In this document: positions 1 to 64,000 of the stretch, piece by piece
Layout of the letters: each line of letters opens with the position of its first letter
How positions within the stretch are numbered: position 1 is the stretch's first letter
Virus record (IMG/VR): IMGVR_UViG_3300044568_004364
DNA length: 64,000 nt
Reading direction: 5' to 3' (one strand)
Origin: a virus
Position numbers and translations under genes: made by a program
Notes under the pieces: generated by a model
The model's database searches: none
Seen by the model: only the letters and a program-made list of their open reading frames with translations
What the model was told of the DNA's origin: nothing

Positions 1-16
1 AGGCGTATTTGAAAAT

Positions 17-96
17 TGGTACTCCTGATGGGGGATTGAACCCATGACCTCCCACTTATAAGGCGGGTGCTCTGACCACGACTGAGCTACAGGAGC
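17..96 (-). tRNA. tRNA-Ile(TAT)
   Basis: Reverse complement folds as a cloverleaf GCTCCTG...CAGGAGT-A-CCA; anticodon arm CCCGC-CTTATAA-GTGGG; T-loop TTCAATC. Confidence 0.85.
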
Positions 97-100
97 ATTA

Positions 101-175
101 TGGTCCACACTGACCGTAACGATCGGTCCTCTCAAGATTTTCAGTCTTGTGCTAATCCATCTCAGCTAAGTGTGG
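101..175 (-). tRNA. tRNA-Phe(GAA), atypical T-loop
   Basis: Anticodon arm CAAGA-CTGAAAA-TCTTG, CCA end; T-loop ATCGTTA. Confidence 0.8.
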
Positions 176-182
176 AGAAAGT

Positions 183-257
183 TGGTAGACGTTCTGGGTA
201 ATGCTCCCAGTTCTCATGGTTAAAAGCCATGTGCTTCACTATTAAAGCTTAACGTCC
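183..257 (-). tRNA. tRNA-Lys(TTT), atypical T-loop
   Basis: CATGG-CTTTTAA-CCATG; CCA end; T-arm CTGGG-AGCATTA-CCCAG. Confidence 0.8.
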
Positions 258-261
258 GTTA

Positions 262-338
262 TGGTACGACTAGAAGGATTTGAACCTTCGACCCCAGCTT
301 TATCAAAGCTGTGCTCTGACCATCTGAGCTATAGTCGT
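262..338 (-). tRNA. tRNA-Ile(GAT)
   Basis: CAGCT-TTGATAA-AGCTG; GGTTCAAATCC; CCA end. Confidence 0.92.
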
Positions 339-348
339 ATTAAAAAAG

Positions 349-421
349 TGGAGATGACAGAACTCGAATCTGCAACATCCTGCGTGCAAGGCAAGCGCTC
401 TACCAATTGAGCTACATCCCC
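349..421 (-). tRNA. tRNA-Ala(TGC)
   Basis: GGGGATG/CATCTCC acceptor with G3:U70, TGC anticodon; CCA not encoded. Confidence 0.9.
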
Positions 422-430
422 TTTGAAGTT

Positions 431-509
431 TGGTGGTTGTGATAGGATTTGAACCTATATACTTAGACTTATGAAATCTACTTCTTACCAAGTCGAAATT
501 CACACAACC
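431..509 (-). tRNA. tRNA-Met or Ile2 (CAT)
   Basis: TAGAT-TTCATAA-GTCTA; GGTTCAAATCC; CCA end. Confidence 0.8.
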
Positions 510-517
510 ATTGAAAA

Positions 518-595
518 TGGTCAGAGAGGCAGGATTTGAACCTGCGTTGTTCCTAGTTCCAAACTAGGTGTGTTAGACCGCTCCACCACCCTCTG
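518..595 (-). tRNA. tRNA-Pro(TGG)
   Basis: CCTAG-TTTGGAA-CTAGG; CCA end. Confidence 0.9.
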
Positions 596-711
596 ATAAA
601 AATTAAGTTGAAACACTTCTGCAAGATATACATACTCTTCGTCCGAAGACTTCAGCCATCACGCTGGTGGAAGAGCCCGTCCCTATGTTTCATGAGCCCG
701 TTTAGGTAAAT

Positions 712-788
712 TAGAACTAGACTGTAGATTGAAGCCTACACTTCTCACGTACTGTCGTGAGGTCCTTAACGCTTAGACGAAGTCTAGT
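712..788 (-). ncRNA. tRNA-like cloverleaf with non-canonical anticodon and T loops
   Basis: ACTAGAC/GTCTAGT acceptor-like stem, GTCT/GGAC D-like arm, CTCAC-GACAGTAC-GTGAG arm, TGTAG-GCTTCAAT-CTACA arm. Confidence 0.5.
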
Positions 789-792
789 AAAT

Positions 793-956
793 TGGATGAC
801 ACACGCTGAAGTTTGAGAGGCAGAAATTTGTTCAAGTATCCGGTCTTGTCGAGATATTGTTTTGTTTCGGTCTAAAAGACTTACTCCGTAAATCCGCACT
901 CGCAGTCACCCTCTCTTATGGTCTCGTAAATTACATCAGCTAGACCGTCTGTGTCA
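793..956 (-). ncRNA. ~164-nt CCA-tailed ncRNA in tRNA cluster
   Basis: Ends pair as TGACACA/TGTGTCA followed by T-CCA; flanked by the same AT-rich spacers as the tRNAs. Confidence 0.5.
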
Positions 957-960
957 AAAT

Positions 961-1034
961 TGGTACGCCATGTGGGAGTCGAACCCACGCCTCGAACTTG
1001 GAAGGATCACGTGCTACCGTAACACTTATAGCGC
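961..1034 (-). tRNA. tRNA-Gly(TCC)
   Basis: TCC anticodon, GGTTCGACTCC T-arm, CCA end. Confidence 0.85.
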
Positions 1035-1043
1035 TTTTGAAAA

Positions 1044-1119
1044 TGGCTCCCGAGGCACGACTCGAACGTGCAACATCTGAGTTAACAGCTCAGCGCATCT
1101 ACCATTGAGCTACTCGGGA
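1044..1119 (-). tRNA. tRNA-Asn(GTT)
   Basis: CTGAG-CTGTTAA-CTCAG; G-CCA end. Confidence 0.92.
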
Positions 1120-1298
1120 GTTGAAAATTGGTATGTCCATAGCATTGCGGCCTACGACTCACTTAGGACTGAAGCTAGCTACTGAAGATCGTAGCGATCT
1201 TTAATTATGATACACTGACATTATCTTCAGCACGGAATTTCAAGCCTGTATGCATACACATATGCACCTAACTCACCGAATAGTATCATAATTGAAAT

Positions 1299-1375
1299 TG
1301 GAGCCTCCTATCCGACTTGAACGGATAACCTGCTCATTACAAATGAGCTGCTACTGCCAATTGAGCTAAGGAGGC
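1299..1375 (-). tRNA. tRNA-Thr(TGT)
   Basis: GCTCA-TTTGTAA-TGAGC; CCA end. Confidence 0.92.
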
Positions 1376-1386
1376 ATTAAAGAAAG

Positions 1387-1483
1387 TGGATTTGAGCAGT
1401 CAGGTTGTCATCCTGATAGTGACTAGCCAGAGAATGGAGGAGTTGAACCTCCTTTTACTTAGTCCGAGTTCTCGCTGCTCAAA
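1387..1483 (-). ncRNA. ~97-nt CCA-tailed ncRNA with internal T-arm
   Basis: TTTGAGCAG/CTGCTCAAA closing helix plus T-CCA; internal GGAGG-TTCAACT-CCTCC; extra hairpin TCAGG/CCTGA; no anticodon arm. Confidence 0.55.
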
Positions 1484-1485
1484 AA

Positions 1486-1560
1486 TGGTCCGCGGTCATG
1501 GACTTGCACCATATTCGCTGCCGTCACAAGGCAGGACATTACTACATATGCTAACCTCGG
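1486..1560 (-). tRNA. tRNA-His(GTG)
   Basis: CTGCC-TTGTGAC-GGCAG; CCA end; T-loop TGCAAGT. Confidence 0.8.
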
Positions 1561-1567
1561 AATAAAA

Positions 1568-1656
1568 TGGTGTACGCGGTTGGAATCGAACCAACGATGT
1601 TTCTGATGAGCAGGGTTACAGTCTGCCGCCACACAACCAACAGTAGCCTCACGTAC
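1568..1656 (-). tRNA. tRNA-Tyr(GTA)
   Basis: GTA anticodon, long variable region, GGTTCGATTCC, CCA end. Confidence 0.88.
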
Positions 1657-1666
1657 TTTTGAAAAT

Positions 1667-1741
1667 TGGTACTGCCACGGGGAGTTGAACCCCGCTCTAA
1701 TGGTTGAAAACCATTTGTCCTAACCGATAGACGATGGCAGC
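1667..1741 (-). tRNA. tRNA-Glu(TTC)
   Basis: AATGG-TTTTCAA-CCATT; CCA end. Confidence 0.9.
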
Positions 1742-1751
1742 GTTGGAAAAT

Positions 1752-1890
1752 TAGATGAACATCAAGCGAAGCAAAATACGGAATCGAACCGTCCCTCCCG
1801 TTTTCACGACGGGCGCGCAAGCCATTACACAATAATTGCCATCTTTGACTCAAGGCCTGCAAGCCTCTCTTCTCAGAGTCTCGATGTTCA
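1752..1890 (-). ncRNA. ~135-nt ncRNA containing an embedded tRNA-like domain
   Basis: Closing helix TGAACATCGAG/CTTGATGTTCA; internal CCCGT-CGTGAAA-ACGGG arm and ACGG-TTCGATT-CCGT T-arm. Confidence 0.55.
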
Positions 1891-1917
1891 CTTAACGAGA
1901 GTTGCAGCTCTCAAAAT

Positions 1918-1996
1918 TGGTCTCCTAGGTGAGAGTCGAACTCACAATATCACCGCCCCTTGAAGGCAGTCGCTTTGCCAGTTTGCGTACACGGAG
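1918..1996 (-). tRNA. tRNA-Leu(CAA), short variable arm and mismatched acceptor
   Basis: CTGCC-TTCAAGG-GGCGG; GTGAG-TTCGACT-CTCAC; CCA end. Confidence 0.65.
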
Positions 1997-2242
1997 GATT
2001 GAAAAATTGTACGGTGTTTTCTTTGGATTCAGATCACCGAAATTCTGAATAATCATTGCATTCGTAATAGCTGCAGCGTTAACCACAGTTACAATAGTAA
2101 CGAAATTAGTACTGCCACGGGGGAGTTGAAATGGGAGTGTACGCAGAACCTTCTACTGCAACATGGGTTTGTAAGCCACTATCAACGCACGATACACTGG
2201 CATGCTGTTGGTATTCTCTCAATATGAATATTGAGATTAAAT

Positions 2243-2317
2243 TGGTTGCGGCGGGTGGGATTCGAACCCACGTGCACGGCTTATGAGACCGTTGAGTTAC
2301 CTCTACTCTACCCCGCG
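2243..2317 (-). tRNA. tRNA-Met(CAT), initiator-like
   Basis: Starts CGCGGGG with C1:A72 mismatch, CTCATAA loop, A-CCA end. Confidence 0.85.
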
Positions 2318-2574
2318 ATTGAAAATCTTAACTGTAACGGTATCACAGTCATGCTCCGATGGGACTACCCATACTGTTGAAAATGTTCGGTCTTTTCTTT
2401 TACATCAGGCGACCGACACCCTGATGGCGTGCATATTATACGATATATGCAAACGAGTAAAATTATTGACTACTCATAAAAACCTCGTTTATGATGACAC
2501 CTATTTGTGCTCGCTTGGGCGTTTCAGGTACTCCCTCGTCATGAACCTTGAATTACTATTTATATATTGTTGAG

Positions 2575-2710
2575 ATATTATATATACTTTTTTATGAAAG
2601 TAAATAACTTTTTTTCAACTTTTTTCTTGATCGGAACAGCTTCGATTTATTTACCGTTGCCGTTCGTTACGAGATTATTATACACTATTTTTTGCGCAAT
2701 GTAAATAACT
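2575..2710 (-). promoter_or_regulatory. two sigma70-type promoters reading toward the tRNA cluster
   Basis: Minus strand TTTACT-N17-TATAAT and TTTACA-N17-TATAAT with A/T-rich UP regions. Confidence 0.65.
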
Positions 2711-2759
2711 TTATGCAAAAAAATGCATATTCCTATATTGTATATGGTGTAAAAGACGC

Positions 2760-2798
2760 AAAAAACCGCATCTAAGCACGCGGCCAGATGCGGTTTTT
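2760..2798 (-). terminator. intrinsic terminator
   Basis: AAAACCGCATCT...AGATGCGGTTTT hairpin with T-tracts. Confidence 0.7.
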
Positions 2799-2816
2799 AT
2801 GAAATATGAGATGACC

Positions 2817-3500
2817 TTATGAGTCTTTCTTAGATTTTTTGGCAGTCTTAGGAGTAGGCTGTGGTGCCGCTGAGGCAGCTTCTGCAGCCTCACGTGCTGC
2901 AGTGCGTGCCTCAAGACGTGTCATTACTTCGGCTGCAGTCATCCAAATGTCACGGTCTTCAATCATATCTTTAATTTCAGCTTCACTCAAGAAGTCCGTA
3001 TACATATCCTTAAAGAGACGTTCACTCCATCCACGCTCGTGAATTAAGCAGCTATACATCTCGCCACCTTTGCCCATTGTTTGTGAGCTATAGTTGTGAA
3101 ACAAGAATACACTATGATCAGTAATCATATATTCATCTGCCATAAGGAAGATAAGAGTTGCTGCGCTCATGCATGCTCCTTCAACACTTGCAATGATATG
3201 CGCTTCCGTTTCAGATAGTGCTTGTAAGAATTGAATGGTTGTAAAGATGTTACCGCCTGGGCAATTAATGTGAAGTTTAATTACATCAGTTGGGCGGCTA
3301 TTACGTATATCATGAAACCAATCAACATATTCTGATGGGTCACCAATAGTATCACTAAGGTAATATTCCTTTACTGCTCCATAGTCATTTGCATATGAAT
3401 GCGTATTGTCAGGTTTGAATAGTTTGCCGAATAGTTCGGCGTTATTTTTATTTTTATTATTTTTATGCATGTCCGAATAGTTTACTTTTATTGTATTCAT
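2817..3500 (-). CDS. ClpP-like serine protease
   Basis: IKLHINCPGG, GACMSAATLIF, FLFHN motifs of the ClpP fold. Confidence 0.8.
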   Translation of the reverse strand: MNTIKVNYSDMHKNNKNKNNAELFGKLFKPDNTHSYANDYGAVKEYYLSDTIGDPSEYVDWFHDIRNSRPTDVIKLHINCPGGNIFTTIQFLQALSETEAHIIASVEGACMSAATLIFLMADEYMITDHSVFLFHNYSSQTMGKGGEMYSCLIHERGWSERLFKDMYTDFLSEAEIKDMIEDRDIWMTAAEVMTRLEARTAAREAAEAASAAPQPTPKTAKKSKKDS

Positions 3501-4179
3501 TTATTGTATCTATCAACCCAGGAACCCAGGTGTCTCTCTTCTCAACAAAAACGAGAGGCTCTGTTGAATTTTCAACGGCCATAAGTATTACTAGTTGTGG
3601 CACAGGTATACCAGTGCGTTCTTCAAACATGATTGCATATGCTGCAGCCTGCATGAAATAGCTCTGTATATGATCACGTGTCTTTACACGAGAGCTTGTC
3701 TTAAAGTCAACAATACTATGTTTACCATTAAATTTTGCAACAAGATCCACACGACCTGCAACGCCAAGATGATTGCTATAAAGAGGACATTCTTGTAGCA
3801 CAACTTCATCAATGTTTGCGTCAATGATAGTTTGTATTGCGCCAAACATACCCTTCACGTGAGGCATTTCTTGAGGATCAAAATAGTGCTCTTCATTATT
3901 AAGATAACGCTCTGCAATGGTATGCATTGCAGTACCACGTGTTGCAGCATGCCGCATAACACGATTTGCTTCTTCTTCGCCTACACGTGCGCGCCATTCA
4001 CGTATACCATCCTTGCTAAGTACACTTAATACTGTTGTAATGCTAGGATAACGACGTCCGTCTGGTGTAACATATTGGCGTCCAGTTTTTCCAGTGACTG
4101 CATCAAGATCGTCATAATCTAGCTTAACAGGAGTGTGCTTGAAACATTTGCGAGCTATCTTCATTTTAAATAGTCCCAT
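3463..4179 (-). CDS. PD-(D/E)XK exonuclease (T4-like phage family)
   Basis: YPSITTVLS, RGTAMH, GRVD, IVDFKTS, YFMQAAAYA. Confidence 0.8.
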   Translation of the reverse strand: MGLFKMKIARKCFKHTPVKLDYDDLDAVTGKTGRQYVTPDGRRYPSITTVLSVLSKDGIREWRARVGEEEANRVMRHAATRGTAMHTIAERYLNNEEHYFDPQEMPHVKGMFGAIQTIIDANIDEVVLQECPLYSNHLGVAGRVDLVAKFNGKHSIVDFKTSSRVKTRDHIQSYFMQAAAYAIMFEERTGIPVPQLVILMAVENSTEPLVFVEKRDTWVPGLIDTINEYNKSKLFGHA

Positions 4180-4321
4180 TCAGTAAAGATATTACGGTGT
4201 GTTTCTTTGTTTTTGCGTGCATCTTCAAAGCGGCTATTCTTTTGCTTATATTTACGCGCACCTTCATCTACATTACGTTTATTACGATCTCGATTTTTTT
4301 TACCTTTTTTCATAAGTACTT

Positions 4322-4579
4322 TTATCGTGTTTCAATTTTACTTTGTCTTCCGCTACTCTTCTTAACCTTATTTAATACATCATTCCATCCGCTCCCTGCG
4401 CGTTGCAATACAGTCAACCCACCAGCATATGAAAGCGCCGGTGCGGCTATAGTTCGCATTACACAATCGACGCATTTGCAATGTGGACAAGAATCTGCGC
4501 ACGGCGCGTCACGAGAATCCAAAGGTAGCCTTAGATCCCATACGGCGGCACAACTCTTGCAGTTATATGAATATGTCAT
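4322..4579 (-). CDS. FmdB-like zinc-ribbon protein
   Basis: MTYSYNCKSC...CPHC. Confidence 0.65.
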   Translation of the reverse strand: MTYSYNCKSCAAVWDLRLPLDSRDAPCADSCPHCKCVDCVMRTIAAPALSYAGGLTVLQRAGSGWNDVLNKVKKSSGRQSKIETR

Positions 4580-4582
4580 ATT

Positions 4583-5026
4583 TTAAATTCCTAGGTCCGT
4601 GAATGCCTTTTTAACCAATGAAGGCGTAAGCGTCGAATATTTTTTAGTCAACGCTTTATCTTTCATAGCAATAAAAATCTCAGCATCCTTTTCACATACC
4701 TCTTCAAGCAGACGAATAAAGGACATCTCCTTTTTCATTTTAGGCCAACGTGGATTTCCTACAAGTAGTAATGGCAGCATATTAACATGTTTTTTCATTG
4801 ACATGTGCATCATACCAGCTGGCGATGGATTAACCGTATATGGAGGAGCGCCTGCCGGCAAGTCAAAAACAATATCAGCTCTAAAGGCTGCTTGTAAGAT
4901 TGTTTTTAATTCATAACTCTCATTCTCTTGTAGCAGCGCAATTCTATCTGCCTGTTTATCAGCAGTCTGCACGGCTTCAAATACCTCAAACGGTAATTTA
5001 TTTACATTATTTTTTGCTGTTTTCAT
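4583..5026 (-). CDS. conserved T4-like hypothetical protein
   Basis: DLPAGAPPY and FIRLLE motifs; TATAAATA late promoter at 5039-5046. Confidence 0.65.
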   Translation of the reverse strand: MKTAKNNVNKLPFEVFEAVQTADKQADRIALLQENESYELKTILQAAFRADIVFDLPAGAPPYTVNPSPAGMMHMSMKKHVNMLPLLLVGNPRWPKMKKEMSFIRLLEEVCEKDAEIFIAMKDKALTKKYSTLTPSLVKKAFTDLGI

Positions 5027-5037
5027 AATCTACATTC

Positions 5038-5907
5038 TTATTTATATGTGAAAAATTCTTCGGCACAATCTACCAACATATTACATCTTTTGGAGATAAG
5101 ATAATTTAATACCTTACTGTTGGATTTTGCTGGTGCCGCGGCATAAGCTTCATTGATTTTTTGTACCACTTCATCAGGTATACACGATAAGTCAATGACA
5201 CGTGAATTGCGAGAATAGTTACGATAGACGTCATCTGGCATAACGTCCCTAAGGTTGCCTTTTTTCAGTGCAGCATACCATTCATCAATCTTCTTAGCGC
5301 TTAATGGTTTTTGACGTCCACCGTCAACAAACACGCGATCTTCAGAGAGTACATTTGGTACACCATCTCCGCTGTCCCCACGGAAGATATGTTCACATAG
5401 GTAACGATGTGGATTTGAGTCTGTAATTAGTTTTTTAGTCATTGGACTAAATTGAGTTACATTATCATACTTTTGCAGCTGGATAAAATCTTTATCAGCG
5501 CTAATGATCATGACTGGTTCATAAGAACCAAACTCTTGTGTATTTTCAACAAGTGTTGCAATAACATCATCGGCTTCTGCGTGTGGTGCACCAACAACAC
5601 TATATGGCATATGCTCTATAATCTCATCACGTACTGTATTAATAATGCCAAAGATCATATCCCAATCTAATGGAGATGAGTCTCTATTCTTTTTGCGTGA
5701 TGCCTTATATTCAGGATAATATTTTTTGCGCCAACTTCCACTGTCAACAGCGAGAATCATGCGTCCATACTTATCACGGTATTTGACATTATACATTCTC
5801 AAGCTATTGAGAATAATATGACGCATAAAATCTTCAGTAATATTTCCCCGCGCTGATTGAGAGAAGATTCCCGCAATAGCAATTCCGCTATAGTCTACAA
5901 TTTGCAT
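5038..5907 (-). CDS. rnh: T4-type RNase H (5'-3' exonuclease)
   Basis: SWRKKYYPEYKASR, EADDVIA, ISADKDFIQL, GDSGDGVPN. Confidence 0.92.
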   Translation of the reverse strand: MQIVDYSGIAIAGIFSQSARGNITEDFMRHIILNSLRMYNVKYRDKYGRMILAVDSGSWRKKYYPEYKASRKKNRDSSPLDWDMIFGIINTVRDEIIEHMPYSVVGAPHAEADDVIATLVENTQEFGSYEPVMIISADKDFIQLQKYDNVTQFSPMTKKLITDSNPHRYLCEHIFRGDSGDGVPNVLSEDRVFVDGGRQKPLSAKKIDEWYAALKKGNLRDVMPDDVYRNYSRNSRVIDLSCIPDEVVQKINEAYAAAPAKSNSKVLNYLISKRCNMLVDCAEEFFTYK

Positions 5908-5943
5908 ACGGTTTATTATATACTAATTTGCCTAGTTTGTAAA

Positions 5944-6378
5944 TCATTTTTTCCATAAATTTTTCACATGAGCGCTGTGTATTTTCACACCGATAAACTC
6001 ATTGTAATAATCATCTGTCAATAGCACTTCTTTAGTGAATTGCCACTTTGCTTCAATATAAGATAGTTCACCTTTTGCTTTACAAAACTCAAGTATTTCA
6101 CGCCGAAAATCAGCTGGACGTTCATCAACCAAAAGCTTAACTTTTTCACTGCTGCCATAGTACTTTGCCCAATCACTTTGAATAATGTCAATACGCTTTC
6201 GTTTTTGGCCTTTCAGCGGTGGACGTTTTCTTTTTGTAATTAACAGCTTTTTGCCGATATACTTTTTGCCGTTTAATACATCTGTAATTTCATAGATGAA
6301 TCCAATGCAGCCTTCTGCAATTTTTAGTTCGGCATCTTCTTTAGTAAAAGTGTTATTTTGATACGTCCATGGACTCAT
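5944..6378 (-). CDS. stand-alone GIY-YIG nuclease (Seg-like)
   Basis: GFIYEITD...KKYIGKK, YYGSS, YYN. Confidence 0.75.
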   Translation of the reverse strand: MSPWTYQNNTFTKEDAELKIAEGCIGFIYEITDVLNGKKYIGKKLLITKRKRPPLKGQKRKRIDIIQSDWAKYYGSSEKVKLLVDERPADFRREILEFCKAKGELSYIEAKWQFTKEVLLTDDYYNEFIGVKIHSAHVKNLWKK

Positions 6379-6387
6379 ACGATTTAT

Positions 6388-6585
6388 TTATTCATCGTCT
6401 TCTGAGTCGCCTTCGGTGCCATACAAATGGTGTGTACCACAAAACGGGCAAAACTCTGGATATAATTCATCGCGTTCTAGGTCGCCAAAATCGTCTTCAT
6501 CGTCACAATAGTATTTGTCGTCATCATCGTCCCAAATAACTTCATATACATACTTGCATTTTGGGCATCTATTATTTTCGTTCAT
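6388..6585 (-). CDS. small acidic zinc-finger protein
   Basis: CPKC...CPFCG with Asp-rich linker. Confidence 0.6.
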   Translation of the reverse strand: MNENNRCPKCKYVYEVIWDDDDDKYYCDDEDDFGDLERDELYPEFCPFCGTHHLYGTEGDSEDDE

Positions 6586-6590
6586 TGTCT

Positions 6591-8243
6591 TTATGCTTCA
6601 CATGTAGTGCAGGTTGTAATTGAACGTGCAAGTTCTTGTGAAGGATTTGTACCACGTTGATAATACAAGCTCTTAATGCCGTTCTCCCAGGCAAAGATCA
6701 TAAGTTCATTTACAAGCTTTGGCTTTGCATCAGATGAAATCATGATGTTTAAACTCTGCCCTTGGTCAATGTATGGTTGGCGTTGTGCAGCTTGAATAAT
6801 AATATCCTTCTGAGAAATTTCGCCAAACGTTTTAAATACAGCGCGCTCTTCAGGAGTTAGTGTTGTTAAGTGTTGCACGCTGCCACCATGAACAAGTATA
6901 TCTTTCCAAACATCAGATTTATCCAATCCTTTGCGCTGCAGCAATGTTTTAAGATAAGGATTCTTAAATGTGAATTTACCTTTGGCAAGATCCTTAACAA
7001 AGTAATTACTATTAAGCGGCTCAATACTTGGACTTACTTGTCCTAAGATAAAGCTGCTGCTTGTTGTAGGTGCAACCGCCAGTGTTGTTGTATTACGGCG
7101 CCCATAACCAACAAGCAACTCAGGCTCTCCATATAGTGTGGCAAGTTCCGTTGTTGCTGCATCGGCGTCTTCACGTATCTTACTCCAAATTTGAATGTTA
7201 CGTGCTTGTGCTTCAATACTCTCAAATGCAACATCATTCTTTTGTAGGTAATTATGCCAACCTAGTACTCCTACGCCCAATGCACGTTGGCGTATTGCAA
7301 AATTACGTGGCGCGCTCATGTGAGCCATACCTTCGGTCTTGTCTATAAATTCCGTCATAACGGCATCCAAGAAATATACGAGTGTTTGTATGGCATCTGT
7401 CTGCGCAAGTTCGTCCCACAGCTCAAGGTTGAGGCTGCTAAGATTGCATACAAAACTTTCGTCGGCCGTTGTGCTTAGGAAAATTTCACTGCATAAGTTA
7501 CTGGCATGAATAGTTTTACCTTTATCCTTATAAACCTGCGGTGCAGCATTGTTTGCGTTATCACTAAAGAAAATGTATGGATATCCACTCTCAAATCGTT
7601 TCTTGATAACCTTGCCCCATACCGAACGTTTTTCTTTATCGCCCGCCTTCATTAAATTCATCCATTCATCACTAACAGTAACGCCAATACTCATATTTTG
7701 TATCTTATGGCCTTCACCTCGAATTTTTAAAAATTCTTCAATATCTGGATGATCAATTGGTAGGTATGCCGCAAAGGAGCCACGTCGTACATTGCCTTGC
7801 GAGACAACATCCATAAGTCCTTCATACAGCTCCATAAAATGGACTGCACCAGTACTTGTTCCTCCGCTGTTAATAGGTGCGCCGCGTCCACGTACATCAC
7901 CAAAGTATGCGCTTGTTCCTCCGCCATGCTTTGTCATCATTGCAATCTCAGCATATTTACTGCCAGCAATTTCTTCAAGCGAATCGCTAATATAACTGCC
8001 AAAGCAACTAATAGGTAACCCGCGCTTACGTCCAAAGTTGCTCCAGATTGGGCTGCTTAAAGAATAATAACCAGCATGTAAGTAACCTAAAAATTTTGAG
8101 CCAAAGCCTTTAAGATTTAATAATTTCTCTGCATGCGCCGCAATATCAGCCATGCGCGCCTCAGGCGTTTCGCCTTCTACCAAATAGCCACGTTCAAGGA
8201 ATTTTCTTGAATCGGCATTCAACCAATGTATTTGTTCATTCAT
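6591..8243 (-). CDS. nrdA: class I ribonucleotide reductase alpha subunit (no ATP cone)
   Basis: PISCF, GGGTS, SNLCSEI, APTTSSS, KSLYY, C-terminal CTTC. Confidence 0.93.
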   Translation of the reverse strand: MNEQIHWLNADSRKFLERGYLVEGETPEARMADIAAHAEKLLNLKGFGSKFLGYLHAGYYSLSSPIWSNFGRKRGLPISCFGSYISDSLEEIAGSKYAEIAMMTKHGGGTSAYFGDVRGRGAPINSGGTSTGAVHFMELYEGLMDVVSQGNVRRGSFAAYLPIDHPDIEEFLKIRGEGHKIQNMSIGVTVSDEWMNLMKAGDKEKRSVWGKVIKKRFESGYPYIFFSDNANNAAPQVYKDKGKTIHASNLCSEIFLSTTADESFVCNLSSLNLELWDELAQTDAIQTLVYFLDAVMTEFIDKTEGMAHMSAPRNFAIRQRALGVGVLGWHNYLQKNDVAFESIEAQARNIQIWSKIREDADAATTELATLYGEPELLVGYGRRNTTTLAVAPTTSSSFILGQVSPSIEPLNSNYFVKDLAKGKFTFKNPYLKTLLQRKGLDKSDVWKDILVHGGSVQHLTTLTPEERAVFKTFGEISQKDIIIQAAQRQPYIDQGQSLNIMISSDAKPKLVNELMIFAWENGIKSLYYQRGTNPSQELARSITTCTTCEA

Positions 8244-8263
8244 AATCTAAATTTATATATCGC

Positions 8264-9268
8264 TTAAAACAAATCAAACAAATCGTCTTCGCTAAAGCTT
8301 TGGCCTTTTTTGCTATATTCCGTTGGGCGGCTATGGAAAAAGTCGGTCATGTTATTACCATGCAACTGCTCGTCAAACCAAAGAGTATCTTTTAGCAGTG
8401 TCTCATCGCATGTGAAAGGTTGTGCAAATCCAATTGCAACCATGCTTTCATTTATACGACTCTTGATAAACTCTTTAAGAATTGGTGCACTTAGTCCGTG
8501 TTCGTTTACGCCGTTAACCATCCAATCAACAATCTTGCTCTCAGCTTTAAATGCCTCGATTGCTTCACTTGCAATGCGCTCTTCAAGTTCAGCGTCAAAG
8601 AGTTCAGGATGCTCTTCACGTATGGTATTAATAATCTTAATACCAACAAGTGCATGAATATTTTCTTCATTGCGAGTATACTTAACTTGTTGGTCAGTAT
8701 CTTTAAGCACATTCTTAAATGTAGCAAACCAATTAATTACATAAAATTGGCTAAAGAGACTTACGTTTTCAACAAATAGAGTAAACAAGATAAGAGCATA
8801 TAGGTATTGCTTTTTGCTATCCTTATAAAAACGGTGTGTATATTTCTTAAGATACTTAACTCGTCCTTGAATCCATTCCAGCTTGAGGTTCTCTTCAAAG
8901 ATATCTTCAAGTTCAAGAACAGATAGCAACCGCTCATATGCGCTGTTATGAATAACTTCAATGTTGGCCATTACATAACCCAAGTCTTGTAGTGCAGGAT
9001 GCGGCAAGTTTTCTCCAAGTTTTGCCCAGAATGTTTTTACCGCAACTTCAATTTGACCAACAGCACTCAATGTGCGTACAATAATCTCACGATATTGATC
9101 TGTTAATACGGTCTTGAATTGATGAACATCTGCACTAAAGTTAAATTCTTTATCTGTCCAAAAACCATTATGCATGGCCTCAATGAATTGTTCAGTCCAT
9201 GGATAATGGTTTGGTTTTCGTGAAATTTGTTCTTCAAAAATGCTGTGTTGTTTTGTCTCGTTATTCAT
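8264..9268 (-). CDS. nrdB: class I ribonucleotide reductase beta subunit
   Basis: EVIHNSAY, ENVSLFSQF, EENIH, C-terminal DFF...EY. Confidence 0.93.
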   Translation of the reverse strand: MNNETKQHSIFEEQISRKPNHYPWTEQFIEAMHNGFWTDKEFNFSADVHQFKTVLTDQYREIIVRTLSAVGQIEVAVKTFWAKLGENLPHPALQDLGYVMANIEVIHNSAYERLLSVLELEDIFEENLKLEWIQGRVKYLKKYTHRFYKDSKKQYLYALILFTLFVENVSLFSQFYVINWFATFKNVLKDTDQQVKYTRNEENIHALVGIKIINTIREEHPELFDAELEERIASEAIEAFKAESKIVDWMVNGVNEHGLSAPILKEFIKSRINESMVAIGFAQPFTCDETLLKDTLWFDEQLHGNNMTDFFHSRPTEYSKKGQSFSEDDLFDLF

Positions 9269-9325
9269 AAATCGTAAAGCGTGTATACTATTATTATATA
9301 CTAATAAAGTAAAATGTAAACAAGA

Positions 9326-9619
9326 TTATTTACGATTTTCATTCATAGCCCGACGGCGTATGCTACGCAATGCGCCATTATTTGAATCTCTCAAAATGAC
9401 GGTATGTTTTGGATTTTTCTTTGCGTAATTATACAAGCTCTGTTGCTCGTCATCAGCCAAGTCTAGGTATTTACCCCAGCGCTCAAACTTATTACGACCT
9501 GTTTCGAAGCGTCGGAATATTTCAGATGGTACATTAAACAAGCGCCATGTAGCGCCTGTCTTTGGGTAATCTGATGGTGGCATCGCTACCGATGCGGTTG
9601 TCGTGTCTTCAGTTTTCAT
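9326..9619 (-). CDS. hypothetical protein
   Basis: ORF overlapping the upstream gene by ATGA. Confidence 0.6.
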   Translation of the reverse strand: MKTEDTTTASVAMPPSDYPKTGATWRLFNVPSEIFRRFETGRNKFERWGKYLDLADDEQQSLYNYAKKNPKHTVILRDSNNGALRSIRRRAMNENRK

Positions 9620-10200
9620 TGAACAATATCATGTTGAGTAATTAGGATCCGTTGATGTGTTTTATTGTGTGTTGCTGTATATACAGGTACGCCAAAAATA
9701 GTTCCGCATGGTGCAACATTTTCACTTATTGTTACCAGTGACTTTTTAAGAGCTAGGACTTCGCCTGTAAGTGGCAGCGCAACGTCATGACGTAATGTAT
9801 AGCGCCCTGCACGTAAATGTTGATCTTCTGTCAGGTACCAACGTGATTCATTTAACGGCGCAGTATTGATATCAAATCCAGTAACTTCTAAAAGCGCCTT
9901 TGATAGCGCTTCATCCGATAATCCTGTCTTTTCTTTAATAAGATATAATGCAGCTAGGTATGATGCAATTGTTGTTTTGCCAAAAGGTAGCTTATTTAGT
10001 AAGCGCTTAACATTAAATACAAGCTTATGAAATACATTATATTTACTGCGCTCTTCACTCGTTTCAGCCTTGCGTAATATATTACCTTGTGCATCTATCA
10101 ATCCCAACTTATATGCACCCATTTTTTGCCATGGTGTAGTAAGCAAACGAAGAAATCGAAATGCATAAAATGTATCGGCGGCGCGTGTGAATAGTCCCAT
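9616..10200 (-). CDS. conserved T4-like hypothetical protein
   Basis: FRFLRLLTTPW...AYKLGLID motif; late promoter at 10249-10256. Confidence 0.65.
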   Translation of the reverse strand: MGLFTRAADTFYAFRFLRLLTTPWQKMGAYKLGLIDAQGNILRKAETSEERSKYNVFHKLVFNVKRLLNKLPFGKTTIASYLAALYLIKEKTGLSDEALSKALLEVTGFDINTAPLNESRWYLTEDQHLRAGRYTLRHDVALPLTGEVLALKKSLVTISENVAPCGTIFGVPVYTATHNKTHQRILITQHDIVQ

Positions 10201-10204
10201 AAGT

Positions 10205-10573
10205 TTAGAGTGTTTGTAATTTCTTTACGATCAATAGATCAATAGGTATATTTATATATTCTCCTTTTGGAATGTAATTTAGGTAGAGTAGGAATGTTTT
10301 TAGTGCAGGCCAACATTCTTCATCAATACGATAAAAGCACATGCGTGTTGCAGCTTCAGGATAAAACATATTATAAAATATGATAAGGTGATTAAGTATG
10401 AGCCGCTCTTGTAGTATGTCTTTTTCAGTATATCGCCTTAGTAACTTACGTGCATACTTTAAATGTGCGAGGTCAGCACTAAATTCGTCAAAGTCCAAAC
10501 ACTTTGGATTATTATAATGCTTAGCTGCATAAAGCATAAAGTTCTTATCATTCAAATCCGTCAATAGATTCAT
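10205..10573 (-). CDS. conserved T4-like hypothetical protein
   Basis: NFMLYAAKHYNNP...LILNHLII motif. Confidence 0.7.
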   Translation of the reverse strand: MNLLTDLNDKNFMLYAAKHYNNPKCLDFDEFSADLAHLKYARKLLRRYTEKDILQERLILNHLIIFYNMFYPEAATRMCFYRIDEECWPALKTFLLYLNYIPKGEYINIPIDLLIVKKLQTL

Positions 10574-10592
10574 ATTATAATTTATATGAATC

Positions 10593-10907
10593 TTATTGTG
10601 CCAGTAGGTCTGTCACCGATTTGCCTTTTTCCCAGAACTTGCAGCTCCAATAGCGTGCTTTCCATTTTGGTCCTGGGGCATCATCGCAGCTATGACGTGC
10701 GCGGAAGTTTTTAAGACGTGCAGGATCATCACGTTTAATTTCCATATTAGGATCACCAAATCCAAGCTTGATTACATTGCCTTTATCATTGCGAACATAT
10801 ACATAAAATTTATGCTTATTGTCGTCGCTACGAAACGGCGCATTAAGTGTTACCTTACGCCCATCGTATTCAGCCTCTTCGGAGATATATTCTTTAAAGC
10901 GCATCAT
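10593..10907 (-). CDS. hypothetical protein with capsid-targeting-like N-terminus
   Basis: MRFKEYISE start; FRARHSCD...YWSC. Confidence 0.65.
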   Translation of the reverse strand: MMRFKEYISEEAEYDGRKVTLNAPFRSDDNKHKFYVYVRNDKGNVIKLGFGDPNMEIKRDDPARLKNFRARHSCDDAPGPKWKARYWSCKFWEKGKSVTDLLAQ

Positions 10908-12175
10908 ATAATTTGATACCAGTTTAGCAGTGCATTAAATGTAGAATTGGTTGCATCCGCAGCTATTGCTAATGTGTATACATCAGAAACACCTGCTTGA
11001 GTTCGACCTAATTGTAAAAATAAACTTCCCAAATTATCCAATTCTACTGATTCGCTGGCATTTGTAAGGAATCCGGATTTTACTATGGTTCCACCAGTCA
11101 TAATTGAATCACTTATTGCAAATTCGGTAGTGACGCAATCTGGGTGAACAGTCCATGTAGGAGATGTTGTAAAGGTTGCATTTTTTATTAGAGCCCATTG
11201 ATATTTTTTATTTTGTTCAATAACAATAGAAACACCAGTAGGAATAATTATACCATCTAACTTAGACGATGATAAGCGAATTGATACAGCATTAAAGAAT
11301 TTTCCTCGATCAGCAGTTGTCGCATTGGTTTGCCGTGTGACAAATACTGATGCCGACGATGCCTGACAATATGTAATTGATTCTGGGTTATAGCCACCCT
11401 CTGAAATAGCAGTGCTGCATATTTGTTTAAGTGTTCCACTAGCAGATCCTAAATTTTCAATTTCATATCGTATTGGCAGACATGCAGTTGTCATGTATGT
11501 CGTGGTGCGAACATTATCATTATGAAATACATGAGCGACAACAGGTTTACCGTGTACAATAAATCCACAACGAACGTCGCCTACACCAAGCCATTCAATG
11601 TCAATCCAAAAAATATTAGACTTTGTAACGTCGAGTGTCACGTCTGAATAACCAGATCCATTAAATTTATCGCCGATCCATTCGCTTTGAGGTACACGAA
11701 TTGTTGTACCTAAGCTTTGACTGCGAAGCACAAGGAAGTTTCCAGTGCCATCATTTTCTAAATATATTCCATTGTCATTACCAAAATAACCAACTCTTTG
11801 GCGTAGCCCAGTGACTGGAGTTGCCATAACAAAGGTTGACATAATGAGCAAACTTTTCCCAGGTTGATATGGCATTACCCGCTTTGACTCGCGAATGACC
11901 TTGCTGCCAGTTGTTGTTGTAACTGACATATTGATTGCACTCTCCGCAGAGACATGAGTGGTGCTTCCGCCAGACGCAGTTACAGTACTCCATTTATCAT
12001 TTTCGGTATAACGATGTTGGCTTTCAAATAGCGTGAATGGTTCAGACACACGTAAACGTCCAAATGCATCTACAAGAGCGCCACCTGGTGTAATTTGGTC
12101 TGATAGCATATTTACCTCGTAACGTGCACCTTGCCGCGTTAGAGTGTTAGTACTTGATATGTATTGTGTAGGCAT
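10904..12175 (-). CDS. probable virion structural beta-rich protein
   Basis: DAFGRLRVS motif, Thr/Ser-rich, WLGVG. Confidence 0.55.
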   Translation of the reverse strand: MPTQYISSTNTLTRQGARYEVNMLSDQITPGGALVDAFGRLRVSEPFTLFESQHRYTENDKWSTVTASGGSTTHVSAESAINMSVTTTTGSKVIRESKRVMPYQPGKSLLIMSTFVMATPVTGLRQRVGYFGNDNGIYLENDGTGNFLVLRSQSLGTTIRVPQSEWIGDKFNGSGYSDVTLDVTKSNIFWIDIEWLGVGDVRCGFIVHGKPVVAHVFHNDNVRTTTYMTTACLPIRYEIENLGSASGTLKQICSTAISEGGYNPESITYCQASSASVFVTRQTNATTADRGKFFNAVSIRLSSSKLDGIIIPTGVSIVIEQNKKYQWALIKNATFTTSPTWTVHPDCVTTEFAISDSIMTGGTIVKSGFLTNASESVELDNLGSLFLQLGRTQAGVSDVYTLAIAADATNSTFNALLNWYQII

Positions 12176-12253
12176 TTTTTTATTTACATTTTAAAATTAT
12201 GTGGTATAATAATATAGATTCAATATAATACAACAACGTAATTTAAATACGCC

Positions 12254-13024
12254 TTAAGATTTGATATTACGTTTTAAAGTATTAATCAATGATGAATCAC
12301 CTGTAATTATTCCAACAAGTGACAGGAATGTATTCATGATTAGATCCTTTTGAGATGGTGTTAAAGTTTTGCCATCTTCAAGATTCTTAACAGCAAGAAC
12401 CAAAGGTTGAATGTTTGTTTCATCTACCAGACCAACAGCTGCAAGCTGTTTAAACTTGGTATAGTCAACACTTTCATTGGTCATCTTGACATCGCCATAT
12501 TCATATTCGCCATCATCAATATTAATATCGTATTTCTCGTCAACAGCAGTATATAATTCGTCAACCGTTGCATAGATGTTTGAGATAGCCTTTACAATAT
12601 CGTCATCAATATTTTCTTGATCTGAAATGCAATCATAAATCTCTTCAGTCATTTCTGTAATTTCATCAAGTAAAGCCAATGCTTCACCTACAGGATCGGT
12701 TTCCTCTGCGCCCTCTTTAATGCTGTTGCTGCGCTTTTGTAACTCCTTTACAATATCGTTAACTTTTGCATATTTTAATGTACCTTCAATGTCAACCAAT
12801 GAATATGGTTTGGACGCATTATCGGTAACTGCAACAAAGATGTCAGCATACTTGCCTGCTCTCATTGGAAGACCATACAATTCGATAATGTTATCGACAT
12901 TTGTATAGTAGGTGTTATTCCCAGGTTTAGCTGCTTTAAATCCAAGAGTCTTTAATACGCTCTTAAGTAATTTAATTTCGACTTCAGATGCCGATTCGTT
13001 TAGGATATCATTTAGTTTCTTCAT
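12254..13024 (-). CDS. hypothetical protein, possible internal head protein
   Basis: MKKLNDILNES start; acidic. Confidence 0.55.
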   Translation of the reverse strand: MKKLNDILNESASEVEIKLLKSVLKTLGFKAAKPGNNTYYTNVDNIIELYGLPMRAGKYADIFVAVTDNASKPYSLVDIEGTLKYAKVNDIVKELQKRSNSIKEGAEETDPVGEALALLDEITEMTEEIYDCISDQENIDDDIVKAISNIYATVDELYTAVDEKYDINIDDGEYEYGDVKMTNESVDYTKFKQLAAVGLVDETNIQPLVLAVKNLEDGKTLTPSQKDLIMNTFLSLVGIITGDSSLINTLKRNIKS

Positions 13025-13908
13025 AGTGATTGAATATATTTATTATAAGTTTCTTTAAGTGTTACGATTGACTCCATGTTTGGATTGAGCGATACAAATT
13101 CATGAATATGTTCTAGGTCGCAAGAACCTGTTGCAAGTGCAACAATTTTAATCTTACGTGCAGTCTCTAAGTCAACGGCTTCATCTAACTTATATTCTCC
13201 TTTTTTGAGTGTAAGATTAATAACATCGCCTTTTTTGTCGCTCTTTCTATGCTGAACATTAATGCGCCCATCAGGAAACTTGTGAAAGATATTAGCTGTT
13301 TTTCCATGCAATATATTTCCCGGTGCTGTGATGGTTACAGTACCCATAGAATGAGTACCAGTAGCTTCATCGAGATTTGCGGATTCAGCATAATATTTTG
13401 GATCCAAGAAGTTGATCAAATCTGGGATTTTTGCGTCAACCGTAAATGCATCTGCTTTGTCCACTGCCATTGAATATAGTTTTGGATTCATATTATATAA
13501 GGTAATCATTATAGATTGTCCTTTACGCAATGCCGGCATTTCCTTTCGCATTTTAGCAGCTGCATCAAGCAGTTCTTCAACATCAATTTTTGGAACAGCT
13601 TCTTGTAAAGATTCTTCTTTTACAAGTTTACCGGAATTAATGTCATCTTGGTGATCATGGTAATATTCACCACTGTATACAACTCCTCCATTTTTTGCAG
13701 CATATTCATACGCACCTTTTCTTGTTTTGAAAGGTTTGATTTTTGCTTTGGCGTCCTTATTGTAAACAACCCATGATTCACCATAAGCTTCTTCCATTTC
13801 AAAATATTCGCTGTATTTTTTGTATGCAGCTTTTATTTGATCCGTCGTATGTGAAGGATACATCTTTTTGTGTTGAGCTTCAAACTCTTGATATGTTTTT
13901 TGTTTCAT
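13021..13908 (-). CDS. probable internal head protein or polyprotein
   Basis: Likely start MKQKTYQEFEAQ downstream of late promoter 13955-13962 (ORF track start 14031); repeated LxEA sites. Confidence 0.55.
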   Translation of the reverse strand: MKQKTYQEFEAQHKKMYPSHTTDQIKAAYKKYSEYFEMEEAYGESWVVYNKDAKAKIKPFKTRKGAYEYAAKNGGVVYSGEYYHDHQDDINSGKLVKEESLQEAVPKIDVEELLDAAAKMRKEMPALRKGQSIMITLYNMNPKLYSMAVDKADAFTVDAKIPDLINFLDPKYYAESANLDEATGTHSMGTVTITAPGNILHGKTANIFHKFPDGRINVQHRKSDKKGDVINLTLKKGEYKLDEAVDLETARKIKIVALATGSCDLEHIHEFVSLNPNMESIVTLKETYNKYIQSL

Positions 13909-14005
13909 CTCGGTGTTAAATTGTTGTATGCGTTGCCCTGGGGTGTCCTTTATGTATTTATATAATAGGCTAGGTGTACCTTCAAAGCCTGCGCCATATT
14001 CTTCA

Positions 14006-14989
14006 TCAAGCTCCAAATTCATGTCCTGCAACTCTTTTCATTTGACGAGTAAATTCATCAAAGTCTGGTTTCTTTTTATAATATTTAATTGTTCGTGCAT
14101 CGTCATCTTTACCTTTGATGCGCCAATCATAACCTGCACTTAAACGCTCAGGATCGGTTGTGCGCACTACACGGCGCTCATAACCATCTTCCCAGCTTTC
14201 TTCATAAATAACATCCTGTATAAAAAATTTAGTATGACCTCCAGTTTCAGAAATGCATGTTATATAGTTAGGCCCACGCTCTTTAATTGTATACGATAGC
14301 CCATCTTTTTTAGAAATGATTCTTTCGCCAATATTGTATATCTCGCCAGAGATATAACGTTCACGTGTTTCACCTAAAGATTGGAATTGTATATGCTTGC
14401 GAAAACTATGGCTTTCCTTAAGGCCCATCCCAGTGCGCACTGCATTAAATAACTCTTTAACTTCCCCAAATGTTTTAGGGCATCCTTCAGCAAATGTCTT
14501 TAGGTCATTATTAGCAGCCGCATTACGTTGTACACTTTCATGTAGCGCTGATGGTGCTGGCACTATTCGTATACCATCAGAAAATTTATAATAACCATGC
14601 ACACCGCGTATACCATTATATGCATGCAGCTGTTGTTTAAATTCAACTATATGTTCAGTCCGTACTAACATTGTTAGCTTTGTGTAACCCTCATTATAAG
14701 CTGATACCGCAACATCTACGGCATCTTTAATATTACAATCACGTATAATATTACGGCCATATTGTGGAAACATCTTGCGCATATACCGTATTTTATCATC
14801 ATAGTTTAACGGGTGTTCTTCATACCCTTCAGTTTGAAATGAATATACACGAAGCGTTGCGCTCTTTTTAGAGTGTACACTTGCAGCATTAAGTAGTGCT
14901 TCATCGTGTATTGTTGGTGGATTAAACGAATCATATATCGCAACAAGTTCACGCGTCTTTTCAGTAATGTATCCTTTAAAGCTCTTCAT
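14006..14989 (-). CDS. cytidyltransferase-like protein (degenerate HxGH)
   Basis: SFNPPTIH, KIRYMRKMFP; MKSFKGYITE start. Confidence 0.6.
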   Translation of the reverse strand: MKSFKGYITEKTRELVAIYDSFNPPTIHDEALLNAASVHSKKSATLRVYSFQTEGYEEHPLNYDDKIRYMRKMFPQYGRNIIRDCNIKDAVDVAVSAYNEGYTKLTMLVRTEHIVEFKQQLHAYNGIRGVHGYYKFSDGIRIVPAPSALHESVQRNAAANNDLKTFAEGCPKTFGEVKELFNAVRTGMGLKESHSFRKHIQFQSLGETRERYISGEIYNIGERIISKKDGLSYTIKERGPNYITCISETGGHTKFFIQDVIYEESWEDGYERRVVRTTDPERLSAGYDWRIKGKDDDARTIKYYKKKPDFDEFTRQMKRVAGHEFGA

Positions 14990-14994
14990 TATAA

Positions 14995-15483
14995 TTATTT
15001 TTTACGCTGAAAGCGAGCTGCATCTTTTGCGCGAACTTGCGGCAATAGGCGAGCTGCCAAACTCTTAATGATGGTCTTTTTACGTGCAAGTTGTTTTTCA
15101 ACACCAGCACGTGCGCCAAAGGAAAGATCTCCTTTATTTTTTCCACCAGTTAGACGCTTTGTAATTTCGGCGCGAGCTGCACGCAATGCACGTGCTTTTA
15201 ATACTACGTTACTTGCACGGCGACGCAACGAGCGCGCACGGCCAATCCTAAGTGCAGACTTGTTGCGACGAAACGATGCGCGTCTAGCCATACGCTGTGC
15301 AGCTGTAAGTACTTCTTTAAGTTCAGGTGTGCTTTCATCAGTTTCAGCACCTTCATCAGCCATGAACGGACCTTTCTTACGTTTGCGATATGCATTAATC
15401 ATTAGGTCTAGCGGATCATAATCGTATGAACCGTCTGTTGGATCAACAGTCATTAGGTCTCGTAATCTTAGTGGTGTTTTCAT
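14995..15483 (-). CDS. basic Arg/Lys-rich late protein
   Basis: Arg/Ala-rich C-terminal half after LKE; late promoter at 15493-15500. Confidence 0.6.
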   Translation of the reverse strand: MKTPLRLRDLMTVDPTDGSYDYDPLDLMINAYRKRKKGPFMADEGAETDESTPELKEVLTAAQRMARRASFRRNKSALRIGRARSLRRRASNVVLKARALRAARAEITKRLTGGKNKGDLSFGARAGVEKQLARKKTIIKSLAARLLPQVRAKDAARFQRKK

Positions 15484-15505
15484 CGTATAGTATATTTATA
15501 TATAC

Positions 15506-15973
15506 TTAACCTTTCTTATGGTTTGCCCATAAGTCAGCATCACCAGTTGTTCGTGTTTTACCACCAACTATAAAACTATTAACGCGTGCATACGCCCATT
15601 GAAATTGTCCTGCTCCCGGGCGATGCCCTGTTTTCCAAGCAGCCATTCCTCGATCAAATACTTGTTTAAGTATCCCATATGCAATTCCACTTTTTTCAGA
15701 TTTAGTCTTTAGTCCAGCAAGTTGCGCTTCTTCATCGAGCGTTTGGTATTGATCAAAATCTACAGATTCTTTACCATATTTTGCAGCATACGCTTTGGTA
15801 TATTTGGAAGGAACTGTTTCAGCTGAGGCGTCACCGGGTGCAGGCTTGTATGCCGAAGGATCGTCATCGTCCTTTGATGCTTGACGATTAAATTGTGCAG
15901 CCCGACGTGCGCGTGTGCTCTTTGCAAGACCAGTATAATAGTCTTCATCTAAATATCTTTTAAAGCTTTTCAT
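15506..15973 (-). CDS. conserved phage protein with capsid-targeting-like N-terminus
   Basis: MKSFKRYLDE; RGMAAWKTGHRPG...QWAYARVNSF. Confidence 0.65.
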   Translation of the reverse strand: MKSFKRYLDEDYYTGLAKSTRARRAAQFNRQASKDDDDPSAYKPAPGDASAETVPSKYTKAYAAKYGKESVDFDQYQTLDEEAQLAGLKTKSEKSGIAYGILKQVFDRGMAAWKTGHRPGAGQFQWAYARVNSFIVGGKTRTTGDADLWANHKKG

Positions 15974-15998
15974 ATGTATTGTTTAAATCCTATCATAT

Positions 15999-17051
15999 TT
16001 ATTTTGCGTATATTCCAGAACCAACCTCTAGATAAAATTTAGCTTCATTTGCTTCTTCACGCAATTTTGTTCTTATTTGAAAAATTGCTGCTTTTGTGTT
16101 CTTGTCGAGAAAAATCAAATTTGATCCTTTTACTTGTGCTATTAGTTTAACCGATTTTTTGAGTTTGTTAAAATAGTCTTGCGTGATTTCTTTTACAGCA
16201 CCGCGTTGTATATCAATTACATCTGCCAAATCATCACCAAATATATTTTTGCCTAAAAAGTTTAATGCATTGAGCGTAAAACTTGGGCTATTACTATTAA
16301 GAAGTATTTTGTCTTTCAAGTCTTCATACATACTTCTAATAAGTGCAAATTTAGCTTTTTGCTCAACAGGACCAACAAACGACTTTGCGAGTCTAACATA
16401 TTTTTCTTTTGCATCCCATTTTATATTAAGAGCTTCGGCAATGCCCAACATACCAAAGTATGGTGAAAGACTTGATACGGTAACCGATTCTGACTTCAAC
16501 GAAAACGGAATATCACCAGATGTTATCTTTTTATTTCCGTTACGTGTTTGTGCATATATTGTTAATGTGACATCTCCTTTGATTTTTCCGCCTGAGGATT
16601 CTCCAGCAATACCATCAGCAATAACAATAATGTTTATGATATCTGCAGTTTTATTTTTTAAGAATGTATTTATGGCAGCATCGGCACGACGGACAAATGC
16701 AGAATTTTGAACTGCCTTTATGAGCTGATCTATCTTCCTATCAATGTTTCCAATATCTTTTGATGACCTATACAAGACATCATAATCTTTACCAAAAGCA
16801 CCTTGTATAGATTTTGGTTTTAGTCTCATTTCAAATGAAACGTTAATAAAGTCAGGCATATTTTTTCCAACCTGACGTTTATTATTGGTCACTACATCAT
16901 ACTTAAATCTTCCTTTTGCAAAAACAGAGGTATCAATCTTAGTGCGAATTTGATTGAGTTTTTGTTTATCGACTTTTCCATATGCCAAGTACAAACTTAG
17001 AGCAATTGTAAAAATGCCTTCAATAACATCGCCTTCATTCAATTTGCCCAT
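15999..17051 (-). CDS. hypothetical late protein, possibly PD-(D/E)XK-like
   Basis: 350-aa ORF, KGDV...FSLK; late promoter at 17061-17068. Confidence 0.5.
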   Translation of the reverse strand: MGKLNEGDVIEGIFTIALSLYLAYGKVDKQKLNQIRTKIDTSVFAKGRFKYDVVTNNKRQVGKNMPDFINVSFEMRLKPKSIQGAFGKDYDVLYRSSKDIGNIDRKIDQLIKAVQNSAFVRRADAAINTFLKNKTADIINIIVIADGIAGESSGGKIKGDVTLTIYAQTRNGNKKITSGDIPFSLKSESVTVSSLSPYFGMLGIAEALNIKWDAKEKYVRLAKSFVGPVEQKAKFALIRSMYEDLKDKILLNSNSPSFTLNALNFLGKNIFGDDLADVIDIQRGAVKEITQDYFNKLKKSVKLIAQVKGSNLIFLDKNTKAAIFQIRTKLREEANEAKFYLEVGSGIYAK

Positions 17052-17063
17052 TGTAATATATAT

Positions 17064-17489
17064 TTATAATTTCATAAACATCTTATATAGCAAGGCTTCC
17101 ATACGCCGCGCTTCTTTTTCCCACGGGCGTGAATATTCGCATTCTTTACTCTTATAACGTACGCCATGCCATAGTTCATAATCTCCATGATAGACGAGTT
17201 CTTTAAGAGTAAATTGTTTTACGTGTACCAACTCATGAAAGAGCGTAAGTAAGAACTCTTTTGCGCATTGCACAAGATGTAAGTCAATATAATATGTATG
17301 TATATCAGTAGTACTATAGCATAATCCATAAGCGCCTTCCTTCTCTAACAGGTTGTTTGCGCACTTAACGGTAAGGTATAGACATCTCTTGCGTGGTAAC
17401 AATTCTTGTAGAGCAAATGTTATTGCTTTCTTTACTGTCGTTCGCAATTCAGGATCGTGTTTTAATCCATAGACACGTACTCTTATCAT
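17064..17489 (-). CDS. zincin-like metallopeptidase
   Basis: HELVHVKQF (HExxH) and PWEKEA. Confidence 0.7.
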   Translation of the reverse strand: MIRVRVYGLKHDPELRTTVKKAITFALQELLPRKRCLYLTVKCANNLLEKEGAYGLCYSTTDIHTYYIDLHLVQCAKEFLLTLFHELVHVKQFTLKELVYHGDYELWHGVRYKSKECEYSRPWEKEARRMEALLYKMFMKL

Positions 17490-17509
17490 ACAATATTAAT
17501 TATAAACAA

Positions 17510-17541
17510 TTTTGGCGCTACCATTTCTGATAGCGCCAAAA
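17510..17541 (-). terminator. intrinsic terminator
   Basis: TTTTGGCGCTA...TAGCGCCAAAA hairpin. Confidence 0.65.
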
Positions 17542-17563
17542 TGAGTTGGGTTTTTAAAATCTC

Positions 17564-19093
17564 TTATGCGTAATCTTCAATCATACGCGCAAGTTCGCTA
17601 TCTGGAATTTCAATACCAGCTGCAAGCGCGCCTGCTGACATATTCAATCCACGTGATAACTTACGAAGGTTTGCGCTTTGCTTGCTCTTACCTTTGCGAA
17701 GTAATTCAACAACATGTAATCTTGATTTTTGGTCCAGTTTCATGCCGTCAGCCAATTCAATGGTGCCAACAATCTTCTCCATGAAATCATAAATTTCCAT
17801 TTCGGTTGGATCGATGTTAATAATAAGTGCGCGTGTACGCAGCGCACCATCTGGATCCAATTTATCCAAGCTCAAGTTGGAGATAAAGATAATCTTACCA
17901 GTAAATTCAAAGTAACGTGGGATTTGACCGTTATCGAGAATTTCTTCGTCTGTAAGATCTCCTTCAGGATCAACTACGTTTTTGCCCATCTTGTTCCATA
18001 CGAGCTTACGTACCTTCTTAGTATCGGTTGCCGCTTTAAGAAGGTTACGTGCTTCTTGGTCGCCCAATGCATCGTCACTATCATCGAAGAATACAACTTC
18101 ATTCTTATAACGGAACAACAAGCTATATAGTCCAGCAGCACTTGCGCTACCTGTATTCTTGAAGTAACCGTTACCATCTCTCAATCCAAGGTCGGCAAGA
18201 ATCTTTTCTGTGGTGTGTGTTTTACCTACGCCGCCTTTACCAGATACAAACAGTGCATTGGATGCGCCGTTTACTGTAAATTTAACAAGGCGCTCAAGAT
18301 CTTGCAATTGCGCTTCAAAGGATAGGCGTGTACGTTGATTTTCAAGCTCGTCAATTTGAGCATCTCCTTTATAGCGCTCTATTGAACTACCTTTGGTAAT
18401 CTTACCTGTTACAATACCAACCTTTTGCAAGATTTCTTCTTTGCCGCTCTTAAGTGCTTTAAGATCTTTATTAGAGCCAGCCCAGACATACTTGGTGCCT
18501 TGCTTGGTAATAAGATCTGGGTATTTCATTTCAAGCGCATCAAAAATCTTTACGCCTGAACTTTTAAATGCATTCCAAACTTTACCTTTGCTAAAAGAAG
18601 GGTCAACAATCATATCGACAATTTCGTCAAAGATTGTATCAAAGTCGTATTCAGCTGCCTCATGCAATACGTTTTCATATAGCGGTACACCATCAGCAAT
18701 AGTGCTAATAGATCCTAGTGATGGTGTGCCACTGCTAATAATGTCAGCAATCACTGGAAGTGTTTTTACAAGAGATACAGTTTGATCAAATTCAATGTGA
18801 AATGGCGCAGATGAGATACCATCCCAATAGTCAATACTCTCAAGGTTATTTAATCCTGCAGCTCCACTTTGTTTCCAGTTAAAACGTACGCTAAGTCCTT
18901 TACGCACTGCATAGAAACGTAATCCAAAACCAACACCGTTGGAATTTTGATATTGCTCTAGGCCTGGGTAGCGGAAGAAAACTTTACCAGTCTTCTTTTT
19001 AAGATAACGTGAAATAATGAATGCAGCTTTATTAACACCAGAGGTGGATAGCGCTTCGGATAGGTATTCTTTATAATGATTTAGGCTTGACAT
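17564..19093 (-). CDS. AAA+ ATPase with N-terminal extension
   Basis: Walker A GKGGVGKT, Walker B VVFFDD, IIFISN, ALRTR; tandem late promoters at 19099-19106 and 19113-19120. Confidence 0.75.
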   Translation of the reverse strand: MSSLNHYKEYLSEALSTSGVNKAAFIISRYLKKKTGKVFFRYPGLEQYQNSNGVGFGLRFYAVRKGLSVRFNWKQSGAAGLNNLESIDYWDGISSAPFHIEFDQTVSLVKTLPVIADIISSGTPSLGSISTIADGVPLYENVLHEAAEYDFDTIFDEIVDMIVDPSFSKGKVWNAFKSSGVKIFDALEMKYPDLITKQGTKYVWAGSNKDLKALKSGKEEILQKVGIVTGKITKGSSIERYKGDAQIDELENQRTRLSFEAQLQDLERLVKFTVNGASNALFVSGKGGVGKTHTTEKILADLGLRDGNGYFKNTGSASAAGLYSLLFRYKNEVVFFDDSDDALGDQEARNLLKAATDTKKVRKLVWNKMGKNVVDPEGDLTDEEILDNGQIPRYFEFTGKIIFISNLSLDKLDPDGALRTRALIINIDPTEMEIYDFMEKIVGTIELADGMKLDQKSRLHVVELLRKGKSKQSANLRKLSRGLNMSAGALAAGIEIPDSELARMIEDYA

Positions 19094-19123
19094 AAAACTA
19101 TTTATATAGCATTATTTATAAAA

Positions 19124-19672
19124 TTACACATTTAAGCCACTCACTGCACGAGACTTTCGTCCAGAACTAAACGGCGTATTGGCCACAGGCGTGTTATCAG
19201 GCTCTGTTGAGATGTTTGCCATAGGATCACTAATATCATACAGTCTCATCTTTGGTAAATCAATTCCAATAGTAAATCGCTTGTTGGTTGTTGGATCATT
19301 GTACCGATTCTTAAGTTGCTTAACCATAATTTGATTCATCTTGTCAAGTTGTTCGGTGCGAATAAATGCAAGCATCAAATCGGCTGTTGCAGGTAGTCCA
19401 AAACTGTTTTTTGTTAAAATGCCGTTGCAGTAAAATAGGTTATCGCCTGAGGTTGAAATGTCTGTAGTTTCAACCTCACCAACATCCTCAATAGAAACAA
19501 TAGGATCATTATAATTTAGGTTAAGATCACTTTTTGTATTCTTATCAATTTTTTCAGTTTCAAGCGCAATTAACATATCAGTTAATTCAAAAACATCGGT
19601 ATGTTCGGACACCATACCCTTTGTGATAAGCTCATTTGCTTTAATTAGACAATATTCTTCAAGCGGTTGCAT
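19124..19672 (-). CDS. 41: gp41 helicase fragment 3: IntC-2 (19406-19672) plus C-terminal extein
   Basis: ...DISTSGDNLFYCNGILTKN|SFGLPATAD...KQLKNRYND. Confidence 0.9.
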   Translation of the reverse strand: MQPLEEYCLIKANELITKGMVSEHTDVFELTDMLIALETEKIDKNTKSDLNLNYNDPIVSIEDVGEVETTDISTSGDNLFYCNGILTKNSFGLPATADLMLAFIRTEQLDKMNQIMVKQLKNRYNDPTTNKRFTIGIDLPKMRLYDISDPMANISTEPDNTPVANTPFSSGRKSRAVSGLNV

Positions 19673-20720
19673 AGTATTTTTCTTTAATATTTTGTGTTAT
19701 AGTATTTCTTTTTAATTCAAGATCTTCGTCCGACCATACAATGTATAAATCATGGCCGTACTGTTTAATAGTATTTTCTTTAATATGGTTATAAGCAAGG
19801 TTTTCTTCTTTAGATCCAAAGCCTTTCCACTCAGTTTCAGGACGCGCGTGCCAAAATGCACCATTATATTCAATTGTTATTTTTAATGATTGAATCGTAA
19901 AATCATAAAAGAAGTTCATGCCATTATAATGATGCGCAAATTCTTTACTTCCGCGAATGCCCCAAAAGATATCATTTTTATTAACACCTAGTTTTCTAAT
20001 ACTTTTATAAAGCGGGATGAAAAATTTAAGTGATTCCTTTGAGCATTTGCCATTCACTGCAGTTGTGCCAAACCGTTCAATCAATGTAGCCTTTCGTTTT
20101 TCGTGCTGTGCTTTTAATTTAGTCGTACCTATATCAAACCCATATTTTTCAATATAATTTGCATATGATAACTCAGATTTTATAGAAATTTGTTTTCTGA
20201 GAATTTCCGACTCGTTTAAATCATAGCCTCTAGCAATCCAATATTCAATACAATTGGGTAAATATTCTTTATAACTTAAGCTGTTCAATTTAAATTTATG
20301 ATGCTTCTTCTTTGAGTTTTTACTTTGCAATTCAGAAACCTGCTTTTTGGCTTCTTCGGCAGATAAGCCTTTAGCAATCCAATAAGTAATCGTAAAGCAT
20401 GAATTAATATTTACCGCTTTGGGCCGCGCCGCGTATGTGGTTTTTAACTTTTTACCTGAGCCTAAGCCATGTCTAATATCCGCTTTACGATATTGATTAT
20501 TAGATGAATTGTATTCTGTGAATAATGAAATATATGAATTTTCATTATTCATAAGTATGTCTTTAAACAATTCATATTTGCGCTTAAGGGACGATGATAG
20601 TTTTTTATGACCAATATATTCAGCTATAAATTGAATAAAATATTGTTTTTTATCATCAGGCAATTTATTAATTATGTCACGTATGGGTTTTCTCTCTAAT
20701 GGATCAGTAATAGCTATCAT
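19659..20720 (-). CDS. Vsr-like (EDxHD) homing endonuclease
   Basis: Repeated YWIAxG units plus C-terminal FYDF...IEYNGAFWH; lies between split-intein halves; late promoter at 20740-20747. Confidence 0.8.
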   Translation of the reverse strand: MIAITDPLERKPIRDIINKLPDDKKQYFIQFIAEYIGHKKLSSSLKRKYELFKDILMNNENSYISLFTEYNSSNNQYRKADIRHGLGSGKKLKTTYAARPKAVNINSCFTITYWIAKGLSAEEAKKQVSELQSKNSKKKHHKFKLNSLSYKEYLPNCIEYWIARGYDLNESEILRKQISIKSELSYANYIEKYGFDIGTTKLKAQHEKRKATLIERFGTTAVNGKCSKESLKFFIPLYKSIRKLGVNKNDIFWGIRGSKEFAHHYNGMNFFYDFTIQSLKITIEYNGAFWHARPETEWKGFGSKEENLAYNHIKENTIKQYGHDLYIVWSDEDLELKRNTITQNIKEKYYATA

Positions 20721-20751
20721 AAAATCTGTAGTATGATATTATTTATAATAA

Positions 20752-21930
20752 TTACATTTTGCCGAGTACAACAGATAGAATGTCTGAAACATTTAATCCG
20801 GTATTAACACTAATACGTTTAACATTCCCATTGTTTTTACATGGAAATACATGATCCTTCGAAACAATTATTGATTTACCGCTTTCGGTTGTAATCTTTA
20901 CACAATCTTTCATCTTATTATGATGCTTAAACATTACTGTTTTATATTCATCATTTGCAGTAATTTGGTCACCTAGTTTAACTTCATCGAGTGTTTTAAC
21001 TTGTCCATCACGCATAGTAACGGATTCAGTAATAGCAATACATTCACTTGTATCCGTAATTTCGATATCACTGCTGGAATATCCCGCTCTTGTAACTTGA
21101 GTTGCGCTCCAGATAGGAACATTAAATTCAACAGCCAATCCACGAATTTCTTCAGCAATACTTTTGATAAGACTATAAGTATTGACACTACCGCTCAATC
21201 CTTTCATGCGACTACTCGCGCAAATGTTTAGATAATCAATATAAATGATGTCTGGCTCAAACTTCTTTTTCAATTTGAGTTCAAGTAACAATGCGCGAAA
21301 GTGACCAACGTGTGCGCTCGCGGTTGGATATTCTTTGACAACAAGTTTACCTTTGGTTTTATCGCTAATACCTTTAACCTTTGTGTTGAATGATGCTTTA
21401 GTCAAGTCTTTTAATTGGTCAATACGAACATCAAAAAGATTGGCATCAATACGTTCTGCAATCTTTTCTTCAGCCATTTCCATTGTAATGTATAGTACAT
21501 TACGACCTTGTGCCAATGCAGCGCTTGCCATGTGACACATACCTAAGCTCTTTCCGCAACCCGTATTATGTGAAGAAACACCATCAGTATAGTATCGGTG
21601 ATTTTCATGCTCAACTTGAATATCAACGATTGGAATTTGCTTTCCTGTTTTTGTAACAATACCAATTTGGTATCCGTCTTCAGTCAGATATTGCTGTTTT
21701 TTAAGAACTAGATCTTTTGCATATTGCCAACCATCAATAGTTTCAAACAAGTGATTTTCATTGACTCGAATAACTTTTCCGCTATTAAGCAATAAAACGT
21801 ATTCTTCCCACATTCCTTTATCAACAAATGCTGATACGGGAACAAAACCATCGGGTGAATCTACTTCTATTGTGTATCCTGCATTCAGGAGCTCTTCAAT
21901 TTCTTTAATTTTAATAATTTTTTCGGTCAT
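20752..21930 (-). CDS. 41: gp41 helicase fragment 2: IntC-1 (21565-21930), middle extein, IntN-2 (20755-21042)
   Basis: HRYYTDGVSSHN|TGCGKS, YITMEM, IDYLNI, SATQ...DTSE|CIAITES...SKDHVFP. Confidence 0.92.
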   Translation of the reverse strand: MTEKIIKIKEIEELLNAGYTIEVDSPDGFVPVSAFVDKGMWEEYVLLLNSGKVIRVNENHLFETIDGWQYAKDLVLKKQQYLTEDGYQIGIVTKTGKQIPIVDIQVEHENHRYYTDGVSSHNTGCGKSLGMCHMASAALAQGRNVLYITMEMAEEKIAERIDANLFDVRIDQLKDLTKASFNTKVKGISDKTKGKLVVKEYPTASAHVGHFRALLLELKLKKKFEPDIIYIDYLNICASSRMKGLSGSVNTYSLIKSIAEEIRGLAVEFNVPIWSATQVTRAGYSSSDIEITDTSECIAITESVTMRDGQVKTLDEVKLGDQITANDEYKTVMFKHHNKMKDCVKITTESGKSIIVSKDHVFPCKNNGNVKRISVNTGLNVSDILSVVLGKM

Positions 21931-21983
21931 ATAAAGGTGTGATTTGTATAAATATAATGTTAGCTGGAACAGGAATCAATCTT

Positions 21984-22799
21984 ATGAAATTTTACGCTCG
22001 AATCTATTATAACATATGTAATGAAAATGTAAATAACAAAATTCATTATTGTAAAGGATCAAACATACATAAACATCATATCATTCCACGACATGCGGGC
22101 GGCGGAGAAGATGAAAGTAATTTTACTTACCTTAGTATTAGACAGCATATAGCAGCACATTTCTTATTGTGGAAAATTCATGGTATGGTTAATGACCTAC
22201 GATCAATGCATATGCTAGGAGCAAATTTAACATATGAACAAAGACGTATTGTTGGCAAATGGTGTTATGAGAATAAGATAGGAATGTTTTCAATTGGTAA
22301 GGAAGATCGAGCTGAAATTTCACGTAAAGGAATTAAGACACAAATTAAAAATAAATTAGGCATTCACAATCCAGAAAACTTTTCAAAATTTGCATCACTT
22401 GGTGGAAAAGCTTCAATAATTTCGCCCAATAACCCATGGGCGTATTGGGCCTCAAAGGAAGGCCGCTCGAAGCGTGGACATATGGGAGGAAAATCACATA
22501 TTGGTAAATTATGGATTCATAAAAACGATGTTATAACACGATGTCTTTATAATGAAATTCAACAAAAAATTGATGAAGGATGGCAATACGGTATGAAAGA
22601 TGGTGGAAAAGAATATGTGAATAACGGAGAAAAAACATTTCGTATTGAAACCAATAAGATATTTGAATTGCTTTTGCGTGGTTGGCAATTAGGAAAAGCA
22701 CGCAATTACCAACCAGATCGCAAGCGGTCTAAGAAAGAATTTTCTTATGAATCCTTACTCGAATTGGAGTCTCAGGGTGAACACAGCCGGCAAGAATAA
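21984..22799 (+). CDS. HNH homing endonuclease
   Basis: HKHHIIPRHAGG...N...H...H; GW-repeat C-terminal DNA-binding modules; plus-strand late promoter at 21947-21954. Confidence 0.85.
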   Translation: MKFYARIYYNICNENVNNKIHYCKGSNIHKHHIIPRHAGGGEDESNFTYLSIRQHIAAHFLLWKIHGMVNDLRSMHMLGANLTYEQRRIVGKWCYENKIGMFSIGKEDRAEISRKGIKTQIKNKLGIHNPENFSKFASLGGKASIISPNNPWAYWASKEGRSKRGHMGGKSHIGKLWIHKNDVITRCLYNEIQQKIDEGWQYGMKDGGKEYVNNGEKTFRIETNKIFELLLRGWQLGKARNYQPDRKRSKKEFSYESLLELESQGEHSRQE

Positions 22800-23379
22800 T
22801 ATTAAGCGTCTTGCGTGGTATACCTCCGCCTGTAATAACATTAAACATATCAAGATCAAATGGTATCTTATCTTCGGTCTTATGATAAAATTCATAACGG
22901 CTTTCAGCATTCTCAAGGTAATCGTGTCCTACATTTGTATCAAAAGTGACGCTTAATGCTTTACTTAATATAGTAGGAATTGAGCCTTCACTCTTTTCAA
23001 GATCTTTACCATCAATGATAGAGATTGACTCCATGATGGCAAGATATACTGCACGGTCCTTACACCATTTTTCGGTACTATCAATAATCCATTGCTCGTC
23101 AACCGTTAGGTGTTCTGATAATGCATTGATGTAATAGTTAACCTCGGCTGCATTGGCATTACGACTAGCGTCAGACGCCTTATATTCAATACTTAATGCT
23201 GTACTGTTTGGCAGCTTATTATACTTGGTAATAAACTTTAAGATAGCCTCATATATAGTGCGATGAATACCATCAAAATATTCAGGCTTTATGTGTGGCA
23301 GCGCTTTGCGACAAAATACTTCATTGTGTATAAGATTGTTAATGATTGTTGTTTCAAGATTTGTCTCCATGTTTTCCAA
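22729..23379 (-). CDS. 41: gp41 helicase fragment 1: N-extein plus 18-aa IntN-1 (22732-22785)
   Basis: gp41 N-terminal domain, GHDYLEN, GGIPRKTLNIILAG|CVHPETPIRVRIHKKILS*. Confidence 0.9.
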   Translation of the reverse strand: MENMETNLETTIINNLIHNEVFCRKALPHIKPEYFDGIHRTIYEAILKFITKYNKLPNSTALSIEYKASDASRNANAAEVNYYINALSEHLTVDEQWIIDSTEKWCKDRAVYLAIMESISIIDGKDLEKSEGSIPTILSKALSVTFDTNVGHDYLENAESRYEFYHKTEDKIPFDLDMFNVITGGGIPRKTLNIILAGCVHPETPIRVRIHKKILS

Positions 23380-23662
23380 TTTTGTATTCCTGATTTGTTA
23401 AGATATCGCACAAGACATCACCAGCAAAGTTTTTAAAGTCGGTGTCTGCGTTTAAGTCAATTATATCAAAACACGCTGGTTTGTAAATAATTTTATAGTC
23501 AAAATTTAATTGACACTTATCATGTTTCACATCTTCATCTACGCTTATGGTACCATACTTATATCGTATTCCATAGTACTTTGCGTTTGTGCATTGGATC
23601 CCACAAACATTTTGGTTTGCGGGATCGTCAATGAAAATATAGTCGCTTATTTCACTGGGCAT
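23354..23662 (-). CDS. 40: probable head vertex assembly chaperone gp40
   Basis: Position between uvsX and 41; YKYGTI...LNFDY...F...GDVL motif. Confidence 0.65.
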   Translation of the reverse strand: MPSEISDYIFIDDPANQNVCGIQCTNAKYYGIRYKYGTISVDEDVKHDKCQLNFDYKIIYKPACFDIIDLNADTDFKNFAGDVLCDILTNQEYKIGKHGDKS

Positions 23663-23667
23663 ATCCT

Positions 23668-24738
23668 TTATGCTTCGTCTTCGTGTAAGTCAACCATCGC
23701 GTCTTCGCTATCCGTAATCATGTCGCGTAAGCCAATGGTATACTTGTTCTTAATGTAATCTGCAAAATCAGTATTCTTAAATACGTTTTCCCAGAACTCT
23801 TTGGTCATGGTTGCAGCTTCACGCAATGAACCGCTAAGATCGGTTTTGGTTGCAGGGTTATGCGCAACATACCATCCGTTCTTTGGCTTCACTACATATC
23901 CAGCATCAACCGCAACAGCAAGTAATCCACTCCATTTTTCAATACCGCCTTTCCAACTTACACTAATTGGAATCTTGCTCTTTTCTTTAACAAAGCGGCT
24001 CTTCTCTACATTGATTACAAAGTGATAGCCTTGAATTTCGGTACCATCTTTATCTTGTTGGCGACCAATAATCCAAACATTGTCCGCACTATACATGATG
24101 CCAGTTCCACCGCTAACAATAGCTTTTGGGAACAAGCCAATTTCTTGATAGGTATGGTTGATTGCAAGCAAGCAAATGTTTTTCATTGTAAGGTATGGCG
24201 TAACCATACGGAACAATCCTTTAAGCGCTTTAGCACGTGTCATATCGGCCACGCTCTTTTCATTCATTGCATCTTCAAGTTCTTTCTTACTTGCAAGGTT
24301 ACCAACACTATCAATAACAATAATTACCTTATCTTTGCGCTCCATCTGCTCAAGCTGATTCACAATATCAAACTTAAGTTCTTCAATGTTTTTAATAGGA
24401 ATATGCAAGACACGCTTTGTGTCAATACCAAAGCTCTCAAAGTAACTCTGAGGACTGCCAAATTCACTATCATAAAACATAAGACATGCATCGCTATGTT
24501 TCTTAAGATATGCACTTGCCATAAGTAGTGCAAAGCTGGTCTTAAAGTGTTTACTTGGACCTGCAAGTACTGTTAGTCCACTTGTTAATCCAGCATCAAT
24601 GCTACCTCCAAGTGCAACATTAATCATTGGTACGCTTGTTGTAGTAATATCTTTCTCAGCATAAAATTCACTATCTGATAGGACATCCGCTTCTTTAATG
24701 CGGCAATTCTTTTTTAGTTTCTCTAGTATATTTGACAT
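23668..24738 (-). CDS. uvsX: RecA-like recombinase UvsX
   Basis: AGPSKHFKT, FYDSEFG, IDSVGNLAS, INHTY, EKSRFVKEK. Confidence 0.95.
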   Translation of the reverse strand: MSNILEKLKKNCRIKEADVLSDSEFYAEKDITTTSVPMINVALGGSIDAGLTSGLTVLAGPSKHFKTSFALLMASAYLKKHSDACLMFYDSEFGSPQSYFESFGIDTKRVLHIPIKNIEELKFDIVNQLEQMERKDKVIIVIDSVGNLASKKELEDAMNEKSVADMTRAKALKGLFRMVTPYLTMKNICLLAINHTYQEIGLFPKAIVSGGTGIMYSADNVWIIGRQQDKDGTEIQGYHFVINVEKSRFVKEKSKIPISVSWKGGIEKWSGLLAVAVDAGYVVKPKNGWYVAHNPATKTDLSGSLREAATMTKEFWENVFKNTDFADYIKNKYTIGLRDMITDSEDAMVDLHEDEA

Positions 24739-24780
24739 AATTTAATTTATTTTGTATAGTTATTATATACGGTTTTTTCT

Positions 24781-26013
24781 TCAATGTAAATGGAAAAATG
24801 CATCGAGTGGCTCAGTATTTGACTCTTCTTTAACGGTTAGAGCGCTGCTGTATACCTGTGACTTGTTATTTTGTTTGACATATGAACTTGGTCCAAAGTC
24901 AGTTTGACCAGCTAGGTAAGCCATGATCCCACGCATCATATCCGCAGCGGTACTCACAGGTACGTTTTGACATATATGATTAATCTTAGAGCGTGGATTA
25001 TCACCAGCTAGGTTAAAGTCATCAGGCATTTTCATAATGCGCATACATTCACGAACGGTAACAAATCGTCCAGTATATGCATTAATCAAATAGTGTGGCT
25101 GCGCGCCAATGAGTGAAGGAATTTCACCTTTGCCCATTGTAATACCATGCGCCCAGTAACCTTTCCCATCTTCAAGTTTCTTTTGCATTGCAACTGCACG
25201 GTCAGCAAAACGATCATATCCTTTATTACGCATCCAATCAGCAACATCATATAGTGTGCCATCAAATCCACGATCAGATTCTACAATACAATTTGTTGAC
25301 TTATTGATTTTGTTAAAGTAGTCCATGATTGTTTCCGATCCTGTCTTGTGCATGCAATAGCGGAGCCATGGGTTATCCATCGGATCATCGTTATTTCCGC
25401 GTATATTCATTGGATCATTTGGATCAATGGCACGTTCAAAGATACGTTCAACCGGCTCAAATTCACGACGGTGCCATGGGAATATTGGAGCGCGCTCACT
25501 GCGCGTAAAGAAGTAGAATGTACGCGGACGCTTTTGTGCAAGACCATGCAAGCGGCTTTCTGTATAATACAAGTTAAGACTATAACCATAACGCTGCCCA
25601 ATTTCATATAGGCGATCCGCTACAGGTGCGCCTGCACTCGTATATAGACGCGGCGCATTCTCTCCCCAAAATACTTTAGGTCCAATCTCACTCAATACAT
25701 ATTCTGCTGTGGTATATAACCAATCATTCACTGCACTATTTGCGCTGCTGCTTACGCTCAAGCTGCTAAGACCTGCGCATGGGCACACACTATTTACAAC
25801 ATCAACAGTTGATGGCTTATATGTTTTATCTTCATCGAGAAATACATAGTCACCAGTCCATCCACGCTTTTCGCGAATGTATTGTATATAATGACTATCA
25901 TTATTTTTAAACGGACTATAACTCAAGACATATTCTGGGAGCTGTCCATTTGTCGCTTCCATGATTCCTAAACTCTCTCCGCCAATAAGCGGGATTATTG
26001 ATGCATACTTCAT
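24781..26013 (-). CDS. C5 cytosine methyltransferase-like protein
   Basis: CPCAGLS (PC motif), GENAP, QKRPR, TVRECMR, QNVP; motif I altered to IPLIGG. Confidence 0.75.
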   Translation of the reverse strand: MKYASIIPLIGGESLGIMEATNGQLPEYVLSYSPFKNNDSHYIQYIREKRGWTGDYVFLDEDKTYKPSTVDVVNSVCPCAGLSSLSVSSSANSAVNDWLYTTAEYVLSEIGPKVFWGENAPRLYTSAGAPVADRLYEIGQRYGYSLNLYYTESRLHGLAQKRPRTFYFFTRSERAPIFPWHRREFEPVERIFERAIDPNDPMNIRGNNDDPMDNPWLRYCMHKTGSETIMDYFNKINKSTNCIVESDRGFDGTLYDVADWMRNKGYDRFADRAVAMQKKLEDGKGYWAHGITMGKGEIPSLIGAQPHYLINAYTGRFVTVRECMRIMKMPDDFNLAGDNPRSKINHICQNVPVSTAADMMRGIMAYLAGQTDFGPSSYVKQNNKSQVYSSALTVKEESNTEPLDAFFHLH

Positions 26014-26016
26014 ATA

Positions 26017-27285
26017 TTAATTTATAATTGCTTTAAGGCTATTCATTGTAGTGCGATTTAGTAATGTGCCATCGCGATGTTCTGTTGTGATCATATTCTT
26101 TAGGTTGGTTAAGAGTGTTTGATATGCGTCAGGGTTTTCTTCAAGAAAACTAATGCGCTTAAACAACTCCTTACTATCTGGCACTCTCAAAAACTCAGGA
26201 GCCTTCAAGTTATTTTGTTCATCATATGTTGGATGTAAGAATGGTATGACGCCATGATTTATCAGTTCCCAAAACTTCATTGTAGTCCATCCCTTCTTAA
26301 TGGGAATACAATATGAATATTTAACACGTGGTAATAGACGTTGTAACTCCTCATAGGGTAAACTACCTTTAAAGCGAGAGTCATCCCCAATTGTTTCAGG
26401 ATCCCACTTTCCATAAATCTCAACATCTTGTACACCATCAAGAATACTATTCTTTAGCATATCATAGCGTGAAGGACGTCCTTCGTTTAATACTACAAGA
26501 AATGATACATCCTTTTCAACTGGCGGGGACTCAACTGTAGGCTCGTCATTAAAGAAACTATCAAGTGTGCACTCATCTGGCGCTGCCGGCGGTGGATCAA
26601 TCAAATAGATTGTTTCCATTGATGCATACAAACATTCAAGTGGAAAACTATTTACCGTGTTATCTTTATATGCAATACGATGCTTGTATTGTATGGTCTC
26701 GTTATATTGTGATAGGACTGCACCAGGCGCATGCATAATATCTTTAGCCATAAATGGAAAATACCGCGGATCATTTACAATTAAAATGTATGGCACACGA
26801 TATTCATTTAGGTATGATGCTAGCGGACCAGTGTAACATCCAATCATTTCAATAGGGGTTGACTCCTGTGTTGGATTTTTCATTTGAGTGCAACGGTATG
26901 GAATATTCGTTGTTGCATTTGGTCCTGCAATAATGATTCCACCATCCATCTCTAATCCCGCACGTTTTGATTCTGCAGCCCAGTGATCTACGTATGCAAC
27001 ACGACCACCTAGTTTTGTAACAGTGTGGTTCTTCTTAAAGTTTTTCCAACCTTCGCCCCAGATATCGTGTACATTACCGTGACGATTAATACGATTGCGC
27101 TCACGCTCATCCAAACGGCTATAGTCATTACTGCCTAGCAGGTAAAAGTTTACCTCAGGATTATGATAAAAAAGGTTTTCGTAATATGTAGGAGCTTCAT
27201 TATCTCCGCCAATAGAGCCCCATGACTTGCGATTAAACAAGATGCTCTTTCCTAACTTTCCAACAAATATATTCATATTATCCAA
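26017..27285 (-). CDS. putative DNA glycosyltransferase (beta-gt-like, GT-B)
   Basis: Occupies the T4 beta-gt position between 42 and uvsX; EIYGKW, TMKFWE...GVIPF GT-B-like C-terminal motifs. Confidence 0.55.
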   Translation of the reverse strand: MDNMNIFVGKLGKSILFNRKSWGSIGGDNEAPTYYENLFYHNPEVNFYLLGSNDYSRLDERERNRINRHGNVHDIWGEGWKNFKKNHTVTKLGGRVAYVDHWAAESKRAGLEMDGGIIIAGPNATTNIPYRCTQMKNPTQESTPIEMIGCYTGPLASYLNEYRVPYILIVNDPRYFPFMAKDIMHAPGAVLSQYNETIQYKHRIAYKDNTVNSFPLECLYASMETIYLIDPPPAAPDECTLDSFFNDEPTVESPPVEKDVSFLVVLNEGRPSRYDMLKNSILDGVQDVEIYGKWDPETIGDDSRFKGSLPYEELQRLLPRVKYSYCIPIKKGWTTMKFWELINHGVIPFLHPTYDEQNNLKAPEFLRVPDSKELFKRISFLEENPDAYQTLLTNLKNMITTEHRDGTLLNRTTMNSLKAIIN

Positions 27286-28297
27286 TCTTTACGTTTTCAA
27301 TGTTTATGTTGCTCATATATGTAGACGGCACAATTGCGCCGCGCGCTATTTCAGCTTCAAGGTAACATACGGTATCATCCAGTGCAACAGCAATGCTGTG
27401 TGTTGGCTCCCAGCCCAACCCCTTCGCTTTAGTGATATCAGCATAAATATCAAATGCTTCTCCGTTAATCTCTGGCATATATGTATAGGTGATTTCTTGT
27501 GGTATATCATAACCACGCTTGCGCAATACATCGCCTACAATAGAACCAATTTCAAGTAGGCTATAACTTTCGCCACGCCCAAGATTATATGTTTCTCCAA
27601 TGGTACGAGAGTCTTTCATTGCAAGTAAATGGAAACTATTAATATCATTCACGTGAATAAAGTCACGACGACGTGCGCCATCTCCAAATATGATTGGGTG
27701 ATTGCCTGCCATAAGTCGTATTGCAAATCCTGCAAAGAGTGGCGGCACTGTGCGACGATAGTCTTGAATAGGACCTGCTACATTAAAGTAACGCAATGCT
27801 GTATATTCTAATCCTTTGGTGCGCGCATAACTCTCTGCCATAAGAGCAACACATGATTTGGATGTACTATAGAATGTTGTGGGATCGCTTTGATCTTCAC
27901 AAAATCCGTGCTGTGGTAATGCACAATTTTCATATACTGCACTTGTTTCTGAAAAGATAATTCTTGGGCAGCCATGCTCTAGGAGTGCATCAAATACATT
28001 CAATGAACCATAGACATTATTTAACAGCGCGCTTGCGGAGTCACGATGACAGTCATAAATGCTAACAAGTCCTGCAAAGTGGAATGTAACAGCTGGCTTG
28101 ACGCGGCCCACATAGTCAAAAAGTGTTTCACGTGATGTGATATCTCCTTTGCAAAAATTCACACGATCATGAACGGCTGGAATGTATGATCCTTGTGCAA
28201 GGTTATCATAAACATATACATCATGCCCTTCATCCAATAAGCTTGGGATTAAATTTGTACCGACAAAACCGGCACCTCCTGTAATTAGTACTTTCAT
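27278..28297 (-). CDS. NAD-dependent epimerase/dehydratase
   Basis: TGGAGFVG, YSTSK (YxxxK), LRYFNVAGP, RDFIHV. Confidence 0.88.
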   Translation of the reverse strand: MKVLITGGAGFVGTNLIPSLLDEGHDVYVYDNLAQGSYIPAVHDRVNFCKGDITSRETLFDYVGRVKPAVTFHFAGLVSIYDCHRDSASALLNNVYGSLNVFDALLEHGCPRIIFSETSAVYENCALPQHGFCEDQSDPTTFYSTSKSCVALMAESYARTKGLEYTALRYFNVAGPIQDYRRTVPPLFAGFAIRLMAGNHPIIFGDGARRRDFIHVNDINSFHLLAMKDSRTIGETYNLGRGESYSLLEIGSIVGDVLRKRGYDIPQEITYTYMPEINGEAFDIYADITKAKGLGWEPTHSIAVALDDTVCYLEAEIARGAIVPSTYMSNINIENVKIG

Positions 28298-28303
28298 ATT
28301 GAG

Positions 28304-28762
28304 TTATATATTGCTTGTGTTGCTTACACGTGTTCTTAGTTCTGTTGTGCTAAATGAATGGCGTCGTTTGTTATAATGTATTGGACACAGCCCAACGCCA
28401 GTATGATCCGTGCCTTTATATTCTTCACCAACAATACGTATGTCAGGATTGATTGTCATAATCATATCCACAAGATCTTTTTCAGTTTCAAATGGAATGA
28501 TTTCGTCAACATACTTACAGCTAGCAAGCTGTGTGTATCGCTCAAAGGCGCTTTGTATTGGTTTATTTTTTGTATCTGGACGATCACTCGTTGGATCAAC
28601 TAGTAATCCAACAATAAGATAGTCGCATAACTGTTTTGACTCCATAAGCATAACATTATGACCTGCATGAAACAAGTCAAATGTTGAGCAAGTGAATCCA
28701 ATCTTTACTTCATGTGGCTCCTTGCCAATACGTTCGGCAACTGATTTTCTATCAAAGAACAT
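28304..28762 (-). CDS. TagD/HldE-like cytidylyltransferase
   Basis: STFDLFHAGH, VGEEY, FSTTELR. Confidence 0.85.
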   Translation of the reverse strand: MFFDRKSVAERIGKEPHEVKIGFTCSTFDLFHAGHNVMLMESKQLCDYLIVGLLVDPTSDRPDTKNKPIQSAFERYTQLASCKYVDEIIPFETEKDLVDMIMTINPDIRIVGEEYKGTDHTGVGLCPIHYNKRRHSFSTTELRTRVSNTSNI

Positions 28763-29795
28763 TTAATTCTGCTGTTATAAGGTTAAGTATATTTGTACGA
28801 GAAGATTCAGGCGCATATGGTAATGCACGACAATATTGACCAAGAGCGTGTGCGCGTATTAGAGCAGCGTCCAATCCCGAATGAGCTACAACTTCAGATG
28901 TTGAGACACGCTCATATCCAAACATACCTATGCTTGCATAATATTTAGATATGTCGAGTACCCAACTGCTGTATAGCGTTGAGTCATTAATAGGATCAAT
29001 AAATGCAGGAACATCGCTCTCACACGAATTTTTGCCCATGATATTACTGACAGAGCAATCTCCATGGCCAAATGTGTATGGCGTGCTTTTCATTGCATGC
29101 TGCAATATGTTCTTAATCTTTTCAACTTGTAGCGGTTGCAAATATTTCATAGCACGTGCAGTGCAACGCTCTACATAACGTGCAGGATCAGAGTCTCCTT
29201 GTAGTGCAGGATGGTTAGAAAATGAGCGTATAACATTTACAACACTATAGACACTTCCATTATATTCTGGCAACATATCCATGCGAATAGTATCACCAAT
29301 AATGTTGTGAATGTATGGCGTATTATATCCTAAGTCTTTTGCATGTTCATACCATCCTATTGCACTATGACTGTTGCCTGCAGTCTTATAGACGCAATCT
29401 GTTACACGATCATAATAGACGCTTGCTCCGCTCCAGCCTGCATTCAAGTCAATACGATCAAACTTTTCTACAAATTGTTCTGGTGTAATACCCTTATCAT
29501 CAATGTAATATGCCGCAAGTTTCTTTTGAAACGAAAGCGTATGATAACAAACATCGTGCGCAACCAACCAACTCTCAATTTGATTCCGATACTTAAGATC
29601 GGCTGCATCGCAATCTCCATTGCAAGATAGCTGCCCACGTGCAGTGACAATATGAATTGTCCAACCGCAATGATATAATTCATTTAGTTTAGAGATTAAT
29701 GATGTGTTGGGTTTAGCATGCTCCCAGTCACGATTGAATGTTATTGCAATCGTATCATCATAATCCACAACAAGTGTAGTAGTATGCGAACTCAT
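28752..29795 (-). CDS. HAD phosphatase fused to APH/choline-kinase-like domain
   Basis: VVDYDDTI, TAR, YIDDK; C-terminal HGDCSVSN...FIDP. Confidence 0.75.
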   Translation of the reverse strand: MSSHTTTLVVDYDDTIAITFNRDWEHAKPNTSLISKLNELYHCGWTIHIVTARGQLSCNGDCDAADLKYRNQIESWLVAHDVCYHTLSFQKKLAAYYIDDKGITPEQFVEKFDRIDLNAGWSGASVYYDRVTDCVYKTAGNSHSAIGWYEHAKDLGYNTPYIHNIIGDTIRMDMLPEYNGSVYSVVNVIRSFSNHPALQGDSDPARYVERCTARAMKYLQPLQVEKIKNILQHAMKSTPYTFGHGDCSVSNIMGKNSCESDVPAFIDPINDSTLYSSWVLDISKYYASIGMFGYERVSTSEVVAHSGLDAALIRAHALGQYCRALPYAPESSRTNILNLITAELNVL

Positions 29796-29816
29796 ATGAG
29801 TGTATCTATAGCATTA

Positions 29817-30149
29817 TTATTTGCTTCTGTTTAAGAAGTCACGATTAGTGTCTTGTCCATCAATACCGCCACGGCACCATGCTACGAGAAAGCTTGAATA
29901 ATTAATCAAGTCTTTACCGCTATCTTCAATGCTCTCAAAGTTGGGTACATAATCAGGATCGCTTTCCATTGCTTCAATTACGCTATACATACGCAAGACT
30001 TTCGCTTGAATAATATCAAGGATACTTGCGGCACCGCGAGGATAATAGTCAGCCTGACGAATGCGGCTATGTGGGTTTTGATAGTCATTACTTTTCTTAA
30101 GCTGCAATTCAGCGCACTCTTCAAGAACTATAATTGATTGTTTCTTCAT
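29817..30149 (-). CDS. nucleotide-modification-associated small helical protein
   Basis: LQLKKSNDY...K..R...EDS..DLINY. Confidence 0.6.
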   Translation of the reverse strand: MKKQSIIVLEECAELQLKKSNDYQNPHSRIRQADYYPRGAASILDIIQAKVLRMYSVIEAMESDPDYVPNFESIEDSGKDLINYSSFLVAWCRGGIDGQDTNRDFLNRSK

Positions 30150-30192
30150 GTTGTTATATTATACGGTTTGTGATGAATTGTAAATGGAAAAG

Positions 30193-30855
30193 TTATGCAT
30201 GTGCGATATATTTTTCAATCATGCTGTAATGCCGCTCATATACGTGCAAGCTGCCCACTTGCCATGTGATATTCCCAGCTGGGACACCTAGGTCAGCTGC
30301 CAGTTGCTGCAAGACATACAGCTGCCATGCATAGTCATTGCGATATCCGAAGACCACATCATTGCTCCGCATCTGCACAACAGCATGGAGCGCGCCATTA
30401 CGCTGCAAGTATTGTACTGCATTAGTACAAATAAAGTCACTCATGCCGTCGGCGCAATATTCTGTTTGTATACTAGGGCGTGTGTAAATCATAATTGCAC
30501 GACGTGAAAACGGATTATTTCTTAGCTCTGCAAGTGCTGAATCATATTGACTTTTGTTTTCTGCACTATAGACAAGGTAACCATAGTTACTATTAATAAG
30601 TCCTTCACGCGATGCTACGCTTTCCCAAATCTTTGGAGTGACACCTGGGATGTCTGCTACTCTCAAGCTTTGTGATAGGTACCATTCCAATTCACGTTGG
30701 ATATAGTCATCATTAGGTTCGCCAAAGATTGCGGGTTCATCAGCCATAAAGCTAGCACCAACAAGTTCAATTGTGCTACCGCCATTCTTATCAAGCACAA
30801 AGTCACGGTCTTTATATGCTTGTATAAAATAATCTCTAAGGTTTGCTACATTCAT
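30193..30855 (-). CDS. 42: dCMP hydroxymethylase (thymidylate-synthase fold)
   Basis: INSNYG, DFICTN, MRSNDVVFGYRNDYAWQ, GSLHVYERH closely match T4 gp42, including the dCMP-specifying Asp. Confidence 0.88.
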   Translation of the reverse strand: MNVANLRDYFIQAYKDRDFVLDKNGGSTIELVGASFMADEPAIFGEPNDDYIQRELEWYLSQSLRVADIPGVTPKIWESVASREGLINSNYGYLVYSAENKSQYDSALAELRNNPFSRRAIMIYTRPSIQTEYCADGMSDFICTNAVQYLQRNGALHAVVQMRSNDVVFGYRNDYAWQLYVLQQLAADLGVPAGNITWQVGSLHVYERHYSMIEKYIAHA

Positions 30856-31226
30856 GCGAAAATAATGTTACGAATATCAATTAGTTGTTTAAGGTGAAAA
30901 CCGTCTTGTTCATGTAATTCAACTGAATACGATGTGTATTCATCAAGGCTATCTTCAAGATCGGATATGATAATCTTGTCAAGCAACTTTGGACGGTCAA
31001 ATTTAATATATGTATAGACATCAGATACTGCATCATGTACATTGTGACCACCTTCGGTGGAATCGCAAACGGTTTCTTCAAGGAAACTTTTATCTTCAAC
31101 CAATGAAACAACTCTAGAAAACATCTGTTCCTGTAACAGATTTTCGCCATATTCTTTTTTCTTTTTTGCAGATACCATTGCTGATAGTCTACCCATTAAT
31201 GTATCGGTTTGTATTGTACTTTCCAT
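30852..31226 (-). CDS. hypothetical protein
   Basis: ORF coupled to gp42; promoter-like TTTACA-N17-TATAAT upstream. Confidence 0.55.
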   Translation of the reverse strand: MESTIQTDTLMGRLSAMVSAKKKKEYGENLLQEQMFSRVVSLVEDKSFLEETVCDSTEGGHNVHDAVSDVYTYIKFDRPKLLDKIIISDLEDSLDEYTSYSVELHEQDGFHLKQLIDIRNIIFA

Positions 31227-31331
31227 ATAGATTATTATATCAAAAAAATCGAAAATGTAAATAACTTTTTTAGAAAAAAAGAGAGCAAAGATGACTCCCT
31301 GCTCTCTTAAAAGTGGTGCTATAGTTAGCGC

Positions 31332-32081
31332 TTATGCCTCGAGAATATTCACAATGAATTTAAGTATTTTCGAACGTACAATTTCGGAATAGCTAAACTT
31401 AAACGTGTGTATACCATTTTCACGGCACTCAGCGGTATCAAATTTGTTATATACTTCAGCATAACCTGATAGTTTACCAATGTCAGTTTGCTTTAGGTCA
31501 CCGCATATAACATAACGAGTATTCTTACCAAATCGTGTTAGGATTGTAACAATTTCAGATTTGGTCATGTTTTGAATTTCATCAATAATTACAAAGGAAT
31601 CGTTGAATGTTAAGCCGCGTGCAAAGTTTACTGGTATAGCTTGCAGCACACCATTTGCTTTGAGGTATTGCGCAGTAGATTCATCTGTTATCTCTCGAAC
31701 CTTTTCAATGAGTGGCATTGCATAAGGCCCAAACTTGTCATCAATTTCACCTGGGAGTAACCCAATACTGCGGCTGGCGCTTTCCACCACACTGCGTATA
31801 TAAATGATTTGTTTTGTGCGCTTTTCTTTAAATGTTTCGAGCGCTGCTAATACTGCAATGTAACTCTTTGCTGTGCCGGCGCTGCCGTCAACAAATACGA
31901 TATTTGAGCTCTCATCTTTACAACATTCATAAAATGCGCGATGCTTTTCATTAAAATGAAATGGCTTTTTAATGCGTATGTTATAATTAAAGTTTTCAGC
32001 CAATGATTTTTCAATGCTTTCATCGTGTTGATTGACTGCTGGCTTCCTTGGTTTGCGTGTGGTTGTAGTTTTTGCTTTCAT
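31332..32081 (-). CDS. phoH: PhoH family ATPase
   Basis: GSAGTAKS, IGLLPG, RGLTF, IIDEIQN, GDLKQ; start placed at MKAK after the terminator. Confidence 0.9.
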   Translation of the reverse strand: MKAKTTTTRKPRKPAVNQHDESIEKSLAENFNYNIRIKKPFHFNEKHRAFYECCKDESSNIVFVDGSAGTAKSYIAVLAALETFKEKRTKQIIYIRSVVESASRSIGLLPGEIDDKFGPYAMPLIEKVREITDESTAQYLKANGVLQAIPVNFARGLTFNDSFVIIDEIQNMTKSEIVTILTRFGKNTRYVICGDLKQTDIGKLSGYAEVYNKFDTAECRENGIHTFKFSYSEIVRSKILKFIVNILEA

Positions 32082-32097
32082 ATACATAAAGAAAAAA

Positions 32098-32122
32098 GCC
32101 AAGGTATGTAATATACCTTGGC
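32098..32122 (-). terminator. intrinsic terminator
   Basis: GCCAAGGTAT...ATACCTTGGC hairpin followed by T-tract on the minus strand. Confidence 0.65.
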
Positions 32123-32157
32123 TCTCGTTAAATTTGTTGTTTTCCAGTGCACTATTG

Positions 32158-32394
32158 TTAATTGCCGTTTCCAATAATGATTGCTCTCCGATAGCTATAG
32201 TCGCTGTGATACTTTTCACCACGACCAGTGAGTATTCCCTCTTTAAACTGATATGTTACACCGTCACTTAGTGTTATCGTCTCGGGTGTATATAGCTGTG
32301 AGGAGTTGAGTCTTTCGTTTGATTCTTTTTGATAATCTCTCCAAGCGCAACTTACTGGCAGGAGAACCATCAGCGGCCAAACGATCAATTTCAT
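32158..32394 (-). CDS. putative o-spanin (lipoprotein)
   Basis: MKLIVWPLMVLLPVS|C lipobox; overlaps the upstream gene in another frame. Confidence 0.6.
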   Translation of the reverse strand: MKLIVWPLMVLLPVSCAWRDYQKESNERLNSSQLYTPETITLSDGVTYQFKEGILTGRGEKYHSDYSYRRAIIIGNGN

Positions 32395-32497
32395 CTTCAA
32401 GTTCATCAATTTCGTTTTCACGTTTATTTTTAAGGTATTCAGCATATTGATTTGCAAGCGCTGTTATGGCAAGCAATAGTGCAGTAAAGACGTTCAT
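32264..32497 (-). CDS. putative i-spanin
   Basis: N-terminal hydrophobic segment followed by a charged coiled-coil-like region. Confidence 0.55.
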   Translation of the reverse strand: MNVFTALLLAITALANQYAEYLKNKRENEIDELEDEIDRLAADGSPASKLRLERLSKRIKRKTQLLTAIYTRDDNTK

Positions 32498-32498
32498 C

Positions 32499-32696
32499 TT
32501 ACTTTTTTACACCTGTATCTTTTGCCTTGCCGATATTAAGAGCAATAAAATCAATTACAGCATAAACCTTTGCAAGTTTAGTCCCAGGGGCTGGTGTTGG
32601 TGTAATGCTTGCAATTGCACTAGCTAATGATACCGCAGCAGTCACTACAGCAAACCATGGGTAATTTTGGATTAGAGTTACGAGTTGTTCAATCAT
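32499..32696 (-). CDS. putative holin or small membrane protein
   Basis: Hydrophobic segment, TPTP, basic C-terminus; late promoter at 32734-32741. Confidence 0.55.
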   Translation of the reverse strand: MIEQLVTLIQNYPWFAVVTAAVSLASAIASITPTPAPGTKLAKVYAVIDFIALNIGKAKDTGVKK

Positions 32697-32850
32697 ATGT
32701 TTTTGTGGTTATTTGAGAATGATTTCTCAAACATATTTATACAAAAGCACAGCTTAATAGTCACCATTTATTGATCGCCAAATTACGTCAACCAGCTTGA
32801 TTAGCAGAATGGCGCACATGACCCACATCCAACCTTCAGAGACTGTAAAA

Positions 32851-34773
32851 TCAAATTTCATAGTTTATATATTGGTGCTCTAAGAGCGTATTGTTGAGAA
32901 TTGACTTTAATTCAAAACCGCCGACGAATGGAACATTACCACCAATTGTGTTTATAATATTGCGTGGAACATTACTCAATGCTTTATGCAAAGGGTCATC
33001 ATCGACGTGATCTGCAACATTCTTTTTTAAAGCAACACGCAAAAAATCAACATCACGCCACACCGTGTTCCAAACACAAACTTCAATTGATTGCTTTGTC
33101 ATATTCATAATCCTTTATCGCAATGCTAACTGAGTCATAAACTGAGCCATAAACTGAGTCTCTAACTGAGTCATAAACTGAGCCCCAAACTGAGACATAA
33201 ACTGAGCCATGTACTGAGTCACGGACTGAGTTATTAACTGAGTCCCAAACTGAGCCGCTAACTGAGTTACAAACTGAGCTATATACTTCCTTTTCAATAT
33301 TCATATTCTTGTATTGCAATGTCAACAGTGTTCCTAACTGAGTTACGAACTGAGCCCCAAACTGAGTTCCAAACTGAGTTAATAACTGAGATATTAACTG
33401 AGTCATAAACTGCACTATATATTTCCTTTTCAATATTCATACTCCCTTAGTGTAATATTAACAGAGTTCCTAACTGAGTCACTAACTGAGATACCAGCTG
33501 AGTTCCTAACTGAGTTCCTAACTGAGTCATGAACTGAGCCCCAAACTGAGACCCAAACTGAGCCATAAACTGAGCCATGTACTGAGTCACGGACTGAGTT
33601 ATTAACTGAGTCATCTATTTCCTTTTCAATATTCATACTCTTCTATTTCACTCCGCAAATTGTCATCAACTGAGTCCCAAACTGAGACAAAAACTGAGTC
33701 ATAAACTGAGTTATAAACTGAGTTATAAACTGAGTTATAAACTAAGTTACGAACTGAGCTACGAACTGAGCTACGAACTGAGTCATAAACTGCACTATAT
33801 ATTTCCTTTTCAATATTCATACTCCCTTAGTGTAATATTAACAGAGCTCTCAACTGAGCCATAAACTGAGACATAAGCTGAGACATTAACTGAGTCATGT
33901 ACTGAGTTCCTAACTGAGTCCCAAACTGAGCCATGTACTGAGTCACTAACTGAGTCATAGACTGAGTCATAGACTGAGTCATAAACTATCTTACGAAGTG
34001 AGACATCAACTGAGCGATTAACTGAGTCATCGACTGAATAATATATTTCCTTTTTAATATCCATACTCTGCTATGTGTGCTGCTAAATTATTGTACCGCC
34101 CAGCATCTCCTATAGAATCCTGAAACGAGTTACGAACACTATTATAAAGCGATATTGTTGGTAGGGTACCTGTTATTCTATCACCATTATCCAAAACATA
34201 CTCCCATGTTGCAGACCATAGCTCTTGCCGCAAATCTTGTTTAATATCCATATTCTTTTATTTCACTCTTTATATTAATACCAACAGAAATGCCAACTGA
34301 ACCAGCAACAGGCTGAGTGACCTTGCTACCAATCGTGGTGATAGGTAATATATGAACAGAATTATATACTGTATCAAAAACTGAGCTACTAACTGATCTA
34401 TTAACTGAGTTATTAACTGAGCCATCTATTTCCTTTTTAATATTCGTATTCATATTCTTTTATTGTAATGTCAACAGTGTTCCAAACTGAGTTACGAACT
34501 GAGCCGCTAACTAAGTTCCAAACTGAGCTACGAACTGAGCTACGAACTGAGTCATAAACTGCACTATATACTTCCTTTTCAATATTCATATTCTTTTACT
34601 GCAGCGTTAACAGAGCTCTCAACAGAGCTCTCAACTGAGCCATAAACTGAGATATCAACTGAGTCATAAACTGAGTTATTAACTGAGTCCCAAACTGAGC
34701 CGCTAACTGATTTTTCGACTGAGTTATTAACTGAGTCATAAACTGAGGTATATATTACCTTTTCAATATTCAT
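32851..34773 (-). repeat. array A: 10 tandem SV-X-X repeat mini-genes (34579-34773, 34437-34589, 34241-34453, 34054-34251, 33810-34064, 33626-33820, 33430-33636, 33294-33440, 33083-33304, 32851-33108)
   Basis: 12-bp unit TCAGTT-NNNNNN; proteins M(N/D)I(E/K)KE...(SVxx)n...EY(E/G)Y; consecutive genes overlap via GA(G/A)TATG(A/G)ATATT(G/A)A; two members are divergent. Confidence 0.85.
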
Positions 34774-34784
34774 ACAACAAAAAA

Positions 34785-34817
34785 GCGAGGAGCTTATTAT
34801 AATACAAACTCCTCGCT
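34785..34817 (-). terminator. hairpin or terminator between DUF6745 pair and array A
   Basis: GCGAGGAG...CTCCTCGC with T-tract on the minus strand. Confidence 0.55.
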
Positions 34818-34837
34818 ATATCTATTTGTGTTAAAGC

Positions 34838-35170
34838 TTAGTCGCGAACTGCTCGCATGTTTTGTGCAAAGTGATCATACTCTTGTTGAATGCCAACTTC
34901 CCATACACCAGGAGGCATAGCGATAGCATCGTGACGATTAGCATGCACGCAACGCACCTGAGTAGGTTTAGAGTTGCGAATGAATGTACGATCGCCAGAG
35001 CGAAACACTTTAGTGCCTGCTACCATATCAACGACATGGTGATTGCCAGTCGTCTCACTGTCTGCAATAATATGCAGATCGTTGTTAGTAGGCTTAATTT
35101 CAACTGCATCTGCTGGCAGTTCTGCGGGGAACAACATGGCTTCGCCATGGAGGATTACGTTTGGTTTCAT
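34838..35170 (-). CDS. His-rich small beta protein, usual DUF6745 partner
   Basis: HGE...SETTGNHH...H..H..I.MPPG.W.V..QQEYD. Confidence 0.65.
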   Translation of the reverse strand: MKPNVILHGEAMLFPAELPADAVEIKPTNNDLHIIADSETTGNHHVVDMVAGTKVFRSGDRTFIRNSKPTQVRCVHANRHDAIAMPPGVWEVGIQQEYDHFAQNMRAVRD

Positions 35171-35211
35171 ATCTATATTATAGTTTACTGTTTGTTAATT
35201 GCTAGGATTAT

Positions 35212-36192
35212 TTATGCGATTGTAGAGATGATCATATCACGTCCACCTAGACGTTGTTTGATTGCACTCACTAGATCTTTACAGTCTGGCGATACACCTT
35301 CAAAGTGGAAGATACTAGTAGTCTGATTGACCATGCTGAGATATGGCGCACTAGACAAGCCATCAAAGATTGCTTCCATATCCCAGAGCTCGTATTGACT
35401 CTTGACCCACCACTCATATTCAGCACCAGTATAGTTCTGATAGGTATCAAGCAATTTGCCTAAGCTCTTGAAGCGTTCGATACCAGCCTTGCGCACAAAC
35501 TCAGCTTTCACGTCAGCGTTTTGAATAGTCTTGTAGTACTCAAGATCCAACTTCTCTTCAGGAGTCACGGCAATATACTCTGGCACACGAACACCGTTGA
35601 GGGAATAGACCTTAAGGTCACCACGACCAGCATAAGTTAGCGCAGCTCCGCCATCACGATGCAAGCGATTCTCTTCATTGAGGAAGATTTCAGTAGGCTT
35701 CTCGCACACAATGGTATATTCTTCCATAGGGTAGATACAGCCAAGTTGCGCCGTTGCTTCCCATGTCTTATACTTAGCGTAGAGCTCAGCGTCTACCTCC
35801 ACCCCAACTTCTTCAAACATAAAGTCATAGAAGGAGAAGGTTGCAGCGAAGAATGAGCCACTCTGCCATGGGAGTTGTGCAGCGGGAATATCATACTTCT
35901 TAGTATTGCCATTGAAGACACTATCAAGCTCAGCATTCAAATTTTCAAAGCTTACATTAAAGTTGCTCAAGAGGTGACACGCAGCCCAAGCCTCCAATGG
36001 ATTGTCAAGAATAATCAGCGGCACATCTACAGGACGGTTAATGAGCGCGCGATACTGATCAACTGTCTTCTTGGTTCGAGTAGGATCAAGACGAGCAGTA
36101 TCAGTACCAACCGCAATCCATTTTGCGACATATTCGGGCATCTTAGCTTCTTGCTCAGGAGTGAGCTTATCAATTTTTTGTTTTTCTGACAT
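35212..36192 (-). CDS. DUF6745-like protein
   Basis: KIDKLTPEQEA...KW N-terminus; LHRDGGAALTY...NGVRVP; NADVK. Confidence 0.65.
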   Translation of the reverse strand: MSEKQKIDKLTPEQEAKMPEYVAKWIAVGTDTARLDPTRTKKTVDQYRALINRPVDVPLIILDNPLEAWAACHLLSNFNVSFENLNAELDSVFNGNTKKYDIPAAQLPWQSGSFFAATFSFYDFMFEEVGVEVDAELYAKYKTWEATAQLGCIYPMEEYTIVCEKPTEIFLNEENRLHRDGGAALTYAGRGDLKVYSLNGVRVPEYIAVTPEEKLDLEYYKTIQNADVKAEFVRKAGIERFKSLGKLLDTYQNYTGAEYEWWVKSQYELWDMEAIFDGLSSAPYLSMVNQTTSIFHFEGVSPDCKDLVSAIKQRLGGRDMIISTIA

Positions 36193-36270
36193 AGTATGTT
36201 TATTTGTGAGAGTTTTCTGCATCGCGAAGAATGAAGATTAATACGAAAATTAGTATGATTGCAATCATAG

Positions 36271-36462
36271 TTAGTATGCTTCAGAGTTGCTCATGCTTTT
36301 AAGATTAATACTTGGACGCTTGAGATATGTTTTGTTACGAATGTATTGATTAGCCTTTGCTTTTGGCTTGAATTGTACATCAGATACATCAACGCTTTTC
36401 ACAGCTCCAAAACGGACTGACCAATTGCTTTTAACGACTTGTGTTTGTGTGTTTGTGTTCAT
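36271..36462 (-). CDS. hypothetical early protein
   Basis: Directly downstream of an early promoter. Confidence 0.55.
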   Translation of the reverse strand: MNTNTQTQVVKSNWSVRFGAVKSVDVSDVQFKPKAKANQYIRNKTYLKRPSINLKSMSNSEAY

Positions 36463-36472
36463 AGTGATATTT

Positions 36473-36520
36473 GTTACAGATTTATTATATACGGTTAGTG
36501 TGAGTTTGTAAAATAAAAAA
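36473..36520 (-). promoter_or_regulatory. phage early (sigma70-type) promoter
   Basis: TTTACA-N17-TATAAT-AAATCTGTAAC family motif. Confidence 0.75.
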
Positions 36521-36545
36521 TGAATCTTTTATCTTAGGAAATTTT

Positions 36546-36581
36546 GTCCCGGGAGATCACACGCGTGTGATCTCCCGGGAC
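36546..36581. repeat. perfect 36-bp GC-rich palindrome
   Basis: GTCCCGGGAGATCACACG|CGTGTGATCTCCCGGGAC. Confidence 0.9.
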
Positions 36582-37091
36582 GAGGTAACCACACCTGAAA
36601 TTTTATTTTCTCCAAGAGAAGCACATTCACGCAATCCTTGAAGATAACTTTCATAATTATTTTCGTTTAGGAAAGGATGCGCTGCTGAACCCAGTTCCAA
36701 GTAGCATATTCCGCTTGTAGAGTTCATCAGCAATTTGCCGCTCGATCCATGACTGTGATTTGAAAATGTTTGCTCCATACTTTGGTTGTTTGCGTTTGAA
36801 TGTTAGCTTAATTTTTTGCAGGATTCGTCGGATCATATTATGCGCGTTGTTATTTTGTTAGGTGTTTTACTCCAATCATGTAGCATTCAGCTTTTGTATT
36901 TGCAAAGGCGCTAAGCTCAATTTCATTGCCATCTATGATGGTGATTTGCCATTGAGGCTTTCCGCCAATGACAGCTGCCGAATTTGAAACGGTGATTGTC
37001 ATCGAGCCATAGGTGTTTGTGTAATATCCTCTCGATATCTTGTTTAAGTTAAGAGTAACGGTGTGGATATTCATAAACTGTGTGGTACTGG

Positions 37092-37160
37092 CTACAAGAT
37101 TATTATACACTAAAAAACGCTGCTTGTAAATAAAAAAATGAAGAAAAATGCATTTTTTTC
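37092..37160 (-). promoter_or_regulatory. early promoter with upstream AAAAATGCATTTTT palindrome
   Basis: TTTACAAGC...GTGTATAATAATCTTGTAG. Confidence 0.75.
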
Positions 37161-37494
37161 ACAAAAAATCGTTTGAGGCGTCTCCAAGAGCATCATGCCG
37201 CGGACTTTTCTGCAATTCGTTCTTTAGTTCACCATAGGTGCGAGCTTCACTGGTGAATGCATTGTGGATGAGATCATTTATATTAAACGATAATTGAGCA
37301 ACCTCGTTTTCATTTTCATCAAAGATAGAAGCATAGCCTGCGCATGGATTTTCAACATCCAAAAAGTCAAATGCATAGTGCATCATTACACAACCACAAC
37401 TATCTCTATAATGATTGTGCGCCATATTCACTGCGCGTTCATCATCTTGTGAGATGATATAGTTTCGCAGTTCTTCAAATGTTATTTTTTCCAT
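37159..37494 (-). CDS. hypothetical protein
   Basis: ORF in an overlapping early-gene run. Confidence 0.55.
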   Translation of the reverse strand: MEKITFEELRNYIISQDDERAVNMAHNHYRDSCGCVMMHYAFDFLDVENPCAGYASIFDENENEVAQLSFNINDLIHNAFTSEARTYGELKNELQKSPRHDALGDASNDFL

Positions 37495-37670
37495 TGTGTA
37501 TTTTTATTTGTGTGTTATGAAAGGAGGCAGCCTCAACAATCCAAAAGAGGCCATTATCGTCAAGATTAAATCTTTCGGTTATATTGTTGAGCAGCTCATA
37601 TGAGGAGCTCATGCGCACAGCCTCGGCAATTTGAAAACATTCGGATGGCAGCCGAATCATGTCACGTTTG

Positions 37671-37871
37671 TTAATTTTTACAGTGTTCATATTCTCTTAT
37701 TTCGCTGATGATTGAAGCTCGTACTTGAAAGTCAACAGGATACCAAACATCGGTGTGTAAGGAGCTAGGAAGATTACTAGCAGACAATCCGTCAATGCAA
37801 ACACCGCTAAATGCATATAGCAAGTCGTTTAAGATGGATGATCCTGCTATTTCATATTTGATGTTCATCAT
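37671..37871 (-). CDS. divergent member of the MNI...EYE mini-gene family
   Basis: MNIKYEI...SEIREYEH termini. Confidence 0.5.
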   Translation of the reverse strand: MMNIKYEIAGSSILNDLLYAFSGVCIDGLSASNLPSSLHTDVWYPVDFQVRASIISEIREYEHCKN

Positions 37872-38185
37872 AGTTTACACTTTAAATCATAAGCATTTTT
37901 AACGCCCTCTGGTAATGGGATTCTCACCTCCTTATCAATACTCTGAATAACATCAGCCTCATCAACAATAACCGTGATACGTCCAGTGTAGCTGTCAAGA
38001 GTCACCATGCCTGTTGAGACACGAATTGCTGTTGGCTCTAATGATAGGACATAAGCGAGTGCAATGTCATTCCATACTTTGCCATAGAGTTCAGGCAAAA
38101 CACAAACATTTGTGTATGAATAGATGTCCTCCTTTTGAGGCACTGCATGATGATATACTTTAAAATCTTCTGGTTTATTTTTCAT
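37868..38185 (-). CDS. hypothetical protein
   Basis: ORF with ATGA coupling. Confidence 0.55.
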   Translation of the reverse strand: MKNKPEDFKVYHHAVPQKEDIYSYTNVCVLPELYGKVWNDIALAYVLSLEPTAIRVSTGMVTLDSYTGRITVIVDEADVIQSIDKEVRIPLPEGVKNAYDLKCKL

Positions 38186-38637
38186 ATTTTATTAAAATTC
38201 AACGGGATAAAGAATGACTGCCCATCCAGCTTTACTTCCACACTCTGGACAATCACAATGCGCAAATTCATAATGTTCGCGAGGACAACTTTCAACAACT
38301 CCGAGTCTTACGGTTTCATCTGTATCTTCAAACTCTGAGTCGCAATGTCGACATGTTCCACGCCAGATTCTTTTGTGTTTATTACCCGCTTTGATTAGTT
38401 TCATAATTGACCTTCTTTACCAAAGACTAAATTCATTAAACGTATTTGGTCAGTTGCTTCTTGTATTTCTACAGAATCTATCACGACATCATCTTGATCA
38501 CAAACACGAAAACGATAAGGCTGCGCATTTGCCAATTCTACAATCGGCATGAGATAACGACGATAATCACCCCTCGTCCATGTTACTCCACCATCATCAG
38601 AATATTCGTAATAATAAAATTTATGTTTCATAGTTGT

Positions 38638-39018
38638 TTAAGTATTTCCAAATTCGTCGTAATATAAATCCCCGCACGGTCCACCACCGTGCCACACTCC
38701 TGCACCATTCGGATAAACAGTATGAGCTTCCCATACATCACCATATTTGTGGTAGATACGGGTGCCTATTTCTGCTCCAGTGGCATCACAAACAGGTGAG
38801 CCATGATCTTTAGGTCGACTATCATAATGGGCTTTATAATAAGCATCATACTCTTTTTGTGATTGTTCAATAAATCTACGAGCGCGAGGAGACAATGGTT
38901 TCTCAACCTGATCTTCACTAAACAATGGAGTGCCATCATTCATTCGAGCTATTGCCTTCTCGCCTTTGAGAATTTTATAACCGCGTTGCGACCATTCATT
39001 AAAGCTGCGAAGTTCCAT
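38638..39018 (-). CDS. hypothetical protein with ArdC-like N-terminal motif
   Basis: SFNEWSQRGYKILKGEKA. Confidence 0.5.
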   Translation of the reverse strand: MELRSFNEWSQRGYKILKGEKAIARMNDGTPLFSEDQVEKPLSPRARRFIEQSQKEYDAYYKAHYDSRPKDHGSPVCDATGAEIGTRIYHKYGDVWEAHTVYPNGAGVWHGGGPCGDLYYDEFGNT

Positions 39019-39071
39019 ATTTCTTATATTGTCGAATGTTCCAAATGATTAGTGGAATGTGAATGCAAAGA

Positions 39072-39830
39072 TTAATTGCCGCATAGCTCCCTAGCCTCCA
39101 AAATGAGCTCTGCCGCAAGATTTTCGTTAAAATCATAGCGCAATTTGCTGCCGTCCATGACAAGATTTAGCTCCGCAAAGCTATCAGATACCAGCTTCTC
39201 AAGAGTCTCACAGGTGTATGATGATGGATTTGTTTTGATGTCAAGCAGCAGCATATGAAACTCTGTTCCAAAATCCGCAACATTTACCACATACTCTCCA
39301 GATTCAAAAAAGCGTTTACCCACTTCACATAGCCGTAAGATTTGAACAAAGTTCTTTGGAGAAAAGCCATAGTGTTGCACCGCATCTTTGCGCTTGCCGC
39401 CAAGACGACCACTGCGCTCACCCGTTGCAAGTTTTAATTCGCTATAGACATAACCGCGCAAGCTATTTTTCAAAACTTCAGTGTTGATTAAGCTATAGCG
39501 AAGATGATATAATTCAATCATAAACTTAGAACGATAAGTGAATGACTCCAATGGAGCAAACAATATTTCCATGACTTGAGTATTGCTCTTGCGCAGCAAT
39601 GACATATAATGGCCAATCTCATAATATGTTGCGTCGTGTGGTGAGTTTGTAACAATATTTGTGATTGTATGTAACCCACTCTTATGCAGGGGAGCGCGTG
39701 CAACAAAGAGACCGCGATAGTCAACATCAGAGTCAGCTGTCGCCAATCCATAAAGATTGCTACCACCTACAAGACTGCACAATAGACTAGAGTCATATTT
39801 GATAAAACTAAGATGTTCTTGGATATTCAT
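39072..39830 (-). CDS. Pol-beta superfamily nucleotidyltransferase
   Basis: GSNLYGLATADSDVDYRG; N..VMEILF. Confidence 0.8.
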   Translation of the reverse strand: MNIQEHLSFIKYDSSLLCSLVGGSNLYGLATADSDVDYRGLFVARAPLHKSGLHTITNIVTNSPHDATYYEIGHYMSLLRKSNTQVMEILFAPLESFTYRSKFMIELYHLRYSLINTEVLKNSLRGYVYSELKLATGERSGRLGGKRKDAVQHYGFSPKNFVQILRLCEVGKRFFESGEYVVNVADFGTEFHMLLLDIKTNPSSYTCETLEKLVSDSFAELNLVMDGSKLRYDFNENLAAELILEARELCGN

Positions 39831-40816
39831 ATTTTTCCTTCGTTATAATTCTTCTTACTTCAAGAGCTATATCCCCACAAAGTATATTGTCAATTTTGAA
39901 TCCTATCGAATCATATACGCTAGTGCTTATGTATGGTGTGGTTTGATCTGCTGCTGTTTGTCTACATTCACTCTGTACACACTTCCACACATGCTCATAC
40001 AGAGCTTCATTTATTGCGTATCCTATATTCATATTCTACTATTGTAGCGTTAACTGTGTTCATAACTGAGTTCATAACTGAGTTCCAAACAGAGCGATGT
40101 ATTGAGTTCCAAACTGAGATATCAACTGAGTCATAAACTGAGTTATTAACTGAGTCCCAAACTGAGCCGCTAACTGATTTTTCGACTGAGAGATCTATTT
40201 CCCGTTTAATATCCATATTCTTTCATTGTAGCGTTAACAGAGTTCTCAACTGAGCTCTCAACTAAGTTCCAAACTGAGCCATGTACTGAGCTCCAAACTG
40301 AGTTACTAACCGAGTCTCTAACTGAGCTACGAACAGAGACATGTACTGAGACATGTACTAAGCTATGTACTGAGTCCCAAACAGAGTCCCAAACAGAGTC
40401 CCAAACAGAGACCCCAACAGAGACCCCAACAGAGTTCCAAACAGAGACCCAAACAGATTTCAATATTTTTTCTTCAGTAGTCATAATTATATTCTAGCAT
40501 CTGCGCATTAACAGAGTCCCTAACAGAGACCCTAACAGAGTTCCAAACAGAGTTCCAAACAGAGACCCCAACAGAGTCCCAAACAGAGTTCCAAACAGAG
40601 TTCCCAACAGAGACCCCAACAGAGACCCCAACAGAGACCCAAACAGATTTCAATATTTTTTCTTCAGTAGTCATAATTATATTCTAACATTTGAGCATTA
40701 ACAGAGTCCCTAACAGAGTCATAGACTGAGCCATGTACTGAGTCACTAACTGAGCCATAAACTGAGCCCCAAACAGAGACATTAACTGAGAGATTTATTT
40801 TATCGTTAATATTCAT
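39808..40816 (-). repeat. array B: 5 SV-X-X mini-genes (40664-40816, 40474-40674, 40206-40484, 40007-40216, 39808-40032)
   Basis: Same 12-bp unit (TC[AT]GTT-N6) and EYxY/M overlaps as array A. Confidence 0.85.
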
Positions 40817-40818
40817 AT

Positions 40819-41130
40819 TCAATCCCAGTTCCAGCGGTTACCACTTTTTGTTGGAGCGTCAAGCGGAATAGCGTCATAGTCGGCGACATTCAATGCATCG
40901 CGAGTTGCTGCACGATTCTTACTGTTATGCTCGTCCTTTGTGCTTTGATTAATATTAGTTGCACGCTTATTGTCATGCGTATAGCAACGTGCCAATTCAA
41001 TAAGCTTACGAGGCGTATATTCTTTGTAATCACTCCAGCTAAAATGGAGAACATTGAAGTTACCGGAGTCGAGCTTGACTACTTTCCACTTGTTACGCTT
41101 AATGATTTGTATTGCTTCAGACGTGTTCAT
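40819..41130 (-). CDS. hypothetical protein
   Basis: ORF in early run. Confidence 0.55.
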   Translation of the reverse strand: MNTSEAIQIIKRNKWKVVKLDSGNFNVLHFSWSDYKEYTPRKLIELARCYTHDNKRATNINQSTKDEHNSKNRAATRDALNVADYDAIPLDAPTKSGNRWNWD

Positions 41131-41142
41131 AATTATATGATA

Positions 41143-41433
41143 TTAGTGTTTGTTTGTTCGAGCTGCTTGTTTGCGACCACCGCGAGAGCGAGAGCATTGA
41201 GCATAGTCAGACCAGTTGGCAAGCTTACTCTCCCAGCGCAACAAGTCGCGGCAAGCAGCTCCAATATGCGCCTTGCCTCGGCAGCGATTCTCAGCATTGA
41301 GCGCTCCATTCAGGAATACTCGGCAACCATAGACTCCTCCACCAAGGTGAGTAACCTTAACAGTGTGCTCGACGTGACGTTGCATTATGCGAATCGGAGA
41401 GATGTGTTGCCAGAATGTGTAGTGTGGTGTCAT
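41143..41433 (-). CDS. hypothetical protein
   Basis: Preceded by the conserved leader AACGAACTCTGATACAATATCATTATG. Confidence 0.6.
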   Translation of the reverse strand: MTPHYTFWQHISPIRIMQRHVEHTVKVTHLGGGVYGCRVFLNGALNAENRCRGKAHIGAACRDLLRWESKLANWSDYAQCSRSRGGRKQAARTNKH

Positions 41434-41456
41434 AATGATATTGTATCAGAGTTCGT

Positions 41457-41705
41457 TTAATCTTTGAGTGCTTTGAGTGCTTTGAGTGCTGCATCGTTGT
41501 TGCTGAATGTTCCAACTGGAGTGACGAATGCTCCATAGTTGGCAAGTATCTCAGCATGCTTAACATAGTGAGTTACCTGACCATTGCGGACACGGAAGCC
41601 AATCCAGCGAGCTTGATACACTCCATCCTTTTTAGTCTTAGCCTTCTCTTGAATGAAGAGACGATTGGCTTGGTTGAGCTGGCCGTAGAAAATGTGTTCT
41701 TTCAT
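41457..41705 (-). CDS. hypothetical protein
   Basis: Preceded by the same conserved leader. Confidence 0.6.
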   Translation of the reverse strand: MKEHIFYGQLNQANRLFIQEKAKTKKDGVYQARWIGFRVRNGQVTHYVKHAEILANYGAFVTPVGTFSNNDAALKALKALKD

Positions 41706-41727
41706 AATGATATTGTATCGGAGTTAG

Positions 41728-41961
41728 TTACCAACTTGCTGCAGTTTGGTAGCCGCATTCATATTTGAATTTAGCGTAATCGCGAATGAAGTCTTCAAAG
41801 CTATCATAGCGCGCACACCATTCAAAAGACTTACCGTGGACACGTGAGTAAAAACAATCATAATCCTCAACATTACACATCCGTTCGACTGTGTGGGAGA
41901 TGCTCTCAATTGCAGCGATACGTTTAAGGATCGCGATTTCTTCAGGAGTTACTTTGGTCAT
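41728..41961 (-). CDS. hypothetical protein
   Basis: Preceded by the same conserved leader. Confidence 0.6.
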   Translation of the reverse strand: MTKVTPEEIAILKRIAAIESISHTVERMCNVEDYDCFYSRVHGKSFEWCARYDSFEDFIRDYAKFKYECGYQTAASW

Positions 41962-42148
41962 AATGATATTGTATCAGAGTTCGTTTAGCCGCGGTACTTC
42001 AAACGGATGAAGACATCTTTGTTGTCTTCCATGATATCAGCGAGCAGCTTCATGCAGTAGTCAACCCAAGCCTCTTGAGTGATCTCGCCTCTTTGAACGG
42101 CGGCGAACATTTCGTAGTATTCTTTATTATCGGTCATGATGTGATTTG

Positions 42149-42217
42149 GTTACAAGATTATTCTACCACAAAAATGCACACTTGTAAATAAAAAAATGCG
42201 AAAAAATGCATTTTTTT
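42149..42217 (-). promoter_or_regulatory. early promoter with upstream palindrome
   Basis: TTTACAAG...TGGTAGAATAATCTTGTAACC; AAAAAATGCATTTTTT. Confidence 0.75.
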
Positions 42218-42245
42218 CACAAAAATACTCCTTGGGGAGACTTTT

Positions 42246-42473
42246 TTAGTCCTTGATGCGCCGTGGGCCACGCAGTGGACGAGGCGGTAGCTGTTCTTCA
42301 ATGTAGCGACATGCCGCAGAGCTTAAGACTTCATCTCCGCAAGAGTCACACTTATGAACAGGCACATTCTCCACAACATAGTTTTGTCCTTCGACCGTTT
42401 TGTCGAACTTCTGATATTCGACACGCAGAGTGCCGTCGCAATCAAAGCAAGGGATGTCTTGTAAATGTTTCAT
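42246..42473 (-). CDS. YgiT/MqsA-type zinc-finger protein
   Basis: CFDC...VENVPVHKCDSCGD. Confidence 0.7.
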   Translation of the reverse strand: MKHLQDIPCFDCDGTLRVEYQKFDKTVEGQNYVVENVPVHKCDSCGDEVLSSAACRYIEEQLPPRPLRGPRRIKD

Positions 42474-42605
42474 AATTTTCGTCGTCTTCAAGTCTAACAG
42501 ATGATTGGATCAAGCTTTCGTGTAGTATCTCGTTGCCTTCATCATCATATTCGTATCTTTCCCAATATCCACATTCGTCATCACCAATTTGATTTTCCAT
42601 GGTAG

Positions 42606-42950
42606 TTACTGAGGTTTGGGCGTGGTCGGAGTGGCGCTCTCGCCGCGTGCCTCACCTTGTGCGTTCGGCTCAGAATAAAGGTCATCCAGTTCGCCGTGAT
42701 CGGGGCAGTAGTAATACGGCTTACCGTCCCGCCAGTTGATCGAGGACTCCACACAGCACACGGGGCAGAGATTGCGCGGGTATGCCGTGCCGATCATGTC
42801 TTCGCAGCGACAATGCCACTCGTCCAGTTCGTGGTATTTTGCCCATGCTTCCATCACTGGTTGAGCCACCGCAAGAAGCCGAACAAGTCGCGGCAGATCA
42901 ACCGCCTTGTTGCTGGTGTTTTGGGTATCGTTTGGCAATTCAGAGTTCAT
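42606..42950 (-). CDS. cassette ORF, Cys-rich hypothetical protein
   Basis: Start lies in an attC loop; CPVC...CPDH. Confidence 0.65.
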   Translation of the reverse strand: MNSELPNDTQNTSNKAVDLPRLVRLLAVAQPVMEAWAKYHELDEWHCRCEDMIGTAYPRNLCPVCCVESSINWRDGKPYYYCPDHGELDDLYSEPNAQGEARGESATPTTPKPQ

Positions 42951-43009
42951 TGGTGTTTTGGTCGTTTGTTTGGTTGTAGATCGGCGGTGTCTGCGCTGTG
43001 GCGTTAGCC
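42878..43009 (+). repeat. attC site
   Basis: GCCGAAC-aagtc-GCG(G)CAGAT..ACCGCC / GGCGGT-GTCTGCGC-tgtggc-GTTAGCC. Confidence 0.85.
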
Positions 43010-43201
43010 AAGAAATTCCTCGGGGCGGATGATGTTTTCACCAGGGTCATCGCTTCCGCAGTGGCAGCAGACATACCCGTTTCGGATTACTCGCCCGCAA
43101 TGGTCGCATTCGACCAGTTCGGGGCATTCCCCGATTACGGTTTCCATGAGTTGTGCAAGCCATTGGCGGCTACCTGTTTTTAGTTTGCGGAGTTTCTTCA
43201 T
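43004..43201 (-). CDS. cassette ORF, zinc-ribbon hypothetical protein
   Basis: CDHC...CCHC; stop TAA lies in the attC core. Confidence 0.65.
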   Translation of the reverse strand: MKKLRKLKTGSRQWLAQLMETVIGECPELVECDHCGRVIRNGYVCCHCGSDDPGENIIRPEEFLG

Positions 43202-43212
43202 AATTCGTAAGA

Positions 43213-43304
43213 GGCTAACAAGTGAATGCTGGCAACGGCGGGAAGTTGCCTGTTTGGTTTATTCGGAGTCCAGCGCCCGCCGCGCCAGATCTTTGTCGTT
43301 CGGC
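43213..43304 (+). repeat. attC site
   Basis: GGCTAAC..AT(G)CTGGC..CGGCGGG / CCCGCCG..GCCAGAT..GTTCGGC. Confidence 0.85.
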
Positions 43305-43580
43305 AGAGAACTCGCAGCCTTGCTATTTTCTCTTCTCTGTTTTTGTCTGTCATTTCTTCGAGACCAGTCATGAGTTTATTTCAGTTGTTCTATGGTCTCC
43401 GCAATAGCACCAATGATACCTCATGGGGGTTCTTTTCCCGATAATGATTGTGCATCCGAGATTCCATTTGTGGACGTGTCCTTTTTGAATGCTTTTCTTG
43501 TTAGACCTTCCGTTTCTTCGCTGACGACGTATCTTTGTGATTGTTTTCTTGAGGTGTTGGTTCATTTTATTGTTTGTTGT

Positions 43581-43634
43581 TCCGAACATTCCGCATCAAG
43601 CAACGCTGGGCGTGCCTGTGCTTGGCTGTTGTGC
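43581..43634 (+). repeat. attC site (minimal, 54 bp)
   Basis: TCCGAAC-attcc-GCA(T)CAAGC-ACGC / GCGT-GCCTGTGC-ttggct-GTTGTGC. Confidence 0.75.
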
Positions 43635-43993
43635 TAATAAAGGTTCTCGCTGAACAGCCGCTCGCCATCGCCCCCGCAGCGTCGACGGACTTGGTTCTGA
43701 TCGACGGCGACGATCCACGCTTCTTCACGGGTCATCCAGTCCCCGAACTGATCCACGAATCCTTGATCCCATGCTTTGAAGTCGTGACCCATAGCATTGG
43801 CTTGCACCCTCATGAGCTTGTCCCAGTGCCGAGCACCGCAGATGATTAGCAGCTTGTTCACACGGTGCCGATTAGCAGCGCATACCACGCGGCGAGGGGT
43901 CTTTGTGTAGTCGGGCTTCCACTCGGGTTCGGAAGAAGCACCACAAGACGGTGAGCCCAACGAATCGGGCGGTGGAGTTGGTTTTGTATTCAT
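43634..43993 (-). CDS. cassette ORF, conserved phage hypothetical protein
   Basis: VVCAANR...GARH...QGFVDQFG..TREEAW..A...LFSENLY. Confidence 0.7.
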   Translation of the reverse strand: MNTKPTPPPDSLGSPSCGASSEPEWKPDYTKTPRRVVCAANRHRVNKLLIICGARHWDKLMRVQANAMGHDFKAWDQGFVDQFGDWMTREEAWIVAVDQNQVRRRCGGDGERLFSENLY

Positions 43994-44035
43994 GATCTTT
44001 TCTCGCCCGATTCGTGGGCTACCTCGACGTTAGCT
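43938..44035 (+). repeat. attC site (R'' AAC changed to CAC)
   Basis: GCACCAC-aagac-GGT(G)AGCCC-ACGAATCGGGCG / CGCCCGATTCGT-GGGCTACC..GTTAGCT. Confidence 0.8.
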
Positions 44036-44658
44036 CCAATAATCGGCCATCCCATATCAGCCACAAGACTCTCGGCCTCCTCCTTAGTTGGTAGCGCATC
44101 CATCCAGAATCCGTCCTCCAACGTAATCGCCCACTGGACATCTCCCGTCTCGTCGGTTTCGTATATTTCCACGGGTTCCCCTGCTCGTCGAATCGCCTCC
44201 TTGTATCCCGTGGGACATTCCTTGAGGAACCGAATCGCCCAAGAAGAGCTAACAAGGTGGTCGAGGACAACGGGCGGGGCGGTGTGTGTCGAAGTTTCCA
44301 TGTGCTTAGAGAGTTTATGAGGTATCGGAGTGGCGCTTTCCGCCCGTGCCTCACCTTGATCGTTCGCCAAAGAAACAAGAACGTCCCCGTGGCAGGCTTG
44401 CGGAGCGCACCAGCACCCCAACACTTTTCCGCGCAGTTCATGCAGCGCAGCCATGAGATGCGGTTGAGTTACTACCCATTCACGGTATTTTCGGATCACG
44501 GTTTCCCGGTCGCCGTCCTTCCCAATCTCAAACGGGTTTCCCCATTTCGACGGCCTGCCGATACACACGTCATGCTTCGACCGTTTGCAGTGAACCACAA
44601 ATGGCGAACAAGGCGGTGGAGGACAACAGCCTCCCGTTGGGTCTTTTGGTGTATTCAT
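43990..44658 (-). CDS. two-cassette fusion ORF: DUF4326-like domain plus second hypothetical domain
   Basis: IGRPSKWGNPF...LGCWCAP.ACHGDVL; reads through attC 44247-44368 with an internal METST start. Confidence 0.7.
   Translation of the reverse strand: MNTPKDPTGGCCPPPPCSPFVVHCKRSKHDVCIGRPSKWGNPFEIGKDGDRETVIRKYREWVVTQPHLMAALHELRGKVLGCWCAPQACHGDVLVSLANDQGEARAESATPIPHKLSKHMETSTHTAPPVVLDHLVSSSWAIRFLKECPTGYKEAIRRAGEPVEIYETDETGDVQWAITLEDGFWMDALPTKEEAESLVADMGWPIIGANVEVAHESGEKRS
44247..44368 (+). repeat. attC site
   Basis: AGCTAAC-aaggt-GGT(C)GAGG..CGGGCGG / CCGCCCG..CCTCACC-ttgatc-GTTCGCC. Confidence 0.88.
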
Positions 44659-44700
44659 GATTTTTTGTCGGGACTCTGTAAGTCACCTTGGGCGTTGTGC
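44603..44700 (+). repeat. attC site
   Basis: GGCGAAC-aaggc-GGTG..ACAG..TCCCG / CGGGA..CTGT..CACC-ttgggc-GTTGTGC. Confidence 0.8.
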
Positions 44701-44933
44701 TGAATAAATTCGTGCGGGAACTCCTCGCTGAATCCGTAGTGTTCCCTGAACTCTTCCCCCGTCATCGGATCGTTTCTTGCAGCCATCAATCCGTCTGTGG
44801 TATCAACCGTTCTCAGGACATATCTGCGTTCCATCCTGTTGCGGTCGATAGTGACCACAAAAGGCCACCCGTCAAAATCAACGGCACAACAAGCCGCATC
44901 ACGCAACCCGCTGGAAGTCTGTTCTTTATTCAT
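44655..44933 (-). CDS. cassette ORF, hypothetical protein
   Basis: Start and stop both lie in attC loops. Confidence 0.6.
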   Translation of the reverse strand: MNKEQTSSGLRDAACCAVDFDGWPFVVTIDRNRMERRYVLRTVDTTDGLMAARNDPMTGEEFREHYGFSEEFPHEFIQHNAQGDLQSPDKKS

Positions 44934-44998
44934 GGTTTTGAGTGGGCGGGTGCGTGTGCTTTGCGTTCGGCAGCGATGCCATCACATCGACGTTCGGT
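44884..44998 (+). repeat. attC site (imperfect L boxes)
   Basis: GCACAAC-aagcc...CGCTG / CAGCG...GTTCGGT. Confidence 0.7.
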
Positions 44999-45237
44999 GA
45001 AGAAATTACAACGAGCACGCCACACAGTCCCGCCATCCATCCAACGGACAGTCCGAGGGCAGCAGCGCACCATGCAACTAAGTCAGCATGACCGCCTAGC
45101 CCGTATGTGAATACAGTGATTCCACTGAGCAAGGGCGTGCAGATTAGCGAAGCCGCTAGGTTATTCCAAACACACCGAACAAGTCGCTCCTGAGCAACCG
45201 CGCCCGCCGTGTTATTTGAGTCTGATTCTGTTTTCAT
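44926..45237 (-). CDS. cassette ORF, membrane protein
   Basis: Two hydrophobic segments; start and stop lie in attC loops. Confidence 0.6.
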   Translation of the reverse strand: MKTESDSNNTAGAVAQERLVRCVWNNLAASLICTPLLSGITVFTYGLGGHADLVAWCAAALGLSVGWMAGLCGVLVVISSPNVDVMASLPNAKHTHPPTQNHE

Positions 45238-45304
45238 ATTGTTGTAAATTGAACATGTCGATACAGAACACGGCTATTGCCGCTCCTGATCTTGCCTGTT
45301 CGGC
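45174..45304 (+). repeat. attC site
   Basis: ACCGAAC-aagtc..GAGC..GCCGTGTT / AACACGGC..GCTC..GTTCGGC. Confidence 0.75.
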
Positions 45305-45540
45305 AGACAATTATTACATTTGGGCTTTCCACTAAAAACACGCCACCCAGCAGACCACGCCTGTTCCACGCATTCAGCCTTGGTCTTACAGTAAAACCCC
45401 TCACCACCGCACCCGCTTTGGCAGAAGATTCGCCACTCACGCATTGTTCCTCCATTGTAATCTTTGAAGGTTAAGTGCGGAATCAAAGAAGCCGAACAAT
45501 TCGTGAGAGGCAACGCCTCGGAGTCTGTTGGTGTATTCAT
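45274..45540 (-). CDS. cassette ORF, Cys-rich hypothetical protein
   Basis: MNTPTD start in attC loop; CQSGC...CNNC. Confidence 0.6.
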   Translation of the reverse strand: MNTPTDSEALPLTNCSASLIPHLTFKDYNGGTMREWRIFCQSGCGGEGFYCKTKAECVEQAWSAGWRVFSGKPKCNNCLPNRQDQERQ

Positions 45541-45586
45541 AGTCGTTATTGGCGTGCCTCCACAGAGGCGTTCGCTGAATCGTAAT
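45491..45586 (+). repeat. attC site
   Basis: GCCGAAC-aattc-GTG(A)GAGGC-ACGCC / GGCGT-GCCTCCAC-agaggc-GTTCGCT. Confidence 0.88.
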
Positions 45587-45851
45587 TGCGGAACTCTGGA
45601 GTGCCGCGCCAGTTCCATTCGCGGTAGGTTTCATCAGCACCCACGGGGCAGTTGAGCCACATGCAGGAGTAGCAAGGTTCCTCGACGTGGACATGCGCCC
45701 AAAGACCTCCGTAGAGGCGACGATACCACTCATGGTTCCCAAGAAAACATGCAAACCAGCCCCAGCGAACAAGGCGGCGCATCCATTCGGTCCAAATGGC
45801 TTGGCGAGATTTGACGCTCTTTAGTGTTTCAACTCGTTCTTCGCTGATCAT
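45546..45851 (-). CDS. chimeric ORF: phage-derived start fused to first cassette
   Basis: AT-rich MISEERV start continues through attC half-site 45764-45785 (WMRRLVR). Confidence 0.6.
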   Translation of the reverse strand: MISEERVETLKSVKSRQAIWTEWMRRLVRWGWFACFLGNHEWYRRLYGGLWAHVHVEEPCYSCMWLNCPVGADETYREWNWRGTPEFRNYDSANASVEARQ

Positions 45852-46046
45852 AATATAAGTTTAATGTTAACCCCAAAGAATTGATTTCATAAGTTCCCAA
45901 CGCTGACGAAGCAATTCGGTATATTCAAATAGTTGATCTTCGTCGAGACACTCAATATTGTTCAATTCGCGAATACGTTTTTCAATAAGATTAAATTCAA
46001 TTTCTTCGTTGATCATAATATATAGTGTTATTTGAGTTACGAGTTC

Positions 46047-46427
46047 TTAGAGCAGATTTTGTTCCATATATTCCTCACATGTGGGAATAGTGTTTCGGTA
46101 TTGCTGCAGATCGGCAATAAGCATATCCAGTGATTCTCTGTTATGCATCTCAGGTGTGTTTAGGCAAAGATCTACAAATTTTAAAATTTGTTCCGAGATT
46201 TCTTCGTGTGAAGGGAGAGAGCAATACGCCACGATGAAGAAGTCTTCTTCCTTGCATTCGAGTGTATCATTTGCACCAGTCAAGCCAAAGCAGTAATTAT
46301 TCCAAGGACATTTGATGTTCCAATATTCCTCTCCGCCTTTCTCGAAAAGAGTTACGACATATGCCGTGGTGCCCCAATGAACGGTTTTGCCTTCACGAAC
46401 TGCTTGCTTAATTTCTGATAGATTCAT
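46047..46427 (-). CDS. hypothetical early protein
   Basis: First gene after the early promoter; MNLSEIKQAVREGKTVHW. Confidence 0.65.
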   Translation of the reverse strand: MNLSEIKQAVREGKTVHWGTTAYVVTLFEKGGEEYWNIKCPWNNYCFGLTGANDTLECKEEDFFIVAYCSLPSHEEISEQILKFVDLCLNTPEMHNRESLDMLIADLQQYRNTIPTCEEYMEQNLL

Positions 46428-46438
46428 AATGTGGTTTG

Positions 46439-46496
46439 GTTACATGATTATTCTACCATAAAAACACATACTTGTAAAACAAAAAATGATGAAAAT
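46439..46496 (-). promoter_or_regulatory. early promoter upstream of the cassette array
   Basis: TTTACAAG...TGGTAGAATAATCATGTAACC. Confidence 0.75.
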
Positions 46497-46504
46497 GTGA
46501 AAAA

Positions 46505-46540
46505 AGTGAAAAACCTATAGATACGTATAGGTTTTTCACT
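46505..46540. terminator. long AT-rich hairpin
   Basis: AGTGAAAAACCTATA-gatacg-TATAGGTTTTTCACT. Confidence 0.6.
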
Positions 46541-46563
46541 CTGTAAAAACCGCCTAAAACGGC

Positions 46564-47220
46564 TTAATGATGATCAATTGCAGCTTTTTTTCGGCCTGAG
46601 AGAATGGTGTCCACCTCTTCAACCGTGAAAAATGCACTCTTGTTATATGAGAGAGTGTTTTCAATTCCACAATCAAGGATCGGCCCGTAAATGTCATGTA
46701 CACTGTGATGTGCATTAATACCTTTGAGCGAGCCATGGCTATGTCCACAGAGTGTAACTGCACCGCGGCCTAGCTCAGGCCATACAAGCGGACACATATG
46801 TGTAAGATAGTAACGACGTGAGTCAACATGCAGCATCGCAGAGTCTCCAAGCATTGTCACATTGTGAGTAATCCGCAGCGGATAAATTTCACAGCTCTTA
46901 TATTCATCAGGCAGTGCTGCATCATAAAGCTGTTTAACACCGCTGTTATGATTACCCCAGACCATAAGTGTTTCGCATTTAAGGCTACGAACAAGTTCAG
47001 CAATAGAGTCTGGTCCGATACTCAAACCAACATCGCCCAATACCACAAGCAGGTCATCGCTGTGCAGTGTCTCCAATTGGTCAATGAGCCATAGTGCATG
47101 CTCACGTGCGCTGTTGAATCCGCGTTTGGCATAGACAAAATCTTTATCATGGCCAAAATGCAGGTCACTGCAAAACTTGATGTTGTGATAGTCTTTACGA
47201 TTTTTCTTAATTCGAATCAT
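46564..47220 (-). CDS. calcineurin-like metallophosphoesterase
   Basis: SDLHFGH, LGDV, WGNHN, CGHSH. Confidence 0.85.
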   Translation of the reverse strand: MIRIKKNRKDYHNIKFCSDLHFGHDKDFVYAKRGFNSAREHALWLIDQLETLHSDDLLVVLGDVGLSIGPDSIAELVRSLKCETLMVWGNHNSGVKQLYDAALPDEYKSCEIYPLRITHNVTMLGDSAMLHVDSRRYYLTHMCPLVWPELGRGAVTLCGHSHGSLKGINAHHSVHDIYGPILDCGIENTLSYNKSAFFTVEEVDTILSGRKKAAIDHH

Positions 47221-47476
47221 GATTATTTTTCATTAGGATTGTACAATGGTTTAAGCGCCGACTAAATTCAGCGCGTGTCAATGGAGCTTCAAGTGGTGTA
47301 TCATCCATGCGCCATCCGTCAGGATCTATGATTGCAGAGACATGCTCAAACTCAGAATCTTTCAACCATTGCTCTGCAGTCTTCTTTGCGAAGATAGCAT
47401 CCCAGCCATCGCGATAGCTTTGAGTCGCCACACGAGATGCGATGCTATCTCCAGTAATATCATTTTTAGTTGCCAT
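47207..47476 (-). CDS. hypothetical protein
   Basis: KNDITGD..., IIDPDGW motifs. Confidence 0.6.
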   Translation of the reverse strand: MATKNDITGDSIASRVATQSYRDGWDAIFAKKTAEQWLKDSEFEHVSAIIDPDGWRMDDTPLEAPLTRAEFSRRLNHCTILMKNNHDSN

Positions 47477-48575
47477 AATTTTCTAATAGAGTAAGCATTG
47501 CATTTTTAAGTTGACGCTCTTCAATGGTCTTGCCAACGAAGAGAGTGAATGCCAATCCACTGCGCCAATCAGGATAATTCGCTTGCACAAGCAGCGCAAA
47601 GTTCTTACGATAGTCTGCTGCAGTGGAGTCATGGGTTGAATGATATACAGAGATGAAGCGGAGCAGTTCACGATGCGCAGCTTCAAACTCGTGATATGCC
47701 GATACTATAGCATGCATTTCATCGCTAATCTTTTCTGCAATCTCGTAGTCAAGAGTAGACTCAACATACTTATAAAAGGCTTCAACACTAGCATATCGTT
47801 CAGGCGCTGCAAGCCATAAGTCAAGTACATTCTTAACACCCTTCACACCAGTTGCAACACGATGCAACATTAGATAGGCTTCGGCCTTAATCTTTTTCAT
47901 TGTCTGAAAGTCAGGTGAATAGATCACTACACCTTCTTTGCCAGTCCATGCTTCAACATCACGGATACATTCTTCAATGCTGCTATAATAATATGGAGTT
48001 GGTCGTGGTACATCGAGCAAAAATGAGACGACATCAACATTAGCTTGAGTCATATATTCTGCAGTATCGTTTGCCACAGCGCCAAGCATAGTGAGAGTCG
48101 GCTCGTCATGCTCCCGCAAGACAATGATATTTGAAGGAGTAGTCCATTCAAAGAGCAAGCTCCATTCTTTCAAGTATGGATTAATCTTGTCAAAGACTCG
48201 TGGATATTTACTCATTAGGACTTCAATCTCGTGTCCGTTTGGCAATTGGCGTGCGTCAACAGTACCACGAGTGCGAACAATAAGCTCATCCTTATAGCGC
48301 GAAACAATAAGCAAGCTACCATCCATCTTGTGACGTGCTTGTATTGGCCATGAAGAATCCCAAGGTTGAAAGTCTGGCTTTTCGCCATAGTTCACAAACT
48401 TGCCAAAGCCTTGAGAGACAACAGCACCATCAGATACACGGACAATTGCACTACGATAGCGTGCATTGCCGTCATTCCATGTGGTACCCATATCATTTGG
48501 AGTCACGAGAAAAAAGTCTTCTTTTAGTGCACCAATCTTGACTGGCTTGATATTAAATTCTTCAGAGTTGATCAT
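47466..48575 (-). CDS. RNA ligase (Rnl1-like)
   Basis: KFVN, KMDGSL, LFEW, EGVV, KIK nucleotidyltransferase motifs. Confidence 0.8.
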   Translation of the reverse strand: MINSEEFNIKPVKIGALKEDFFLVTPNDMGTTWNDGNARYRSAIVRVSDGAVVSQGFGKFVNYGEKPDFQPWDSSWPIQARHKMDGSLLIVSRYKDELIVRTRGTVDARQLPNGHEIEVLMSKYPRVFDKINPYLKEWSLLFEWTTPSNIIVLREHDEPTLTMLGAVANDTAEYMTQANVDVVSFLLDVPRPTPYYYSSIEECIRDVEAWTGKEGVVIYSPDFQTMKKIKAEAYLMLHRVATGVKGVKNVLDLWLAAPERYASVEAFYKYVESTLDYEIAEKISDEMHAIVSAYHEFEAAHRELLRFISVYHSTHDSTAADYRKNFALLVQANYPDWRSGLAFTLFVGKTIEERQLKNAMLTLLENYGN

Positions 48576-48882
48576 AGTATGTAGGAGATTAGAGTGATGA
48601 TTGCGGAGACTAGGGTTAGAGATAAAGCACATGCTTTAATATATTCTGTGCGAAGGACGTCAGCATAGCGACGATTGCGATTGCCTTTAAGATTAAGGCC
48701 TAGAGCTTTTCTACGAAGTATATCAGTGTTCATAATTTTTACGGCAGAGTGTTCGTTTTTCTTTTTTCTTTTTGTCAGTGTAAGAGACCACAGGCGGAGC
48801 AAAAAGATGACGTGCCAATTTGCGCAATGCGATTGGGCTATAGTCAAATGTTTTGGTTTTGATCTTTTTCATATAAAGGTAA

Positions 48883-49164
48883 TTAGGCGGCTAGTGTTGC
48901 TTTGTAACACTCATCGCTTACGCGCATGGCGAGTTCATCACCATCGCAGAAGCACACTCCAGATGAGCGGCAAATTCCATCCTTGTCGATCCATTCTTTT
49001 CCAAGAATGTATTGATCTTTTCCGTTGTGATTTTTTCCGTTATAAACAAAAACGCATATTCTATATAAGCCTTGTTCAAGACTTAAGACTTGGCCTACTT
49101 TGCAGTCAGAGATTTTGACTTCTTCGAGTGCGGGACGAGTGGTGGTGAATTTGTATTGGATCAT
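48883..49164 (-). CDS. hypothetical early protein
   Basis: MIQYKF start immediately after the promoter. Confidence 0.55.
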   Translation of the reverse strand: MIQYKFTTTRPALEEVKISDCKVGQVLSLEQGLYRICVFVYNGKNHNGKDQYILGKEWIDKDGICRSSGVCFCDGDELAMRVSDECYKATLAA

Positions 49165-49168
49165 ATTG

Positions 49169-49245
49169 GTTACAGATTTATTATACACCAAACCGTGCTG
49201 CTTGTAAAACAAAAAATGAAGAAAAATGCAAAAAAATGCATTTTT
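49169..49245 (-). promoter_or_regulatory. early promoter with upstream palindrome
   Basis: TTTACAAGC...GTGTATAATAAATCTGTAACC. Confidence 0.78.
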
Positions 49246-49478
49246 CTCCAAAAACTGCCGTTTTTCTATGTTTTTTAGTCTCCGAGTGATTCTGGAGTTG
49301 TTGTCCAATCTAACGGAAGGTGTTTAATGTCTTCAGCTTCATACCAACGTAACGGTGATTGTGAATGCATATATCCTTGATTCTTTGCATTGATGTCACT
49401 CTTATCCATAGCGCTATTGATTTGAACTATGCGCCAATCGTTTGTGTCAACGAGATAATATGTACTCATGGTTTTTAT

Positions 49479-49964
49479 TTATAGCGTTTTGATTTTTACA
49501 ATGACTCTGCTGCCGGCAAAAATTGTTTTGATGATCTTAAAGATTGTTGACCAATCTCCGCGAGCAAGACCTGCTCCAATCTTTGGCATTTGTATTACTC
49601 TATAGCCGTCAGTCTCTGCTTTACGACGTAGCGCCTGCAGACAGCGAAAAAGAGAATCTGTTTGCAATGGCGTTGGATTATATCTTGAATGATAGACTCC
49701 TGCCATTGCAAACATGTTCACCACCGTGATGTCCTGAGCAGCATCAACACATTGTATTGATCCTAATAATTCTTCAGGTCGATCTTCGTATGCCTTGCAG
49801 CGTTTTAAATAATAACGTTCTATCTCTGGCCAACGACGTGATATCGCAAGCACAAAGCCAGCTCCCCAGAGTCCGCGATTATTCACAACATGCGCGAGCA
49901 GTGTGGGTACACCAGCTTCACAGTTGCATGCATCACCAGCGGAGAGTATAACGTTATCTGTCAT
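49479..49964 (-). CDS. macrodomain (ADP-ribose processing) protein
   Basis: GD, HVVNNRGLWGAGF, MPKIGAGLARGDW. Confidence 0.85.
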   Translation of the reverse strand: MTDNVILSAGDACNCEAGVPTLLAHVVNNRGLWGAGFVLAISRRWPEIERYYLKRCKAYEDRPEELLGSIQCVDAAQDITVVNMFAMAGVYHSRYNPTPLQTDSLFRCLQALRRKAETDGYRVIQMPKIGAGLARGDWSTIFKIIKTIFAGSRVIVKIKTL

Positions 49965-50142
49965 AATATTTTAGTTTTTGCCGTTTCCGCCATATGTCTT
50001 ACGACGGCGTTTTTTGCTGTTAGGATTGTCCCAGCTTGTATCGCAGTTGGATCCTGCAAATACTTTAGTTCCACCATTATTCTGGTCCTTCTTGCTAGCA
50101 TAGCCAGCTGCTCGTGCTTGTCTTGTATTTTTGTTCATAAGT

Positions 50143-50406
50143 TTATTTGCTTTCTTTAAAGATGACTTGTCCTTCAACCAAACCTAAGTCCGACTTTTCG
50201 CTAAATGTTGATGTTTCGGGATTTTCATTTTCACGCAGAGGACGAGTCAAATACCATAGCTGTTCATTCTTCCATGTGACATTCATGAGTTTTGTATTTG
50301 CCGGCAAGTCAACTGTCATGCTTCCGCCATATGATTTTGCTCTTTGATTTTCCGTGCACGAAAAGGATGCGCACGCCAATAGTGTATATATTAGGTATTT
50401 CTTCAT
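50143..50406 (-). CDS. lipoprotein
   Basis: MKKYLIYTLLACASFS|C; AKSYGG...TWK..LWYLTRP. Confidence 0.7.
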   Translation of the reverse strand: MKKYLIYTLLACASFSCTENQRAKSYGGSMTVDLPANTKLMNVTWKNEQLWYLTRPLRENENPETSTFSEKSDLGLVEGQVIFKESK

Positions 50407-50409
50407 AAT

Positions 50410-51045
50410 TTAAATTTTACATTGATGTCCATGTCCTCTAAACTCTCCGCAGTGCAAACAATTGGAAAGGTTAAGCTCTCCCTTGTTCCAATATTTGTTC
50501 CAAGGGAAAAGTGTTGTTTTTATCTCCTCAAGCGGGGAGTTTTCAACCCATGCATCTTGCCAACGAATTGCTTCACGTCGCGCTTCAGTGATATCTTCAC
50601 TTTGTTTTTTGAGTAATAACAATGCGTGTTGTAAAGCAAGCTCTGCGCTATATTCATTTGAATAGACATAATCTGCCAATTGTTGCAATGTCATTGGTGT
50701 CTTCACTCGCTCTGAAATAGTATGAGTCAAGCTGCTCAAGCTATTTTGTTTAACTGTGCCACATATGCCTTCAAAGGCAGCACGTGCTCCATTATACTCA
50801 TGTCTGAGATTTAGAATTTCATTGTTTGCTTCGGCTAATTTTTGTGTCAGCTCATCGATCTGATGTTGCATACTCTGCATTTGTAAATATGTCGCAAAAT
50901 CAATTGAGGAAGTGTCCGATGCAAACGGTCCAAACTCACTATCAACATGATCATACTCATCTTGGAGTGGATCTTTTGACCAATCCTTGATTGGTCGATT
51001 TAGCATTTCTTCTAGTTGTTTTTTACCATCTAATCGTTCACTCAT
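50410..51045 (-). CDS. hypothetical coiled-coil protein
   Basis: MSERLDG start after an AAAGGAGG SD. Confidence 0.5.
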   Translation of the reverse strand: MSERLDGKKQLEEMLNRPIKDWSKDPLQDEYDHVDSEFGPFASDTSSIDFATYLQMQSMQHQIDELTQKLAEANNEILNLRHEYNGARAAFEGICGTVKQNSLSSLTHTISERVKTPMTLQQLADYVYSNEYSAELALQHALLLLKKQSEDITEARREAIRWQDAWVENSPLEEIKTTLFPWNKYWNKGELNLSNCLHCGEFRGHGHQCKI

Positions 51046-51330
51046 ATATCCTCCTTTCACGGCGGGATTTAATAGGTTTGCGCACAATCCACATTGCTGA
51101 TCCCAAAGGCCACCAAAGTTGCCAGTATCGAGCAGAGCCATTAGCGCCACCACCCATGCAAGTAAATGTACTAAGAGTTCCGCGATGGATGTCCATGGTT
51201 AATCTTCCTACTGTGAAGCGGATCAATCTCTTGCCCCAAAAGCAAACATTGATCCACGAACATCCGTATGTTCTTCGATCCATCTCAGCACTGTTTGGAT
51301 TATGTATCGGGCATATCGTTGTTTTTCCAT

Positions 51331-51741
51331 TCATGATTCACCTCCTTTCACGGCGGCAATAAGTGCCTCTCTCGACAAATCAGGTTGCGACCATGGCAAT
51401 TCAGGCAGTGGAGGGACTCTCCCACCTGCATACATTTCTCCGACAACCTGCAACTGGTCGCGCAATATCTCAGCGCATTCCCGCGCCTCTGCAAGCTCGC
51501 GTTCGAGCTTCTCGCGCTCCGTTGTTTCCTCAGCGAGTGCTTTCGTTAAGTCGCCAATCATCTCAGGTAGATTCTCCACCGTGTGCGTTGGGACATACCC
51601 GACTGGCATGATTGATAGGCACTGCTTTAGGATATTCCGCGCTTCGGTAAGTTCGTGTTCTATCACTTGGATGTGGTCATACATGGTGCGCTTATACACT
51701 TGGTCTGGCATTCGTGCATCTGTTATCGGTGTCTCACTCAT
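51331..51741 (-). CDS. hypothetical coiled-coil protein (GC-rich)
   Basis: MSETPITD...LERELAEAR. Confidence 0.6.
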   Translation of the reverse strand: MSETPITDARMPDQVYKRTMYDHIQVIEHELTEARNILKQCLSIMPVGYVPTHTVENLPEMIGDLTKALAEETTEREKLERELAEARECAEILRDQLQVVGEMYAGGRVPPLPELPWSQPDLSREALIAAVKGGES

Positions 51742-52147
51742 GGCTCCCTCCTTCCGCTGTGACTAGGGCATCTCTTAGTATTTGTTGATCTTCATATGTG
51801 AAATACGTGGTTGTTTCCTCTCCTTCTTCAAGAGTCCAGTCAACATCAAACCGCTCCAAAGCCTCAACCAATATATCGCGTTGACTTTGATATTCAATCG
51901 CCCTAAGTTGGCTTACATTTGCACTATTTAGTGCGGCAGTAATTATCCCGTTAAGATTTTCTATTTCTTTTCGAGCCTCAACGAGTTTGCCCAACAATTT
52001 GCCTACTTCTTTCTCAAGATCGTGTCGCATTGCTGCGCTACACATGCCACTCAACGAATATTTTGTATGACCAAGTTCTGCCATGATTTTCTCTGCCTCG
52101 CGAACATACCCAAGAGCCTCTGTTGTTTTATCATCAAATGTAATCAT
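51734..52147 (-). CDS. hypothetical coiled-coil protein
   Basis: ORF coupled to its neighbours. Confidence 0.55.
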   Translation of the reverse strand: MITFDDKTTEALGYVREAEKIMAELGHTKYSLSGMCSAAMRHDLEKEVGKLLGKLVEARKEIENLNGIITAALNSANVSQLRAIEYQSQRDILVEALERFDVDWTLEEGEETTTYFTYEDQQILRDALVTAEGGSHE

Positions 52148-52689
52148 TGTGCTCCTCCTGCTTCTTTATGTCTTTCGTTCAAAAAGTGTTTTACAATATC
52201 GGCAAAAATATCTTCATCGCTATTGTCACCCATATAGTCTTCAACTTTAAGATAGTGAGTCCGCGGATTAATGCCCATGAGTGTAGTCTTTTCATCATTC
52301 CACATTGGCAGCAAATTGTCAATGAGTACATTATTCTTATTTGCATAAGGATGCGGATTCACAATTTTGTCAACGCCATACAAACTCTGTAAGCGAATGC
52401 TATACTTTTGCATCGTCTCACGCGAAAAGATGTCTTCATCTGAGAAGCCCCATTCCGCCAAGCGTGAAATTTCCCTAGCATAGTCAAAACTAGCAGCGGT
52501 CAAGATGTGAACATTTTCTTCACCAACAAGTGTGCGACTATATTGGATTAGCGCCTTCGAGCATGGACGCACACAAGTAAAATACTCCTCGCCGCCGTCT
52601 AAACGAAAGTGTATGTTATGTTTATATAGTTTTGATTCATAAGTGCGGCTATGAATCAATGTTTCATCAATGTCCCAGAATATTTTCAT
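52144..52689 (-). CDS. HAD-family (FCP1/NIF-like) phosphatase
   Basis: FWDIDETLIHS, VRP, LTAA, VLIDN. Confidence 0.75.
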   Translation of the reverse strand: MKIFWDIDETLIHSRTYESKLYKHNIHFRLDGGEEYFTCVRPCSKALIQYSRTLVGEENVHILTAASFDYAREISRLAEWGFSDEDIFSRETMQKYSIRLQSLYGVDKIVNPHPYANKNNVLIDNLLPMWNDEKTTLMGINPRTHYLKVEDYMGDNSDEDIFADIVKHFLNERHKEAGGAQ

Positions 52690-52997
52690 AAGTAGTGTTG
52701 TGTTAGGAAAGATCAATTGTAATGCCTTTGTCAAAATTTACAAAGACGCGATAGTCGGATGGAAAACGGCATGCGCTCAAAAACTTGCGCAGCGTCTTTG
52801 GAGTTGCAAATTCAAAATGGCCATCAGCAATCACTGTATATGCTTTGCGTTGCTCGTGTAGTAGCTTTTTGCCTTTGCGCATTTCCTTAGCGCGATTAAT
52901 GAGGCTGTCCATTTGGATGTCTGTCAAGTATGCTTTCATAATATTGGTTGCATCAATATTATACACTATTTACTGACAATTGTAAATAGAAAAATGA

Positions 52998-53948
52998 TCA
53001 CATTCTTAGCGTTTTTGACTCAATTTCTTCAAGAAATGATCTATAGGCTCTCTCCAAACCATCCCGTAAAGATATTGTGGCGCGCCAACCCATCTGCTCA
53101 CATAGACTTACATCAAGAAGTTTTTGTGGAGTGCCATCGGCTTTGCTATAATCATTTTCAATTGTGCCTTTAAATCCAACAATATCGATAATTAGTTCAG
53201 CTAATTCTTTTATGCTAATATCATAGCCTGTGCCGATATTGATCCAATCAGGTGGATTTGCTTGCTCAATAAGAGTCATGCATGCAACAGCAAGATCATC
53301 AACATGCAAAAATTCTCTTCGAGGATTGCCTGTACCCCAAATAGTTACACTTGGTGATTGGTCAATTTTAGCCTGATGAATGCGACGAATAAGTCCAGGA
53401 ACAACGTGACTATTTTCAGGATGATAATTATCACCTGTTCCATATAAATTTGTAGGCATAGCAGAATGATAAAGAAGATCATATTGATTGCGATAGTGTT
53501 GGCACATTTTTAGTGCAGCAATTTTTGCAACCGCATATGCTTCATTAGTAACTTCCAATTGTGATTCAAGCAAATAACTTTCTTTAATTGGTTGAGGTGA
53601 TTGCTTAGGATAGATACAAGAACTTCCTAAGTTTAAGAGCCGTTGTACATTAGCGCGACGACTGCCCTCTATAATATTTGAAGCTATTGTAAGATTCTCA
53701 TATATAAATTCTGCTGGATATTGAGAATTTGCATGAATTCCTCCAACCTTCGCGGCAGCAATAATAACAACATCTGGTTTCTTTTCATTAAGAAAGTCAA
53801 ATACTGCTCTTTGATCCAACAGATCAAGCTGATCTCGTGATGCAACAATCAATTCATATTTGTCACTTTTTTCTACAGCTCGTACTAAAGCAGAGCCTAC
53901 CATTCCGTTGTGTCCGGCAATATATAATTTCTTCATATTAATAGCCAT
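52998..53948 (-). CDS. fcl: GDP-L-fucose synthase
   Basis: [44 protein letters not shown]. Confidence 0.93.
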
Positions 53949-55038
53949 TTTCTTTAAGCAGAGTCATGCGATTAGCTTCCCTTAAATCGTGAATTATCAT
54001 TTCTTCACACATTTGTTCAACACTAATCTCGGGTTTCCAACCAAGTTTTTCCATTGCTTTTGATGGATCGCCTAGCAATGTTTCAACTTCGGCTGGTCGA
54101 AAATATTGTGGATCGATTCGTATAATAATATCACCAACTTTAACACCGCTTGCCTTTGATGAATCACTAATGGCAGAAACAATGCCAATTTCATCGAGGC
54201 CTTCGCCTTTAAAATCAATTTCAATGCCTGCATATTTTGCGGACATTCTTACAAATTCTCTTACGGAAATTTGTTTACCACTGGCAATAACAAAATCATC
54301 AGGAGAATCTTGTTGCAGCATCATCCATTGCATTCTAACATAATCTTTAGCATGACCCCAATCTCTTAATGCATTAAGATTACCAAGAAATAAAGTTTTT
54401 TCTAGAGCAAGAGCAATATTCGCTATGCCTCGCGTTATTTTTCGCGTTACAAAGGTTTCTCCTCGGCGAGGTGATTCATGATTAAAAAGAATGCCATTAC
54501 AAGCATATATGCCATATGCTTCTCTATAGTTTACTGTTATCCAATATGCATATAGCTTAGCGACTCCATAAGGGGAACGAGGATAAAATGGAGTTTTTTC
54601 GGTTTGAATCTCGTTTTGTACATTGCCATATAATTCAGATGTTGATGCCTGATAATAACGGGTCTTTTTTTCTAATCCAAGAAAACGAATTGCTTCAAGC
54701 AATCGCAATGATCCTAATGCATCAACATCAGCAGTATATTCTGGCAAATCAAATGAGACAGCAACATGAGATTGTGCACCTAAGTTATAAATTTCATCAG
54801 GCTCAATTTCTTTGACAAGTCTTATTAGATTTGAACTATCTGAAAGATCGCCATAATGCAGATGAAACATGTTATTATCTTCATGCGGATCTTTATAAAG
54901 ATGATCAATGCGTGATGTATTAAAGGATGAAGATCTGCGTTTAATGCCATGAACTTCATAGCCCTTTTCAAGAAGCAATTCGGCAAGATATGAACCATCC
55001 TGTCCAGTAATACCAGTTATGAGTGCTTTTTTATTCAT
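53938..55038 (-). CDS. gmd: GDP-mannose 4,6-dehydratase
   Basis: [45 protein letters not shown]. Confidence 0.96.
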
Positions 55039-55410
55039 TGTTAATATGTAATGATAATAATTAATTAGCTAACCAATCACAGAGCAAATAGATTGTCACA
55101 ATCCAAAATAATATTGAGCCTAAGACAACTGGCCAACAACCACGTTTTTCATTTTTCGAATAGTCGTGAACTGGATATTTGAATTTTTTCATATTTTTAT
55201 TTATCTTCATTATTTTCAAAATAATCATTTAATACACTATGAATCTTAAGACCTCTTGATGTGACACCTTCACTTATTTGACCAAGCTGCCCAAAATCAA
55301 TTTTCCATACGGCACAACCAAGCTCATTGATGAGCGCAGTTCTTGTACGATAGCCTGTTTGAAAGCATACGGTATCTTCAACACCATTATTTTCGAAATT
55401 GATCATACGA

Positions 55411-55807
55411 TTAATATTTGTATTCTTTTATTGTAACACGGACTGAACTAAATTCAGAGTCATTAGATATCAATTGACCGCATTGTAAAAATGAACCGCA
55501 AATTCTATTATTAACTGAACTCCAAACTATATCACGAACTGCTTTATGAACTGAATACCAAACTGGTTGATAGACTGCACTTTTAATTTCATCTTCAATA
55601 TTAATATTCATATTCTTTTATTGCAACGTTAAGTGAGTCATGAACTGAGACACGAACTGAGTCAACAACCGAGCCACGAACTGAGTCATCAACCGAGTTA
55701 TCAACTGAGTCATAGACTGAGTTATTAACAGTGTCCCAAACTGAGTCATAAACTGAGTTCCAAACTGAGTTCCAAACTGAGCGATTTATTTTATCTTCAA
55801 TATTCAT
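55411..55807 (-). repeat. array C: two SV-X-X family mini-genes (55601-55807, 55411-55611)
   Basis: MNIEDKINRSVWNSVWNS...KEYEY and a divergent partner. Confidence 0.8.
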
Positions 55808-55991
55808 ATTCAATCTTGTCCATTGGTTAATAATGATATTCCTAACATAAGTGAAAACCACATTAACAGAAATCCTAATACATAACCAGCAGCAATAAGC
55901 ACATCATGTAAACCATATTCCTTTACCATAAGACAAAGATATATTGTAAATGGCAATGATACGAGAATGCCTCCTAATAGTTTTGCTTTAT

Positions 55992-56498
55992 TCATAATCC
56001 AAAATAACCTTTAATCGTTTCAAGAGTTACAAACACATTACCCGTCTTTGGATAAACCACATCAACACAAGTATTATAGTAACGCTTGTCAAGAGTGCCA
56101 TACCAAGTGCGCACACTATGTTGATGAACATGGCCGTGCACGTTCTTTTTGCCGCGGAGTTCGGCAGGATGGATAGGTGAGTGACTCAGCCACATAGCTT
56201 TATACTTGATGATGCCATGAATTTCTTCAAAGACACTAGTCTGTAGCGCGGTGCTCGTCATATCATCGTGGTTACCTTTGATGAGAATCTTACGACCACA
56301 TAGATTGCCCATTGCGATGAGCTCATCGTCCGTAAAGGCAGCATCGCCCATGACATATACGATGTCAGTCTTTTTAACCGTATCACGCCATAGCTTATGA
56401 ATATGAGCAGTGTTTGCTGCACTATCTCTAACCCATGGACGATACTTTCCAATTGCTTTATGACCCAGATGCGGGTCGCCTATAAAATATACGCTCAT
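55992..56498 (-). CDS. metallophosphoesterase
   Basis: GDPHLGH, MGD, KGNHD, HGHVH. Confidence 0.85.
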   Translation of the reverse strand: MSVYFIGDPHLGHKAIGKYRPWVRDSAANTAHIHKLWRDTVKKTDIVYVMGDAAFTDDELIAMGNLCGRKILIKGNHDDMTSTALQTSVFEEIHGIIKYKAMWLSHSPIHPAELRGKKNVHGHVHQHSVRTWYGTLDKRYYNTCVDVVYPKTGNVFVTLETIKGYFGL

Positions 56499-56779
56499 GT
56501 TTTTATTTCTTTCAATTCTTCATCCCAACGACGATGAAAGCTATCTTCTCCGTCATCACCGCTAACGAGCCAATCGACTCGCTGAGCCATTATAGCAGCT
56601 TTTCTTAGCGTATCAACGGCAGTTTTGAACTTTTCAATTGTTTCAGCACTATAGCCTCCGCCACGCCGATAGCCCCATTCATCCAATGACTCATCGTCAT
56701 TGCTCTTGATAAGTTCTTCAATACTTTTTGCAATGTCTTCAATGCGATCTTGCTGATATTCAAAATGTCCTCCACTCAT
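56495..56779 (-). CDS. conserved phage hypothetical protein
   Basis: MSGGHF...DWLVSGDDGEDSF. Confidence 0.65.
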   Translation of the reverse strand: MSGGHFEYQQDRIEDIAKSIEELIKSNDDESLDEWGYRRGGGYSAETIEKFKTAVDTLRKAAIMAQRVDWLVSGDDGEDSFHRRWDEELKEIKT

Positions 56780-57120
56780 ATATGTTATTTAATTATATTG
56801 ATTGCTCTTCGAATTTTGAGCGCAATGCTTCATATTGAGAGCGCTCGTAGTCAAGTCGTTTGTGATCTCTGATTGCTTCATTTGCTTCAGCTTGTGCAGA
56901 CTCTTCAGCTGTCATATATCGGGTGCCAAGAATTTCAACATACCCACAGTCGCCTCGAAAAAATTCAATAGACGTGCTAATTGCGCCTAGTTCTTTTGCT
57001 TTTTGGTTAAGGCTCTCAAGCGTTTTAATCAACTCTTCAATTGACTCACCATAAGCAACGTTGCTGTTGTCTAATTCAAATTTTTTTGTTCTTTTAGTCA
57101 TATTTTTTGTCATAGTAGGG

Positions 57121-57507
57121 TTACCAGCTTGAAGTATAAAGAAGTTCTTCATTTTCAAAGTCAAAGGTTGCTAGAATTTCTGATAGAATATCAATGGTGG
57201 AGTTGACTCTATTCCAATACCATTCATCATACACGGTGCTACCAAAAAAGAAGCCACTTTGTGTTGGCAGCAAGCTTGTATCTTTTGTCTGCTGCAGCTT
57301 CTTGAGAACTTCTACAAGCTCGCTTAGTTTAGTTCGTGACACGACATAAGCGCCGCAGTCATCAACATCGTCTTGTACATTGCGAACAAACCAAGCATGC
57401 AATGCATTGAATTTGCGCCAATAGGCGAGTTCTGCCCAATCGGCATAATCATTTGCTTTAGCACGATTAAGTTCTGATCGTGAAGTTAAGTACATGTCAA
57501 GTCCCAT
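57121..57507 (-). CDS. conserved phage hypothetical protein
   Basis: MGLDMYL...YWRKFNALHAWF...GFFFGS. Confidence 0.7.
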   Translation of the reverse strand: MGLDMYLTSRSELNRAKANDYADWAELAYWRKFNALHAWFVRNVQDDVDDCGAYVVSRTKLSELVEVLKKLQQTKDTSLLPTQSGFFFGSTVYDEWYWNRVNSTIDILSEILATFDFENEELLYTSSW

Positions 57508-57567
57508 AATTTTATTTTTTGTTAGTTATTCTTTGTTTTGCTCTCTTCTAAATTATAACGATGTTCC

Positions 57568-57966
57568 TTATGTCCACAAGTAGCCTCGGTACTTCACAAT
57601 CGTGCTTAACATTTCAGTGTCACGTTCATAAAGATCGCTCTCTGCTTTGATCGCACGTTGTATTTCGTTCGCGGCAAATGCCTCATCAATTTCTTTTTCA
57701 AGTACTGCGCGTTCTGTTTTGAAATATGCATACACTTTGCGAATAGCATCATTCCAAGCATAGCTTTGCTCTGCATAGCCTTCACTAACATGTCCTGCTT
57801 TTAGATCTTCATCATAATAACCACGGTCAGGCAATTCACCTTTCATTTCTTGCTCGACATAATCGAACAAGCACTGCACTAAGACAGTTTCAATGATGGT
57901 GTCTTTGTCTCTCCAATCGCCTGATATACGATCAGTGAGCCATTTTTGTCGGTTCTTTTTTGCCAT
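57568..57966 (-). CDS. hypothetical protein
   Basis: Follows promoter at 57986-58030. Confidence 0.6.
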   Translation of the reverse strand: MAKKNRQKWLTDRISGDWRDKDTIIETVLVQCLFDYVEQEMKGELPDRGYYDEDLKAGHVSEGYAEQSYAWNDAIRKVYAYFKTERAVLEKEIDEAFAANEIQRAIKAESDLYERDTEMLSTIVKYRGYLWT

Positions 57967-58032
57967 AATGATATTGTAGTTTGTCTACAGATTTATTATA
58001 CACTATTAGTGTGCTCTTGTAAATAAAAAAGA

Positions 58033-58626
58033 TTAAGTATTGAGATTTGTAGCAATCTTGCACATATTCCAGTAGATTTCAATTGCCTTTAATGCTTCCC
58101 CAATTTGTTCAAATCTATGAGTACCACCATTAAAGCGAATGACTTCATATTTCTTTAATGCTTCAGCTGTTGCAGATGAGTCAAACAGTTCATCGCCATC
58201 GGCCAATAAGACAAGAGGAACGTATGAATGCATAGCGGTCTCTGTTATAGATTGACAGTTGAATGACTCTACGGTCTTAGCCGTTAAACGAGAAACTGTG
58301 CCGTCTACATAATTCACATATTCAGTTTCAAATGATTTACCTGAAAAAGTTTTGTATGGGTCTATGCACGGGTTAATTAATACGCAAGGAACTCCTAAAA
58401 CTTTAGCACATGCGTCCGCATAATATGCACCTAAGCTGGTTCCAACAATAAGCAAGTCATCTGCATATTCACTTATACGATCGAGGATATAACCAATGAC
58501 ATCCTCGCGTGGTGCAAAGGTATCATATGAAAAGCCAATGACATCTTTATCGAGTTTATGTAAAGCCGCGAACTTGGCATTACGCGGATCATATCCGCCG
58601 TTAAAGCCATGTAAGTATACAATCAT
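58033..58626 (-). CDS. YqiA/UPF0227-like alpha/beta hydrolase
   Basis: YLHGF, GTSLG, LINP, GDE, GGTH. Confidence 0.82.
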   Translation of the reverse strand: MIVYLHGFNGGYDPRNAKFAALHKLDKDVIGFSYDTFAPREDVIGYILDRISEYADDLLIVGTSLGAYYADACAKVLGVPCVLINPCIDPYKTFSGKSFETEYVNYVDGTVSRLTAKTVESFNCQSITETAMHSYVPLVLLADGDELFDSSATAEALKKYEVIRFNGGTHRFEQIGEALKAIEIYWNMCKIATNLNT

Positions 58627-59237
58627 AAGATCGGTTTTCCAGGTGTCCCAATTGCCATTTTAAGAAATTGCGCATCACCAATTTCCCTTACATAAAAATA
58701 CTGATGCCAATCTTTAAACCGCTTGTATATTGCTTGATCAGCACGGTCCAGATTAGCATTAACATACTCTTGTGTAGGAATGATAATTTCATCATCAAAG
58801 ATTTCCACGACTTTTTGATGTGGAATCGCGTATGCTTTGATTAATTCACGTGGTATTGTTTTCATAATGAATGCAAGTATACCTTTAGAATATTCACCAA
58901 AAGAGACCTTAAATGTTTCTTTCAGAGTGTCAGATAAAACCTTTAATGCTTTTGGCGATCCGTCTGTTCCTAGCGCAATTGCCTTACGACCACCACGATC
59001 TTTATAGAGCATTACCATCTTAAGCGTGTCGCCATCAAAGAAGAGTTTCCAAAAAGGGATAGACATAATCATATCATCAGGCGAAGAAAATCCTTTACCT
59101 TTAATTCCTCCAATTTTTGCATAAGACTGTTGTATTAAATCCCACACTGCAGGAGCGTACTTTTCACGATCAGCATCATCTTTTGAAAGAATTAAATTTG
59201 TGAATCCTTCAGAAATATATGTTTTAAATGATTTCAT
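58623..59237 (-). CDS. late protein with capsid-targeting-like N-terminus
   Basis: MKSFKTYISE; late promoter at 59244-59251. Confidence 0.6.
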   Translation of the reverse strand: MKSFKTYISEGFTNLILSKDDADREKYAPAVWDLIQQSYAKIGGIKGKGFSSPDDMIMSIPFWKLFFDGDTLKMVMLYKDRGGRKAIALGTDGSPKALKVLSDTLKETFKVSFGEYSKGILAFIMKTIPRELIKAYAIPHQKVVEIFDDEIIIPTQEYVNANLDRADQAIYKRFKDWHQYFYVREIGDAQFLKMAIGTPGKPIL

Positions 59238-60372
59238 TATGTATATTTATATGAATATGCGATTGCAGCTGCTTCGGCTTCTTCAGGTGTTGGATAATTT
59301 TTTGCCATATTATTTCTCTACAAAAACTTGACCATGAAACTGTCGTGTCTCAGTTATTCCAACGTTTGTTTTTTCATGAGCAATTAAGACAGTTTTTTCT
59401 GTTATGCTTATGACAGTTCCAGTTAAAAATACGCGATAGCCTGTTTGCATAAATGCAACAATATCACCTACAGAGATATCATTACCAAAAAAATCTTTTG
59501 CTGTTTTCATATTATCCAATTACTTCAAATTCTTTTAAGATATCTTCTGCAATATCTTCATAGTCATCTACGCGAACACCTGGGTTTGAGCGACAATAGC
59601 TATAGCCTTCCATTTCAGTGGTATAGTTGTCGATAATGGCGATGATTCGTTCTTTGATTTCTTCTTTAGTCATAATGATATTATATCAGAGTTCGTTACC
59701 AATAAGTGTAGGTGAGAATCGTTCCGTCCTCGTGACGATACTTAGCATTCACATAATTCTGAACGCAGCTATCATCACAGTCTTCAAAGATTCCCAAACG
59801 CTCTTGAAGGTCTCGCATTGCATCAATATAAGCTTTGCATGCAGCTGCTGCTTCATCGCGTGTATTGTAAATAATTTCGTTCATATCTAATTGTGTTAGA
59901 GTTCGTTTTTGTTTTATTGGAGAACAGTATGTTCTTCAATCATACTGTTCAACCAGCTTTCATAAGTTTTGCCAACCCAGCCTGCTCGCTTGACCACGCT
60001 TGACTCATAGTATCGTCTTGCAGTTTCAGTATCGAGATATTTCATCGCAGATTCTTTAGTTGAGAAGATCTTTTCAATTCCTTGAATTTCCCAACCATCT
60101 CGATCATAGATAACGTAAACGTTCATTGTAGTAATATTGTATCAGAGTTTATTTAGTTTTGATACGACCTGCTCGGTCGCATAGAAAGATCTTATCGCCT
60201 ACGGCTTTTAGTAGTTTCCAATCACCTGTCTTGTGATTCATCATTTGCTTTTTGATGCGAGCTGGAATATCTTCAAACGAATCAAAGGTTTTGATTTCAG
60301 GGCCAAAAATTCCAATCGGTCCAAAATACATATATTGTTTTGCTTTCATATTATGATTGTGTTAGAGTTTGA

Positions 60373-60708
60373 TTAGTGGCGAATGCCATAGCGATTTTCT
60401 TCATAGCCGCCACGAGCTTCTTTAGCTTTAGCATATTCGAGAAAAGCACCTGCTTTTTCGTTAGTGTTTTTGCGAGTCCTTTTCACAATTGCAACATGTT
60501 GAACTGTGGTGGGATCAAGGCGATAGGTATCACCTTTGGCGTCAACAATGTCAATCGTAACTTTATTGACTTTGGCAATCGTATATTCACGTGTCACACA
60601 TTCGGTGCAGCCTCGGCCATCATGATGGCTGGTAGTCACTTCAATGACTTGACCGGCTTTGAAGTTTTCAGCGAGCGCGGGAGCAGTTGCTTTTTTTATT
60701 AGTTTCAT
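60373..60708 (-). CDS. hypothetical early protein
   Basis: First gene after the promoter. Confidence 0.6.
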   Translation of the reverse strand: MKLIKKATAPALAENFKAGQVIEVTTSHHDGRGCTECVTREYTIAKVNKVTIDIVDAKGDTYRLDPTTVQHVAIVKRTRKNTNEKAGAFLEYAKAKEARGGYEENRYGIRH

Positions 60709-60718
60709 AACATTTAGT

Positions 60719-60788
60719 GGTTACAGATTTATTATACACTAAACCACCCAGCTTGTAAAACAAAAAATGAAGAAAAATGCATTTTTTT
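60719..60788 (-). promoter_or_regulatory. early promoter with upstream palindrome
   Basis: TTTACAAGC...GTGTATAATAAATCTGTAACC; AAAAATGCATTTTT. Confidence 0.78.
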
Positions 60789-60832
60789 CACATTTTTCTT
60801 CATTTTTAGCCAAAACCGCAGTTTTTCTGCTC

Positions 60833-61255
60833 TTAATAGAGCTTCAGGTGACTTGTGAGTTCATCTAATCGTTCATTCCAATCAGGACCCAATGCAATGC
60901 AAGTGGCTGTGCTCACACCATTAAAGACCGTGCGGCCATTATCAACCACGAGATGTGCCATGACTCCAGCTTCTGTTGCTTTCGCTTCAAGCTCATGCAA
61001 CTCCTCTTCGCTGTCAACACCAAGAACAACCTTTGTGAAGCTGTTCTCTAGCCAATCACGTATTGCGCCATTGTGCATGTCAATAGAGTCGTCGTCATTC
61101 ATAAAGACATCATTAAGCATATCAGCTTGCCAACCAACCCGACCTTCACGAGTAAGAAAGCTCATTGCTGCATGCGCAACTTGAGCCGCCATCTTACCGT
61201 GTTTCATTTTTAGATCGCGGCGTACCACGATGACTTGTTTAGTCTTTACTGCCAT
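60833..61255 (-). CDS. peptidyl-tRNA hydrolase, Pth2 family
   Basis: KQVIVVRRDL..GKMAAQVAHA, KVVL, DNGRT, T..ALGP. Confidence 0.88.
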   Translation of the reverse strand: MAVKTKQVIVVRRDLKMKHGKMAAQVAHAAMSFLTREGRVGWQADMLNDVFMNDDDSIDMHNGAIRDWLENSFTKVVLGVDSEEELHELEAKATEAGVMAHLVVDNGRTVFNGVSTATCIALGPDWNERLDELTSHLKLY

Positions 61256-61444
61256 ACAATAACTCCAATCCGCGTTAGATAAATGCAGAGTGCCACAAAT
61301 GCAGCGATGAATTGGCACAGCCAAAAGCGACCATGCTTGACGCTAGGCTGCTCATAACACTTATCAATCATTACATACACGCTCCAATAAGGATTGTCAT
61401 CATAATAGATACTGCCCATGACATTACTGTTATTCCATTAATAA

Positions 61445-61936
61445 TCATTCTATTTCAATTTCTTCTTTTAAGAGTTTATAACCCTGTCGCCCCGCTTCAC
61501 CAGAAGATAGTGTCTTTATCCAACCATAGCCTTTGCCCTTAGTGCAAAGGCTACCAGCTTCACCCGTGACTTCACAAATCTTAAAGCTACGATCTTCGGC
61601 ATCACTAATCAGACTTTTAATTTCTTCAACGCGATCGCCTTCATAAGAGTAATAAAATCGCAATCCTCCGAACTTTTCTTTGATTTGACCAATCTCGAAA
61701 GTTAGATTATTTTCATCAACAATCTTGGCGAGCTTAGAGCATAGCTCTTCCACCATAGGTTGCCATCCAACTGGACACCATGCTCCACAATCAGGTTGTT
61801 TTGGTTTACCCTCATCATCCTTTGGAAAGAGTTGTGGATATGCTGCCATCAGACGTTCTGAAAACCTTTCTTGAATCATTTCTTCTTTTGTAAAATAATC
61901 CAACATCTCTCCTACGTTTTTAAATGTTTCGCTCAT
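61445..61936 (-). CDS. conserved phage hypothetical protein
   Basis: GW..QIKEKFGGLRFY..CEVTG. Confidence 0.7.
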   Translation of the reverse strand: MSETFKNVGEMLDYFTKEEMIQERFSERLMAAYPQLFPKDDEGKPKQPDCGAWCPVGWQPMVEELCSKLAKIVDENNLTFEIGQIKEKFGGLRFYYSYEGDRVEEIKSLISDAEDRSFKICEVTGEAGSLCTKGKGYGWIKTLSSGEAGRQGYKLLKEEIEIE

Positions 61937-61953
61937 AATTTAATTTATATTCT

Positions 61954-62418
61954 TTATCGTTTTAATAGTTCAGGGTTTTCAAACTTATTTCCAATTACAG
62001 TATGATTGTCTAAAATGTCAGGTGAATGACCATAGACATGATCAAAAAACGGACCATCACCATCAATCATGTATGTACCCGCTGCGAAGTAGACGACACC
62101 AATATTAGCTTCATCTTCTCCGCCATCATGATCAGCAGCGAGAATATCGCCTTCGTAGATTGGTGTGCGATTCTTATCATAGCAACCAGTGTATTGTTGA
62201 ACAACATAAGGAGATTCTTTTACATGTGTATTTTTATCAAAATAAAAGTTTGGCTCACTGTCTCTACTGAAAAATTTGTTGTCAGTTGTAACAATTTCCA
62301 CAACCTCTCCAGTAAAGATGTTAAGACAATATTCGCCCCAACAGTGTGTTCCTGCATCATCGTTCAACCAGCTTTTGGTTGATTTGTTCCATACGCGAAA
62401 TTTAAGTTCTCTATTCAT
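61954..62418 (-). CDS. YopX family protein
   Basis: RELKFRVW, QYTG..DKN..IYEGDI, VIGN.FENPELL. Confidence 0.85.
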   Translation of the reverse strand: MNRELKFRVWNKSTKSWLNDDAGTHCWGEYCLNIFTGEVVEIVTTDNKFFSRDSEPNFYFDKNTHVKESPYVVQQYTGCYDKNRTPIYEGDILAADHDGGEDEANIGVVYFAAGTYMIDGDGPFFDHVYGHSPDILDNHTVIGNKFENPELLKR

Positions 62419-62771
62419 TGTTCCACGGTATGATATTTTACTTCTTTTGTTTGCCAGCTTCTGATTTGTTTTTCCGCCCGTTCTTTGCTCGACCATCCAA
62501 TGGAACTATCTTCCCACCGCCAAAGAAATTTTGTTTGAACTGTAAATGTACTGATACTGTTATTATTAATCGTTTCTTTTATTCTGTATTTCATTTTCTT
62601 TTTTCTGTGTTAAATCGTTCAATTAAAGCGTCAAGCATTATAGTATGATACTCGCCTTTTGCAAGTTCCCAAGCGTCAGCTTGTAGTATGCTATAGCGAG
62701 TTGACAATCTTTTTCCGCTATGAGGATCTTCGATTGTAATTGTTATAAGTTCGTCTCCGCTCATATTTTAA

Positions 62772-63059
62772 TTATTGAGATGCTCCTTCTGGCAATGGTG
62801 GACATTTTTGATACTGCCACCATTCACTGCCATCATATTCGCCACGGTCACTCCATGAGCCATCGTTATACCAAATTGTGCCAAAGAGTTCTTGACTCCC
62901 ATAGCCGCTATCATAGTCAAAGTCGAGACGAGGCAATACCTCTTCAAGAGTTCCTTCGATCTTTATGTTACTATCTCCCAAGCCGAGTTCGTGGTTGATT
63001 TGAACATACTTTACTTCGCGATCAGCGATGTGTCTCAATAGTTCATATTTTGCATTCAT
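62772..63059 (-). CDS. conserved phage hypothetical protein
   Basis: DYDSGYGSQELFGTIW.DG.W..R.EYDGSEWW. Confidence 0.65.
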   Translation of the reverse strand: MNAKYELLRHIADREVKYVQINHELGLGDSNIKIEGTLEEVLPRLDFDYDSGYGSQELFGTIWYNDGSWSDRGEYDGSEWWQYQKCPPLPEGASQ

Positions 63060-63063
63060 ATTA

Positions 63064-63435
63064 TTATTTGATAGTTGGTACAACAGTTGCAGTTTCTCTA
63101 ATCTCTGCTCCCCATGTGTTTCGTCTTTTGGTGACGAGAATGTCGCCTTCCACATTATCCCATCGCTTGTTGTCTGAGATAACCTTATAGTGTAAGTCAT
63201 TGCTATAGAATAGTGAAAAGTTCTGATCGCTAATTTTTTGAGCAGGATAACGATAAGCGGTGTGTTCACCTCCAGTTGTAAATCCAAGCAGGAACAGCAT
63301 TCCCGCAGCGATAAAACATGTAATGTGAGTAGTAATGCTATGCTTATACATATACCATAATCCTATTGCTAGTAGGACCAATGGAGTTGCAATGAATAAT
63401 GTTACGCCTTCTGTGGTTAATAATGTTGAGTTCAT
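63064..63435 (-). CDS. membrane protein
   Basis: Two N-terminal hydrophobic segments. Confidence 0.55.
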   Translation of the reverse strand: MNSTLLTTEGVTLFIATPLVLLAIGLWYMYKHSITTHITCFIAAGMLFLLGFTTGGEHTAYRYPAQKISDQNFSLFYSNDLHYKVISDNKRWDNVEGDILVTKRRNTWGAEIRETATVVPTIK

Positions 63436-63664
63436 ATTGTTATTATTATTTTGATTTATACATCCACTGCGTCACGAACACACTTCAAGTCCTCGATGAC
63501 TTCTTCCAATTCGCTCAAGGCGCCATCGCCTCGATCTGCTTCGCAGGTGTAAATATAAAAGGTGTTCTTGATTGACTCAATACGCTTCTCATACTTTTCA
63601 ATCAATGCAGTGATGTGTGATTTGATAGGATCAGATTGTTTCATAATTTTTTAGATGTTAAAAT

Positions 63665-63895
63665 TTAGCTGTGAGCTGGAGTATCGCGCAATTCGTTTAT
63701 CATATATTGTACTTCTTCGAAGAGATCTACGAGTTCATTCATAGCACGACGCTCGTCAGAGGACGAAAAGTCGTCAACGTACTCTTCGTATGTAACACCT
63801 TTCTCGTGCGCTTCTTCAAGATCGCCTAGAATTTGCTGAAGTGCAAGTCTAGTGTTTTGATACATGCAATAGCTCATGTTTGGATAATTACTCAT
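63665..63895 (-). CDS. hypothetical protein
   Basis: NMSYCMYQNT motif. Confidence 0.6.
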   Translation of the reverse strand: MSNYPNMSYCMYQNTRLALQQILGDLEEAHEKGVTYEEYVDDFSSSDERRAMNELVDLFEEVQYMINELRDTPAHS

Positions 63896-64000
63896 AATGG
63901 TGTGTGGTTGTGTGTGTGGTTGAGTTTAGTGTGCGTAGCCGTATTCGTAGAGACCGTTGAGCAGCTCCTTGAGTTCGTCGATACTCATGTCCTTGAGACC

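Follow-up and report, generated by a model that had tools for sequence, protein, structure and literature searches.

The array and its attC sites

The DNA analyzed was taken from the IMG/VR record IMGVR_UViG_3300044568_004364, and the window, meaning the whole stretch under analysis, comprises 64,000 nucleotides of a full record of 73 kb. The record encodes UvsX, T4 RNA ligase, a gp41-like helicase and 14 tRNAs, which identifies the virus as a T4-like phage. A block of ten gene cassettes was found in the window, delimited by nine complete attC hairpins together with a truncated site at each end. Its GC content is 52-57%, compared to 35-44% in the flanks, confirming the GC-richer block pointed out by an earlier sequence-only reading of this DNA. 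The block and its sites are listed below; R1 scores refer to the covariance model described in the next section.

42584-45778, + strand: foreign block of ten cassettes, attC top strand on +; delimited by the homology of relatives and by GC content
42592-42669, + strand: left-end attC remnant with the loop from its ATG, L' arm, spacer and R' core GTTCGGC (42663-42669); aligns with the 3' half of site 5
42878-43009, + strand: attC site 1, cassette A, 132 nt; R1 72 bits; cores GCCGAAC and GTTAGCC
43213-43304, + strand: attC site 2, cassette B, 92 nt; R1 73.4 bits; hairpin by folding
43581-43634, + strand: attC site 3, cassette C, 54 nt; R1 40 bits
43938-44035, + strand: attC site 4, cassette D, 98 nt, R'' GCACCAC; untrained, R1 27.6 bits, E 5e-5
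44247-44368, + strand: attC site 5, cassette E, 122 nt; R1 77.9 bits; 84% identity to L015 123-241
44603-44700, + strand: attC site 6, cassette F, 98 nt; R1 71.1 bits
44884-44971, + strand: attC site 7, cassette G, 88 nt; untrained, R1 42.1 bits, E 6.5e-9
45174-45304, + strand: attC site 8, cassette H, 131 nt, the most degenerate stem; R1 71.1 bits, pair check
45491-45576, + strand: attC site 9, cassette I, 86 nt; R1 79.8 bits
45764-45778, + strand: right-end attC remnant, cassette J, with R'' AGCGAAC, spacer and first L'' bases (AGCGAAC plus 8 nt); from the sequence and the junction in relatives

The same order was observed in all nine sites of the window: a 7-nt core, a 5-nt spacer, stem, loop, stem, a 5-6-nt spacer and a 7-nt core. 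The outer cores, ending in AAC (R'') and beginning with GTT (R'), bracket paired L boxes, with unpaired spacers, in every site, the R'' of site 4 ending in CAC; AAC and GTT are invariant in 40-41 of the 41 sites of the family. Two to three extrahelical bases are present on the 5' (R''-L'') arm of the + strand only, mostly 5 bp apart and in the same place as in the attC of aadA1. Their restriction to one arm is what gives an attC its polarity. The extra base closest to the R box may be any of T, G, C or A (top strand); in aadA1 it is C. Site length ranges from 54 to 132 nt; sequence and loop vary and the structure is kept. Folding and the pair check thus bore out the layout described in the sequence-only reading (NNNNAAC, spacer, L box, extrahelical base, GTTNNNN), and all cores that it had listed were found at the claimed positions. 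The left-end remnant has no R''/L'' arm and gives 11.6 bits with R1, with no full-site match. The right-end remnant is followed by native phage DNA. With 84% identity, site 3 has a counterpart in L020-L022 that is followed by a cassette G homologue, and site 4 is 80-83% identical to sites in L015-L019.

No tyrosine recombinase had been seen in the window, and none was found in the whole 73-kb record either. The record is about 37% complete and negatives on the integrase hold for that part; an integrase could be encoded in the remaining phage genome. No attI motif was found within the window. Nine sites with no tyrosine recombinase in the 73-kb record correspond to an integrase-less cassette array (CALIN), i.e. 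at least two attC sites with no intI nearby. A complete integron, with intI, attI and array, is not present in the window and was found in the relatives L027-L033.

Evidence for integron-type sites

The covariance model R1 was built from seven sites of the window, with sites 4 and 7 left out of training. Both untrained sites were found by the model, with the scores given above, and nothing further was found in the 73-kb record. R1 also matched the attC of aadA1 (plasmid R100) at its exact ends and on the aadA1 strand (38.3 bits, E 2e-8); the match to the dfrA1 attC was weak. A search of the window with Rfam, which contains no attC family, gave no attC match. Over 41 sites of the family, the L and stem helices (2 and 3) were 96% and 92% paired, and 188 double changes were observed, distributed over 12 of 13 pairs. 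The covariation score was 0.579, compared to 0.155 for shuffled and at most 0.11 for slid alignments, in an alignment fitted to the covariance model and thereby leaning slightly towards structure.

The first core of a cassette is expected to complement its own last core, as claimed in the sequence-only reading. This signature was found with 0-1 mismatch in every cassette of the window; pairing the two cores within one site gave 1-5 mismatches instead. Eight pairs between complete sites were scored, and the two end cassettes, compared by eye with the half-site cores at 42663 and 45764, had 0 mismatches. In seven arrays, the window and six others, the mean was 0.26 mismatches cassette-wise (n=31) versus 2.39 within a site (n=38). 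One cassette had been described as beginning with GTTCGGT (44992). The structural R' of site 7 is instead GTTCGGC at 44965, and the signature persists there with one mismatch; a second core, GTTCGGT, follows 27 nt further on. At the level of sequence, these comparisons show the hairpins of the window to be attC-type sites carrying the signature of circle insertion at G|TT. The proposed origin of the cassettes by IntI-type recombination at G|TT agrees with the aadA1 match, the core signature and the covariation, as well as with the attI sites and the recurring cassette A described below.

Cassette genes and their polarity

42606-42950, - strand: cassette A gene, 114 aa, Cys-rich; ATG in the loop of site 1, stop in the left remnant; ORF
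43004-43201, - strand: cassette B gene, 65 aa, zinc-ribbon-like; stop TAA within the core GTTAGCC; ORF with weak zinc-ribbon-type Pfam matches only
43198-43589, - strand: cassette C, two short basic ORFs (43368-43589 and 43198-43371) with ATGA overlaps; coding uncertain
43634-43993, - strand: cassette D gene, 119 aa, small T4 Y16D-like phage protein; ATG in the loop of site 4; phrog_839 8.1e-33, Atlas lead T4_Y16D 0.91
43990-44658, - strand: cassettes F and E, 222-aa fusion, F (DUF4326) running without a stop through site 5 into E; ORF
44655-44933, - strand: cassette G gene, 92 aa; ATG in the loop of site 7, ATGA overlap with F; ORF
44926-45237, - strand: cassette H gene, 103 aa, hydrophobic; ATG in the loop of site 8; ORF and sequence
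45274-45540, - strand: cassette I gene, 88 aa from the ATG in the loop of site 9; ORF with weak phrog_926 match
45546-45851, - strand: cassette J gene, 101 aa, chimeric, about 24 first codons being the start of a native phage gene, MISEERVETLKSVKSRQAIWTEWM; from relatives
42442-42600, - strand: chimeric 52-aa ORF, ATG from the left attC remnant and the C-terminal part of the native gene from 42583 down; L035 match

All cassette genes are located on the attC bottom strand (- strand), and for most of them the initial ATG is in the loop of a hairpin. In the window, 7 of the 9 sites contain the start codon of the bottom-strand gene. A bottom-strand ATG opening an ORF of at least 45 aa was found in 27 of 38 sites, and a top-strand one in 9. 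This departs from the canonical polarity, in which attC follows an ORF coded on its top strand: the family matches are on the - strand and the top strand is the + strand. The sequence-only reading was right about attC sites and cassettes, and missed the bottom-strand coding of every cassette gene. No published description of this reversed polarity was found.

The fusion of F and E matches DUF4326 at residues 22-95 (5e-28) and phrog_464 (1.1e-34); a possible additional start for cassette E is the loop ATG at 44301. No family match was obtained for the cassette C ORFs in profile searches against Pfam and PHROG. The product of cassette H is probably a membrane protein. Besides a protein like T4 Y16D and one with DUF4326, the predicted cargo of the array includes a membrane protein and zinc-ribbon proteins.

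Related phage integrons

The same attC family adjoins an integron integrase elsewhere among viral contigs, two examples being a complete 59.6-kb phage and a Haloferula provirus. The integrase of L023 matches TIGR02249 with 253.8 bits (2.4e-75), which falls slightly short of the curated threshold (265). Among proteins of known structure it is closest to VchIntIA (2A3V, 9e-42), with the match extending over the IntI-specific insertion. The attI of these elements is conserved up to G|TT and ends exactly there, and in L029, L031 and L028 the next four bases complement the R'' of the first attC. In L028, L029, L030 and L031 attI precedes the intI start by 40-60 nt, and the top strands of the attC sites are directed away from intI.

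Sequence identity showed that single cassettes, A and G, recur in other arrays among different neighbours. The cassette A body (42662-42890) is 94% identical in L048 and 90% in L047; it is core-bounded, the homology begins at the core GTTCGGC, and the neighbours differ in both. The cassette G body (44687-44868) has 94.5% identity in L020-L022, where it is placed behind another attC. In L048, the cassette A body carries another attC than in the window, so body and attC do not always travel together. This is not predicted by simple IntI exchange and counts against the explanation favoured here. Cassettes of the related arrays include counter-defence-type genes, encoding DNA methyltransferases, Lar and an Acb2/Tad1-like protein.

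Arrival of the array in the T4-like phage

Four metagenome contigs of close relatives (L035, L036, L038 and L041) carry an intact native 58-aa gene, with flanks 96-100% identical, and have no attC at the array locus. Homology to the four contigs ends at 45779 and restarts at 42583 (L035 2360-2504 versus window 42583-42439, 96.6%), placing the junctions at 45778/45779 and 42583/42584. A block of 3195 nt thus stands where the relatives have about 500 nt of native DNA. At the start of cassette J the relatives go on with ...WMQKAAEGLNDD... into the 58-aa native protein. Both junctions are located inside cut-off attC sites, away from G|TT. The empty locus in relatives, the truncated end sites and the position of the junctions therefore argue for arrival en bloc by illegitimate, i.e. 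non-site-specific, recombination. We consider it likely that the stretch at 42.6-45.8 kb is a CALIN of ten cassettes, belonging to a phage-borne integron family that codes on the bottom strand, and that it arrived as one block. The cassettes would have been put together in a donor element by an integron integrase. The block of about 3.2 kb would then have been inserted into a small early gene through recombination of the illegitimate or microhomology type, which cut two attC sites. The ten cassettes may have been taken up from an integron pool of other phages. To judge from their sites, excision or exchange of the cassettes could still take place in a cell that also contains a matching integrase.

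Assembly in place, with a host-encoded or unlinked integron integrase inserting cassettes one by one into the T4-like genome, was the proposal of the sequence-only reading, and is improbable. The internal cassettes have the clean G|TT signature that such insertion gives, the integrase could sit in the host or in the remaining 63% of the genome, and shuffling after arrival may have occurred. The T4-like genes and the missing integrase of that proposal stand, but assembly in this phage does not agree with its attC-free relatives or with the truncation of both terminal sites. Neither junction is at G|TT, and no attI-like or secondary-site junction was found. After insertion at a secondary site, the downstream end of the top strand should carry a complete attC, but the attC there is cut.

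It is still less probable that a GC-rich piece of another genome was misjoined into a T4-like contig during assembly. The array-flank junctions are known from one assembled metagenomic record alone, the GC content jumps sharply, and the right junction is on no other viral contig. However, the flanks come from one phage and are about 500 nt apart in relatives, so that two matching misjoins would be needed. Both junctions are in-frame fusions to native coding sequence, and no repeat common to the array ends and the phage was seen at the junctions.

Promoters and expression

46450-46478, - strand: early-type promoter TTTACA-17-TAGAAT upstream of the transcription unit of the array; consensus scan, 10/12 matches plus TG
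42160-42188, - strand: next early-type promoter, with identical hexamers, at the start of the following unit; consensus scan

The first of these agrees with the early promoter placed at 46439-46496 in the sequence-only reading. The region of the second resembles 46387-46488 and L034 10663-10764. Promoter-like matches are thus found at the unit borders (46478-46450 and 42188-42160), and inside the attC sites only one weak match was seen. The array would be transcribed from the promoter at 46478-46450 within a minus-strand operon. Its genes may be translated in a chain, with starts in the hairpin loops and stops overlapping or just before the next start.

A hairpin followed by an early promoter flanks the array unit, as in the promoter-plus-stem-loop repeats that T4-type hyperplastic regions are said to hold, but phage regulatory or repeat elements (such promoter-stem-loop cassettes, terminators or REP-like repeats) are hardly a credible account of hairpins that need no fixed sequence across the family, contain a single weak promoter-hexamer match, detect a class 1 attC through their model, have cores complementary cassette by cassette and belong to a family linked to IntI and attI.

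Integrons are known from bacteria, where they serve as stores of genes for antibiotic resistance and anti-phage defence. The evidence is about evenly balanced on whether phages maintain an integron system of their own, with bottom-strand cassettes, a loop that provides the start codon and often the preceding stop, and a pool of small early or counter-defence genes common to unrelated phages. If so, any cassette would plug directly into a phage operon read towards attI/intI, and a ten-cassette block would have been drawn from the pool even by a virulent T4-like phage lacking its own integrase. Virulent phages could then draw on the gene-swapping system of integrons. Phage-type cassettes would circulate among phages, a large virulent T4-like phage having gained ten in one recent event. 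Reversed polarity and starts within recombination sites point to read-through expression that begins at the far array end and not at an integrase-side promoter. Such cassettes may be misread in standard annotation, where a gene on the attC top strand is expected. If the cargo consists of counter-defence genes, as some cassettes of related arrays suggest, the arrays would be a compact target in the search for new anti-defence proteins, and genes would flow through them between temperate and virulent phages.

Comparison with known systems

T4-type hyperplastic regions reportedly contain repeated promoter-plus-stem-loop (PeSL) motifs. Such a motif consists of a promoter and a stem-loop, and is shuffled by homologous recombination. 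PeSL cassettes resemble the present array in their small early genes, their position in a T4-type hyperplastic region, the repeated hairpins at their borders and the shuffling they are thought to undergo. Unlike PeSL motifs, the array has attC cores, asymmetric bulges and cassette-wise core complementarity, and its family is linked to IntI and attI. An early promoter and stem-loop in each repeat were not found, the promoter-like matches being at unit borders and not in attC.

In the Treponema-type integrons with inverted integrase (PMC3607928; PMC4889954), integrase and cassette genes point one way, as in the related phage elements. In the latter, however, attI is upstream of the intI start codon and attC is opposite to intI, so that the genes and not the integrase are reversed. 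The position of attI and the direction of attC in L028, L029, L030 and L031 do not fit a Treponema-type inverted integrase.

Canonical integrons (class 1 In2/R100, Vibrio chromosomal integrons and VchIntIA 2A3V) share the cores, spacers, extra bases in the R''-L'' arm, variable loop and G|TT crossover with the array. They also share attI at the 5' end of intI and attC top strands directed away from intI with the complete phage elements. In class 1 (aadA1) the attC top strand carries the gene, with a reading direction away from intI, whereas in the window array and the related phage integrons the genes are on the bottom strand, are read towards attI/intI, and mostly start in the attC loop. Unlike canonical integrons, the window array has neither intI nor attI.

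Integrase-less attC clusters in virulent phages have already been published by Qi et al. (2023). Such phage attC sites were recombined by IntI1, the clusters were reported only as at least two predicted attC sites, and the text makes no mention of reversed gene polarity. The present array is similar to these clusters in that a phage genome of lytic type contains attC sites and cassettes without a neighbouring intI. It differs from them in its ten cassettes, its near-perfect signature and the location of all genes on the attC bottom strand, and in that array-free relatives here reveal the mode and recency of its arrival.

Structure of the attC sites

The GC content rose from 35-44% to 52-57% between 42.6 and 45.8 kb of the window, the region holding cassettes A-J. 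Nine complete attC sites of 54-132 nt were found on the plus strand. Read from the 5' end, each site opened with a 7-nt AAC-ending core, which a 5-nt spacer separated from a stem with 2-3 extra bases on the 5' arm; beyond a loop of widely differing length came the second stem arm, then 5-6 nt of spacer and finally a 7-nt core that starts with GTT. The array was bounded by two cut sites:

ending at 42669, plus strand: left-end 3' attC remnant, terminating in GTTCGGC
45764-45778, plus strand: right-end 5' attC remnant, AGCGAAC plus 8 nt

Every core listed in the sequence-only reading, which had proposed an integron array, was found where that reading had placed it. The core it gave for site 7, GTTCGGT, is present at 44992, but the structural R' core of this site is at 44965. 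Tandem cores follow site 7 at 44965-44998: GTTCGGC, the structural R', and 27 nt later GTTCGGT, a perfect match to the R'' of cassette H. The tandem may be left over from a cassette that was empty or has been deleted.

An Rfam scan of 41.0-47.5 kb gave chance matches only and was uninformative on attC because Rfam contains no attC family. A covariance model (R1) with a structure of 20 pairs, checked by hand, was built from seven window sites, and searches were run with filters off. R1 recovered both untrained window sites (42.1 and 27.6 bits), and neither the window (64 kb) nor the whole record (73 kb) yielded a match besides the window's own sites. Plasmid R100 was retrieved with the 60-nt aadA1 attC as query, and the position of this attC after aadA1, on the coding strand, was confirmed. 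R1 matched it at exactly 3001-3060 on the plus strand (38.3 bits, E 2e-8). The window sites are therefore attC-like enough to detect the paradigm site, and the plus strand of the window therefore corresponds to the canonical attC top strand. The dfrA1 attC on plasmid pSE08-00436-1 gave a weak match. In a set of 41 sites of the family, drawn from ten sources, the inner two helices were 92-96% paired with many compensatory changes, and the covariation score was 0.579, compared to 0.155 when shuffled and at most 0.11 when slid.

Cassette signature and mobility

The four variable bases of each R'' complemented the core opening the same cassette rather than the R' of their own site. Mismatches in the window numbered 0 or 1 per cassette when counted cassette-wise, versus 1-5 within a site; the means for seven independent arrays were 0.26 (n=31) and 2.39 (n=38), respectively. 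This complementarity is the product expected of a G|TT crossover on a circular cassette. Crossover in the opposite core, which would make the gene polarity canonical, was rejected because attI, the primary site of the integron, directly abuts GTTnnnn and the first cassette's own attC comes after its body.

The cassettes are mobile as units. In cassette A, the body (42662-42890) was 94% identical to one comparison contig (L048) and 90% identical to another (L047), with homology beginning at the core GTTCGGC and finishing at R'' plus the spacer. The sites upstream of cassette A were unrelated among the three sequences, and the downstream attC was related in L047 and different in L048. The body of cassette G (44687-44868) was 94.5% identical in three contigs (L020-L022), in which it follows a site resembling window site 3; in the window, site 3 precedes cassette D. 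No relatives of cassette E were found in viral contigs, and megablast and blastn searches with the array against GenBank phages gave no match. The homologues of cassette D in 14 contigs (L001-L014, 40-59% identity) were discarded as ordinary phage genes without attC sites.

A lone cassette G homologue was observed at 5950-6260 of L021, a 61-kb phage of approximately 40-45% GC, behind the site-3-like attC. Only a degenerate attC stub, with the loop ATG kept, was present at its 5' end. It is another cassette fixed outside an array.

Gene polarity and expression

The array genes are located on the attC bottom strand, the minus strand of the window. A DUF4326 match was obtained in 43990-44658 (minus strand, 5e-28) and a phrog_839 match in 43634-43993 (minus strand, 8e-33). 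An ATG in the loop opened the gene of the site's own cassette in seven of the nine window sites, and across 38 sites 27 ATG-opened ORFs were on the bottom strand versus 9 on the top strand. Stop codons overlapped or shortly preceded the next start (ATGA at 43990, 44655 and 43198), and the ten genes therefore make one chain. Cassettes F and E were joined in frame across site 5.

Two minus-strand early-type promoters with the same hexamers, TTTACA-17-TAGAAT, were identified by consensus match only (46478-46450 and 42188-42160), and no strong terminator was found between them. The array thus lies within one early-type transcription unit, from which it would be expressed. The surrounding regions, 46450-46545 and 42126-42240, were near-identical and resembled both each other and positions 10663-10764 of contig L034; a strong hairpin (46503-46543) precedes the first promoter.

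Integrase and attI of the site family

Searches with the cassette proteins led to other IMG/VR contigs bearing arrays of the same site family. A 10-kb contig (L023) encoded a 325-aa integrase matching TIGR02249 (2.4e-75; 253.8 bits, slightly below the cut-off of 265). Its best solved relative was VchIntIA (2A3V, 9e-42), and the match spanned the IntI-specific insertion. Integrases 80-100% identical to it were encoded by additional viral contigs and by Haloferula luteola, there in a provirus region listed in IMG/VR. One integrase-bearing contig, rated complete, is 59.6 kb long and has direct terminal repeats. Its array is flanked by DnaB-type replication genes on one side and by the integrase on the other, and a terminase-like gene (weak match) is found further on. 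In PHROGs searches, the integron-bearing phages matched replication genes and, weakly, a terminase; Pfam searches for TerL_ATPase and HK97 capsid gave no match.

The array was upstream of the intI start in all integrase-linked contigs, with the attC top strand directed away. Ahead of the intI start codon, at a distance of about 40-60 nt, the conserved motif AATAAAACCGCGCnnGCGGTTGAATCAGTS was found. Its conservation ended exactly ahead of GTTnnnn, the nnnn of which complemented the R'' of the first attC in three elements. This boundary is an attI x attC junction whose chemistry and polarity are canonical. The genes of these arrays were also directed towards attI and intI.

Complete integrons of this family were observed on L027-L033 (e.g. 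L029 4500-8975 and L028 80-3671), including the Haloferula luteola provirus. In the gene direction their attI provides a TGA stop to the first cassette gene; it also contains a GC hairpin and, after it, a T-run, a combination that could terminate array transcription just before intI.

Family and Atlas searches assigned no function to the ten cargo proteins of the window; the Atlas look-up for cassette A gave sub-threshold leads only. The cargo of integrase-linked cassettes included two methyltransferases, one of them an N6 DNA methyltransferase, along with Lar, a crAss001_48-like protein and an Acb2/Tad1-hairpin protein. Lar (3e-8), the Acb2/Tad1-hairpin protein (1.1e-6) and the two DNA methyltransferases were encoded by cassettes at L029 4570-4998 and 6598-6933 and L023 2463-3557. 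The Lar, Acb2/Tad1-hairpin and methyltransferase cassettes suggest counter-defence cargo.

Entry of the array into the phage

The phage carrying the array is T4-like: it has 14 tRNAs, ribonucleotide reductase, T4 RNA ligase 1, a UvsX that includes the T4 C-terminal domain and a DnaB-type helicase. The helicase gene, at 20752-21930 (minus strand), carries a Hint module, likely an intein. A Gp23 search of the record gave no match, and neither did the controls of that search.

A metagenome scan with the neighbouring gene as query gave four contigs whose flanks are 96-100% identical. A native gene of 58 aa (MISEERVETLKSVKSRQAIWTEWMQKAAEGLNDD...) was intact in all four, in a region of approximately 39% GC, and R1 found no attC in them. 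Homology to the window broke off at 45779 and picked up again at 42583; therefore, window 42584-45778 (3195 nt) replaces about 500 nt. The right junction is inside the L'' stem arm of the last attC, and the left junction is 17 nt beyond the loop ATG of a site without the R''/L'' arm; what remains of that site aligned with site 5 over its 3' half. Both junctions lie away from G|TT and produce in-frame fusions to native coding sequence, and no attI motif was found in the window. On the simplest reading of these sequences, an array that an integrase would have assembled elsewhere was recently captured en bloc, through illegitimate or microhomology recombination.

The junctions are known from one metagenomic assembly, about 37% complete, and an exact search of viral contigs for the right junction gave no match in a second contig. 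A double misjoin in assembly is nevertheless unlikely to explain the placement of the array, as the two misjoins must fall 500 nt apart within one gene and keep the frame at both ends. That the end remnants are halves of one attC from a multi-cassette circle was considered as well, but this was not supported because there is no pairing between the L'' bases at the right end and the L' arm at the left end.

The neighbouring gene was also found in L034 (77% identical), but the region downstream differs and carries no attC. Two gene starts in the window, at 45836-45866 (MISEE..., the native gene fused to cassette J) and 46003-46036 (MINEE..., the next gene upstream), share about 25 nt including the ATG. 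Such repeated gene-start sequences could act as recombination points.

Comparison with known systems

Relatives of the family integrase in GenBank phages were found only at 32-37% identity, and these were the published phage integrons plus Virus Rctr41k. A library search found no description of reversed polarity in the literature, which is absence and not proof. The promoter regions of the window are similar to the promoter-stem-loop repeats of T4-type phages. In the Treponema layout it is the integrase that is inverted, unlike the phage arrays described here, in which the cassette genes are reversed.
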